Source: TPA_inf: Saccharomyces (taxonomy: Eukaryota). From it: 64,000 nucleotides of DNA. The translations under genes and the position numbers were made by a program. Location of the stretch: assembly GCA_000146045.2 (NCBI GenBank), contig BK006945.2:96001-160000 (forward strand), written 5' to 3'. Positions 1 through 64,000 of this stretch are shown here, piece by piece. Below the pieces are notes generated by a model. It was not told the DNA's origin. It saw nothing but the letters and a program-made list of their open reading frames with translations, and searched no databases. Every line of letters begins with the position of its first letter. Positions within the stretch are counted from its first letter, which is position 1.

Positions 1-870
1 AGACTTACCAGTACCCTTTTCGACGGCGGAAACATTCAAAATACCGTTAGAGTCGACATCGAAAGTGACTTCAATTTGTGGGACACCTCTTGGAGCTGGT
101 GGAATACCACTCAATTCGAACTTACCCAACAAGTTGTTGTCCTTAGTCTTGGCTCTTTCACCTTCAAAGACTTGAATCAAGACACCTGGTTGGTTGTCAG
201 CATAAGTAGAGAAAACTTCGGATTTCTTAGTTGGAATGGTAGAGTTTCTTGGAATCAACTTGGTCATGACACCACCAGCAGTTTCAATACCCAAGGATAA
301 TGGAGCGACATCCAACAACAATAGATCTTGAGTCTTGGAAGATTCGTCACCAGTCAAAATAGCAGCTTGAACAGCAGCACCGTAAGCAACAGCTTCATCT
401 GGGTTGATAGATCTGTTTGGTTCCTTACCGTTGAAGTAGTCAGTGACCAATTTTTGGACCTTTGGAATTCTGGTAGAACCACCGACCAAGACAATTTCAT
501 CGACTTGAGATTTATCCAATTTAGCATCTCTCAAGACCTTTTCAACTGGGTCCAAAGTAGATCTGAACAAGTCAGCACACAATTCTTCGAATCTGGCTCT
601 GGTGATGGAAGTGTAGAAATCGATACCTTCGAACAAAGAGTCAATTTCAACGGAAGTTTGAGCGGAGGAAGACAAAGTTCTCTTGGCTCTTTCACAAGCA
701 GTTCTTAATCTTCTCAAAGCTCTTTGGTTGGTAGACAAGTCCTTCTTGTTCTTTCTCTTGAATTCTTGGATGAAGTGGTTGACCAATCTGTTGTCAAAAT
801 CTTCACCACCCAAATGGGTGTCACCAGCGGTGGCCTTAACTTCAAAGATACCGTCTTCAATGGACAACAA

Positions 871-903
<33 letters not shown>

Positions 904-1485
904 AATCAAGACGTGTTCTTCCTTACCCTTCTTGTCCAAACCGTAAGCAATGGCAGCGGCGGTAGGTTCGTTAATAATACGCAAGACATTCAAACCAGCA
1001 ATGGTACCAGCATCCTTGGTAGCTTGTCTTTGAGAATCGTTGAAGTAAGCTGGGACAGTGACGACAGCGTCATTGACCTTGGCACCCAAGTAAGATTCGG
1101 CAGTTTCCTTCATCTTACCCAAGACCATGGAGGAGATTTGTTCTGGGGTAAAGTTCTTGGTTTCACCCTTAAATTCAACTTGAATTTGTGGCTTACCGTC
1201 AACATCGATCAACTTGAATGGGAAGTGCTTCATATCACCTTGGACTTCTGGGTCATTGAAGTTTCTACCGATCAAACGCTTAGCGTCGAAAACAGTGTTA
1301 GCTGGGTTCATAGCAGCTTGGTTCTTAGCAGCGTCACCAATCAATCTTTCAGTATCAGTGAAACCAACGAAAGATGGAGTGGTTCTGTTACCTTGGTCGT
1401 TGGCAATAATGTCAACACGATCATTAGAGAAGTGAGCAACACAGGAGTAGGTAGTACCTAAATCAATACCGACAGCTTTAGACAT
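1..1485 (-). CDS. SSA2: Hsp70 family cytosolic chaperone, N-terminal ~495 codons (C-terminus runs off window start)
   Basis: Minus-strand translation from ATG (revcomp of cat at 1483-1485) gives [19 protein letters not shown]...[12 protein letters not shown], classic Hsp70 ATPase motifs; SSA2 rather than SSA1 inferred from neighbours POM33/HIF1/SPA2 (YLL023C-YLL021W order). Confidence 0.93.
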
Positions 1486-1613
1486 TGTATAAATATTTCT
1501 GTATAAAATCTGCTTGATCTGTTGGAATTAATCAATTGAAGAATAGAAGTAACTTAAATAAGAGAGTATTATATTTTCAACATTTTTTGGAGAAAACCCA
1601 GCCCAATTGCGGC

Positions 1614-1624
1614 TTATATATAAC
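1614..1624 (-). promoter_or_regulatory. TATA element (TTATATATAA) ~130 bp upstream of SSA2 ATG
   Basis: ggcttatatataacaa seen directly; position appropriate for minus-strand SSA2. Confidence 0.5.
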
Positions 1625-1689
1625 AATTCGTCCACACCTTCCCATAGTGCTTAAGAATGAAATTTCGTCAAAACCTCGAAGCTTTTTTT

Positions 1690-1775
1690 TTCGAAATCTT
1701 CGATGGAATGTTCTAGAAAAAAACTTCGAGAAAGTGAATCGGAAGAACTTCTCGGAAAAAAAAGCTTCGGAAATA
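1690..1775. promoter_or_regulatory. Cluster of heat shock elements (alternating nGAAn/nTTCn units) in SSA2 promoter
   Basis: TTCGAAatcTTCgatgGAAtgTTCtaGAAaaaaacTTCgaGAAagtGAAtcgGAAgaaCTTCtcgGAAaaaaaagcTTCgGAA; >10 GAA/TTC units incl. perfect TTCtaGAA. Confidence 0.8.
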
Positions 1776-1996
1776 CTACGAATAAGGGCCCAAGAGAGAG
1801 TAAGAATGCAGTGCCATGCAGTCAATTCACCACTGTGAGACCGTAAAAGGGTTGGTTGAGTAACTCAATTCAAGGAATAAAGATATAAAATTGATAAAAA
1901 ATATATAACAAATTGTAACAAAAAGCAAAAGAGAGGAGTGGAATGTTATACAAAGTAATTAGAAGGTATTGAACTTGTAAAAAGTAATAATAAAAC

Positions 1997-2836
1997 TCAA
2001 TTCTGCTTCTTGGTCACTTGTGGGGCACCGCTTAAGCGGTACTCAGACAAGCGGATCAAGCTCATTTTAATTGCATTATAAGCTCTTTTGACGAATGGTG
2101 GGATAGATGGGTGGCTTATGATCCCGTCCATTCTAACTCTCCATTGAGCAAAGGCGGCTTTCATGTACTTGGAGTTTTCGTATCTTAACTTAATAAAGAT
2201 GGCGTACACAACAAGTATGATCCAAGACCTTTGGAAGCACAGAATGGCTCTGAAAAGGACCAAAATGAAAATAAGCAGCTCAGCAGTACCGACCCAGTGC
2301 ATGCACAAGTCATTGTACTGAACAACAAACTTGTCGATGAAGCTGAGGATCTTACTTGAATCTTTACTGGAAAGGTGGAAGACTTTTGGTAAGAGAACTT
2401 TTTCAACGTAGATTAAAACATGGAATACAGCAAACGCGAAAAATGGGATTAAGCTGAATGAAAATCTTGGAGTGAACAACCAGAAGTTGGCCAAAACCAA
2501 ATAAAGCACGTCTTCACTCTTTAGGAGTCCAGCAACGCGTGATTTTATGGAAGCCTTAGTGGCAGCGGCATCTTGAGTCTGCAATGGTTCATTGCGGGTG
2601 AAAAATTGCTGGTAAATGATGATACCGAAAGATTCGATGACACCGAGATATGCCGATCTGTAATAAAATTCTGACATCTTGAGCAGGTAAAGAATGGAGC
2701 TGATCAATACGACGGAATGACCGGTAAACCATGCAAACTGCAAGCTCTTGGCTACTGCCATGAACCTTTGCACGAGCGACTTATCTCTGGCAGGGAGGTT
2801 TGGGGGGCCTTGGTTATTAGCGGGTCTTGATGACAT
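1997..2836 (-). CDS. POM33: Transmembrane nucleoporin / TMEM33 family (279 aa)
   Basis: 279-aa ORF MSSRPANNQGPPNLPARDKSLVQRF..., multi-TM hydrophobic segments; size and position between SSA2 and HIF1 match YLL023C. Confidence 0.88.
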   Translation of the reverse strand: MSSRPANNQGPPNLPARDKSLVQRFMAVAKSLQFAWFTGHSVVLISSILYLLKMSEFYYRSAYLGVIESFGIIIYQQFFTRNEPLQTQDAAATKASIKSRVAGLLKSEDVLYLVLANFWLFTPRFSFSLIPFFAFAVFHVLIYVEKVLLPKVFHLSSKDSSKILSFIDKFVVQYNDLCMHWVGTAELLIFILVLFRAILCFQRSWIILVVYAIFIKLRYENSKYMKAAFAQWRVRMDGIISHPSIPPFVKRAYNAIKMSLIRLSEYRLSGAPQVTKKQN

Positions 2837-3043
2837 TATACTGACTATTCTTGGCTAGTGTTTCTTGCTCCTTATGAATAGAGAAAAATGACTTTTTTTA
2901 GATGTAGTAAGTATGTCATTTCAGGGATGGTCTGCTTGCTCTTTAAATATTTTTTCACCCTTTTAAAATGGGGCCCTTTCGCCGTACCAAAGAAGGAGAA
3001 ATATACATTACGTATGTAGGTTGCTACATTTTACACAAAACTA

Positions 3044-4201
3044 TCAATGCCTTCTAGGCTTCTTCTTGACCAGTTGAGAGAGATCATTGAAGTCACCAAG
3101 GGGCTTTTCGAGGGCGGGGAAGCCGATGGAGGTCGTGGGCTGCGAAAGAGGCCTCTTGGAGCCGTGCTGCTGATTTTCTTGCACCTCATCAATATCGTCT
3201 TGAATCTGTGCGAGCCTTGCCTGCTGTAACTCGCTGTCCTTGGGTCTTGTAGTCATGTGTTTTTCAAGCAGAGCCTTGGCATGCTTGAATCTTTTTAGTT
3301 TGTCCTTAGCCGGCACCTGATCAACCCACCTTAAAGCATCACACACCAAAAATTCTGCTTGTATCACCTTCTCAGTTACTTGTTCTGCGGGTTTCAAGGT
3401 CTTGTAATAGCCAAGCGCCTTCAAGTAATGATGAATGGCTCTACTGAACATCTCCGCCTCCCTTTCGATGTCACCCATCAGGATATACACATCACCGATG
3501 CGCAATCTGCTGTTCTCGGTTAGAGATTGGCCATCTGCTGTAGGGCGGCCCAACAGCATCAAGGCCTGCGCCAGTAGGTCCAAAGCATTCTCATACAGAT
3601 CATTTTCAAAGTAAATGTGGAAACCAGACTTGCGAAGTTGCGATACGTCTTCAATTTCATCGTCATGTTCATTCGCTGGACTGAAGTTAGCCAATTCGTG
3701 CAAAGCTAAGCGTTCTTCCTCTTTCTCCACGTTTTCTTCCTCTTCTTCGCTACCTTCGCCACTGTCCTCACTATCACCACTGTCGACATCACCAGTCAAG
3801 TCTTCCTCTTCTTGGTCGAATTGGAACATCCTAGAATTAGGAATTTCTGTTTGACCGTTCTCGTTCCCCTCTTCTCCATTGCTCACATCAGACTCAGGCT
3901 CAGACTCAGACTCAGACCCAGATCCATCGTCACCTGCCAGAAGAGCGTCCCCAAACAGATTACCAGAATTCTGTACTTCCATGTTGTATACAGCTTGTGC
4001 GAATATAGTAAACAGTTCAGGATCAGGCAACAAACCATCTTTTGGGAGAGAGTCCAAAGTTTGTTGGCAGCGTTTAGCAGCTTCTAAGAACTTTTTCTGT
4101 GCGAGTAAATCTTTTGCAATTTGAACCTGTCTTTCCATATCAATTTGAACTTTATGTCTGCTAGTTCCGTTTGCCAACACGTCTTCTGCCCTTAGTTTCA
4201 T
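3044..4201 (-). CDS. HIF1: Hat1-interacting factor, SHNi-TPR (NASP-like) histone chaperone (385 aa)
   Basis: 385-aa ORF with long acidic D/E/S tract (DDGSGSESESEPESD...) interrupting TPR-like region; matches YLL022C size/position. Confidence 0.88.
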   Translation of the reverse strand: MKLRAEDVLANGTSRHKVQIDMERQVQIAKDLLAQKKFLEAAKRCQQTLDSLPKDGLLPDPELFTIFAQAVYNMEVQNSGNLFGDALLAGDDGSGSESESEPESDVSNGEEGNENGQTEIPNSRMFQFDQEEEDLTGDVDSGDSEDSGEGSEEEEENVEKEEERLALHELANFSPANEHDDEIEDVSQLRKSGFHIYFENDLYENALDLLAQALMLLGRPTADGQSLTENSRLRIGDVYILMGDIEREAEMFSRAIHHYLKALGYYKTLKPAEQVTEKVIQAEFLVCDALRWVDQVPAKDKLKRFKHAKALLEKHMTTRPKDSELQQARLAQIQDDIDEVQENQQHGSKRPLSQPTTSIGFPALEKPLGDFNDLSQLVKKKPRRH

Positions 4202-4946
4202 ATTCTGTTACTTCTAGAAGGAGACCTCATCGCCGATGTTACCTCAAAATTGAGTAGAATGAAATAATACAAAATTGGAAAAAACGCGAAACTTCAGTGC
4301 AGTAACATATCGTTCCGACATTCTCTGAGAAGTGGTAAGATTCCACTGCCGGGGAGCTACGAGTGCTCTTGCAAGTTTTTAGACACTGCTATATCCTTCG
4401 ACTACGTAACCCCATTTTTTTATTTTTCTATATAAAAACATGCACTGTATACATATAATCACGTAAGTTCAAGTCGTGCTTAAAACGGGCACAGAAAACT
4501 AACTATGAGTTGCCGTACCATACATAAACTAGGAGAAGGTAGCGCAGTTCTTTTTTTTTACCAAAGGTTTGCACAAAAAAGATGGTCTAACGTAAGTAAG
4601 TTATCAATAAAACTGTTAAAAGTAGTATAAGAATCTTGAGATAGGCTTATTATTATGACTTTTTATGGCGGAAAAGGAAGAAGAAATACTGCGCCGGGTG
4701 ATGCGTGACGCGTTTTTGGAAACGATGAGAATAAACTTTGAAGTATTTTGAGAATAATATTCTATTATCGAGTTCTTTCAGCAGAAAGCAACACATAGCT
4801 ACGTATAGTTCGGTAAGATAAATTTGGTCAGAAGCGTGTGAAAGACGCTGAGAAACCACGTGAGACGAAGATTCAAATCAAGGCGTGAGGAATAACGCAA
4901 TACGAGCCACCGAAACAGAATAAACAAAAGAAAAGAAAGAGTAAAC

Positions 4947-7900
4947 ATGGGTACGTCAAGCGAGGTTTCTCTCGCACATCATAGAGATATCTTCCATTAC
5001 TACGTCTCACTGAAGACTTTTTTCGAGGTGACTGGCGAAAATCGTGACAGGTCAAATTCGACACGAGCTCAAAAGGCCAGAGCCAAGCTGTTGAAGCTAT
5101 CTTCTTCGCAATTTTACGAGCTGAGTACAGACGTGTCCGATGAGCTGCAGAGGAGAATCGGTGAAGATGCTAACCAACCAGATTACCTTTTGCCGAAGGC
5201 AAATTTCCACATGAAAAGGAACCAGGCTAGACAGAAACTGGCCAATCTATCACAAACTCGATTTAATGATTTGTTGGACGATATCCTTTTTGAGATCAAG
5301 AGAAGAGGGTTCGACAAGGATTTGGATGCTCCACGGCCCCCATTACCGCAGCCGATGAAACAAGAGGTCAGCAAAGACAGCGATGATACTGCAAGAACAT
5401 CCACAAATTCTTCCTCTGTGACTCAAGTAGCTCCAAACGTCTCCGTACAACCTTCTTTGGTCATTCCTAAGATGGCATCTATCGATTGGTCTTCTGAGGA
5501 AGAAGAAGAGGAGCAAGTAAAGGAGAAGCCAAATGAACCGGAGGGAAAACAAACAAGCATGGATGAAAAGAAAGAGGCTAAACCTGCTCTAAACCCCATA
5601 GTTACAGATTCTGATCTGCCTGACTCCCAAGTGCTCGCTCGTGATATCACATCAATGGCAAGGACTCCAACAACGACGCATAAAAATTACTGGGACGTTA
5701 ATGATTCTCCAATTATCAAGGTAGATAAAGATATCGATAACGAAAAGGGTCCCGAACAGTTGAAGAGCCCTGAAGTACAACGGGCTGAGAACAATAACCC
5801 TAACTCAGAGATGGAAGACAAGGTTAAAGAACTGACTGATTTAAACAGCGACTTACATTTGCAAATTGAAGATTTGAATGCTAAGTTAGCATCTTTAACC
5901 AGCGAGAAGGAAAAGGAGAAGAAGGAAGAGAAGGAGGAAAAAGAAAAGGAAAAGAACTTAAAGATTAACTACACCATTGATGAAAGTTTTCAGAAAGAAT
6001 TGCTGTCATTAAACTCTCAAATCGGTGAATTATCAATTGAGAATGAAAATTTGAAGCAGAAAATTTCAGAATTCGAACTGCATCAAAAAAAGAATGACAA
6101 CCATAATGATTTGAAAATCACTGACGGTTTTATTAGCAAGTACTCTTCTGCCGATGGGCTCATTCCAGCTCAATACATCTTAAACGCTAACAACTTGATA
6201 ATTCAATTTACTACTAGGCTTTCCGCAGTACCCATAGGCGACTCCACGGCAATTTCCCATCAAATTGGCGAAGAGTTATTTCAAATATTATCCCAGTTAT
6301 CGAACCTAATCTCCCAGCTATTACTATCGGCCGACCTATTACAGTACAAAGATCAGGTCATTTTACTGAAGGCATCATTATCGCATGCGATCACATCGAT
6401 AAGATATTTCTCTGTTTACGGTCCCGTATTAATTCCGAAAATAACTGTGCAAGCTGCTGTTTCAGAGGTTTGTTTTGCCATGTGTAATCTAATTGATTCA
6501 GCGAAAATAAAATCCGATTCAAATGGTGAGAGCACCACCTCTAATGAAGGTAACCGACAGGTATTAGAATATTCTTCACCAACTGCTACCACCCCAATGA
6601 CGCCAACTTTCCCCTCGACTTCTGGAATAAATATGAAGAAGGGGTTTATAAACCCAAGAAAACCAGCATCTTTCTTGAATGATGTGGAGGAAGAAGAATC
6701 TCCAGTCAAGCCATTGAAAATTACACAAAAGGCAATTAACAGTCCGATCATAAGACCGTCATCGTCTAATGGAGTTCCAACAACCTCAAGAAAACCTTCA
6801 GGAACGGGGCTATTTAGTTTAATGATTGATTCATCAATTGCTAAGAATAGCTCCCATAAAGAGGATAATGATAAATATGTCTCGCCCATAAAGGCAGTAA
6901 CATCGGCCTCCAATTCTGCAAGTAGCAATATTTCCGAAATTCCTAAACTAACACTACCTCCACAAGCCAAAATCGGTACTGTTATTCCACCGTCAGAGAA
7001 TCAAGTTCCCAATATTAAAATCGAGAATACAGAAGAGGATAATAAAAGGAGTGACATAACAAATGAAATCTCTGTTAAACCAACTTCTAGCATTGCTGAT
7101 AAACTGAAACAATTTGAGCAAAGTTCCGAAAAGAAATCATCACCAAAGGAAAATCCTATAGCAAAAGAAGAAATGGATTCAAAACCAAAACTATCCAATA
7201 AATTTATCACTTCAATGAATGATGTGTCCACAGATGATTCAAGCTCTGATGGTAACGAAAATGACGATGCAGACGATGATGATGATTTTACCTATATGGC
7301 ATTGAAACAAACAATGAAGAGAGAAGGTTCAAAAATTGAAAAAAATAATGACAGCAAACTACCTGCAAATATAGTGGAACTTGATTTACATGAGTCACCG
7401 GAGTCCGTGAAGATTGAATCTCCTGAATCGATAAAGGAAATCACGTCATCTGAAATGTCTTCAGAAATGCCAAGTAGTTCGCTGCCTAAGAGATTAGTAG
7501 AGGATGTTGAGCCTTCAGAAATGCCAGAGAAGGGCGCATCTGTAGAATCAGTCAGGAAGAAAAATTTTCAAGAACCACTTGGTAATGTCGAATCTCCGGA
7601 TATGACGCAGAAGGTCAAGTCTTTGGGTATGACAGGAAAGGCTGTAGGCCCAGAATCAGATAGTAGGGTCGAATCTCCGGGCATGACAGGACAGATTAAA
7701 TCTTTGAATATGGCAGGAAAAGTTGTAGGCCCAGAAGCAGATAGTAGGGTCGAATCTCCGGGCATGAAAGAGCAGATTAAGTCTTTGGGTATGACAGGAA
7801 AAATTACAGCTCAAGAATCAATCAAGTCCCCGGAAGCGGCTAGGAAGTTGGCGTCATCAGGAGAAGTTGACAAAATTGAATCTCCAAGAATGGTAAGGGA

Positions 7901-9347
7901 AAGCGAGTCCTTGGAGGCAGTAGGCAATACTATCCCCTCAAACATGACAGTGAAAATGGAATCCCCAAATTTAAAGGGAAATACTGTGTCTGAACCTCAA
8001 GAAATAAGGAGAGACATTGCCTCCTCAGAGCCGATAGAGAATGTTGACCCCCCAAAAGTACTAAAAAAGATTGTCTTTCCAAAGGCTGTTAATAGAACTG
8101 GATCACCAAAATCAGTCGAAAAGACTCCATCTTCAGCTACACTGAAAAAGAGCGGGCTCCCAGAACCGAATAGCCAAATTGTTTCTCCTGAATTGGCAAA
8201 AAATTCACCTCTAGCACCGATAAAGAAAAATGTCGAGTTACGAGAAACTAATAAACCACATACTGAGACTATCACTTCTGTGGAACCAACAAACAAGGAT
8301 GCCAATACTTCTTGGAGAGACGCCGACTTAAACCGTACGATCAAACGAGAGGAGGAGGACGAAGATTTTGATAGAGTGAACCACAATATCCAGATCACTG
8401 GTGCATATACGAAAACTGGAAAAATTGATTATCATAAAATACCTGTTGATCGTAAAGCAAAAAGCGAAGCAGAAGTGCATACTTCCGAGGAAGATATTGA
8501 TGAATCAAATAATGTTAATGGAAAAAGAGCTGATGCCCAAATACACATCACTGAAAGAAAGCATGCTTTCGTAAATCCAACTGAAAATTCACAGGTAAAA
8601 AAGACGAGCCACTCACCATTTTTAAACAGTAAACCGGTTCAATACGAGAACTCAGAGTCGAACGGCGGCATTAACAACCACATAAAGATAAAAAATACTG
8701 GAGAAACTACGGCACATGACGAGAAACATTATAGTGATGATGATGATTCTAGCTATCAATTTGTTCCCATGAAACATGAAGAACAAGAACAAGAACAAAA
8801 CAGAAGTGAGGAAGAGGAAAGTGAAGATGACGATGAAGAGGAAGAAGACAGTGATTTTGATGTGGATACATTTGACATTGAAAATCCGGATAATACACTA
8901 TCAGAGTTACTATTGTATTTAGAACATCAAACAATGGACGTCATATCCACGATTCAATCGCTTTTGACATCGATCAAGAAACCACAGGTGACGAAGGGTA
9001 ATTTGAGGGGAGAATCGAATGCAATCAACCAAGTCATAGGTCAAATGGTGGACGCTACTAGCATATCAATGGAGCAAAGCAGAAATGCCAATTTGAAGAA
9101 ACACGGTGATTGGGTGGTGCAAAGTCTAAGAGACTGTTCGCGTAGAATGACAATTTTGTGCCAATTAACTGGCGATGGAATACTAGCGAAGGAAAAGAGC
9201 GATCAAGATTATGCTGACAAAAACTTCAAACAGCGGTTGGCAGGGATTGCGTTTGATGTTGCCAAATGTACAAAGGAGCTGGTAAAAACTGTAGAAGAGG
9301 CAAGTTTGAAGGACGAAATAAATTATTTGAATTCGAAGTTGAAGTAA
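4947..9347 (+). CDS. SPA2: Polarisome scaffold protein Spa2 (1466 aa)
   Basis: N-terminal Spa2-homology domain (MGTSSEVSLAHHRDIFHYYVSLKTFFEV...QFYELSTDVSDELQRR), coiled-coil, internal ~27-aa SPxMTxxxKSLxMxGK repeats, C-terminal conserved block; 1466 aa = YLL021W. Confidence 0.95.
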   Translation: MGTSSEVSLAHHRDIFHYYVSLKTFFEVTGENRDRSNSTRAQKARAKLLKLSSSQFYELSTDVSDELQRRIGEDANQPDYLLPKANFHMKRNQARQKLANLSQTRFNDLLDDILFEIKRRGFDKDLDAPRPPLPQPMKQEVSKDSDDTARTSTNSSSVTQVAPNVSVQPSLVIPKMASIDWSSEEEEEEQVKEKPNEPEGKQTSMDEKKEAKPALNPIVTDSDLPDSQVLARDITSMARTPTTTHKNYWDVNDSPIIKVDKDIDNEKGPEQLKSPEVQRAENNNPNSEMEDKVKELTDLNSDLHLQIEDLNAKLASLTSEKEKEKKEEKEEKEKEKNLKINYTIDESFQKELLSLNSQIGELSIENENLKQKISEFELHQKKNDNHNDLKITDGFISKYSSADGLIPAQYILNANNLIIQFTTRLSAVPIGDSTAISHQIGEELFQILSQLSNLISQLLLSADLLQYKDQVILLKASLSHAITSIRYFSVYGPVLIPKITVQAAVSEVCFAMCNLIDSAKIKSDSNGESTTSNEGNRQVLEYSSPTATTPMTPTFPSTSGINMKKGFINPRKPASFLNDVEEEESPVKPLKITQKAINSPIIRPSSSNGVPTTSRKPSGTGLFSLMIDSSIAKNSSHKEDNDKYVSPIKAVTSASNSASSNISEIPKLTLPPQAKIGTVIPPSENQVPNIKIENTEEDNKRSDITNEISVKPTSSIADKLKQFEQSSEKKSSPKENPIAKEEMDSKPKLSNKFITSMNDVSTDDSSSDGNENDDADDDDDFTYMALKQTMKREGSKIEKNNDSKLPANIVELDLHESPESVKIESPESIKEITSSEMSSEMPSSSLPKRLVEDVEPSEMPEKGASVESVRKKNFQEPLGNVESPDMTQKVKSLGMTGKAVGPESDSRVESPGMTGQIKSLNMAGKVVGPEADSRVESPGMKEQIKSLGMTGKITAQESIKSPEAARKLASSGEVDKIESPRMVRESESLEAVGNTIPSNMTVKMESPNLKGNTVSEPQEIRRDIASSEPIENVDPPKVLKKIVFPKAVNRTGSPKSVEKTPSSATLKKSGLPEPNSQIVSPELAKNSPLAPIKKNVELRETNKPHTETITSVEPTNKDANTSWRDADLNRTIKREEEDEDFDRVNHNIQITGAYTKTGKIDYHKIPVDRKAKSEAEVHTSEEDIDESNNVNGKRADAQIHITERKHAFVNPTENSQVKKTSHSPFLNSKPVQYENSESNGGINNHIKIKNTGETTAHDEKHYSDDDDSSYQFVPMKHEEQEQEQNRSEEEESEDDDEEEEDSDFDVDTFDIENPDNTLSELLLYLEHQTMDVISTIQSLLTSIKKPQVTKGNLRGESNAINQVIGQMVDATSISMEQSRNANLKKHGDWVVQSLRDCSRRMTILCQLTGDGILAKEKSDQDYADKNFKQRLAGIAFDVAKCTKELVKTVEEASLKDEINYLNSKLK
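7587..7829 (+). repeat. Three tandem copies of an 81-bp (27-codon) repeat inside SPA2, flanked by more degenerate copies
   Basis: gtcgaatctccgg(a/g)(t/c)atga...gatagtagg recurs at 7587, 7668, 7749 (period 81); protein VESPxMTxxxKSLxMxGKxVGPExDSR x3. Confidence 0.85.
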
Positions 9348-9685
9348 AGTTAGTAGTATCTAGAGGAGAAAGAAAAGGAAGACAAAGACAATCAATAGAA
9401 TGTATTATGTATGACATATAATAATAATAATTATAATAATAATAATAATAGTAGTAGCAGTAATAATAATATTATTATAGTATATTAAAACAACAAAAAA
9501 TTAGTAAAAATACTATAAATGTTTGAATATGAAGATATATATGTAGGAAGAATTTTTATTGAATATAGAAATTTAAAGAAATATTATTAAAAACCGGAAA
9601 ATGAAAAAGAAGAGTTAAAAAAAAAAAAAACGGAACTAGTAAAAGATGTGAAAAAAAGAAGAGAAAAGTAGAACGAGAACACCCA

Positions 9686-11899
9686 CTATCCTTGGGTATT
9701 ATTATAAGTTGCAATACCATCATCCAGTATGCCCAGATTAAACCATTCATGGTCCAGAGCGTCCTTTGCGGTAATCCTTTTTGTTGGGTCGAACTCAAAC
9801 ATTTTCCTGAGTAGATCGATGAACCAGTACCAAAACAAGAAAGTTTCCTTATCGAGTTCATCAGTAGTTGAGGAAGAAGAGGAATGTGTTTGTCTTTTCC
9901 ATGCCAATTTCGAATTTATCAAAGACCAGTTTTTCTCCGGCGGTAGATTCCAATTGATGCTTAAGCTATCGCCGTAATCCTGTTTCAAGACCTTTGAGAT
10001 GTAAATATCTAAGCGATCACATGACTGCAAGACCCTTTTCATTGACTTTTCGGTGGTTATGGTATCTCCGCGTTTATTTTTTTCAGGCCATTGTAAGCTT
10101 AAAGTTTTTCTGTCGAAATGCTTTATCACCGTTGAATTTAGGTCTGATGGAGAGTTGCCCAATTTATGTTTAGATTTGTAAAACATCTTATCAATAATGT
10201 CTGTGGGGAAAGGGGTTCCATTGATTCGTTGCATCATAGCCATATGTTCTAGATTTTCATGAATGGGGTAAAGAGATTCGCCAATAACCAGTTCTACTAG
10301 GACACACGCGATGGACCAAATGTCGCAGGGGAACGACCAGCCCAAGCCAAGGACAATTTCCGGGGCTCTATAGTGACGAGTGGATATTACAGGAGGATGA
10401 TATTCGTAATGGAAAATTGCGCTACCGAAATCAATGATTTTGATTTCTGGATTTTTCAAGATTTTGCGCTTCCCCTTACTGGCTTCACGGCGTCTCTTGC
10501 TTAGCGACTGTACGGTTTTCAAAGGCAATTTTTGAGCAATATGGGTTTCGTCACAAATCAGGATATTTTCTGGTTTCAAATCCGTGTGTATTATGCCCAA
10601 ATCGTGCAAGAAGCAGACAGATCTGATTAGCTGTCTGGCAATGGCCTGAATATGAGAGCCGGGGAACCTGGCAATGCCGTTGGAGCACATAAAATCGTAA
10701 ATGGACCTGCCGTATAGATCTGTCACCAAACAAATGTGATTTTTGTAATCGAAGCACTCCCTTAGCAAGAGGCACTGGAACTGACCTTGAGGGTCATTAT
10801 TCAGGATAGTCTGTAGAATTCTTAGTTCTGTTTTGGCGGCTTCTCTATATCTATCTACAGCCCTTATCACTTTTACAGCCACGTAATTAGGTTCATACTT
10901 GTTATCGATGCATTTAAGTACTTTACCAAACGTGCCTTGGCCCAATAGGTCCTTCACAACAAAGCGGCCGCCACTGCCAAATATGTCGTTTTCCTGGTAA
11001 ACGTAGTGACCGTCTTTGTCCGTTTTGAAATTTGATTTATTGGATGATGCGCTTTCTGAAGAGCCGTTTGATGTAAATTTCCGTAGTGAAGAACCAATTT
11101 GTTTCTTGAGGTTGGATTGAGGCAGGGAAGCTATTTGTGCTGGTGGGTTGGAAAAGGGAGAAGTGCTGTGAGCAATCGTGAGATTCACTGCCTTGTTGCC
11201 CTCCAGAGTCTTTGCACACGACCCCGTTAGATGCAACAGCTCATTTTCAGTTTGCGTTACTCTTGGCACGATAGCGTTGGTTTGATCAGGAACATTAAAA
11301 TAGTTCGATTGGTAGCTCAGCTTCGATAGAGGCAACTGAGGCAGTGAGATGGTTCTTTGCTTCTTGAATTTCTTTGGTGTCGTGATATACGTACTATTGC
11401 TTGTAGCTGCGGTACCGCACCCTGGATTATTTGAAGTAACAATATTATTGTTGTTATTGATACTGCTGCTACTAGGCAGAATCAAAGGTGACGAAAACTG
11501 AATTGGCTGCTCTTTGATAAAAATGATGTCATCGTCAGCATCCTCGTCCACTCGACTACTGTTATGATTATTACTGTTATTGATTGTGGTGTTAATGATA
11601 CGCGGCTCCTCGTCTAGTTCTATGGCATTTTCATTGTCCAAGAACAACTGGTGTTGGTGTTGCCGAGGACGGAGCGGATTGTCTGCTTGATTCAGGTCTA
11701 GACTGTTCCTCAGATTGTCTGTTAGAAAAGAATTTTGCCGAGCAAACATCTCGTCCAGCAGCTTGTTTGTGCGCGTTTCTTCGAAATTATCCAAAAAGGT
11801 CTTGTTAGAGCTTGTATTGTTAGCAGGGCCCGTAGTAGTGGAATTATTCATATTTGCTCTTGAACGTTTTCTAGTGCCAATTTGAATATTCTGTGACAT
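9686..11899 (-). CDS. KNS1: LAMMER-family dual-specificity protein kinase (737 aa from MSQNIQ; ORF open 9 codons further upstream to 11926)
   Basis: Kinase subdomains HTDLKPENIL, DFGSA, and LAMMER motif EHMAMMQRINGTPFP; N-terminal N/S-rich low complexity. Confidence 0.9.
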   Translation of the reverse strand: MSQNIQIGTRKRSRANMNNSTTTGPANNTSSNKTFLDNFEETRTNKLLDEMFARQNSFLTDNLRNSLDLNQADNPLRPRQHQHQLFLDNENAIELDEEPRIINTTINNSNNHNSSRVDEDADDDIIFIKEQPIQFSSPLILPSSSSINNNNNIVTSNNPGCGTAATSNSTYITTPKKFKKQRTISLPQLPLSKLSYQSNYFNVPDQTNAIVPRVTQTENELLHLTGSCAKTLEGNKAVNLTIAHSTSPFSNPPAQIASLPQSNLKKQIGSSLRKFTSNGSSESASSNKSNFKTDKDGHYVYQENDIFGSGGRFVVKDLLGQGTFGKVLKCIDNKYEPNYVAVKVIRAVDRYREAAKTELRILQTILNNDPQGQFQCLLLRECFDYKNHICLVTDLYGRSIYDFMCSNGIARFPGSHIQAIARQLIRSVCFLHDLGIIHTDLKPENILICDETHIAQKLPLKTVQSLSKRRREASKGKRKILKNPEIKIIDFGSAIFHYEYHPPVISTRHYRAPEIVLGLGWSFPCDIWSIACVLVELVIGESLYPIHENLEHMAMMQRINGTPFPTDIIDKMFYKSKHKLGNSPSDLNSTVIKHFDRKTLSLQWPEKNKRGDTITTEKSMKRVLQSCDRLDIYISKVLKQDYGDSLSINWNLPPEKNWSLINSKLAWKRQTHSSSSSTTDELDKETFLFWYWFIDLLRKMFEFDPTKRITAKDALDHEWFNLGILDDGIATYNNTQG

Positions 11900-12675
11900 A
11901 ACTAAGGTACGCGGAAGATAAAGCAATAATGAAGAAGAGCAGTATGCGTGTAGATTAGTCTTTGTTGTGCTAAATCTTCGACTTGGTAAATACTATGTTT
12001 CTTTCACTCTTTTTCTGTCTCCCACTTTGTTTCCTTTTTCTTTTTCTTTTTTTTTTTTGGGTTTGCTTGCTATCTGGCGCAGTATTTCGTGAATATAATA
12101 TCTATTTAGTTAGCGTAAGCACGAGGAGTTACTGCACTGTTTCCTTTCACTTGGTGGTGAGGTAACAATACTTTGTAAATCCGGTAGATCTGGGAAGTAA
12201 ATACTAAACTTTATTCTAATATAGGAACTTCATAATATAAAATCCAACGCACGATGCTAGAGATAAAAAAAGAGGGTGGGAGATGTGGAGCCAGGATTCA
12301 AATCGAAAATCGTAATCGGAAACTAAACCAGCATTGCAACCGGGCCATAAGCCATATCGTTAAGCACGCCAAAGCTTTTTCCCTTCGCTGTGTGTTTCCT
12401 CGCAACTTTAACTCCGGCCACTCACTAAGCCAAGGCGTGAGGAGAGAGACTAAAGCTTTGTGGAAAACCGCCCAATCACGCTGACCCCTTTGGCCCGTTT
12501 GCCGCCCCCTAGAAAAAAAAGAAACGGACGGGCCTGGGCCCGCACAGCCTCGAGCAGGGTCACTTCGCGCCATATCGGCGGCTATTTCAAAAAAAGAAGT
12601 TCTTTACCAGTTGTTGTAGAAAGTATGATATTACCAACAGCGTCTAGCTTTTATTCGATATTCCGATGTGGGCGG

Positions 12676-12972
12676 CTATTTATTATCGGTGGCGTCTTTT
12701 ATGGTTTTACCGTTGTTGCCTGGAGCATCCTCAGGAAGACCTAAATGTGACCATTCATCGTAGTCCATCAATTGGTGGTCCATCCTGCACCGCAGGTAGT
12801 CCTTTGCCAGTAGTCTACAATTCATTGCATTTTCGTTCTGCACAAGCTGCATACATTTGAGATACTCTTGCATGTACTTGGTGCATTCGCCGTCGTGGTC
12901 TAGCGGGAACGAACCTCTCTCGGGTGGAGTAGGTCTCAATGCGCTCAGCGAGCTTCCTGGGTTCCCTGACAT
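12676..12972 (-). CDS. COX19: Twin Cx9C mitochondrial IMS protein, cytochrome oxidase assembly (98 aa)
   Basis: 98-aa ORF with two C-x9-C pairs ([22 protein letters not shown]); matches YLL018C-A position between KNS1 and DPS1. Confidence 0.88.
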
Positions 12973-13901
12973 TGGATTCTTGTGTTATGTTTCGTAAAAG
13001 ATACTTTGTGTGTAGTGGGTGCGTTTGCTTGTTTTCTTGAAGTATAGAAGAAGGAAAGAACGGAAGAAAAAATTTTTTTCCCTCTTGTTCGCTTTATTTG
13101 GATTTTCTCGTTTCTCAACTCCGCGAATTTGAGCCCTTTTCTTAGACCCCGGAGAGAAGATGCAGAGATGTAGTAATAAAAGCTTTTTATCCAAAAAGCT
13201 TTTAAGCTGTTGTTTTAAAAAAGGTTAAATGGGCGCTTTAGAGATCGGGTAGTGGGCAAAGCCTGCGATAAGAAAAGAGGGAGCGTGCTACTTGACCGGG
13301 AGCAGCAAAATGGGCGGCCCGAGCCTTAGATCATACTCATCGCCGATAAGAGTCAGCTTGGTAATAGAACCGCTGGTGCGTAAATGAGGCATAGAACTTA
13401 TTATCGTCTTAAAAAACTGCCCAAAAAAATATTTTCCAGGTTTCTTGAAGAGTAATCTTGTTATGTAATTTTTTTTTGCCTGTGGATTGTATAAGGGACC
13501 AGAGGCGGTCAAAAACGCAAAAAGCGGCATGGTAGGCGAAAATACTAGGACGATTACTACTCAACTGACGCGTCAACTTAATATTGTCCTGGTACATAAC
13601 CGAACCATCCCAGATGCGCTGTAAGTACTGTTTAAATGTATTTTAATATGTGCATAGAGCGTGTAAATTATGGCGAGCTATGGTTTCCGAATTGTCGGAC
13701 TGCTCATAGCCCTTGCTTTCGGAATATTAGAAGTGGTCTGGCGGTAAAGAAAGTGTGACATATGTCAGACGTTGAGACTTATATGTGTAAAGCTAAATAT
13801 AATAATTCAGTTAAAATAAAAGTGGGTGACAGGAAAAAATTAGAAATGTTGAAAATTTTTTTACCTTCACTCGCTACATAAAAACGTTGGAGGAGACTCC
13901 T

Positions 13902-15575
13902 TCATGGTCTTAATCTCTTTGGATCTCTTGGGAACAATGAAGCTCTTCTGATATTTTTCAAATCCAAATAGAACATAACAACTCTTTCCAAACCGATACC
14001 ACCACCGGCGTGTGGAGGACACCCATAGCTGAAGCCGTCACAGTAGTCCTTTAGACCTGGGTCCTCAGGAGACAAACCATGGGCTTTCATCCTTTCTTGT
14101 AATAGAGCATGGTCGTGGATACGTTGTGCACCGGACAAGATTTCTTCACCCCTCATGAAGAAATCATACGAGTTAGAATACTTAGGGTTGGCTGGGTCGG
14201 GCATTGTGTAGAAGGGACGGATCTCCAAGGGGAACTTGTCTAGGATGTAAAAGTCGGTGTCGTATTTGTCGCGAACCAACTTACCCAAGAACTTTTCATT
14301 TTCGGTACTCAAGTCTTCAAAATCACCAATTTCCTTACCGGCAGCTCTTAGCATTTCAATACCTTCTTTGTATGTTAGACGAACCATCTTACCATCTTTA
14401 GGTAACTTGAATTCTTCAACAGGGTATTGCTTACGTACCAACTCAATTTCATGAGCAAATCTCTTGGGCAATTCACTGAAAATAAACACAAACAACTCAC
14501 TCAACGTGTCCAAAACTTCGTGGTAATGTTCTTCGAAAGCCATTTCCATGTCCAAACCAGTAAACTCGGTCATGTGACGGTGGGTGTTGGAGTTTTCAGC
14601 CCTGAACACAGGCCCGATTTCGTAAACTCTTTCAAAGTCGGCCACAATCAATTGTTGCTTGTTAAATTGTGGAGATTGAGCTAGGTAGGCCTTCCCTTTG
14701 AAGTATGTCACCTCAAACACACTGGAACCACCTTCACTTGGTGCACCCAACAGTTTTGGTGTGTGTACTTCGGTAAATTTCTTTGTGGCCAAATATTCTC
14801 TGAACAACTCACAAACACCAGCTTGAATCCTGAAAATAGCTTGGTTGGTGACGGTTCTCAAGTCAATGACACGGTAGTCTAATCTGGTGTCCAAGTTGAC
14901 CACGGGCAAACCTGCAGCTTCAGCTTCAGCTTCGGAACGGGAGGCATCTTCCAAAAGGATTGGCAATGCTTCTGGAGTCTCGGAAATGGTATAAATCTTG
15001 GTAATGTGAATTTCCAGGTTTTGCACAGTAGCAGACTTGATTGGCTCATCTACCTTCTTGACAATACCTCTGACAAGGACAATGGACTCCAAATTCAATG
15101 AACCAGCCCATTTGACCATGTTTTTGCTGATGGTACCTTCCTTGTTGGCCTTTACTAGACCTTGGATCAAGGAAGCTTGTTGCCTTAAAGTTAAAAAGGC
15201 CAATGTTGCACCTTGTTGTCTGGTGTTGTGGACTCTTGCCCTGAAGAGGACTTCTTTGTCGCTATCCTTAGCCTCATCCAAGTCAACAAACTTGACACGC
15301 TTCTGACCAGTTCTGTCAGAGTCACGAGACTGGATCAATGGCAACTTACCGTAGTTGTCCTTTGCGGTGTCTTCGGCAGCGGCTTTCTTTTCACGGGCTT
15401 CTCTTTCAGCTTCCAACTGGAGAGCTCTTTCCTCCTTCTTTCTCTGTTTCTCTTGCTCTTTCTGCAATTTCTTCAAGGCCTTCTTGGACAATGGCTTACC
15501 ATCTTCCCCAAGAATAACTTGAGCAGGTTCTGCGGATTCTTCAACAGCTTTGACAATATTTTCGTCTTGAGACAT
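13902..15575 (-). CDS. DPS1: Cytoplasmic aspartyl-tRNA synthetase, class II (557 aa from MSQDEN; one extra in-frame Met upstream)
   Basis: Class II motifs FRAE...[15 protein letters not shown] and [14 protein letters not shown]; lysine-rich N-terminal extension typical of yeast AspRS. Confidence 0.93.
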
Positions 15576-16233
15576 CACGTAAAATGTTTCTTTTTTTCTT
15601 TTACAATTAACCTTAAGAGGCCGTTCCAGCCAATGATCGAAAACTTAAACAAATCGGTTGTCTTGCTTCATCCTTATATGACATTAAATAATTTTTCATT
15701 TCTTCTTTTTTCACGAAAATGCGTCATAAGGTACTCGTCACTGATGATTTCATAGACAATAAAGCAACAGCACAACGTAAAAGAGTTCTTATGGATGAGT
15801 CCCAATCCTATTGTTTTCTGTAGCCTAATGGTACAAAATGTGACGGTAATAGAATATATACTTTCATAATATCATAGGAACATCTTCAGCTTGGCCTGTC
15901 TCTTTGAGAAACAAAAACTGCATGTGCACAATTACTGCAGATGAACTTCAAGGAAACATATGTCCTGCTTGGAGGACCAGAAGCAAACCATTCTAGCTGT
16001 ATTTGCAACGCTTTTGTACCAAATGTACGTTATTATGTTATGTCGTCAGTGTAGATATATTAGATTTACATGCGGCTGTACCGCATCATTGGAAAATAAT
16101 GTCTGCAGGCTCGCAAAATTTAAGGGTTCCCTTCTACAATAGTAGTCAAAATTGCTTTTTTGCATATAACAAAGTGAAAAAAAAAAAAAATATGAGAGAC
16201 ATATCTAAAAGACATATATAATCTGCCACCAGA

Positions 16234-19200
16234 ATGAGTTGCACTGCGTCATATGCCGGCATGACAACTCCGGTGAAGGATAAGGAAGGCCACGGGATTC
16301 CATGCTTACAACCTATCGATGTAGTGGAATGTACCTATCAATATTTTACAAAATCACGGAATAAACTGTCTTTAAGGGTAGGCGATTTGATTTACGTACT
16401 CACTAAAGGTTCTAATGGCTGGTGGGATGGTGTTCTTATCAGACACAGCGCTAATAATAATAATAATTCGTTGATACTAGACAGAGGTTGGTTCCCCCCT
16501 TCTTTTTACACGGTCCATTCTAAACGAACTACACGGGGTGCCTGACATCGGTAATGAATTGGAAATATTTCAAGCGGGTCTTAATCTTAAACTGGAATTA
16601 TCAAGCAACCCAGTGATCTTATCATTGGAAGACTTTTTAGACTGCTGTCGCGATATTGAATTCAAGGAACAACTGGCTTGGTCACCTACTCCCGTCCACG
16701 AAAGGAAAGGCTGCTGTGAGCTGCTGTACTATAACCAGGATTTAGATGTTTATTGTCGCACGTTACCATATTTACCACAAAATCAAGTTGAAACCGTGAA
16801 CGACTATTCGTCTTTTCCTGCAATATCGAAGATAGCTGGTAAAAAGATGCCTATAACGTCAAGCCCCGATCTGTTCTATCTCAATGATTGTGATGTCGTC
16901 TATTGGTATGACCTCACTCGCTTAGTGTGTCATTATGTTAATTTAACAGAGCGCGACCTATTGGCAAATGAACGGGAAAAGTTTCTAACTTCCTTGGATT
17001 TATTAACAGCTCAAATAACCTATGTTTATATGCTTTTCAGGAATCTCCGTTTAGTTGAAGATAGTTTCAAAAAAACCCTCAAAAAACTAATTTACACCTT
17101 GTCTAGGTTTTCAATAAATGCAAATATTTGGTTTCATTCCACATTGTTTGAAGAAAGAGAAGCCATAGCCTCCCAGAAGGATCCAGAAAGAAGATCCCCT
17201 CTTCTACAGTCAATCCTAGGAACCTTCCAAAAATTTCATTTTCTACTGCGTTTACTACATTTCCTCTCAAATCCTAACGAACTTACAATACTGCCTCAAT
17301 TGACTCCTCGATTTTTCAAGGATTCTTTCAATACAATTTCATGGAATAACCCGTTTTTGCGTAAGCGTCTCAACCAGCATATGTCCCATGACCTACCGAG
17401 ACAGATGATTAAAGCCGTTGCTGGTGCTTCAGGAATTGTTGCGGAAAATATTGATGAAATTCCAGCTTCCAAACAGGGCACTTCATGCTCGTCAGAAACG
17501 TCTCACCATTCACCATCAGCCCCGTTTCAAAGAAGGAGAAGAGGTACCATTTTCTCTAATGTGTCAGGAAGTTCCGATGAGTCTGACACCATATGGTCCA
17601 AAAGGAAAAAACCATACCCGCTAAATGAAGAAACTCTAAGCCTTGTAAGGGCCAGGAAGAAGCAGCTTGATGGTAAACTAAAACAAATGATCAAAAGTGC
17701 TAATGAATATCTCAGTAACACGGCTAATTTTTCAAAAATGTTGAATTTTGAAATGAATTTCAAAACCTACGAAGAAGTAAGCGGAACAATTCCTATAATT
17801 GATATTCTGGAAAACCTAGATTTAACTATTTTTCTAAACTTGAGAGAGTTGGGAGATGAGAATAGAGTTTTTGACGAAGATGTCGCTATTGATGATGAAG
17901 ATGAAGAGTTTTTGAAACATTCTTTATCATCCCTATCGTATATCTTATCCGACTATTTTAATATGAAGCAATATTTTCATGATGTAGTAGTGAAATTTAT
18001 AATTGTCGCCCAGCATTTGACATTAGAGGATCCTTTCGTTTTCTCGCCAATGCAAAACGACTTGCCTACCGGTTATTATGAACCAATGAAACCTTCATCC
18101 TTGAATTTAGATAATGCCAAGGATAAGAAGAATGGGAGCCAAAATACTGATATCCAAGAGGAGGAAGATGAATATGAGCCAGACCCGGATAGTCTTATTC
18201 TCTTCCACAACCTCATCAATCAAGATTCTGATTTCAATGATTTAAAGTTTTTTAATCTCGCCCACGTTTTTAAAAAATCCTGTGATGACTATTTTGATGT
18301 GCTTAAACTAGCCATTGAGTTCGTGAATCAATTAATTCTAGAAAGAGAGAATTTGTTAAATTATGCTGCTAGAATGATGAAAAACAATATCACGGAATTG
18401 CTATTGCGCGGGGAAGAAGGCTATGGGTCCTATGACGGCGGTGAAACTGCCGAAAAAAGTGACACGAATGCTGTTTATGCAGATTCAGATACTAAAGACA
18501 ATGACGAATGGCGTGACAGCCAAGTCAAATTACCGAGGTATTTGCAGCGCGAGTATGACAGTGAACTGATTTGGGGCTCTAACAATAGGATTAAAGGTGG
18601 TTCTAAACACGCACTGATCTCTTACTTGACAGATAATGAAAAGAAGGATCTATTTTTCGATATTACTTTTTTAATCACTTTCAGAAGCATCTTTACTACA
18701 ACGGAGTTTTTAAGCTACTTGATTTCGCAATATAATTTGGATCCACCAGAGGATTTGTGCTTTGAAGAATACAATGAATGGGTGACGAAAAAGCTTATAC
18801 CGGTTAAATGTAGGGTGGTTGAGATTATGACAACCTTTTTCAAGCAATATTGGTTCCTGGGCTATGATGAGCCCGATCTTGCGACCCTAAATCTGGATTA
18901 TTTTGCGCAAGTAGCAATCAAGGAAAATATAACAGGATCTGTGGAATTACTAAAGGAGGTCAATCAGAAGTTTAAACATGGTAATATACAAGAAGCGACT
19001 GCACCAATGAAAACGTTAGATCAACAGATCTGCCAGGACCATTACTCGGGCACTTTATACTCTACCACGGAATCCATTTTGGCCGTCGATCCAGTTTTAT
19101 TTGCCACTCAATTAACGATACTAGAGCATGAAATTTATTGTGAGATAACCATTTTTGATTGTTTACAAAAAATTTGGAAGAACAAGTATACAAAATCGTA

Positions 19201-19993
19201 TGGGGCTTCACCGGGTTTGAACGAGTTTATCAGTTTTGCCAATAAACTGACAAATTTCATATCCTACTCTGTTGTAAAGGAGGCTGATAAAAGTAAGCGC
19301 GCCAAGCTACTCTCTCATTTTATTTTTATCGCAGAATATTGTAGGAAATTCAATAACTTTTCTTCCATGACTGCAATCATTTCAGCATTATATTCTTCAC
19401 CAATTTATCGTTTAGAGAAAACCTGGCAGGCAGTTATTCCTCAAACGAGAGATCTATTGCAGTCACTGAACAAGTTGATGGATCCCAAGAAAAATTTCAT
19501 AAATTACAGAAACGAGCTGAAATCTTTACATAGCGCTCCCTGCGTACCGTTTTTCGGCGTTTATTTATCTGATCTAACCTTTACTGATTCCGGAAATCCG
19601 GATTATCTTGTCTTGGAACATGGTTTAAAGGGTGTCCATGATGAGAAGAAATATATAAACTTCAACAAAAGGAGCAGACTTGTTGATATCTTACAAGAGA
19701 TCATATATTTCAAGAAAACACATTATGATTTCACTAAAGATCGGACGGTAATTGAATGTATATCAAATTCATTGGAAAACATCCCCCATATTGAGAAACA
19801 ATACCAATTATCATTAATTATTGAACCAAAACCAAGAAAGAAAGTCGTTCCGAATTCCAATTCGAATAATAAATCACAAGAAAAATCCAGGGATGACCAA
19901 ACCGATGAAGGAAAAACATCCACTAAGAAAGACAGATTTCCAAAATTTCAATTACATAAGACAAAGAAAAAAGCTCCCAAGGTTTCTAAGTAA
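16234..19993 (+). pseudogene. SDC25: Ras guanine-nucleotide exchange factor paralogous to CDC25, interrupted by a +1 frameshift: fragment 1 at 16234-16545 (103 aa, SH3 domain), fragment 2 in frame +2 from 16538-19993 (1151 aa, RasGEF-N and Cdc25-homology catalytic domain)
   Basis: Two overlapping collinear ORFs in different frames; first encodes SH3 (ALYDY-like ...[19 protein letters not shown]), second encodes RasGEF domain (…[11 protein letters not shown]…[13 protein letters not shown]…); corresponds to YLL017W/YLL016W split known for S288C. Confidence 0.85.
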
Positions 19994-20431
19994 CGGCGCC
20001 GTATGTTCGATTTCCTTCTCTCGGTGGATTAATTATTTTGTTTGTTTTCTCCTGTTATATTATTTATTGATCACTATAGTAAACTATGTCCGTCATCAAG
20101 CCCGACGGCTGCTATCCCACAATGTTGATCGTATTGTTTGCCTAGTTTATTATATATTTGCTTATTTATAGCATACCATAATATTTAAATGCCCTCAAAT
20201 TTTTGGCCGTAGCGACATCGCGATAATTCCAATTCCCTTTAAAAAATTGCGCCTGAGTATAAGTTAATTCAGCCAGTTCTCCAAATTAAAATCGCATACT
20301 CCTGAACCTATCAACAGATTGTCCTCGCATACTTTTCTATACCAAGGTCTCTTCTGAACATATATTAGCAGTGGTTAATTTTAAAGAGATCATAAAGAAA
20401 ATTTTGTCTAAAAAAGATTAATATAAAGACA

Positions 20432-23400
20432 ATGTCTTCACTAGAAGTGGTAGATGGGTGCCCCTATGGATACCGACCATATCCAGATAGTGGCACAAAT
20501 GCATTAAATCCATGTTTTATATCAGTAATATCCGCCTGGCAAGCCGTCTTTTTCCTATTGATTGGTAGCTATCAATTGTGGAAACTTTATAAGAACAATA
20601 AAGTACCACCCAGATTTAAGAACTTTCCTACATTACCAAGTAAAATCAACAGTCGACATCTAACGCATTTGACCAATGTTTGCTTTCAGTCCACGCTTAT
20701 AATTTGTGAACTGGCCTTGGTATCCCAATCTAGCGATAGGGTTTATCCATTTATACTAAAGAAGGCTCTGTACTTGAATCTCCTTTTCAATTTGGGTATT
20801 TCTCTCCCTACTCAATACTTAGCTTATTTTAAAAGTACATTTTCAATGGGCAACCAGCTTTTCTATTACATGTTTCAAATTCTTCTACAGCTCTTCTTGA
20901 TATTGCAGAGGTACTATCATGGTTCTAGTAACGAAAGGCTTACTGTTATTAGCGGACAAACTGCTATGATTTTAGAAGTGCTCCTTCTTTTCAATTCTGT
21001 GGCAATTTTTATTTATGATCTATGCATTTTTGAGCCAATTAACGAATTATCTGAATACTACAAGAAAAATGGGTGGTATCCCCCCGTTCATGTACTATCC
21101 TATATTACATTTATCTGGATGAACAAACTGATTGTGGAAACTTACCGTAACAAGAAAATCAAAGATCCTAACCAGTTACCATTGCCGCCAGTAGATCTGA
21201 ATATTAAGTCGATAAGTAAGGAATTTAAGGCTAACTGGGAATTGGAAAAATGGTTGAATAGAAATTCTCTTTGGAGGGCCATTTGGAAGTCATTTGGTAG
21301 GACTATTTCTGTGGCTATGCTGTATGAAACGACATCTGATTTACTTTCTGTAGTACAGCCCCAGTTTCTACGGATATTCATAGATGGTTTGAACCCGGAA
21401 ACATCTTCTAAATATCCTCCTTTAAATGGTGTATTTATTGCTCTAACCCTTTTCGTAATCAGCGTGGTTTCTGTGTTCCTCACCAATCAATTTTATATTG
21501 GAATTTTTGAGGCTGGTTTGGGGATAAGAGGCTCTTTAGCTTCTTTAGTGTATCAGAAGTCCTTAAGATTGACGCTAGCAGAGCGTAACGAAAAATCTAC
21601 TGGTGACATCTTAAATTTGATGTCTGTGGATGTGTTAAGGATCCAGCGGTTTTTCGAAAATGCCCAAACCATTATTGGCGCTCCTATTCAGATTATTGTT
21701 GTATTAACTTCCCTGTACTGGTTGCTAGGAAAGGCTGTTATTGGAGGGTTGGTTACTATGGCTATTATGATGCCTATCAATGCCTTCTTATCTAGAAAGG
21801 TAAAAAAGCTATCAAAAACTCAAATGAAGTATAAGGACATGAGAATCAAGACTATTACAGAGCTTTTGAATGCTATAAAATCTATTAAATTATACGCCTG
21901 GGAGGAACCTATGATGGCAAGATTGAATCATGTTCGTAATGATATGGAGTTGAAAAATTTTCGGAAAATTGGTATAGTGAGCAATCTGATATATTTTGCG
22001 TGGAATTGTGTACCTTTAATGGTGACATGTTCCACATTTGGCTTATTTTCTTTATTTAGTGATTCTCCGTTATCTCCTGCCATTGTCTTCCCTTCATTAT
22101 CTTTATTTAATATTTTGAACAGTGCCATCTATTCCGTTCCATCCATGATAAATACCATTATAGAGACAAGCGTTTCTATGGAAAGATTAAAGTCATTCCT
22201 ACTTAGTGACGAAATTGATGATTCGTTCATCGAACGTATTGATCCTTCAGCGGATGAAAGAGCGTTACCTGCTATAGAGATGAATAATATTACATTTTTA
22301 TGGAAATCAAAAGAAGTATTAACATCTAGCCAATCTGGAGATAATTTGAGGACAGATGAAGAGTCTATTATCGGATCTTCTCAAATTGCGTTGAAGAATA
22401 TCGATCATTTTGAAGCAAAAAGGGGTGATTTAGTTTGTGTTGTTGGTCGGGTAGGAGCTGGTAAATCAACATTTTTGAAGGCAATTCTTGGTCAACTTCC
22501 TTGCATGAGTGGTTCTAGGGACTCGATACCACCTAAACTGATCATTAGATCATCGTCTGTAGCCTACTGTTCACAAGAATCCTGGATAATGAACGCATCT
22601 GTAAGAGAAAACATTCTATTTGGTCACAAGTTCGACCAAGATTATTATGACCTCACTATTAAAGCATGTCAATTGCTACCCGATTTGAAAATACTACCAG
22701 ATGGTGATGAAACTTTGGTAGGTGAAAAGGGCATTTCCCTATCAGGCGGTCAGAAGGCCCGTCTTTCATTAGCCAGAGCGGTGTACTCGAGAGCAGATAT
22801 TTATTTGTTGGATGACATTTTATCTGCTGTTGATGCAGAAGTTAGTAAAAATATTATTGAATATGTTTTGATCGGAAAGACGGCTTTATTAAAAAATAAA
22901 ACAATTATTTTAACTACCAATACTGTATCAATTTTAAAACATTCGCAGATGATATATGCGCTAGAAAACGGTGAAATTGTTGAACAAGGGAATTATGAGG
23001 ATGTAATGAACCGTAAGAACAATACTTCAAAACTGAAAAAATTACTAGAGGAATTTGATTCTCCGATTGATAATGGAAATGAAAGCGATGTCCAAACTGA
23101 ACACCGATCCGAAAGTGAAGTGGATGAACCTCTGCAGCTTAAAGTAACTGAATCAGAAACTGAGGATGAGGTTGTTACTGAGAGTGAATTAGAACTAATC
23201 AAAGCCAATTCTAGAAGAGCTTCTCTAGCTACGCTAAGACCTAGACCCTTTGTGGGAGCACAATTGGATTCCGTGAAGAAAACGGCGCAAAAGGCCGAGA
23301 AGACAGAGGTGGGAAGAGTCAAAACAAAGATTTATCTTGCGTATATTAAGGCTTGTGGAGTTTTAGGTGTTGTTTTATTTTTCTTGTTTATGATATTAAC

Positions 23401-25111
23401 AAGGGTTTTCGACTTAGCAGAGAATTTTTGGTTAAAGTACTGGTCAGAATCTAATGAAAAAAATGGTTCAAATGAAAGGGTTTGGATGTTTGTTGGTGTG
23501 TATTCCTTAATCGGAGTAGCATCGGCCGCATTCAATAATTTACGGAGTATTATGATGCTACTGTATTGTTCTATTAGGGGTTCTAAGAAACTGCATGAAA
23601 GCATGGCCAAATCTGTAATTAGAAGTCCTATGACTTTCTTTGAGACTACACCAGTTGGAAGGATCATAAACAGGTTCTCATCTGATATGGATGCAGTGGA
23701 CAGTAATCTACAGTACATTTTCTCCTTTTTTTTCAAATCAATACTAACCTATTTGGTTACTGTTATATTAGTCGGGTACAATATGCCATGGTTTTTAGTG
23801 TTCAATATGTTTTTGGTGGTTATCTATATTTACTATCAAACATTTTACATTGTGCTATCTAGGGAGCTAAAAAGATTGATCAGTATATCTTACTCTCCGA
23901 TTATGTCCTTAATGAGTGAGAGCTTGAACGGTTATTCTATTATTGATGCATACGATCATTTTGAGAGATTCATCTATCTAAATTATGAAAAAATCCAATA
24001 CAACGTTGATTTTGTCTTCAACTTTAGATCAACGAATAGATGGTTATCCGTGAGATTGCAAACTATTGGTGCTACAATTGTTTTGGCTACTGCAATCTTA
24101 GCACTAGCAACAATGAATACTAAAAGGCAACTAAGTTCGGGTATGGTTGGTCTACTAATGAGCTATTCATTAGAGGTTACAGGTTCATTGACTTGGATTG
24201 TAAGGACAACTGTGACGATTGAAACCAACATTGTATCAGTGGAGAGAATTGTTGAGTACTGCGAATTACCACCTGAAGCACAGTCCATTAACCCTGAAAA
24301 GAGGCCAGATGAAAATTGGCCATCAAAGGGTGGTATTGAATTCAAAAACTATTCCACAAAATACAGAGAAAATTTGGATCCAGTGCTGAATAATATTAAC
24401 GTGAAGATTGAGCCATGTGAAAAGGTTGGGATTGTTGGCAGAACAGGTGCAGGGAAGTCTACACTGAGCCTGGCATTATTTAGAATACTAGAACCTACCG
24501 AAGGTAAAATTATTATTGACGGCATTGATATATCCGACATAGGTCTGTTCGATTTAAGAAGCCATTTGGCAATTATTCCTCAGGATGCACAAGCTTTTGA
24601 AGGTACAGTAAAGACCAATTTGGACCCTTTCAATCGTTATTCAGAAGATGAACTTAAAAGGGCTGTTGAGCAGGCACATTTAAAGCCTCATCTGGAAAAA
24701 ATGCTGCACAGTAAACCAAGAGGTGATGATTCTAATGAAGAGGATGGCAATGTTAATGATATTCTGGATGTCAAGATTAATGAGAACGGTAGTAACTTGT
24801 CAGTGGGGCAAAGACAACTACTATGTTTGGCAAGAGCGCTGCTAAACCGTTCCAAAATATTGGTCCTTGATGAAGCAACGGCTTCTGTGGATATGGAAAC
24901 CGATAAAATTATCCAAGACACTATAAGAAGAGAATTTAAGGACCGTACCATCTTAACAATTGCACATCGTATCGACACTGTATTGGACAGTGATAAGATA
25001 ATTGTTCTTGACCAGGGTAGTGTGAGGGAATTCGATTCACCCTCGAAATTGTTATCCGATAAAACGTCTATTTTTTACAGTCTTTGTGAGAAAGGTGGGT
25101 ATTTGAAATAA
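20432..25111 (+). CDS. BPT1: ABCC/MRP-type vacuolar ABC transporter, full-size TMD0-(TMD-NBD)x2 (1559 aa)
   Basis: Two NBDs with Walker A GRVGAGKST / GRTGAGKST and ABC signatures LSGGQKARLSLARA / LSVGQRQLLCLARA; length 1559 aa = YLL015W. Confidence 0.93.
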   Translation: MSSLEVVDGCPYGYRPYPDSGTNALNPCFISVISAWQAVFFLLIGSYQLWKLYKNNKVPPRFKNFPTLPSKINSRHLTHLTNVCFQSTLIICELALVSQSSDRVYPFILKKALYLNLLFNLGISLPTQYLAYFKSTFSMGNQLFYYMFQILLQLFLILQRYYHGSSNERLTVISGQTAMILEVLLLFNSVAIFIYDLCIFEPINELSEYYKKNGWYPPVHVLSYITFIWMNKLIVETYRNKKIKDPNQLPLPPVDLNIKSISKEFKANWELEKWLNRNSLWRAIWKSFGRTISVAMLYETTSDLLSVVQPQFLRIFIDGLNPETSSKYPPLNGVFIALTLFVISVVSVFLTNQFYIGIFEAGLGIRGSLASLVYQKSLRLTLAERNEKSTGDILNLMSVDVLRIQRFFENAQTIIGAPIQIIVVLTSLYWLLGKAVIGGLVTMAIMMPINAFLSRKVKKLSKTQMKYKDMRIKTITELLNAIKSIKLYAWEEPMMARLNHVRNDMELKNFRKIGIVSNLIYFAWNCVPLMVTCSTFGLFSLFSDSPLSPAIVFPSLSLFNILNSAIYSVPSMINTIIETSVSMERLKSFLLSDEIDDSFIERIDPSADERALPAIEMNNITFLWKSKEVLTSSQSGDNLRTDEESIIGSSQIALKNIDHFEAKRGDLVCVVGRVGAGKSTFLKAILGQLPCMSGSRDSIPPKLIIRSSSVAYCSQESWIMNASVRENILFGHKFDQDYYDLTIKACQLLPDLKILPDGDETLVGEKGISLSGGQKARLSLARAVYSRADIYLLDDILSAVDAEVSKNIIEYVLIGKTALLKNKTIILTTNTVSILKHSQMIYALENGEIVEQGNYEDVMNRKNNTSKLKKLLEEFDSPIDNGNESDVQTEHRSESEVDEPLQLKVTESETEDEVVTESELELIKANSRRASLATLRPRPFVGAQLDSVKKTAQKAEKTEVGRVKTKIYLAYIKACGVLGVVLFFLFMILTRVFDLAENFWLKYWSESNEKNGSNERVWMFVGVYSLIGVASAAFNNLRSIMMLLYCSIRGSKKLHESMAKSVIRSPMTFFETTPVGRIINRFSSDMDAVDSNLQYIFSFFFKSILTYLVTVILVGYNMPWFLVFNMFLVVIYIYYQTFYIVLSRELKRLISISYSPIMSLMSESLNGYSIIDAYDHFERFIYLNYEKIQYNVDFVFNFRSTNRWLSVRLQTIGATIVLATAILALATMNTKRQLSSGMVGLLMSYSLEVTGSLTWIVRTTVTIETNIVSVERIVEYCELPPEAQSINPEKRPDENWPSKGGIEFKNYSTKYRENLDPVLNNINVKIEPCEKVGIVGRTGAGKSTLSLALFRILEPTEGKIIIDGIDISDIGLFDLRSHLAIIPQDAQAFEGTVKTNLDPFNRYSEDELKRAVEQAHLKPHLEKMLHSKPRGDDSNEEDGNVNDILDVKINENGSNLSVGQRQLLCLARALLNRSKILVLDEATASVDMETDKIIQDTIRREFKDRTILTIAHRIDTVLDSDKIIVLDQGSVREFDSPSKLLSDKTSIFYSLCEKGGYLK

Positions 25112-25208
25112 TGACATTGATTATTATATATGAAGATATAGAACATTTAATGCGCTGCAATATGTACGGTCACGCCAATTCTTTTTCTTTCTATATGCTT
25201 TCTAGTAA

Positions 25209-25216
25209 CCCGGGTA
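25209..25216. promoter_or_regulatory. Reb1 binding-site consensus (CCGGGTAA = revcomp TTACCCGG) ~110 bp upstream of EMC6
   Basis: exact 8-mer seen in sequence; Reb1 sites typically mark nucleosome-free promoters/terminators. Confidence 0.55.
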
Positions 25217-25321
25217 ATCACAAATGAAGCTAGTAGAGATATAACTAAATACAACTTAATTTTAACCTTATGTTGGATTGCTCAAGCAGTGTTCGAGAAA
25301 GACAGCGGCAGACAGATAGAA

Positions 25322-25648
25322 ATGAGCTCAAATGAAGAGGTATTTACTCAGATAAACGCAACTGCGAATGTGGTTGATAATAAGAAGCGTTTACTTTTCG
25401 TGCAAGATAGCTCAGCACTTGTTCTAGGGCTTGTTGCAGGATTTTTGCAAATCGAGTCAGTCCATGGGTTTATTTGGTTCCTGATTCTGTACAACTTGAT
25501 TAATGTCATTTACATTGTTTGGATCTGTCAACTTCAACCAGGAAAGTTCTACCAAAGCCCACTTCATGACATTTTTTTCGAATCGTTTTTTAGAGAGATA
25601 ACTGGTTTTGTCATGGCATGGACATTTGGATACGCCCTAATCGGATGA
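25322..25648 (+). CDS. EMC6: ER membrane protein complex subunit 6 (108 aa from MSSNEEV; in-frame ATG 11 codons upstream at 25289)
   Basis: Small two-TM protein; 108 aa from second Met matches YLL014W; position after BPT1. Confidence 0.8.
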   Translation: MSSNEEVFTQINATANVVDNKKRLLFVQDSSALVLGLVAGFLQIESVHGFIWFLILYNLINVIYIVWICQLQPGKFYQSPLHDIFFESFFREITGFVMAWTFGYALIG

Positions 25649-26007
25649 ACATATAAGAACTACTTCTATAAACGGTTAGAAACAGGCTTGATTTATTATG
25701 TACAGTAAATATAATGTTATTTGTGTTTTTTTTTTTTAAATTTTTTTAGTTCCTTCTATGTAAAAAGACATGACAACAGTATTCTCAGTCAAATGATTTC
25801 AAATACACAATGTTAAATTCTCTATCTGTTGCAGAAATAAGAAGAGCGTAAGAGCGCAAAGATTTTTGCAGAAAAATAGAGATGAGGTACAAAAAGTAGG
25901 TAATGGAAAAAAGCAAATAATGAATATAGGGGAACATAAATGTTATGGACAAGAGTAGATATCAAAATAAAACAAAATAAAATAGAGTAAGTGAAAGACA
26001 AATGGAG

Positions 26008-26008
26008 G

Positions 26009-26038
<30 letters not shown>
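26008..26038. repeat. 31-nt homopolymeric poly(dA:dT) tract between convergent 3' ends of EMC6 and PUF3
   Basis: uninterrupted run of A counted directly. Confidence 0.9.
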
Positions 26039-26040
<2 letters not shown>

Positions 26041-26074
26041 GTAAAAAGTGAAAGGAGAACGATGATAACACTAA

Positions 26075-28714
26075 TCACACCTCCGCATTTTCAACCAATG
26101 CTGCAAGTTTCTCAACACTGGCTAAATGTCTATTTCCTAGGGAGTTAGATTTGTTTAGTTTATCCAAATATGCTCTAATGGCAATGACGATCAATTTCTT
26201 ACCCTCACCCTCAGAGACATTAACTAATTTTTGAATCACATAGTTGGCAAATTGATCCTTGATCATTAAAATCATTGGAGAATCGTCTTCCAGATTCAAA
26301 GCATGATTTTTGTCTCTTGGTAAAATCTTAGAAATTATTAAATCCTTCTGATTTTTAGAGCCATAAAGAATAGATTTTTCGACCACGTTGGAGGCAAATT
26401 TATGTTTAGAGTATTCGACAACATTATTGGCCACAGTTTCTATGATTTCCTGTTTGATATCGACCATTTCCTTATTGGTGAACTGATCTTGTTGCAAAAC
26501 ATATTGAATGACATAGTTACCATATTGGTCTTGAATTAGATATGGTATGAAATCTTTCAATTCGTTTAAAATGCTTTCCTGATCTTCGCTCGAACCAAAT
26601 TCTAACAATCTTTGAATGACCCTACAGCCGTAGGAGTGGGTAGATAGATGGTAAATGTGGCCAGTTAAAGAACTTAAGATAAAAGGTAATTTTTCGATAG
26701 GAATTGTTTCGATGGCCTTTTGAATTACGTGATTACCGTTCTGATCTTTGATCATTTGCAAAACGGAGTCAGATAATTCCAGGACTAACTCAATTCTTTG
26801 ATTGGAATCAATATATTCTAACGCCTTTTGAATTACACGACATGCGTACATTTGTAGAGATAACTGTTTCATGTTACCTTTAAATTGATCAACCAAAGTA
26901 TTTTTTTGAATTTTGCTACCAAATTCAAAAAACTTCTGAATGACGTAATTACCAAATACATCGTTCGAAAGCTCAATGGCGTCATCGCGAATTTCATTGA
27001 ATATGACCTCCTTTTCTGAGGCTGGTGAGGTGGCCAACTCGCGCTGAATGAACCGTGAACCATGTTGATCTTTGCAAAACTCTAAGGAATGGCCAAAGAT
27101 GTCTTTTAGTGACATGTTCGAGTTTGAATTTTTGTCAGAACTACTGTTTCTTAGTTGCTCTAACAACGGCGATCGATGATACGTTTGCTGCTGTTGCTGT
27201 AGACTTTGAGAATGAGGATGAGAATGAGAGTGAGATTTATGGTTGTTGGCCGTTGACTCATTAGATTTGGAAGAAGCATTCTTTTTAGAGGTATTCTTTG
27301 TGGGTATAGAATTTTCTAGATAAGGATTTGCCTGTTTGTTGGCGTTGTTGGAGTTATTTGCAGGATGATTCTTGTTATTTCTTTTCTTGAAGGTTTTTTC
27401 GTCCTTGGGCATTTTGACAGGTATAGGATTTGGAGTAGGGTAGTAAATATAAGGATTCTCCTGTTGCTGTTGCTGTTGTTGGTCTTCTTGTTGTTGTTGT
27501 TGTTGCTGTTGCTGTTGTTGCTGGGGAGCAGAGAGTGGTGGAGGTGGCATAAACATCATTGGGTTGGGGTAGGCAAACGGGAACGGAGAATTGTTTGGAG
27601 GGGACGAAGGTGAAGAAACAGAAGAAGGTCTGTTTGCCTTCTTCTTTTTCTTACCATTTGAGTCTTCGGTGTCTTCATTTGCTGGAATCTGTACTGAAAT
27701 CATCTGGGAGATGAAATTTGAAGGAGATCCGATCAAGTAGTTGGGGAAGTTTTGGTAATGAGGGCCCTGATGAAACTGATTGGGTGGGAAGCCGTTCATG
27801 TAGGGGGGGAAATTGTTATTTGCAGGCCCATCTTGTTGGTTAGGAAGCGCGACATTTGTGGCCCCAACAGCGGCTGGATTGTTACTAGGTCTAAATACTG
27901 GTGTGTTGGCTACGTTCCAGATATTTCTCTTGGGGTAATGAGCATTTTCGGACTCTAAAGACGCAGATGAGCCTGAATTTGAACTGGAGTGGTAAAGCGA
28001 ACCACTGTTAGTAGTGTTCCTATTCAATTTGTTGAAGTTTTTGTCAGACTCGACATTTTGCTCGAAAGTATTCTGTGTGTCTAAGCTGGCGTTAGAGACG
28101 CTTTTTGATATGAATTGGGACTGAGTATTGACAGCGTCGGGTCTATCTTGAGATTCCAGTTCCCTTGTACCGTCAATCAAAGATTTTCCGAACTTCTCAA
28201 AAAACCCTTCCCCACCAGAGTTGTTGTTGTCATTGCCATTGTAGTAAACGGGACCAGCAATGGAAGCTGAATACTGGCCCAGAAGATGGTTGACCTTGTT
28301 GTTTTTCCCGAGATTAGCCGCAGTATGATGAGTATGATAGTTATTGTACGATGCGGATGACAGGGAGGCAGTGTCGGTTGATCTGTACTGGTAATAATTG
28401 CCGCCGTTACCAAAAAACTTTTTCGAGTTCGTGGAGAATGGCGGAGCAGTACCAACTGATAGGGCGGTTTTCTTGAAGATCGGTGAAGATTCACTGGAAC
28501 CGTGAAGCAGCAAGATCTCTGAATCTACTTCATTTGCCGTGGTGAAACTCGACCTTCTGAAGCCGCCAATTTGCTGTGATCCAGCAGCACCGCCGTTCAC
28601 AATGCCGGCCGCGGCGGCCTGACCGCCGTTGTTGTTACTATGGGACAGGGCGCTTAAAGAAGAAACTATGGATGCGAGTTCCATATCCATATCCATATCC
28701 ATGTTCATTTCCAT
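26075..28714 (-). CDS. PUF3: Pumilio-family mRNA-binding protein (879 aa), C-terminal PUF repeats, N-terminal Q/N-rich region
   Basis: Eight PUF repeats (…FGNYVIQKFFEFG…, …HGCRVIQRLLE…, …QFANYVIQKL…); N-term MEMNMDMDMDMELASIV; polyQ; 879 aa = YLL013C. Confidence 0.95.
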   Translation of the reverse strand: MEMNMDMDMDMELASIVSSLSALSHSNNNGGQAAAAGIVNGGAAGSQQIGGFRRSSFTTANEVDSEILLLHGSSESSPIFKKTALSVGTAPPFSTNSKKFFGNGGNYYQYRSTDTASLSSASYNNYHTHHTAANLGKNNKVNHLLGQYSASIAGPVYYNGNDNNNSGGEGFFEKFGKSLIDGTRELESQDRPDAVNTQSQFISKSVSNASLDTQNTFEQNVESDKNFNKLNRNTTNSGSLYHSSSNSGSSASLESENAHYPKRNIWNVANTPVFRPSNNPAAVGATNVALPNQQDGPANNNFPPYMNGFPPNQFHQGPHYQNFPNYLIGSPSNFISQMISVQIPANEDTEDSNGKKKKKANRPSSVSSPSSPPNNSPFPFAYPNPMMFMPPPPLSAPQQQQQQQQQQQQEDQQQQQQQENPYIYYPTPNPIPVKMPKDEKTFKKRNNKNHPANNSNNANKQANPYLENSIPTKNTSKKNASSKSNESTANNHKSHSHSHPHSQSLQQQQQTYHRSPLLEQLRNSSSDKNSNSNMSLKDIFGHSLEFCKDQHGSRFIQRELATSPASEKEVIFNEIRDDAIELSNDVFGNYVIQKFFEFGSKIQKNTLVDQFKGNMKQLSLQMYACRVIQKALEYIDSNQRIELVLELSDSVLQMIKDQNGNHVIQKAIETIPIEKLPFILSSLTGHIYHLSTHSYGCRVIQRLLEFGSSEDQESILNELKDFIPYLIQDQYGNYVIQYVLQQDQFTNKEMVDIKQEIIETVANNVVEYSKHKFASNVVEKSILYGSKNQKDLIISKILPRDKNHALNLEDDSPMILMIKDQFANYVIQKLVNVSEGEGKKLIVIAIRAYLDKLNKSNSLGNRHLASVEKLAALVENAEV
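27461..27524 (-). repeat. CAG/CAA trinucleotide repeat encoding polyglutamine (Q12-ED-Q9) in PUF3
   Basis: ctgttgctgttgctgttgttg... on + strand = (CAG/CAA)n on coding strand. Confidence 0.9.
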
Positions 28715-29400
28715 TTATACCCGCAATATTGCGTTATTCAGAAGAAATTTAAATGCGTAGTTCTTGTTTGTTTTCTTGTTTGCTTGCGTACTTCTATGCT
28801 TATAGATATATCAGTAGCAAGGAAGTTTCCTTTTCACCGCCTTTCAATGTTCCTATCTTTTTCTTATGTTTCTCTTTAGAGACCAGATGACCAGAAAAAA
28901 ATTAGCTAAGCAGTGTTATACTATTTACAGTAGATATTCAAATATGTGCAGGCACCACTTATTTTTCTTTTTCCTTCTTTTCTTTGTTTTTTTTTTTCTC
29001 CTATTCATCAAGCTTCATACATCCAATATACATTCTCAAGTGTGCTAATGGTACATTTGGGAAATTATCTTCCTCTCTCCACAATTTTTAGAAGGAAAAA
29101 AGAAATGCAGTTCAGGGTAACAGAGTGCGCAATTACCGTAGATAGCGATCGGATGTTTATCTTTAGCCCTCTTTTTCTAGCTCAAACCCCGGCACGAATT
29201 TTTTAGGTCTTGCTGCTCTGCCCTCGGGCACTTTTCTTCGAGAAGTTCTGGGGCGGTCTGATCGGGAAAAAACGTTCCCTTTTCGGACGTATCGCAGGCA
29301 ATGTGCAAAAGCTTATTATATACGAGAAAAGAAACGCGAAGGAACGAAAGAAGATGAAAAAAATGCAGCGATAAAATGATATTGTGGTTAATCTAAATTT

Positions 29401-29431
29401 ATATATATATATATATATACATATATATATA
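29401..29431. repeat. (TA)n dinucleotide microsatellite (~15 units, one interruption) in PUF3/YEH1 divergent promoter
   Basis: atatatatatatatatatacatatatatat seen directly. Confidence 0.9.
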
Positions 29432-29533
29432 GAAATCTATTGTTATACACAAAAATACTTATTTTTTAATATAGATGGCTGCAGATAAAGTAATAGTTTT
29501 ATATATAGGTATATTTACTGCACAATTCACACG

Positions 29534-31255
29534 ATGGGTGTTTCTGCGGTGTTGAAAAGAGCTAGGAATTTACTAGCAACGTTCATAGTCTGCTGTTTTA
29601 TGGCAGTAGTGCTTGTTCTGGCGCTGGCACACCATTTTATAAATGAGCACAGAGACACTAGGAGTTCATCGACCCAAATCGAAGTTGATGACGAAAGTAA
29701 AAGAAACGTACACCATGACCATGTTCTCACTAGAACCAATGCATACGCGACGCCATACCTCGATCTGGAACATGACAAGAAAAACGGTATCGTCTACGAT
29801 CATACAAGAACGGTTGTCCGTAAAAAGAACCACGAAGTGGGGTCCTCGTCACTGCATAAAAACCTTTTTCACAAATTTTTGACAAAGCTTATTTTTAGGT
29901 TTATCGAGAAGGAAAAAGTTACCGAAGGCGTAACGCAAGGAAAGTTCAATAATAGTAGCAATGAAATTGCCAATCATGAACCGGTTTTTGAAAAAATTCC
30001 TGTACAGTGCGACAATCCATTACAGAATCTAATCTTATCGGAAGACTTGACATTAGTTGCGGATCTTAATTATTATTTTAACCAGTACAATATTCAAATA
30101 GAGGAATTTAGATTGGAGACCGAAGATGGGTTTGTTATAGATTTGTGGCACTTGATACCAAAATATAGAACGACAGATTCTGACAAGAAGAAGAGGCCAC
30201 CCATTTTGATGCTACATGGCCTTTTGCAAAGCAGTGGTTCGTTCGCATCCAATGGTAGAAAATCTCTGGCATATTTTCTGTATCAATCCGGTTACGACAT
30301 ATGGTTAGGGAATAACAGATGCGGGTTTAGGCCGGAATGGAACGAAGCGAAAGTACCGACACTAGCTTCCAGGTGGGACTGGGACCTTCGCGAGATGGTT
30401 AAGTACGATCTGACCCTTTTGATTGATACCGTGTTAGCTAAGACGCAGTTTGAAAAGCTTACTTTGATCTCGCATTCTCAGGGCACTACACAGGGGTTTA
30501 TGGGCTTGGTCAACGAAGATAAGTTTTTCCCTCCCGGTTCGGGATCTAAAGAATCTTTTTTCACTTCTAAGATCGCAAACTATATTGCCTTGGCCCCCGC
30601 AGTGTATCCTGGTCCCTTACTTAACGAGAAATTGTTTGTTAAGCTTATGACAAAGGAAATCGAAAATCCCTGGTTCTTTGGTGAAACGAGCTTTTTTGAG
30701 ATAATGATGATTGTAAGAAACTTGTGCGTTGGTGAGAGCTTGTTCTCCTTTGTTTGTTACACCATCTTCAATTACCTGTTTGATTGGAACGATACCCTTT
30801 GGGATACCGCATTAAGAGATCGCCATTTCCTGTTTTCGCCAGTCCATGTTTCAGTGAAGTTGATGCAATGGTGGCTGTCACCCGACCCCAACAAGGTAAG
30901 TTTTAAATTTGGTTCCCATAAGATGTTCCCCGACAATGTTAAGTGGTTTTCAGACGCATCAAAGGCCCCAAATATCTACTTGTTTGTTCCAAAGCAAGAT
31001 AGATTGGTGGACGGAGAAAGACTAATCAATCATTTCGTCAATGTGGAGTCGAATGTCAACTACAAGATCTGGTACATTGATGAGTATGCCCATATTGATG
31101 TCCTATGGGCACATGATGTCATAGAGAGAATTGGTAAACCAATTTTACAGAATTTGAACAACTATTACTCCAAGAAGCCATCCAGCGCCTTTGAAAGTGA
31201 TTGTTCGGACACAGAGGTGGAAACGGAGCTGGAAATGGTTGCTGAGAAGGCTTGA
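29534..31255 (+). CDS. YEH1: Steryl ester hydrolase, acid-lipase family (573 aa)
   Basis: Lipase GxSxG nucleophile elbow ISHSQGTTQG, N-terminal TM anchor; 573 aa = YLL012W. Confidence 0.88.
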   Translation: MGVSAVLKRARNLLATFIVCCFMAVVLVLALAHHFINEHRDTRSSSTQIEVDDESKRNVHHDHVLTRTNAYATPYLDLEHDKKNGIVYDHTRTVVRKKNHEVGSSSLHKNLFHKFLTKLIFRFIEKEKVTEGVTQGKFNNSSNEIANHEPVFEKIPVQCDNPLQNLILSEDLTLVADLNYYFNQYNIQIEEFRLETEDGFVIDLWHLIPKYRTTDSDKKKRPPILMLHGLLQSSGSFASNGRKSLAYFLYQSGYDIWLGNNRCGFRPEWNEAKVPTLASRWDWDLREMVKYDLTLLIDTVLAKTQFEKLTLISHSQGTTQGFMGLVNEDKFFPPGSGSKESFFTSKIANYIALAPAVYPGPLLNEKLFVKLMTKEIENPWFFGETSFFEIMMIVRNLCVGESLFSFVCYTIFNYLFDWNDTLWDTALRDRHFLFSPVHVSVKLMQWWLSPDPNKVSFKFGSHKMFPDNVKWFSDASKAPNIYLFVPKQDRLVDGERLINHFVNVESNVNYKIWYIDEYAHIDVLWAHDVIERIGKPILQNLNNYYSKKPSSAFESDCSDTEVETELEMVAEKA

Positions 31256-31413
31256 AGAGGAAGCATGATATATAGGTTAATATAAATTATACTTGGGAAT
31301 ACATAGATAGAGGGCTAGTAAATTTTTAGTTTTTAATTGTTCTTTTTTTTTGAAGTATTGTGTCACAAATTGTCGGGAGTTGGGACATCACCGTGCATAA
31401 CGATACATTTTTT

Positions 31414-31446
31414 TGAAAAATTTGATATTGAAAAAAAATCGATGAG
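31414..31446. promoter_or_regulatory. RRPE (TGAAAAATTTG) plus PAC-like (aTCGATGAG) ribosome-biogenesis motifs ~80-110 bp upstream of SOF1
   Basis: tgaaaaatttgatattgaaaaaaaatcgatgag seen; SOF1 is an SSU processome component. Confidence 0.55.
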
Positions 31447-31522
31447 TTTGAATTACATTACAGTTGTATAAAGCAACCGCATTTCATTAACGTAGTTTGA
31501 CTCGCGAAGATAAGGCGTTAAA

Positions 31523-32992
31523 ATGAAGATTAAGACCATTAAAAGAAGTGCTGATGACTATGTCCCTGTTAAAAGTACGCAGGAATCTCAAATGCCCAGG
31601 AATTTGAACCCTGAATTGCATCCTTTTGAAAGGGCACGTGAATATACTAAAGCTTTGAATGCCACCAAATTGGAAAGAATGTTTGCTAAACCCTTTGTGG
31701 GTCAGTTAGGATACGGTCATAGAGATGGTGTTTATGCTATTGCCAAAAATTATGGTAGTCTGAATAAATTGGCTACTGGTTCTGCAGATGGTGTGATTAA
31801 ATACTGGAACATGTCTACTAGAGAAGAATTTGTTTCCTTTAAGGCGCATTATGGACTCGTTACTGGTCTTTGTGTGACACAGCCTCGTTTTCATGACAAG
31901 AAGCCAGATTTGAAGAGCCAAAATTTTATGTTATCTTGCAGTGATGACAAAACTGTCAAGCTATGGTCAATAAATGTTGATGATTACTCCAATAAAAACT
32001 CCAGTGATAACGACTCCGTTACTAACGAGGAAGGTTTGATTCGTACTTTTGACGGTGAATCTGCATTTCAAGGTATCGATTCGCACAGAGAAAACTCCAC
32101 GTTTGCCACAGGTGGGGCCAAGATCCATCTTTGGGACGTTAACAGATTGAAGCCAGTTTCCGATCTATCATGGGGAGCAGACAACATTACTAGTTTAAAA
32201 TTCAATCAAAATGAAACAGATATCTTGGCCAGTACTGGTAGTGATAATTCTATTGTTCTTTACGACTTGAGAACCAACTCCCCCACACAAAAGATTGTTC
32301 AAACAATGAGGACGAATGCTATTTGCTGGAATCCAATGGAGGCCTTCAACTTTGTAACTGCCAATGAAGATCATAACGCCTACTATTATGATATGAGGAA
32401 TTTATCACGTTCATTGAATGTATTCAAAGATCACGTCAGCGCAGTAATGGATGTTGACTTTTCTCCTACGGGGGATGAGATTGTTACTGGTTCGTACGAT
32501 AAGAGTATCAGAATATATAAGACGAATCACGGACATTCGAGAGAAATTTATCATACGAAGAGAATGCAGCATGTTTTCCAGGTTAAATATTCCATGGATT
32601 CTAAATATATTATCAGTGGATCTGATGATGGGAATGTTAGGCTATGGAGAAGTAAAGCTTGGGAGAGGTCTAATGTCAAAACTACTCGTGAAAAGAATAA
32701 ATTAGAATATGACGAAAAATTAAAAGAAAGATTTAGACATATGCCGGAGATCAAAAGAATCAGTAGACATAGACACGTGCCACAAGTCATCAAAAAGGCT
32801 CAGGAAATTAAGAACATTGAGTTGAGTTCTATTAAGAGAAGAGAAGCTAATGAAAGGCGTACTAGAAAGGATATGCCATACATTTCCGAAAGGAAGAAAC
32901 AAATCGTTGGTACCGTGCACAAATATGAAGATTCAGGAAGAGATAGGAAAAGAAGAAAGGAAGATGACAAACGTGATACTCAAGAAAAGTAG
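31523..32992 (+). CDS. SOF1: U3 snoRNP / SSU processome WD40 protein (489 aa)
   Basis: Multiple WD repeats (…GSADGVIKYWN…, …SDDKTVKLWS…, …GSYDKSIRIYK…, …GSDDGNVRLWR…), basic C-terminal tail; 489 aa = YLL011W. Confidence 0.93.
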   Translation: MKIKTIKRSADDYVPVKSTQESQMPRNLNPELHPFERAREYTKALNATKLERMFAKPFVGQLGYGHRDGVYAIAKNYGSLNKLATGSADGVIKYWNMSTREEFVSFKAHYGLVTGLCVTQPRFHDKKPDLKSQNFMLSCSDDKTVKLWSINVDDYSNKNSSDNDSVTNEEGLIRTFDGESAFQGIDSHRENSTFATGGAKIHLWDVNRLKPVSDLSWGADNITSLKFNQNETDILASTGSDNSIVLYDLRTNSPTQKIVQTMRTNAICWNPMEAFNFVTANEDHNAYYYDMRNLSRSLNVFKDHVSAVMDVDFSPTGDEIVTGSYDKSIRIYKTNHGHSREIYHTKRMQHVFQVKYSMDSKYIISGSDDGNVRLWRSKAWERSNVKTTREKNKLEYDEKLKERFRHMPEIKRISRHRHVPQVIKKAQEIKNIELSSIKRREANERRTRKDMPYISERKKQIVGTVHKYEDSGRDRKRRKEDDKRDTQEK

Positions 32993-33329
32993 TTATTCTG
33001 TTTTATGTTGTCTGTATATACACATATGTACAATATTTGCATTTTTTTAATTTTTAATTCACATGTATTTGATAAATGTTCACGCCAGTCCCGTTAAATT
33101 AAAATTACCATTTTATTAGATTATGAATTTATATATGAATACATTGTGTCGTAATGGTAGAAGAAGTTGAAAAAAAAAATGTCAAGGGACAGCATGGGTA
33201 CAGTGTGTTGAGCCAAAAAAAAAAAGAAAAAAAAAGAAAAAACTTTTTGTTCTCTGGTTCTTTTCTTCATCTTCTTCATCTTCATTCTTTGGTAGCGGGG
33301 GCCACAAGAAATTCGGGCGAAAGTGCTCA

Positions 33330-34613
33330 TTATATTGTTACATCCAAAATTTTGCCCACATCCAGTGAGGTTTTCACAGAAAGGTCTTCTAAAAGAGGAA
33401 TAATATCTAATAATTCGTTATCATGAGTATCTGAGAACCAGGACGAAATCGGTATTGCATGTTGGGGATGAAAAATATAAGATGCCGGAGAGTTATCGAG
33501 AATGATGATATCTGATAACGGCCTTCCAATCTGGGATAAGTTTTTTATATAGTTTCCTTCATAGTTATAGCAAGCCTCTCTGAATAATCTGTGATGAATG
33601 ACTTTATCTGTGTCTAATATATCAAGCAAAGGATCACCGTATCGAGAGACACTAGCCGTGAAGACTACAACCTCGAATAATTTTCCGACTCTTTCCAAAA
33701 ATTCTTCCACACCAGGTCTTTTAATGACATAGACATTGTGTACTTGGTCATCTATTTCCACAGACAAAACAAAATCCGCAGATCGTAAGTATTTGAAAGA
33801 AGAGTGTACCAAGGTTTCATCCAGGTCCAGTATTAGGCATTTCTTGCCCTTTGTACTTTCATCTTGTGGGGGGAGCAGAGTGTTGTAACCTGGTGCATGA
33901 TACTGGCCCTGCTGCAAAAGCGTTAGATCAATATATTCTTCATCTTCATCGTCTTCGTCGTCGGCATCGTTGGAAGTTTCACTGGCTTGAGAGCTGCTAC
34001 TTACCCTACTCAAATTCATATCTTGGATAAGATGGTCAGACGATACTTGTACAGTAGGCCCTCGCTGCTGCGACTGCGACTGCGACTGTGACTGTGACTG
34101 TGACTGGGGTTGTGGTTGTGGTTGTGACTGTTGTTGTTGTTGCTGCTGTTGTTTTTTCTGCCTGGAAGTATCTTTCACAGCATCTCCTTTTTCCTGTACA
34201 ATGCCACGACTGCGACGGTTATCTTCATCGTCGATCTCTTCATCTTCGTCAACCTCGTATTTTTCCTCGTAAAGATCATCTTTACTAATTCGCTTCTCTA
34301 CTTTTGTCATATTATTAGTAGTAGTGGCGGTGACGGCTGCAGTCGGCGACGATGGCTTCTTTTTTTCATTATCGTTCGTGCTTATCCCAGATTTACCGGT
34401 GGATCGTTCAGTGGAACTGAAAGTAGCGGCTGAATTTGTCTTAGAAGGAGGAGAGTTTGTCTGATGTACGCCACGGGTTCGGCTTTTCGTGTTGGAATGT
34501 TTAACGCTTCTGTTTTTATTGAGAGAACTGCTCTGTTGTTGGCGATAAGCAGAATTGGAATTGGATTGTGTCGTCTCGGAAGAGCAGCACAGTATTGACG
34601 ATATGAAACCCAT
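33330..34613 (-). CDS. PSR1: Plasma-membrane FCP1/SCP-like HAD phosphatase (427 aa), N-terminal Cys cluster for palmitoylation
   Basis: HAD motif [12 protein letters not shown]; N-term [13 protein letters not shown]; internal (Q)n and (SQ/PQ)n repeats; 427 aa = YLL010C. Confidence 0.9.
34062..34152 (-). repeat. Hexanucleotide/trinucleotide repeat (CAGTCG/CAGTCA/CAACCA then CAA/CAG) encoding [28 protein letters not shown] in PSR1
   Basis: cgactgcgactgcgactgtgactgtgactgtgactggggttgtggttgtggttgtgactgttgttgttgttgctgctgttg seen directly. Confidence 0.9.
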
Positions 34614-34992
34614 ACTGTTTTGCTACTTATTGTTGTTAAAGCTTACGAACACGAATGTAGGCAAATAAAAAGCTTGGATAAACGCACAATGAAAGGGGAA
34701 GTGCGATTGATTATGCTATAAGGAATGACACGAAGAGAGCAGACTATAGGCTAGGCAGGCGATAAAGGAAGGAGTTGTACTTGACGACAACGTAATAAAG
34801 AGTTCAATGAAAGAGTATTGTGAGCAGTATGGTTCAACGAGCACTTCTTCTCGACACCTATTTCTATACTTTTTCACTTAATATACACTAACTAATCCCA
34901 GACTTTTTTTTTTTTCCGTTCTTTCCAGAAAAAAAAGAAACAAAGCAAGCGTGCCCTGACTTAGGGTTTCCTAAAAAAGTTATTAGGTTTGT

Positions 34993-35023
34993 GTCACGTG
35001 ATACGTCCTTTTCTGGTCACGTG
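34993..35023. promoter_or_regulatory. Two Cbf1/Pho4-type E-boxes (GTCACGTG) 15 bp apart in PSR1 upstream / COX17 downstream intergenic
   Basis: gtgtCACGTGatacgtccttttctggtCACGTGgtc; both match RTCACRTG. Confidence 0.5.
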
Positions 35024-35204
35024 GTCTTAGAACACTCTTAAGGGGCCAAGCACAAGAGGACAGTGCTAGCAGTAGAAGTGGTGTAGTAGTGATGAGGTAA
35101 TGTTAATTGTGCATCGCACATATTTACAGGTAGTATATACTATAGTTTGTGAATACCTATTCTTATATATACAAGAAATGGTTGTCGGCAGACTGTCAGT
35201 AAGA

Positions 35205-35414
35205 CTAATTTGCACTTGGAACTTCGAAGCCATAACCCTTCATGCACTCTTTGTACTTTTCAATGAATTCCTTGCATTTTTCAGAGTCTTGTCCATTGAA
35301 TAAGATGCATGTATCCCGCTCCTCCTTTTCTGGCTTACAAACGCAACATGGCTTAGGTTTGTCCTCGCACTCCGCGTGGTTTTCTTGTTCTTGTTTCTTG
35401 TCAGTTTCAGTCAT
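35205..35414 (-). CDS. COX17: Copper metallochaperone for cytochrome c oxidase (69 aa)
   Basis: MTETDKKQEQENHAECEDKPKPCCVCKPEKEERDTCILFNG...CKEFIEKYKEC; CCxC copper site + twin Cx9C; 69 aa = YLL009C. Confidence 0.92.
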   Translation of the reverse strand: MTETDKKQEQENHAECEDKPKPCCVCKPEKEERDTCILFNGQDSEKCKEFIEKYKECMKGYGFEVPSAN

Positions 35415-35572
35415 TGGGTATAATTGATTGTGTAGTTATCTGATTGTGTACACTAAAATTTTGTTTAGTTGTACTAGAGACAAGTAGTTAGGTGGTTACT
35501 AGATTCTGATTCGCCGCTATATATCGTCATTTTATCTTTTTTTGAAGGAGATAGGTAGGGTTATAACATTAT

Positions 35573-35620
35573 CCGGGTAATGATTTGAAAAAAAATTTTC
35601 AAAAAATGCGATGAGATGAG
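35573..35620. promoter_or_regulatory. Reb1 site (CCGGGTAA, 35573-35580) followed by RRPE (GAAAAAAAATTTTC, 35587-35600) and full PAC (GCGATGAGATGAG, 35608-35620) upstream of DRS1
   Basis: all three motifs are exact/near-exact consensus matches read directly; DRS1 is a ribosome-biogenesis helicase. Confidence 0.8.
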
Positions 35621-35728
35621 GTTGAAAATTGTAAGTTAGAATATGCTTAGATAGTATGAGTATTTACGTTGGTAACTTGGGTTTCGAATTGGAGCTGTGT
35701 GCCTACAACAGCGTCTTATATATATACT

Positions 35729-37987
35729 ATGGTGGTAGGAACTAAAAAATACTCTAATTTGGACTTTGTCCCTACAATCAGTGACAGTGAAGACGATGTT
35801 CCAATTCTAGATTCTTCTGATGACGAAAAAGTCGAGGCTAAGAAGACTACGAAGAAGCGGAAGGGTAAGAATAACAAGAAAAAGGTTAGTGAGGGGGATA
35901 ACCTCGATGAGGATGTTCATGAGGACTTGGACGCGGGGTTTAAGTTTGATTTGGACGCCGATGATACCACTTCGAACTTCCAAGGCTGGAACTTTCTAGC
36001 AGAGGGCGAGTCCAATAAGGACGATGCCGAAGCTTTTGTGAAGAAGGACGTTGACTTGGATAAGATTATTAGAAGAAAAGGTGGGCTGGTGAAAATGGCC
36101 CATATTGATAGTAAACAAGAAGAAGAAACCGAGAAAGAAAAAGTAGAAAAAGAAAACGATAGCGACGATGAGGAATTAGCAATGGACGGGTTCGGTATGG
36201 GAGCTCCCATGAACAATGGAGACGAAAATCAGTCAGAAGAAGAAGAAGAAGAGGAGGAAAAGGAAGAGGAAGAGGAGGAAGAGGAGGAACAAGAAGAGAT
36301 GACGTTAGAAAAAGGCGGCAAAGATGACGAAATAGATGAAGAAGACGATTCTGAAGAGGCAAAAGCCGATTTCTATGCGCCTGAAACTGAGGGAGATGAA
36401 GCTAAAAAGCAAATGTACGAAAATTTCAACAGTTTGTCTTTATCTCGTCCGGTTCTTAAGGGCCTTGCAAGTTTGGGTTACGTCAAGCCTTCCCCTATTC
36501 AAAGCGCCACAATCCCCATTGCCTTATTGGGTAAAGACATCATTGCCGGTGCTGTGACTGGTTCCGGTAAGACTGCTGCGTTTATGATTCCCATAATCGA
36601 GCGTTTGTTGTATAAACCAGCCAAAATCGCTTCCACCAGAGTTATTGTTCTATTGCCCACTCGTGAGTTAGCTATCCAAGTCGCTGACGTTGGTAAACAA
36701 ATTGCACGTTTCGTCTCCGGTATAACCTTTGGTCTGGCCGTTGGTGGTTTGAACTTGAGACAACAAGAACAAATGTTGAAATCTCGTCCGGACATCGTCA
36801 TTGCTACCCCAGGTAGATTCATTGATCATATCAGGAACTCAGCAAGTTTTAATGTGGACTCAGTAGAGATTCTGGTTATGGATGAAGCCGATAGAATGTT
36901 AGAAGAAGGTTTTCAAGATGAACTGAACGAAATTATGGGCCTATTACCAAGCAATAGACAGAACCTATTGTTTTCTGCTACAATGAACTCCAAAATTAAA
37001 AGTTTAGTTAGTCTTTCTCTAAAAAAACCAGTAAGGATTATGATTGATCCTCCAAAGAAAGCTGCTACTAAGTTGACACAAGAATTCGTTCGTATTCGTA
37101 AAAGAGACCATTTGAAGCCTGCCTTGTTATTTAATTTGATTAGGAAATTGGATCCAACGGGTCAAAAGAGGATTGTCGTTTTTGTGGCTAGAAAAGAAAC
37201 TGCTCATAGGTTAAGGATTATCATGGGTCTTTTAGGTATGAGTGTGGGTGAATTACACGGTTCTTTAACCCAAGAACAGCGTTTAGATTCCGTTAATAAA
37301 TTCAAAAATTTGGAAGTTCCTGTACTTATCTGTACGGATTTGGCCTCCAGAGGTCTTGATATCCCCAAGATTGAGGTTGTTATCAACTACGATATGCCCA
37401 AGAGTTATGAGATCTACCTGCATAGAGTTGGTCGTACCGCCAGAGCTGGTAGGGAAGGTCGTTCCGTCACCTTCGTCGGTGAATCATCTCAAGATAGAAG
37501 TATTGTACGTGCTGCTATAAAGAGTGTAGAAGAAAATAAGTCCCTAACTCAAGGTAAAGCACTTGGTAGAAACGTAGACTGGGTTCAAATCGAAGAAACA
37601 AACAAACTTGTTGAATCCATGAACGATACGATTGAAGATATTCTGGTGGAAGAAAAGGAGGAGAAGGAAATATTAAGGGCTGAAATGCAATTAAGAAAGG
37701 GTGAAAATATGTTGAAGCATAAAAAGGAAATCCAGGCAAGACCAAGAAGGACATGGTTCCAAAGCGAATCAGATAAGAAAAATTCCAAAGTATTAGGTGC
37801 TTTATCAAGGAACAAGAAAGTCACTAACAGCAAAAAGAGAAAGCGTGAAGAAGCTAAGGCAGATGGCAATGGTGCACGTTCTTATAGAAAAACCAAAACC
37901 GACCGTATTGCAGATCAAGAAAGAACTTTTAAAAAGCAGAAGAGTACAAATTCAAATAAGAAGAAGGGCTTCAAAAGCCGTAGGTAA
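35729..37987 (+). CDS. DRS1: Nucleolar DEAD-box RNA helicase for 60S biogenesis (752 aa from MVVGTKKY; ORF open 20 codons further upstream to 35669)
   Basis: Helicase motifs AVTGSGKT (Walker A), [15 protein letters not shown] (DEAD), [14 protein letters not shown]; acidic N-terminal poly-E, basic C-term. Confidence 0.9.
36235..36297 (+). repeat. GAA/GAG purine-rich triplet repeat encoding [21 protein letters not shown] in DRS1
   Basis: agaagaagaagaggaggaaaaggaagaggaagaggaggaagaggaggaacaagaagag seen directly. Confidence 0.9.
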
Positions 37988-38301
37988 TAATTTTCATCGT
38001 CATTATCATAAAATATCAACATACTTATCACTGTCATTATATTATTAATACTTTGTATTTAAATATCATTAATTCATCTAATAAACAGGGGATTAGTCAA
38101 AAATTCCTTTTTTTTTGTTGAATCTGTAGAAGTGAGTATTAATAAACTGCAAGCTATATGCTATATTAAAAGGATTTTTCAAGTACAAACGAACTGAATG
38201 GAGACTCAAGCTACTTGCGGGAAAGAATTACAAAATTACATTCCATTCTAGTAAAAAAAAGTTATAAATAAAAAAAAATCGTCTGACGACAAATTTGTAT
38301 C

Positions 38302-40299
38302 TTAATCAAAATAAAAATTTTGGGTTACTTTCTTTAACGTTTCCAAGTTATAAAATTCTTCATCTTCGTCCTCGTCGCTTGGTTCAGGTGGAGGCACTAT
38401 GATGTCCTGACGAACGTTCAAATTTATCATCTGAACATTTTTCCTCAAATCAAATAAAGTGTCTATTTGTTCTTTCGTGTCTTCTGATATATCTTCATGC
38501 TGGAATGGAGATATCAATTTCAATCCGTCTAGCCATATATATCTTCCCTCTTCTGTGTCTAAATAAAATTTCAAAACTGTCCTGTCGTTACGATCTTTTA
38601 ATTCAACTCCAGTGTACACATTGGCTTCATCTAATTTGATGTAAACATTACTGCTCGTCCGACGACTCGGTGTAGTAAGTTCTATGCTTTTGAAAGAGGT
38701 TATATGTTTCAAAACAACAACTTTTGTTCTGCCATTAGCTAATGCCTCAGAACCTGGACTTGTTAAAATTTTATTGTCGAATAGATAAGGTAAATCGTTT
38801 GTTTGTGTTTCGAATTCTCTGGCTAATAAATTTGCGTGGTTATCTGAAACTATGAGGAAGTAGACTTTAGGCGTGCCAGCTTCAGGATTCAGTGGGTTCT
38901 CTGCGTAAACCCACGTTCCCTTTTGCAATTGAAGAAGTCTTTGATGACGAACGTAATCACGAACCTGGCCTGATAGCATGGTATCGAAGCTAGCGATACT
39001 AGATGACCAGGTTCGATACTGTTCTTTTTTGATTGAGTCTAATTGTAATGTTCTTGCAAATTTATATCTCATAGAGTCAAGTGCAACAACTTGGGTCTTG
39101 AGAAGGGATTTCGTCTGTATTGCTGCTTCCAAATCACTGGATGACAAACAAACATATTTTAAAGTGATAATAGCTAAATTTAACAGTGAAACCAAATCAC
39201 TTTGCGATTTTGCTAATGATTCTATCCAAAATCTCAAAAACAACTCGAGTGTTTTGTAAAAACATGTTTGTCGATTGAGAACAGCGGTAGCAATTTGTAA
39301 TTTTAAATCACGCTCTGAGTCTGAGTATTGGTTCTCTTTTTTCCCACTTAGATTGAAAAGTCTTCTAAATTGGTCTGAAAGTTTAAATATTGCTTCATAA
39401 AGAGGGAAATCGTTCTCGCCAAACAACAATTGTTCAGTGTAAAGTCTCTTGAAAGACCCATTAGGACTGTTTAAGAATGTGAATGTATCATACGCATTTA
39501 ATAAATTTATACTGGGAAGATCGCCCATTTCCATTTCTAACCCTTTTTGGAATACGGAGTTATCTTTGATGGCTGTAAGAAGATCAGCTTTAAGCGAACA
39601 GGAATAATCATCAATACTAACCGAAGATAGAAAATTTATTAGCCTCTGCTTTAACGGTACAAATTCTTCAAGGATTAGTGGTTGCAAGTCTTCTATGTAA
39701 AGTAATTCAGACATGGAAGCTGGAAAGTTATACTGAAATAGCAAAATGAGGATTCTGGGTACAAATTCTACGGCGTGTGATAGTGATGTCTCACATAATG
39801 TAAGTGAGCATTTTAAAAATAGGGTTATGCATAGTATAGTGTCCGTAAACAACGGTATATGAATAGGTCTTTGGGACAAAAGTTGTAAAAGTATTCCAAT
39901 GAGCTGAGAGTTCTCTCTGGAGATGTGGCAGATGCTCACAATAACTTCATTCTTATTAGAATCTTGGCATTTAAGGGCTACATTAAAAATCCTAATGAGA
40001 TTTGCTACCAACGTTTCTGACCTTAGCTTTTGGCAATTATCACACAATATAGCCCAAAATCGGGAATCTGGAATTACGGTTTTACATAGGTATTTTTCAT
40101 CACAAAGGAGGATATAGTTTGCCAATAACTTTTCGTATTCATCACTTGTCTTGTTCAAATTTTTATTACTGATCAGCGTATGATAGCAAGCTTTTGATTG
40201 TGCACTCGTAAGTGACTTGACTGGCTTTCCTAATTTAGGATTCAGTAGCACTTTTATGTTTTCCAAGCTTTCATCTGGCATCTGCCTGTTATGCTTCAT
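38302..40299 (-). CDS. LMO1: ELMO-homology protein (665 aa)
   Basis: 665-aa ORF at the position/orientation of YLL007C; assignment by gene order and length, domain not verified by motif. Confidence 0.75.
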   Translation of the reverse strand: MKHNRQMPDESLENIKVLLNPKLGKPVKSLTSAQSKACYHTLISNKNLNKTSDEYEKLLANYILLCDEKYLCKTVIPDSRFWAILCDNCQKLRSETLVANLIRIFNVALKCQDSNKNEVIVSICHISRENSQLIGILLQLLSQRPIHIPLFTDTILCITLFLKCSLTLCETSLSHAVEFVPRILILLFQYNFPASMSELLYIEDLQPLILEEFVPLKQRLINFLSSVSIDDYSCSLKADLLTAIKDNSVFQKGLEMEMGDLPSINLLNAYDTFTFLNSPNGSFKRLYTEQLLFGENDFPLYEAIFKLSDQFRRLFNLSGKKENQYSDSERDLKLQIATAVLNRQTCFYKTLELFLRFWIESLAKSQSDLVSLLNLAIITLKYVCLSSSDLEAAIQTKSLLKTQVVALDSMRYKFARTLQLDSIKKEQYRTWSSSIASFDTMLSGQVRDYVRHQRLLQLQKGTWVYAENPLNPEAGTPKVYFLIVSDNHANLLAREFETQTNDLPYLFDNKILTSPGSEALANGRTKVVVLKHITSFKSIELTTPSRRTSSNVYIKLDEANVYTGVELKDRNDRTVLKFYLDTEEGRYIWLDGLKLISPFQHEDISEDTKEQIDTLFDLRKNVQMINLNVRQDIIVPPPEPSDEDEDEEFYNLETLKKVTQNFYFD

Positions 40300-40585
40300 T
40301 GCTTATGCCGTTATTTGAGGTTACTTTAATCTATTTTCCTACTGATGACACAATTGAGTCAATCCAACGTGGAACGGGTTGCCCTTGTATACATTTCAGT
40401 TTACTTCTTTTCATGTATTTCCTTAATAGTTTATTTTTTCACTTTCTGCCTATCCGTTTCAATTCCGAAGAACCGTCAACATCCAATAAAGATCATCTAC
40501 AACAATAAGTGCCCCTCATAATTTTCTCAATGAGATGAAAGAACTTTGAGAGAGTCAATATAATACCTGTAGCCTTTTTCTGAAA

Positions 40586-51889: not shown

Positions 51890-54163
51890 ATGGCTAGTTT
51901 AGAAGATCTTATTCCTACTGTCAACAAGCTGCAGGATGTTATGTACGACTCCGGGATCGATACACTCGATTTGCCCATTTTAGCTGTTGTTGGGTCACAA
52001 TCCTCCGGGAAATCCTCGATATTGGAAACGTTAGTTGGAAGAGATTTTTTACCTAGGGGTACTGGTATTGTCACAAGAAGACCGTTAGTTCTTCAACTTA
52101 ATAACATATCTCCAAATTCTCCTCTAATAGAGGAAGATGATAACTCAGTTAATCCACATGATGAAGTTACAAAAATATCAGGATTCGAAGCTGGTACGAA
52201 GCCCTTGGAGTATAGGGGCAAGGAAAGAAATCATGCAGATGAGTGGGGGGAATTCCTGCATATACCAGGAAAACGGTTTTATGATTTCGACGATATCAAA
52301 AGAGAAATCGAAAACGAAACAGCGAGGATAGCCGGTAAGGATAAGGGCATCAGTAAGATTCCGATTAATTTGAAAGTGTTTTCCCCTCATGTTTTGAATC
52401 TAACGCTAGTAGATTTGCCTGGGATTACAAAGGTTCCTATTGGGGAACAACCACCTGATATTGAAAAGCAAATCAAGAATTTGATCCTAGACTATATAGC
52501 CACTCCAAATTGTTTAATCTTGGCCGTCTCTCCAGCTAACGTTGATCTTGTTAATTCTGAATCCTTAAAGTTGGCCAGAGAGGTAGACCCTCAGGGCAAA
52601 AGGACTATTGGTGTCATTACCAAATTAGATTTGATGGATTCTGGGACTAATGCTCTAGATATCTTGTCTGGAAAAATGTATCCTCTGAAATTGGGGTTTG
52701 TTGGTGTAGTGAATCGCTCGCAACAGGATATTCAATTGAACAAAACCGTTGAAGAATCATTGGACAAAGAAGAGGACTATTTCAGGAAACATCCAGTCTA
52801 CAGAACTATTTCAACAAAGTGTGGTACGCGTTATTTAGCTAAATTGCTAAACCAGACATTATTAAGCCACATTAGAGACAAGCTTCCGGATATTAAAACC
52901 AAGTTAAATACCCTGATCTCTCAAACCGAACAAGAGCTCGCTAGATACGGTGGCGTAGGAGCTACTACTAATGAAAGCAGAGCTAGCCTTGTTCTTCAAC
53001 TAATGAATAAGTTTTCTACAAACTTCATTTCATCTATAGATGGTACATCCTCCGACATTAATACGAAGGAACTCTGTGGTGGTGCCCGTATTTATTACAT
53101 TTACAATAATGTTTTTGGGAATTCTTTGAAGTCGATTGATCCAACTTCTAATTTATCCGTTCTTGATGTTAGAACAGCGATTAGAAATTCTACTGGTCCC
53201 CGTCCTACATTATTTGTACCTGAGTTGGCTTTTGACCTATTGGTTAAACCTCAAATTAAACTTTTACTAGAACCATCTCAACGTTGCGTCGAGTTAGTTT
53301 ACGAGGAGCTGATGAAAATATGCCATAAATGTGGCTCCGCTGAGCTAGCTAGATATCCTAAATTGAAGAGTATGTTAATAGAAGTTATAAGCGAACTACT
53401 TAGAGAAAGGTTACAACCTACTCGCTCTTACGTTGAAAGCTTGATTGACATACATCGAGCCTACATCAATACTAATCATCCTAATTTTTTAAGTGCAACA
53501 GAAGCAATGGATGACATCATGAAAACGCGTAGAAAACGGAATCAAGAGTTATTGAAAAGTAAGTTGTCTCAACAGGAGAATGGACAAACCAACGGTATTA
53601 ATGGTACTTCATCTATCTCTTCGAATATAGATCAAGATTCTGCTAAAAACAGTGACTACGATGATGATGGTATCGACGCAGAATCGAAGCAAACGAAGGA
53701 CAAATTTTTAAATTATTTCTTTGGCAAGGATAAAAAGGGTCAACCTGTGTTCGATGCATCAGACAAGAAAAGATCCATTGCCGGTGATGGAAATATTGAA
53801 GATTTTAGAAATTTACAAATATCAGATTTTTCACTGGGCGATATAGATGACCTTGAAAACGCTGAACCTCCACTGACCGAGAGAGAAGAATTGGAGTGCG
53901 AATTAATTAAACGTCTGATTGTTTCATACTTTGATATTATAAGAGAAATGATTGAAGATCAAGTACCAAAGGCAGTTATGTGTTTACTCGTCAATTATTG
54001 TAAGGATTCTGTTCAAAACAGATTGGTAACCAAACTCTACAAAGAAACACTGTTTGAAGAACTTTTAGTTGAGGATCAAACTTTAGCTCAAGATAGAGAA
54101 CTATGTGTGAAATCACTCGGAGTTTATAAAAAGGCTGCAACCCTTATTAGTAATATTCTGTAA
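51890..54163 (+). CDS. DNM1: Dynamin-related GTPase for mitochondrial/peroxisomal fission (757 aa)
   Basis: Dynamin GTPase motifs GSQSSGKSS (G1), DLPG (G3), TKLD (G4); middle domain, insert B, GED; 757 aa = YLL001W. Confidence 0.95.
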   Translation: MASLEDLIPTVNKLQDVMYDSGIDTLDLPILAVVGSQSSGKSSILETLVGRDFLPRGTGIVTRRPLVLQLNNISPNSPLIEEDDNSVNPHDEVTKISGFEAGTKPLEYRGKERNHADEWGEFLHIPGKRFYDFDDIKREIENETARIAGKDKGISKIPINLKVFSPHVLNLTLVDLPGITKVPIGEQPPDIEKQIKNLILDYIATPNCLILAVSPANVDLVNSESLKLAREVDPQGKRTIGVITKLDLMDSGTNALDILSGKMYPLKLGFVGVVNRSQQDIQLNKTVEESLDKEEDYFRKHPVYRTISTKCGTRYLAKLLNQTLLSHIRDKLPDIKTKLNTLISQTEQELARYGGVGATTNESRASLVLQLMNKFSTNFISSIDGTSSDINTKELCGGARIYYIYNNVFGNSLKSIDPTSNLSVLDVRTAIRNSTGPRPTLFVPELAFDLLVKPQIKLLLEPSQRCVELVYEELMKICHKCGSAELARYPKLKSMLIEVISELLRERLQPTRSYVESLIDIHRAYINTNHPNFLSATEAMDDIMKTRRKRNQELLKSKLSQQENGQTNGINGTSSISSNIDQDSAKNSDYDDDGIDAESKQTKDKFLNYFFGKDKKGQPVFDASDKKRSIAGDGNIEDFRNLQISDFSLGDIDDLENAEPPLTEREELECELIKRLIVSYFDIIREMIEDQVPKAVMCLLVNYCKDSVQNRLVTKLYKETLFEELLVEDQTLAQDRELCVKSLGVYKKAATLISNIL

Positions 54164-54824
54164 TTGCATAATTCATCTCATTTTTGATCTTACTTCAACA
54201 TTGCGGGCGTGATTATAGGTCAGTGTTTATTCCTTTACTCAGTTGATGATTTCAAATGTGCTCTCCTCTCCATTCTTTTTCTTGTTAATAAAAATCCATA
54301 ACTAAATAAATAACAAATATTAGCAATCGCAAAAGTATTAACTAAGCTAGAGAACCTTCACTAGAGAAGCTCTACCTAAAGGTATAGAACAGGAAAAAGT
54401 GTTTTTATTTTGGCGGACTTCGTGGAAGATTGCCTTCCATCAATAATAAGCGTAGTCCATAGGTACGATCATTTCCTTTTTAACCGTTAAGCAAGCGACA
54501 AGATGTATTTTGTTTACCAGCGAATGCTCTTATTTATCTTCTGCGCCTTTCCAATAATCTAATTATCAATGCTACGAATGATTATAGTTTTAACTAGATG
54601 AACGAAATTTCTAGGTTATTAAAGAGTACGTTATGCATCAAAAGAATATCAGTCATAATAAGCAGATAGACCTTCTACATGGTTTGTAGACAACCAAACT
54701 GGTGTATGCTAATATCAACGAGTAAACGCTTACTTTTCTAAAGTTGAATATTTGAAGTACACACCCGCGTAAAGAGTTTTTACCCCGAAAACAAATTTTT
54801 ATGCTTGAAAAATAGCTAATAAAA

Positions 54825-54947
54825 TGTTTTTATTGTTCGGATAACAAATACAATAGTGTTATTAAAAAATAAAACTTATTTAAAAATAGTAATTTAAATT
54901 ATTATTTTATTTTAATAAACTTTTTAATAATATTTATTACACGTGAT
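54825..54947 (-). other. CEN12: Point centromere CEN12: CDEI (54940-54947, ATCACGTG on minus), CDEII (~88 bp, >90% A+T, 54852-54939), CDEIII (54825-54851, GTATTTGTTATCCGAACAATAAAAACA on minus, with essential CCG/TCCGAA core)
   Basis: All three elements read directly in correct order/spacing and orientation; located in the 1.2-kb ORF-free gap between DNM1 (YLL001W) and YLR001C where CEN12 is expected. Confidence 0.88.
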
Positions 54948-55388
54948 TTAATATATCCTGTTTTTTTTTCATCATTCTCTTTCTTTCTTATGTTAACCTC
55001 GTACTACAAGTTTTCTCCTTATAAAAAGCTGACTAAAATTAGAGATTGATAATCATAAATAAATTTAGTAGCCATTTCCATTTTTACATTTTGATTTAAT
55101 CGACACTCAAAGTTCTTATTTGAAAGCTAGTTTAGAACTTATTTGTTTGCTCCTTGATGAATATAATGAGAAGAAATTCCACTCAGATTAAATATGAAGA
55201 TTGTTAACGGCAAGACGCTAAAAGAAAAGGAAAGGAAGTAGATGATGGCAAATAAGGTCACTTTCTTGTTAGTTACATATACTTTCACAGAAACTTGAAA
55301 ATAACCACAAAACTTAAAACGAACGTTATTTTGTTCAATTGCTTAATTTGTGAAGATATTATCTACTACTTAAATGATATATTAACAC

Positions 55389-57977
55389 TTATGAGGTACT
55401 GACACTGCGACCGCCCTTTTGATCTGATCCCACCCTTCGTATATCTCTGGGGGTTTGTATAGCGTTCACAGAATATGAACCTTCAAAAGTGGGTTGAGAA
55501 AGTGGTGATAAATGCGCTGTTGCCGAGTAAGAAGGGTTGTGGATTATCGGAGAGTGTTGAATCAGTGGTGTTGTTGCTCGATCATTTCTCCCTCTTTGAT
55601 TTTTGTCTTTTACTTTTCCACCCCTGGTAATTATTATGCAAAACAATAAAGAAATGGCTATGGTAACACCTATTATAACCCCAAATCCAACCGCTATCCC
55701 TGGCAAGCGCAGATGGTATTTCTCGCTGTTTAGCCAAGATAAGGATATGGGTTTGTCGATCAGAAATATGCATGAACTTTTCAAATTAGTAGTGCATCCT
55801 GTTTTAAGAACTCTAACTTCCTTGGTCCAGTCGCCCTGTATGCTAACAAAAACGTTGTCCAGATGATCTTTTCTGCAGTTTAGTTTTGTACCTAGTTTAG
55901 TGCTAATGGAGCCATTGCAGTCTAGTAGGTTTTGCGTTACATTAGCAGGAATCAAATGGAGTTCGAGGAATTTTCTTAAGTTTGTCGAGTTCGCCGTGAT
56001 GCCACTTAATGGAATAGAAGAAGCCGTTGGAACTAAAAGCGAGTACTCTTCGTTATTCCAAATGATTGAAGAAAGGTCATAAAACAAGTTAAAAAAGTCA
56101 AATATTTCTTTTGTTCCAGTAGTTTCTATCAGCTCTTTTAGGGATATCTCCAAATCGACTGGAAAATCCAATTGGTCTATAGGATGGATAACTCCCTGGT
56201 TGAAAAATATATCGGAACTCTCCTCAATAATAATACTTTCCTTTATAGTACTCACTGAGATTTTCGTAAGGTTTTGGCTTCCCACAATTTTTTGTACGCC
56301 AATAGATACAGAATTTCCGTATAAATTCTTGACAGTAGTCGAAATACTATAATTGTTGGAATAAATAAGGTCTTCGAAGATTAGGTTCCTCATAAGTAAA
56401 TTTAGGGCGGTTTTGTTTGACCTCAAATAGTCTATAGTCAAATCATTATTGTCCCATGAATTCATACATGGAAGAAGTATCGTGTACCCCTTATGATTTG
56501 ATGGTAGATCCAAAAGGTTAAGTTCCTTCAAGAGCATTAGGGAAATAGAACAGTGGTTTTCTGGTGCTAATGACAACACTAAGTCGCCCGGTAATTGAAG
56601 ATCATCGTCAATAGAATAAATGGACGTATTACCAATCTCATAAGGTTTTGTGTTTAAAATCTTGAAGCGACCATTGATGTAATAACCTTTATTAGACCTT
56701 GTGATTTTGAACTTTTGGCAGTGTCCACCTAGTCTTTTAGCTGAAGAGCAAAAGGCGGAGTCATAAATTTGGGTAGGTGCGTATTGAATCGGGCGCAATG
56801 AGGAAAAGTCCTGTTCAAGGTCAATTTTACCTTCTACAAAATGGTACAGAAGTGATGGTTTTGTGTACCCACGATCCTCATTAAAAGAGGCTTGTGGTAC
56901 AAATATGGTGATTTTCCTTCCGTTTTGAATGAATTTTTCAAGGTCTCTGAAGTATAACTCCTTTACGAATTCTGAGCAGTTCAAACCGTGCAAGTACTTT
57001 TCAGCATCAAACTGTATATGCGTTCGTAAAAAGTCTAAGTCAGAAAATCCATGCACGACGCCTATTTCAAAAATTCTGTTTGATATGGGTGAGTAATCTG
57101 AATTATTTACACTTACTGATGTACCTTCTGAATTACTCTTCATAAAAAGTTTTCGATTGTTTTTATTTTCTAAAATTAGTTCCTTGGGTAAAATACCACC
57201 ATACACGTCATCAATAATGAGTTCTTGAAGAAGGGAAGTTCTATCTGCGGCCCATTTGGCCTGAGAAATTGTATTAGATTTACCCAATTTATTATATTTG
57301 TCAAGTAGATAGTTTATTTCGATTGTATTGAAGAATTTTCGAAAATTAACATCTAAGGGCACTAAAACTGTGGATGAGTTTGTATATGCATTATAGTTTG
57401 AAAAACTGCTGATAAAATCACTAAATATCTTTAAATCTTGGGTTTCTTCATCTAGTTGTACCAGCAACTCATTTATTTGAGGTTGAATTAGTAAAAGATT
57501 GTTAATACCTTGTAATGAAGCATTCTGGAAACTAGGCAGCAAATCGGGTTCGACAACAGCAATTTCATTGACAAAGCAATGGCGCTCATGCTTTCTCAGC
57601 AATAAAGGTGCTTTTGCAGCTCTTTTCTCCAGGTAGGTACCGTTTTCAAGGTCTCTCACTTGCAATACCCTATCATGAATAAGGAAATCTTCAATATGGA
57701 AATGCTCCTCAAATTGGTCTGTGGTTTGGTCCCCCTTAATAAATGCTGAATTAATCGGAGCAAAAAGTGTAAAGTTCTGTAGCTCATTTAAGTACTGTAC
57801 GTGACCAGTTTTCTGAATAATCCTTAAAAAAGTTGAGAATTCAACATTTTCTGAGAGGATATCTATTACTGTGCTAAATGGAAAATCGTCCCCTGGGTTT
57901 TGTAGAAGTGCTTGTGTAAGCCCTAATATCGGCAGTAGCCAAAAAATGTATTTAATTGTTTGGATTGCCATGTTCAT
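55389..57977 (-). CDS. Fasciclin (FAS1)-domain vacuolar membrane protein of unknown function (862 aa from second Met; ORF open one codon further to 57980)
   Basis: Signal peptide MNMAIQTIKYIFWLLPILGLTQA, C-terminal TM (IAVGFGVIIGVTIAISLLFCIII); size/position = YLR001C. Confidence 0.82.
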   Translation of the reverse strand: MNMAIQTIKYIFWLLPILGLTQALLQNPGDDFPFSTVIDILSENVEFSTFLRIIQKTGHVQYLNELQNFTLFAPINSAFIKGDQTTDQFEEHFHIEDFLIHDRVLQVRDLENGTYLEKRAAKAPLLLRKHERHCFVNEIAVVEPDLLPSFQNASLQGINNLLLIQPQINELLVQLDEETQDLKIFSDFISSFSNYNAYTNSSTVLVPLDVNFRKFFNTIEINYLLDKYNKLGKSNTISQAKWAADRTSLLQELIIDDVYGGILPKELILENKNNRKLFMKSNSEGTSVSVNNSDYSPISNRIFEIGVVHGFSDLDFLRTHIQFDAEKYLHGLNCSEFVKELYFRDLEKFIQNGRKITIFVPQASFNEDRGYTKPSLLYHFVEGKIDLEQDFSSLRPIQYAPTQIYDSAFCSSAKRLGGHCQKFKITRSNKGYYINGRFKILNTKPYEIGNTSIYSIDDDLQLPGDLVLSLAPENHCSISLMLLKELNLLDLPSNHKGYTILLPCMNSWDNNDLTIDYLRSNKTALNLLMRNLIFEDLIYSNNYSISTTVKNLYGNSVSIGVQKIVGSQNLTKISVSTIKESIIIEESSDIFFNQGVIHPIDQLDFPVDLEISLKELIETTGTKEIFDFFNLFYDLSSIIWNNEEYSLLVPTASSIPLSGITANSTNLRKFLELHLIPANVTQNLLDCNGSISTKLGTKLNCRKDHLDNVFVSIQGDWTKEVRVLKTGCTTNLKSSCIFLIDKPISLSWLNSEKYHLRLPGIAVGFGVIIGVTIAISLLFCIIITRGGKVKDKNQRGRNDRATTPLIQHSPIIHNPSYSATAHLSPLSQPTFEGSYSVNAIQTPRDIRRVGSDQKGGRSVSTS

Positions 57978-58342
57978 CAAAGGGCTCCGTTTGATTCAGT
58001 TAATACATGCTGTCACTCACAGCAGCTTAGATAAGAAGCCGTTTTGTCTTATTTTCTAGGCCCTTAATATACGCCTAATGGGGAAGTCCGACCGAACAAA
58101 ATTCTCCTACCGGGTTTTCACGGTAATGTTCTTCCATAAAAAAAGACAATATAGTAAGCTGTTAATATTGATTTGGTGAACTTGAATCTGATATTTGTTT
58201 CTATTGCTTACGTATAATACTTTTGCGGTAATTCATTCAAATTTCATACAATGCTAATATTTATACAATTCTACTCGACACGGCAAAAATGATTGGCTAA
58301 CGATAATCGTGGCTCTTTATATACTTAATATATAGGATCTAG

Positions 58343-60334
58343 CTATTTAGAACACTCTTTAGATCTAGATGATAGAGAGCGTAGCCCCTTTGTAACTACA
58401 GGACAATAATGCTTTTCAAGAAGAGCATTATCCCATAAGGTTGCTGCCTCTGGGTTACTCCTTGAAGGATTATCGGCTTCCATTATGAAATGACCGTTGC
58501 CTATTCTATCCTCGGAAGAGTAAAGGCCTGAAATTTCTGGATATCTATTCATTAATTTATCAATAAATTTAAGAATGGCAATACTTGTTTTTTCTGGGGT
58601 ATGGCTGATGCACATGTACAATCTTTTGGTAAACGCCGTAGCCCTTTCTTTAGTCCCTGATTTAGAGCGGAAAAATACATGGTCCAGAGCCTTTAGCAGA
58701 AGTTCTGCTTTGGTAGAAACGTTAACTGATGGTTTTATTATTTCGTTATTGAGTGGGTCAGCCAACCTTAGCGATCTATAAGATAATTCGATGTCTGCAT
58801 CAAGACAGATATAAGGTAATAGCGCGTAAAGCCCATCGACGAATTTGGACAAATCCACATTAACTTTCATATATTGTGTATTTGAAATAAGTGAGAATGC
58901 ACTAACGATACAAAGCAAAGCCTTACGGACCTCAGCAGAGGAAAGGTTATCGAATTCAGTGTCACTAATAAGTTCTTTCATTACTTCGAGGAAGTCCCCT
59001 AATAGATCAAAGTTGGCCATATTACCAAACTTCGTTAGACCTTCCAAAACCGATCCAATGAGTGTTTTTGCATTGTTTTTCAAGATATTCAAATATATAG
59101 TGAAAACGATTTTTAGAATTTCGGATTGGTTTCTTTCTCTTTCCTCCGCAGAAACAGCTTGCTCAGCGTTACGCATTTCTTCCTCAATTTGTTGCATCTC
59201 TTTTCGAGCTTTTCTTTGCTTCTTAGAAAGATGGACCCTATCTTTCTTTTTGAGCTTAGGAGCGCTAACGTTACCTTTCAATTTAGTATTAGGGTCATAG
59301 TCATGTAAGACATCTAACGATAATAACATATTTAAAACAGATTCTTCGATGTTGAAGTTCCTCGTCTTTAGTATTTTGTTGAAAATTCTTAGTATCTCGA
59401 ATGATATTGAGCCCTCTTCGTCCTCATTTAATAGAGTTTCAAATGTCTGGATTATTTGAATGGAAGTTGGATCTGTTGAAATTCTTGGTTTACAAATTCT
59501 ACGCAACAGTAAAGTGAAAATGTCTGTTCTAAAGTTGAAATGGGATGCCGTTGAAATCAATTCTTTTGCGGCTTGAGTGGCCAAAATCCCTAATGAAACC
59601 TGTATAGGAGCAGCATTACTGGGAGTTTTTGAAAGACTCTGTAATCTTCCGACGTAATTTTTGTAGTTATAAACTAAGGCTTGCTCAAAGTTTCTAAGCT
59701 TGGAGACTTCTTTAGAAACTTTTTCCTTCTTTTCAGTTTCAGTTAGTGGTCGAATTCTATAGCCTGGTATGATACTCTTAAACACGGGGACCAAAGCCAA
59801 CATGGAAAACTTACAAGTATTAGGATTTTTAGATTCCACCATTTTACATAGACGCCCCAACGCAGCAGTATTTTCTTCAGGCTCCTCCATAACTTTAGTG
59901 ACTAAATCGGCAATGTCTTCTTTTAGTTGCAGAATTTTTTCCTCCGTATCAGGCTCATCCTCCTTTGCCTCTGCTTCTTGTTCTTCATTAGGTCCCTCAT
60001 CATCTTCTGAAGAGTCATTAGAGTCTTCGTCTTCCTCATCATCGTCCTTTGGTTTTTCTTGGGCTTTATGCAATTTTCTTTCAACTTTACCGTTAACTTT
60101 TATAGGCAGGCCTTCAACAAGATTTGATGTATCAGACCGATTCTTCCGAGGAACCATTTCGTAATCCTGTTCTTCTTCATCCCAGGATGAGCCTTTTGCG
60201 CTATATATGGTATTTTCATCCATATCTTCCGGTGCATTTTGGAAAACATTGCCTTCTAACAAGGAATCTTCGTGCTTTCTTTTCTTTGCAGTCCTTTCCT
60301 GAATGCGAAATTGAGATCTATTTCTCTTAGCCAT
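58343..60334 (-). CDS. NOC3: Nucleolar complex-associated protein 3, 60S biogenesis / replication licensing (663 aa)
   Basis: 663-aa ORF, acidic/basic N-terminal region, NOC/CBF domain; = YLR002C by order/length. Confidence 0.88.
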   Translation of the reverse strand: MAKRNRSQFRIQERTAKKRKHEDSLLEGNVFQNAPEDMDENTIYSAKGSSWDEEEQDYEMVPRKNRSDTSNLVEGLPIKVNGKVERKLHKAQEKPKDDDEEDEDSNDSSEDDEGPNEEQEAEAKEDEPDTEEKILQLKEDIADLVTKVMEEPEENTAALGRLCKMVESKNPNTCKFSMLALVPVFKSIIPGYRIRPLTETEKKEKVSKEVSKLRNFEQALVYNYKNYVGRLQSLSKTPSNAAPIQVSLGILATQAAKELISTASHFNFRTDIFTLLLRRICKPRISTDPTSIQIIQTFETLLNEDEEGSISFEILRIFNKILKTRNFNIEESVLNMLLSLDVLHDYDPNTKLKGNVSAPKLKKKDRVHLSKKQRKARKEMQQIEEEMRNAEQAVSAEERERNQSEILKIVFTIYLNILKNNAKTLIGSVLEGLTKFGNMANFDLLGDFLEVMKELISDTEFDNLSSAEVRKALLCIVSAFSLISNTQYMKVNVDLSKFVDGLYALLPYICLDADIELSYRSLRLADPLNNEIIKPSVNVSTKAELLLKALDHVFFRSKSGTKERATAFTKRLYMCISHTPEKTSIAILKFIDKLMNRYPEISGLYSSEDRIGNGHFIMEADNPSRSNPEAATLWDNALLEKHYCPVVTKGLRSLSSRSKECSK

Positions 60335-60437
60335 TATTACTATGATATCTCCAGCTTTTATCCCGGAATTATACTCTTATGATTGAAGACATAAAATGCC
60401 AAGTTTATACCATGAAAATACTATATATGGCAGGCAG

Positions 60438-60490
60438 GTGAATGAGATGAGATAAAATTTTCAGTTTTCGGGCATCGCTGAAAAAATTCA
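60438..60490. promoter_or_regulatory. PAC-like (TGAGATGAG), RRPE (AAAATTTTC) and inverted GCGATG core upstream of NOC3
   Basis: gtgaatgagatgagataaaattttcagttttcgggcatcgctgaaaaaattc read directly. Confidence 0.55.
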
Positions 60491-60854
60491 AAAACTAAAG
60501 TAAAACGACGTCCCATGGTCTACTCTACGGTGAAGAAAATGAGGGAAGACATTGAATTTCTGAATCTAAGTAACTACAAAAAAGCATACACTCCATGGAA
60601 AGAGTAAAATAGGATAAATTGGTTTTATGTAGTTAAAGAAAAAATACATTGTTATATATGGAGTTTGCTGCGCGCCTAGGCGTTCTCGAAGTTTCTCCTT
60701 TGATTTTACTTTTTGGAAGGGCTTTGGACAATTTAAAGAAGATAATTTGAAGTACCCCATCAAATGCTAGAATGAAATATTTAATATACTAAATTAAGGC
60801 TGGTATTTAAAAACGTAATCTTATGTGTAGAACCTCAGTGAAAAAGCGCTATTA

Positions 60855-61730
60855 TTAATATAACAGTATTTTCACGGAGCTTTTTTTATTCAAAAAGGTT
60901 TTCAAGACTTGGCAGAGGACGGCTGCATTCTCGAATGATAATATAGTATTATCCTTAGGATCTAAATAACTTGCATCAAGAATGATATCTAACTTTTCCT
61001 TACCTTGGAAAAGTAAGTCAGTAGCTTCTATAATTTTCTGCATTCTTGTTGGAGTGGCAATAAAATATAGTGAATCTTTATTTTTGTTTGATTTTTTAGA
61101 GCTGTCAGTAAGTAAACGTTCCACGGTGGCTATGTCATCCTTTAGTTTACTTTTAGAGAATAATTTGACGCAATTTTTGCCACCGTTTAGACTACGATAA
61201 ACGTCTGCTACTCTAATATTAGACATAGAAAAAACAATTTTTTTTGGAGCTACGGAAAATTTTTGAATAAAGGCTGGGAAATTGCTTAATCTGCGTTCAG
61301 CGTCAAATTTTTCTGTCGAAAGAAAATCATTTCTTTTGAAGTAAAGTTCCTCTAATTCTAAAACACTCAAGTCAGGATTTTTTTCTCGTATCAAAGTTGT
61401 TAGGTACTCAATAATTTTTTCTGGTGAACTTGCTGGAAGTGCTTTTCGTTGTGAGACGATATACTGGCTTTCCTCTTTCTTTTTCTCAATTAGCTTTGAT
61501 TTTTTCTGTAGCTTTTTCTGTCTTTTCGAAATAGGTCTATTCGAATCATCTTCTGAATTTCTCTCCTCTTTTTTCCCATCTATATCATCAACGTCATCGT
61601 CATCTTGTTCTATAGACCTCTTTTGTACCTTTTTGGTTGGGGGACTACCATCCTTGGCGTCAAAAATTACTTCATGTTCGGCATCAAAATCATAGGCGAG
61701 TCCATCATCTAAATCATCTGGATTAGACAT
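60855..61730 (-). CDS. CMS1: 90S pre-ribosome component (291 aa)
   Basis: 291-aa ORF, acidic N-terminus, lysine-rich middle; = YLR003C by order/length. Confidence 0.82.
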   Translation of the reverse strand: MSNPDDLDDGLAYDFDAEHEVIFDAKDGSPPTKKVQKRSIEQDDDDVDDIDGKKEERNSEDDSNRPISKRQKKLQKKSKLIEKKKEESQYIVSQRKALPASSPEKIIEYLTTLIREKNPDLSVLELEELYFKRNDFLSTEKFDAERRLSNFPAFIQKFSVAPKKIVFSMSNIRVADVYRSLNGGKNCVKLFSKSKLKDDIATVERLLTDSSKKSNKNKDSLYFIATPTRMQKIIEATDLLFQGKEKLDIILDASYLDPKDNTILSFENAAVLCQVLKTFLNKKSSVKILLY

Positions 61731-61799
61731 TTTCAGCTCAATTGTCCTGACGATATGTTTAGAAGTTAGTAGCGGGGATCAAATTTCGACTTTCATTGC

Positions 61800-61829
61800 C
61801 TCATCCATGGTCATCTCAAAAATTTTCTC
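61800..61829. promoter_or_regulatory. PAC core (CTCATC = revcomp GATGAG) and RRPE (AAAAATTTTC) ~70-100 bp upstream of CMS1
   Basis: ctcatccatggtcatctcaaaaattttctc read directly. Confidence 0.45.
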
Positions 61830-61933
61830 TTCAATTTTTTGGTAAATACCAAGTGCAATGAATGTTTGGGTGTCTTTGAATATTGAATATTACAGACTAA
61901 AAATATTATATATTGTAAATTAAAAGTTGATTA

Positions 61934-63505
61934 TTAGTAAATGTACCTGAAATTTCTGTTTTCGATATCAGTCAAGTCCAAAAATTGGTACTTCTTCCTT
62001 TCTTGACCTTCTTGTTCCTTATCACGCTTTTCGTTCTCCTTCTTGCAAATGTAGCCAATGTATAATTGTAGGGGAACACAAACACACTGAGTGACCAATA
62101 AGGCAATCTTTGCTGGTATGTAACGTGGAGCAGAGTATGCCCTAAACATCTGTGGAGCAATAATACAGGAGACATTGTATACAATCATTGTAATAGCATT
62201 TCTAAAAACTCTTTTGGTGTAACCGGAGGTGTTGCATGAATTCCAGATGTAAATATTGGTAATGACACAGGAACCACTGTAAAGCAAGTACAGAGAAAAT
62301 AAGTTACCGATCTTATGGGATAAGGGTAAACTGATAAGAACGATACAACCTATAATAGCTGGAATATACATAGATGTGGTTATGAGTGTGATATGACCCC
62401 AGCGGGACAACATTTGAGTTGTTATAAGAATAATCATAGCCGTAATGGCACCAATAGGCAACTGCAGTAATGCTGTTTCGTACTTGTCGAAACCAAAAGT
62501 ACCAGTGATGGTCACTGAAAATGTACCAATGGCACCAGTAGAAATTTGAGAACATGCAGTTAATAAAAGCATCGGCCAAGTAAACTTATCATGAAGGAAT
62601 AGTTCTTTAACTTGCTGCTTCTTAAACTTCTTTGTTTCCAGGCCAGTTTGGTTAGCTCTGATATGCTCAACAACTTGAATTTTTTCCTCTTTGTTTAGGA
62701 ACCAAGCATTGGTGACGTTATCTGGAAGGTATAAGAATGTTAGAACACCAAACGCAACTGTAACCAGACCAACGACCAAAAACATTATTTGCCAAGAGGT
62801 GAAAGCGGTACCATGATAATGTAAAAAGCCAAAAGAAATTAACCCGCCCACAATATAACCTGTACCAGCCTGTGTGGCCCAGAATCCAATTCTTGCACTC
62901 TGTTCAGATTTAGTATAGTACATACCACTAATAGCGATACAACCAACTGCACTCGAGGATTCAAAGAGACCTAGGAGAGTACGAACGACCATCAACGAGG
63001 CGTACGTCTTACAAGCAGCATGGCAAGCCAACACGATACCCCAGACGGTAATAAAAGTACCTAGGATTTTGGAAATGGGGAATTTTTGAATTAAGTAAGT
63101 GACCACAGGTTCCATGAAAATGTAAGCAGCAGAAAAGATAGTACCCAAATTAGAAAATTCGTTACCTTTCAAATGATCTTTGATACCCATAGATGCAGCG
63201 TAGTTCAGCAGAGCCTTATCCAAAAACATCAGAAGATATGTACAGCATAAAAAGGGCAGGATGAAGAGGTCAACTTTTCTCAGGACCTTAGGAGATAATT
63301 CATGGGAACCATAGAAGTTGGCTTCTTCGCCTGCTACAACATCGTCTTCATTAGCCGTGGAGCTTTCGTCGAGACCGTTCTGTTTCAGGAATCTTAAAGC
63401 AACGTCCGCATCGTCTACATTAATGCTCGAGGTACTTACGGAACAACTATCAGCGTTAGCTGCCTTCTTCTCCACGTCCATGGATCGTTGTGACATGTTT
63501 TTCAT
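61934..63505 (-). CDS. THI73: Major facilitator superfamily transporter, allantoate/Dal5-like family (523 aa)
   Basis: 12 predicted TM helices, MFS signature region; 523 aa = YLR004C. Confidence 0.88.
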   Translation of the reverse strand: MKNMSQRSMDVEKKAANADSCSVSTSSINVDDADVALRFLKQNGLDESSTANEDDVVAGEEANFYGSHELSPKVLRKVDLFILPFLCCTYLLMFLDKALLNYAASMGIKDHLKGNEFSNLGTIFSAAYIFMEPVVTYLIQKFPISKILGTFITVWGIVLACHAACKTYASLMVVRTLLGLFESSSAVGCIAISGMYYTKSEQSARIGFWATQAGTGYIVGGLISFGFLHYHGTAFTSWQIMFLVVGLVTVAFGVLTFLYLPDNVTNAWFLNKEEKIQVVEHIRANQTGLETKKFKKQQVKELFLHDKFTWPMLLLTACSQISTGAIGTFSVTITGTFGFDKYETALLQLPIGAITAMIILITTQMLSRWGHITLITTSMYIPAIIGCIVLISLPLSHKIGNLFSLYLLYSGSCVITNIYIWNSCNTSGYTKRVFRNAITMIVYNVSCIIAPQMFRAYSAPRYIPAKIALLVTQCVCVPLQLYIGYICKKENEKRDKEQEGQERKKYQFLDLTDIENRNFRYIY

Positions 63506-64000
63506 TGTATTGATTTGCTGACACTCTCACTACTTCTCAGCAACAACAAAGTAAACTTTAATCTATCATACTTTGAACTATCTTATATACGTGTATATAT
63601 GCACCCGCTGAGATGCTCATCGAGATTGCTCATCACCTCTGAAAAGGCTGTCTGTCACCACCATGTTTTCCGCCGGACCAAATGACAGTTCCTTAAGGGA
63701 AACTCAAAGAGACTATATTAACTAAGGAGGATCAACCAGATATGCAAAAAAAACAAATAGTTATGACGGCACTCGAACCAACCAAACACCACCCTATAAT
63801 TAATGTTGATAATGATAGCGACTCGAAATTTGCCAATAAAACCTGTCTATTACGCGTCATCTACTTGAGAGTAATATACTGGAAGTTCGAGATACTCCGC
63901 ACAGGGTCTGGGTGGTAGGTTTCTTTGCTATTGTATAGTTTTTCAAGATACGTAAAAGGTCTTCATCTTATCTTATATAGATGCAGGTGATTACTAGTGG

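Follow-up and report, generated by a model that had tools for sequence, protein, structure and literature searches.

The window, by which we mean the whole 64,000-nucleotide stretch of DNA analysed here, carries a gene for a Ras guanine nucleotide exchange factor whose coding sequence is divided between two overlapping open reading frames (ORFs). Where exactly the reading frame is broken, whether the break is genuine and what the locus might still express are the questions addressed below. A premature stop in SDC25 of the reference and other laboratory strains has been reported (Sanchez et al., 2019, PMC6396416, citing Folch-Mallol et al., 2004), and an earlier note, made from the letters of this DNA, had named the locus as a split SDC25 pseudogene of the S288C type.

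Two overlapping reading frames hold the parts of one exchange factor

The features of the locus and its neighbours, as given by the ORF list, Pfam and exact-sequence look-up, are as follows.

13902 to 15578, minus strand: Asp-type (class-II) tRNA synthetase gene, upstream neighbour (ORF list, Pfam)
16234 to 16545, plus strand: ORF1 (YLL017W), ATG start, 103 aa (ORF list, exact match to UniProt P0CF33)
16336 to 16503, plus strand: SH3 domain (Pfam SH3_1, 2e-06, residues 35–69; SH3_2, 7.7e-06, residues 43–90)
16508 to 19993, plus strand: remaining native SDC25 frame, codons 92–1252 of the intact protein plus stop, open throughout
16538 to 19993, plus strand: long ORF, 1151 aa (ORF list)
16847 to 19993, plus strand: annotated YLL016W/SDC25 fragment, 1048 aa, starting at codon 205 of the intact protein (matches UniProt P0CF34)
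18590 to 18877, plus strand: RasGEF_N (REM) motif (Pfam PF00618, 2.3e-19, residues 685–780 of the 1151-aa ORF)
19100 to 19672, plus strand: RasGEF (Cdc25-homology) catalytic domain (Pfam PF00617, 4.3e-63, residues 855–1045 of the 1151-aa ORF)
20432 to 25111: ABC transporter gene, 1559 aa, downstream neighbour (ORF list, Pfam)

ORF1 and the long ORF overlap by 8 nt (16538–16545), the long ORF being shifted by +1 against ORF1 (16234 mod 3 = 1; 16538 mod 3 = 2). This arrangement of a 103-aa SH3 ORF ending at 16545 and a 1151-aa ORF with RasGEF-N and Cdc25 homology is that described in the earlier note, and both the ORF list and the Pfam searches agree with it. The GTG at which the 1151-aa ORF begins is an artefact of the ORF lister, which applies the bacterial code; this frame has its first ATG at 16847, from which the annotated 1048-aa product follows.

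The SH3 domain (about residues 35–90 of ORF1) lies nearly whole upstream of the lesion described below. The RasGEF match in the long ORF spans profile positions 2–180 of 181, and the top solved structure for the catalytic region is that of yeast Cdc25 (7nzz_A, 5.5e-94), with RasGRF1 and SOS1 next. With a PF00617 domain and a PF00618 motif upstream of it, the encoded protein is by sequence a RasGEF exchange factor.

Exact-sequence look-up matched the 103-aa product residue for residue to UniProt P0CF33 (YLL017W), and likewise the 1048-aa product to P0CF34 (SDC25/YLL016W), which is named “Putative truncated guanine nucleotide exchange factor SDC25”. Both entries carry the UniProt label ‘PUTATIVE PSEUDOGENE’. 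AspRS / SDC25 / ABC transporter is also the gene order at unbroken SDC25 loci of S. cerevisiae and S. paradoxus. Together, the exact matches and the conserved neighbours uphold the earlier identification, and the locus is almost certainly SDC25 (YLL017W plus YLL016W), the whole-genome-duplication paralogue of CDC25, in its S288C reference form, which the insertion of one base has inactivated.

The lesion is one extra T at 16503–16507

With the long frame as query, a homology search returned eight intact Saccharomyces orthologues of 1235–1269 aa (S. cerevisiae, S. paradoxus, S. kudriavzevii, S. eubayanus and S. pastorianus are among them), all of which align without a break across both ORFs, and the split is therefore not a chance arrangement. 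Protein identity to intact SDC25 is 98% within S. cerevisiae and 68–85% between species; for the native downstream frame against the intact S. cerevisiae protein P0001 it is 98%. At the junction all eight intact proteins read ...DRGWF(P/S)(P/C)SF-TR(S/T)IL..., which corresponds to frame 1 as far as TCT-TTT and to frame 2 from ACA-CGG onward. An uninterrupted 1252-codon SDC25 ORF is present in other S. cerevisiae strains, in keeping with the earlier statement that the gene is intact in some non-S288C backgrounds.

Frame 2 has a TAG at 16478 and frame 1 ends in the stop at 16543–16545, so that both frames are open only in 16481–16545 and the frame switch must fall within this interval. The sequence features in and near it are:

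16453 to 16467, plus strand: (AAT)5 run encoding N5, not the lesion, same in intact S. cerevisiae alleles
16494 to 16499, plus strand: C6 run, not the lesion, same in intact alleles
16503 to 16507, plus strand: T5 homopolymer, disabling 1-nt insertion (T4 to T5), from nucleotide alignment with intact alleles
16543 to 16545, plus strand: premature TGA stop in the shifted frame, codon 104

The comparison at the DNA level covered four intact S. cerevisiae alleles, two of them from YJM789 and P283, and that of S. paradoxus. The junctions read:

Window: GGTTGGTTCCCCCC TTC TTTTT ACACG (T5; assemblies L003–L006 read likewise)
Intact S. cerevisiae (L001, L007 from YJM789, L008 from P283, and L009): ...TTC TTTT ACACG (T4)
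S. paradoxus (L002): ...TTC CTTT ACACG (T3, TCC-TTT)

The lesion is one T inserted in the run at 16503–16507. Removal of one T from the window yields a single 1252-codon ORF with no further stop, consistent with the earlier expectation that the joined ORFs would encode one Cdc25 paralogue of about 1250 aa. The locus is a disrupted allele in that its relatives have an uninterrupted ORF and the lesion is defined as +1 T.

The earlier note had proposed an alignment with other SDC25 alleles, which has now placed the indel, and had suggested the C6 and (AAT)5 runs as slippage sites, which did not hold up since both runs are identical in the intact S. cerevisiae alleles. Its position for C6 (16494–16499) is exact, whereas (AAT)5 starts at 16453 and not at 16452. 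C6 was discarded as the indel site, being identical in all intact alleles including that of S. paradoxus. The (AAT)5 run was likewise discarded; it is unchanged in intact S. cerevisiae and lies upstream of stops in frame 2, the final one being TAG at 16478, and, its repeat unit being 3 nt, it cannot shift the frame. The T5 run had not been mentioned in the earlier note.

The frameshift is a genuine allele of the S288C haplotype

Homopolymers are a typical place for indel errors, and the extra T could in principle be a sequencing or assembly miscall in a gene that is truly continuous. However, four Logan assemblies, each from a different SRA run, match the window at 100% identity over 5.7–10.3 kb, T5 included, and because these independent assemblies share the T5 run the allele is real. 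Moreover, the 103-aa product occurs in 77 blocks on 75 contigs of the sequence collection, an S288C-identical 1151-aa downstream ORF is found on 64 contigs, and the same split is recorded in UniProt, GenBank and the literature. We consequently give next to no credence to a miscall. The earlier note had preferred a true frameshift, to be abandoned if confirmed sequence gave one continuous ORF; the four identical assemblies and the 75 contigs exclude that outcome.

In every assembly examined the T5 allele is tied to the S288C haplotype, and to this extent the use of the locus as a strain marker, as proposed earlier, is justified. Hypothetical products that join this shifted tail to three further N-terminal haplotypes gave no exact match in a collection of 15 billion proteins (called genes only), which agrees, if weakly, with the idea that the allele arose once, on the S288C haplotype.

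Apart from the insertion the gene shows no damage, and the lesion is therefore probably recent. Codons 304 (L), 378 (R) and 557 (E) carry substitutions that the window shares with none of the four intact alleles; with three nonsynonymous and three synonymous changes, the private differences are too few to show relaxed constraint or to date the lesion.

Predicted consequence of the insertion

Codons 1–91 of ORF1 encode the native Sdc25 N-terminus, ending ...GWFPPSF, and codons 92–103 are an out-of-frame tail. From the ATG at 16234 the native frame is thus lost after Phe91, with termination at codon 104. The ancestral TCT-TTT-ACA (Ser90-Phe91-Thr92) would have become TCT-TTT-T-ACA, most likely through replication slippage in the T4 run. 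Ribosomes starting at 16234 would add 12 foreign residues past Phe91 before ending at the TGA at 16543–16545, and would yield no more than a free SH3 fragment of 103 aa. The domains for REM and Cdc25 homology lie over 2 kb farther downstream, in the +1 frame, and would receive no translation from this start.

The premature stop precedes the normal one by about 3.4 kb and, by the general rules of nonsense-mediated decay in yeast, would be expected to make the mRNA a target of that pathway; a literature search found no paper on SDC25 and nonsense-mediated decay. Reinitiation at the ATG at 16847 is likely to be inefficient, this codon lying 302 nt past the stop, with a 103-codon ORF ahead of it and, at 16554 and 16746, two ATGs that are out of frame.

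The net effect should be a natural allele that is either loss-of-function or strongly hypomorphic, the term ‘null’ resting on the literature together with inference from sequence. In published genetics, S. cerevisiae cdc25-delta was rescued by S. uvarum SDC25 on a CEN plasmid, and the essentiality of CDC25 in that S. cerevisiae strain was ascribed to non-functional SDC25 (PMC6396416). A 2025 preprint (PMC12157680) holds that the SDC25 locus is better termed a disrupted, potentially null allele than a pseudogene.

Could the locus still provide activity?

The loss-of-function reading has to be weighed against two ways in which activity might persist. One is programmed or otherwise functional +1 recoding, by slippage of the ribosome or of RNA polymerase, that restores useful amounts of full-length Sdc25. 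The sites that may be invoked for it are a slip of tRNA-Phe from UUU-U to UU-UU at 16504–16507, the GCC-UGA-C stop and a polymerase slip on T5. A +1 slip on UUU-U would remake the exact wild-type protein, the downstream frame is without further lesion, and the stop context of ORF1, GCC-TGA-C, is one base from GCG-UGA-C, the +1 shift site of yeast OAZ1. However, the interval 16481–16552 contains no canonical yeast +1 heptamer (CTTAGGC, GCGAGTT, CTTAGTT or GCGTGAC), and in the zero frame UUU is followed in the A site by UAC, which is well decoded and not slow. Nor is the split-frame organisation conserved: the ORF is uninterrupted in all other S. cerevisiae alleles examined and in all seven sister-species proteins, and selection has accordingly not favoured any shift signal. 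Furthermore, the allele is treated as non-functional in the genetics of PMC6396416. We regard useful recoding, at any of these sites, as highly improbable, and programmed +1 frameshifting was rejected as a candidate for lack of both a canonical heptamer and conservation. Slightly less remote, though still very unlikely, is that the tRNA-Phe slip on UUU-U, or loss of a U in transcription, may give a small and possibly condition-dependent supply of full-length Sdc25, which would make the allele a leaky hypomorph and not a null; the GCC-UGA-C stop context is a second conceivable shift point.

The other is that the two fragments may work as they stand, the 1048-aa product (ATG 16847) being made through an internal promoter or by reinitiation and giving exchange activity, and/or the 103-aa SH3 fragment being functional. 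The frame for the 1048-aa product is unbroken and gives strong matches to REM and RasGEF, and its ATG has an A at −3 (AAAAAGATGCC). To go by the title of a 1989 report by Boy-Marcotte et al., a C-terminal part of SDC25 alone is said to suppress cdc25-5. Against this, the 103-codon ORF and both out-of-frame ATGs come before the 16847 start, and cdc25-delta is inviable in an S288C-type strain, yet is rescued by functional SDC25 (PMC6396416), which argues that the native locus yields too little activity under those conditions. SH3 interactome work, moreover, leaves out the “Sdc25 (YLL017W) pseudogene”. Activity from either fragment thus seems to us a slim prospect, and we retain the reading of a natural loss, or strong reduction, of function.

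Significance of the allele

The SDC25 split is an already catalogued S288C allele, and its premature stop and the consequence of that stop are already known from the literature; the refinement over the earlier note is the exact lesion, +1 T at 16503–16507. Its value is practical and not conceptual, the allele marking the S288C haplotype in the assemblies examined. YJM789 and P283 have been deposited with 1048-aa models, while the DNA of each has an open 1252-codon frame; the S288C split model has been copied onto strains with intact DNA. The protein cluster to which these models belong also holds other truncated ones, of 870, 751, 588 and 1015 aa, which may stem from separate natural disruptions or from homopolymer errors of long-read sequencing. 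Hence the SDC25 status of a strain is better read from the DNA of the T-run than from deposited annotation. According to the literature the allele explains background-dependent Ras/cAMP genetics, for example the essentiality of CDC25 in S288C-type strains, and also the swap of CDC25/SDC25 essentiality with S. uvarum (PMC6396416).

Comparison with known systems

Compared with S288C SDC25 (YLL016W/YLL017W), the locus in the window has the same products, the same frameshift and the same flanking genes; there is no difference, and the two are the same locus. The intact SDC25 alleles (P0001, P0039, YJM789, P283 and those of other Saccharomyces) share its position and its SH3-REM-RasGEF architecture, but in place of the T5 run of the window they read T4 (or TCC-TTT), and they consequently encode one protein of 1235–1269 aa.

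CDC25 (YLR310C), the paralogous essential Ras exchange factor, shares the SH3, REM and Cdc25-homology domains with SDC25. In the homology search the CDC25-type proteins of other yeasts showed 37–40% identity to SDC25 and were longer, at about 1500–2000 aa among the matches found. Whereas CDC25 is intact and essential in S288C, SDC25 is broken there and is reportedly dispensable in S. cerevisiae, to judge by the title of a 1991 report by Damak et al.

Ty1, Ty3, ABP140, EST3 and OAZ1 likewise have a pair of ORFs that overlap, the second being in the +1 frame. Unlike these, the SDC25 split has no canonical heptamer and is unconserved, and the likeness is one of geometry only.

Gene models of SDC25 in other assemblies

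In the DNA of both YJM789 and P283, the run of T residues at the SDC25 junction is T4, and the 1252-codon ORF is unbroken from the upstream ATG, despite deposited models of 1048 aa for both strains:

YJM789 SDC25 locus: L007 1389-5147, AAFW02000167.1; deposited model EDN59531.1, 1048 aa
P283 SDC25 locus: L008 1389-5147, CM002343.1; deposited model EWH17164.1, 1048 aa

The split S288C model appears to have been transferred onto these two strains, in which the gene is intact.

Truncated models within the SDC25 protein cluster come from other S. cerevisiae assemblies, several of them tagged 'collapsed' or haplotype-phased:

P0037: 870 aa, truncated model
P0040: 751 aa, truncated model
P0041: 588 aa, with a foreign tail (...HELSPSI) at its end
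P0032: 1015 aa, C-terminus differs

These models start at codons 383 or 502, or end after codon 584, and could represent either independent natural disruptions or long-read homopolymer errors.

P0009, a 925-aa ENA protein from a 3412-nt contig, displays 97% identity to the SDC25 C-terminus yet carries ABC-transporter Pfam domains, suggesting a gene call that joins the end of SDC25 to the adjacent transporter gene. P0043 (Logan, 15 contigs) is a 1265-aa variant in the SDC25 cluster, 13 residues above the usual length.

Sequence constraint and local context

Compared with four intact S. cerevisiae alleles, the window SDC25 (16234-19993) is alone in carrying three amino-acid substitutions (L304, R378 and E557, in codons of the ORF repaired by deletion of one T); a further three substitutions private to it are synonymous. 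When alleles of S. cerevisiae are compared, the counts of nonsynonymous and synonymous differences are roughly equal (e.g. 23 vs 20 codons against the intact allele L001), which suggests that intraspecific constraint on SDC25 is fairly weak.

Two short features lie near the start and at the premature stop of the gene:

16177-16190: A14 tract, ~45 nt 5' of the SDC25 start codon
16540-16546, forward strand: premature stop context, GCC-TGA-C

The A14 tract, situated in the 655-nt divergent intergenic region common to SDC25 and the Asp-tRNA synthetase gene, is by its sequence a typical poly(dA:dT) promoter element; it is also a further slippage-prone homopolymer at the locus.

The +1 frameshift site of yeast OAZ1 is GCG-UGA-C, from which the SDC25 stop context differs by one base. 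This likeness is probably coincidental, since the shifted SDC25 frame arose only via the T insertion.

Follow-up and report, generated by a model that had tools for sequence, protein, structure and literature searches.

[quoted passage not shown]

Does the gap between two convergent genes of this 64,000-nucleotide stretch of yeast DNA (the window) hold a centromere, and if so, which one? A sequence-only reading had proposed a canonical point centromere, CEN12, at 54825-54947. We find that the element at 54828-54947 is almost certainly CEN12, the genetically defined point centromere of chromosome XII in Saccharomyces cerevisiae, the sequence being S288C-like (Table 1). The proposed end at 54947 was exact, and the proposed start was off by a trivial 3 bp, the element stopping at 54828. 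This identification draws on four things observed for CEN12 itself: its sequence anatomy, its single occurrence in the window, the genes that flank it and its evolutionary signature; no evidence against it was found. CEN12 is already known, and nothing in 54828-54947 is unexpected. It serves here only as a landmark, placing the window in the S288C-like centromeric region of S. cerevisiae chromosome XII and picking out the single non-coding element in these 64 kb that the chromosome needs in order to be inherited.

Table 1. Positions of CEN12, its parts and its neighbours in the window, followed by the orthologous elements in four other species (positions within the locus named).
Feature	Position	Strand	Description
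Point centromere CEN12 (CDEI-CDEII-CDEIII)	54828..54947	-	120 bp
CDEI ATCACGTG	54947-54940	-	exact match to RTCACRTG
CDEII	54939-54853	-	87 bp, 94.3% A+T, 5 G/C bases
CDEIII TGTATTTGTTATCCGAACAATAAAA	54852-54828	-	25 bp, holds TCCGAA
CDEIII half-sites	TGT 54852-54850, central G 54845, CCG 54840-54838	-	CCG called essential
AGCTATTTTT	54808..54817	-	21-30 bp past CCG
CDEIII-proximal pericentromeric flank	54328..54827	-	500 bp
DNM1 (YLL001W), dynamin-related GTPase	51890..54163	+	exact full-length match to NP_013100.1, S288C
YLR001C, fasciclin-domain protein	55389..57977	-	exact match to NP_013101.1, S288C; Pfam Fasciclin
S. paradoxus, L001	8162-8280		CDEI GTCACGTG; CDEII 86 bp, 92% A+T; CDEIII TGTATTTGATATCCGAACAGAGAAA
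S. kudriavzevii, L002	7957-8074		CDEI ATCACGTG; CDEII 85 bp, 86% A+T; CDEIII TGTGTTTGACATCCGAAAGCAAAAA
N. glabratus, L006	about 6715-6830		E-box CATGTGAT; CDEII 77 bp; CCGAA present
Z. rouxii, L007	about 6762-6930		CDEI ATCACATG; CDEII 134 bp; CCGAA present

In the published definition, CDEI reads RTCACRTG, CDEII spans 78-87 bp with an A+T content of 76-98%, and CDEIII contains an absolutely conserved (T/A)(T/A)CCGAA whose second C is essential (PMC10810202). The point centromeres of S. cerevisiae, one to each chromosome, measure 111-120 bp in total, and the longest of the 16 is CEN12, at 120 bp (PMC10381965, PMC3983907). Reading 54780-54990 on the minus strand, we found all three elements in the order and spacing that had been proposed, with a total length of 8 + 87 + 25 = 120 bp. 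The proposed A+T content of CDEII, above 90%, agreed with the 94.3% observed, while its length of ~88 bp was corrected to 87 bp. This length lies at the top of the published range, in keeping with the rank of CEN12 as the longest centromere. The TCCGAA core claimed for CDEIII was found as part of ATCCGAA, an instance of the invariant motif, in the CDEIII string TGTATTTGTTATCCGAAC. Against the textbook CDEIII consensus, 2 of 26 positions differ (TTATCCGAAC in place of TTTCCGAAA), and both departures lie outside (T/A)(T/A)CCGAA. CDEI, CDEII, CDEIII and the total length at 54828-54947 thus all agree with the sequence definition of a point centromere.

CEN3 served as the structural and biochemical reference (PMC6077249, PMC10381965), and its CDEI, GTCACATG, also fits RTCACRTG. 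CEN12 matches the CEN3 CDEIII probe TGTATTTGATTTCCGAAAGTTAAA at 19 of 24 bases and has the same TGT-N4-G-N4-CCG spacing (PMC6077249), the two differing in that CEN3 has ATTTCCGAAA where CEN12 has TTATCCGAAC. The pseudo-palindromic TGT and CCG half-sites are read by the zinc clusters of Cep3, and the fully conserved central G is contacted by Ctf13 (PMC6077249); the essential role of the CCG was shown at other centromeres (PMC10810202, PMC6077249). By analogy with the CEN3 model, AGCTATTTTT would occupy the position at which Ndc10 touches the T run to the right of CDEIII. In primary sequence the CDEII of CEN3 is unrelated to that of CEN12. A full-text literature search with the CEN12 CDEIII string gave no match.

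The surroundings of the element were also as proposed. The 1.2-kb ORF-free gap is 1225 bp long (54164..55388), with no ORF of at least 50 aa and a longest one of 49 aa. The two genes named as convergent neighbours, DNM1 on the plus strand and YLR001C on the minus strand, were recovered as exact protein matches, and both are transcribed toward CEN12. The DNM1 ORF carries the Pfam domains Dynamin_N, Dynamin_M and GED. The systematic names YLL001W and YLR001C denote the first gene on each arm of chromosome XII, left and right respectively, and the position of its centromere must therefore be between the two. The SGD coordinates of CEN12, which we take to be chrXII 150828-150947, would coincide with window positions 54828-54947 for a window beginning at 96001. 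CEN12 as described in SGD and the literature shares the location between YLL001W/DNM1 and YLR001C, the length of 120 bp and the CDEI-II-III order, and a comparison by location, length and element order detected no differences (PMC10381965, PMC3983907, PMC12309097). An independent S. cerevisiae assembly (L011) has the same intergenic sequence over all 1225 bp.

Loci for comparison with other species were retrieved via orthologs of YLR001C. In S. paradoxus, S. kudriavzevii, N. glabratus and Z. rouxii, CDEI, CDEII and CDEIII lie between the YLR001C and DNM1 orthologs (Table 1), and in the two Saccharomyces species the element shares its orientation as well as its flanking genes with CEN12 of the window. 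N. glabratus and Z. rouxii have a CDEI-like E-box, an A+T-rich spacer and CCGAA as in CEN12, but CDEII lengths that differ from it; the N. glabratus E-box CATGTGAT has 1 mismatch in the forward direction and is exact on the opposite strand. The claim that the element is CEN12 and the DNA chromosome XII is therefore upheld by the published anatomy and 120-bp length, by the YLL001W/YLR001C flanks and by syntenic orthologous centromeres.

We compared three Saccharomyces species (the S. cerevisiae window, S. paradoxus and S. kudriavzevii) in pairs. Coding DNA was 79-93% identical, CDEI 88-100% and CDEIII 72-84%, with the TGT, the G and the CCGAA of CDEIII invariant. CDEII identity was 0.63-0.70, compared with 0.64-0.67 +/- 0.03-0.04 for composition-matched shuffles. 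Despite this shuffle-level identity, CDEII kept a length of 85-87 bp and an A+T content of 86-94% across the three species. Flanking intergenic DNA was barely more identical than shuffles. At the level of sequence, this conservation pattern is independent evidence of centromere-type constraint on 54828-54947. Yeast centromeres are reported to behave generally in this way (PMC3155921), and our comparison repeats that published picture of a fast-evolving CDEII flanked by conserved protein-binding sites.

More distant relatives gave a mixed picture. Naumovozyma dairenensis keeps the convergent YLR001C-DNM1 pair, and its 304-bp gap (L008:6590-6893, 66% A+T) contains no CDEI, CDEII or CDEIII. Naumovozyma reportedly has a different type of centromere, sited elsewhere, with which such a gap is consistent. 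In K. dobzhanskii the YLR001C-DNM1 gene neighbourhood is rearranged and synteny is broken. The syntenic YLR001C-DNM1 gap of Lachancea fermentati (L014:6605-7120) contains a possible centromere that is inverted, with an extended A+T-rich spacer and, on the other strand, TGTGTCATACTACCGAAGTTAAAAAA; its E-box is GTCAGCTGAC (CAGCTG) and not CACGTG, and judging by these motifs the candidate is doubtful.

One alternative is that a promoter-type Cbf1 E-box, an A+T-rich intergenic stretch and a fortuitous CCGAA came together by chance at 54828-54947. Taken singly, some parts of the element would allow this. Matches to RTCACRTG numbered 7 in the 64-kb window compared with 5.3 expected, so that CDEI by itself is not special, and yeast intergenic DNA is A+T-rich. 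CDEI-type E-boxes also occur at non-centromeric sites: GTCACGTGAT and GGTCACGTGG, 23 bp apart, form a cluster at 34993-35023, between an ORF ending at 34613 on the minus strand and one starting at 35669 on the plus strand, and a further copy of ATCACGTG lies at 44872-44879. From their sequence and setting, the clustered E-boxes look like promoter sites of the Cbf1/Pho4 type, and their presence means that CDEI alone is no mark of a centromere. Scanning the window for the 26-nt CDEIII consensus with up to 3 mismatches tolerated returned the CEN12 site as the sole match, with 2 mismatches, where 0 were expected. No other 87-bp stretch of the 64 kb is as A+T-rich as CDEII, or reaches 92%. We then defined a tripartite pattern as RTCACRTG followed by 70-99 nt of at least 85% A+T and by TGT-N4-G-N4-CCGAA. 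It occurred once in the window, at CEN12, leaving no rival CDEI-II-III element there, and in none of 300 simulated windows with dinucleotide frequencies matched to the 64-kb window. Four other species also have a tripartite element at the syntenic site, and since both DNM1 and YLR001C end here, the E-box would have no promoter to serve. Synteny and statistics have effectively refuted a chance juxtaposition already, and we consider it extremely improbable.

The A+T block might instead act mainly as the unwinding element of a replication origin, or as the shared terminator of the convergent genes, and not as part of a centromere. Two 3' ends do converge on the gap, which also contains an exact match to the ARS consensus, TTTTACATTTT, at 55082-55092. 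This match lies outside the element, 135 bp from CDEI, and such matches occur in the window at chance level (4 found compared with 3.2 expected), so that it is no evidence of an origin; an origin nearby would in any case be compatible with a centromere. Neither an origin nor a terminator explains why CDEI and CDEIII are conserved, why their spacing is fixed or why CDEII keeps its length across species. We therefore give this proposal next to no credence, and retain CEN12 as the identity of the element.

Several internal features of CDEII were considered and dropped. Near the midpoint of CDEII, at ~54895.5, a repeat search placed the centre of a 26-nt inverted repeat and of a palindrome. In none of the three species did CDEII or the complete centromere fold with a better energy than dinucleotide shuffles (z +0.31 to -0.86), and this dyad symmetry was set aside because A+T-only sequence yields it by itself. 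Neither an enrichment of A/T homopolymer runs nor an A-to-T polarity of CDEII was significant for CEN12 or its two orthologs. TRF reported no tandem repeat in CDEII, which is no simple repeat. The remaining patches of very high A+T content in the window are simple repeats, all of them intergenic: (ATA)18 at 9418-9471, A30 at 26009-26038 and (TA)16 at 29400-29431. Elsewhere in the window, an 81-bp tandem repeat at 7587-7802 (2.7 copies, 83% matches) lies within a 1466-aa ORF at 4947-9347 on the plus strand and is presumably a 27-residue repeat of the protein. No tRNA genes or Rfam families were found across the whole window.

Established knowledge of point centromeres indicates how CEN12 would work. 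A Cbf1 homodimer would bind the CDEI E-box, and CBF3 (Ndc10, Cep3, Ctf13 and Skp1), the essential specifier, would bind CDEIII sequence-specifically. Ndc10 would bring in the chaperone Scm3, which would load a single Cse4 (CENP-A) nucleosome, wrapped by the A+T-rich DNA of CDEII. On this Cse4 nucleosome the inner and outer kinetochore (CCAN and KMN) would assemble and capture one microtubule. We infer protein occupancy, and a function in mitotic and meiotic segregation, at 54828-54947 from the literature, where all 16 centromeres, the 120-bp class (Cen12) included, are reported to be occupied in vivo by Cbf1, by CBF3 and by one Cse4 nucleosome (PMC3983907).

CEN12 can replace CEN15 in single-chromosome yeast and support segregation, and SY14 grew better with CEN12 plus 500 bp of CDEIII-proximal sequence than with CEN12 by itself (PMC12309097). 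This transplantation result hints at a larger functional CEN12. We hold it possible, if rather unlikely, that the functional centromere exceeds the 120-bp core and that CEN12 may require a discrete element within 54328-54827 to be fully active.

A public S. cerevisiae chromosome XII assembly (L012; GCA_033956085.1, CP135955.1) has a synthetic design of the Sc2.0 type. Clustered synonymous recoding with a period of 3, resembling PCRTags, is present in NOC3, YLR001C and DNM1, and the NOC3 stop codon carries a G-to-A change consistent with TAG to TAA. Three loxPsym sites, at 6037, 6271 and 6880 of this locus, correspond to window positions 54942/54941, 54743/54742 and 54167/54166. One of them is inserted within CDEI (ATCACG-loxPsym-TG), destroying the CACGTG E-box and leaving CDEII and CDEIII untouched. 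As read from this assembly, the arrangement suggests that a synXII chromosome with a split CDEI may be maintained by CBF3 and CDEII alone. The identification of CEN12 is unaffected by either the split CDEI of synXII or a functional centromere larger than the core.

Short-read assemblies from Logan, both of a second S. cerevisiae strain (L009 and L010) and of a relative with a 76%-identity YLR001C ortholog (L003-L005), break at or just before the centromere. The ortholog of this relative (P0033) lies only on short contigs, which end about 160-315 bp past the stop codon and before any centromere. L009 and L010 end at 7098, L009 stopping 60 nt into CDEII. The contig breaks at CEN12 probably reflect poor coverage or assembly of DNA with more than 90% A+T. 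In the part of CDEII that it covers, L009 differs from the window by one substitution, T to C, at window position 54918.
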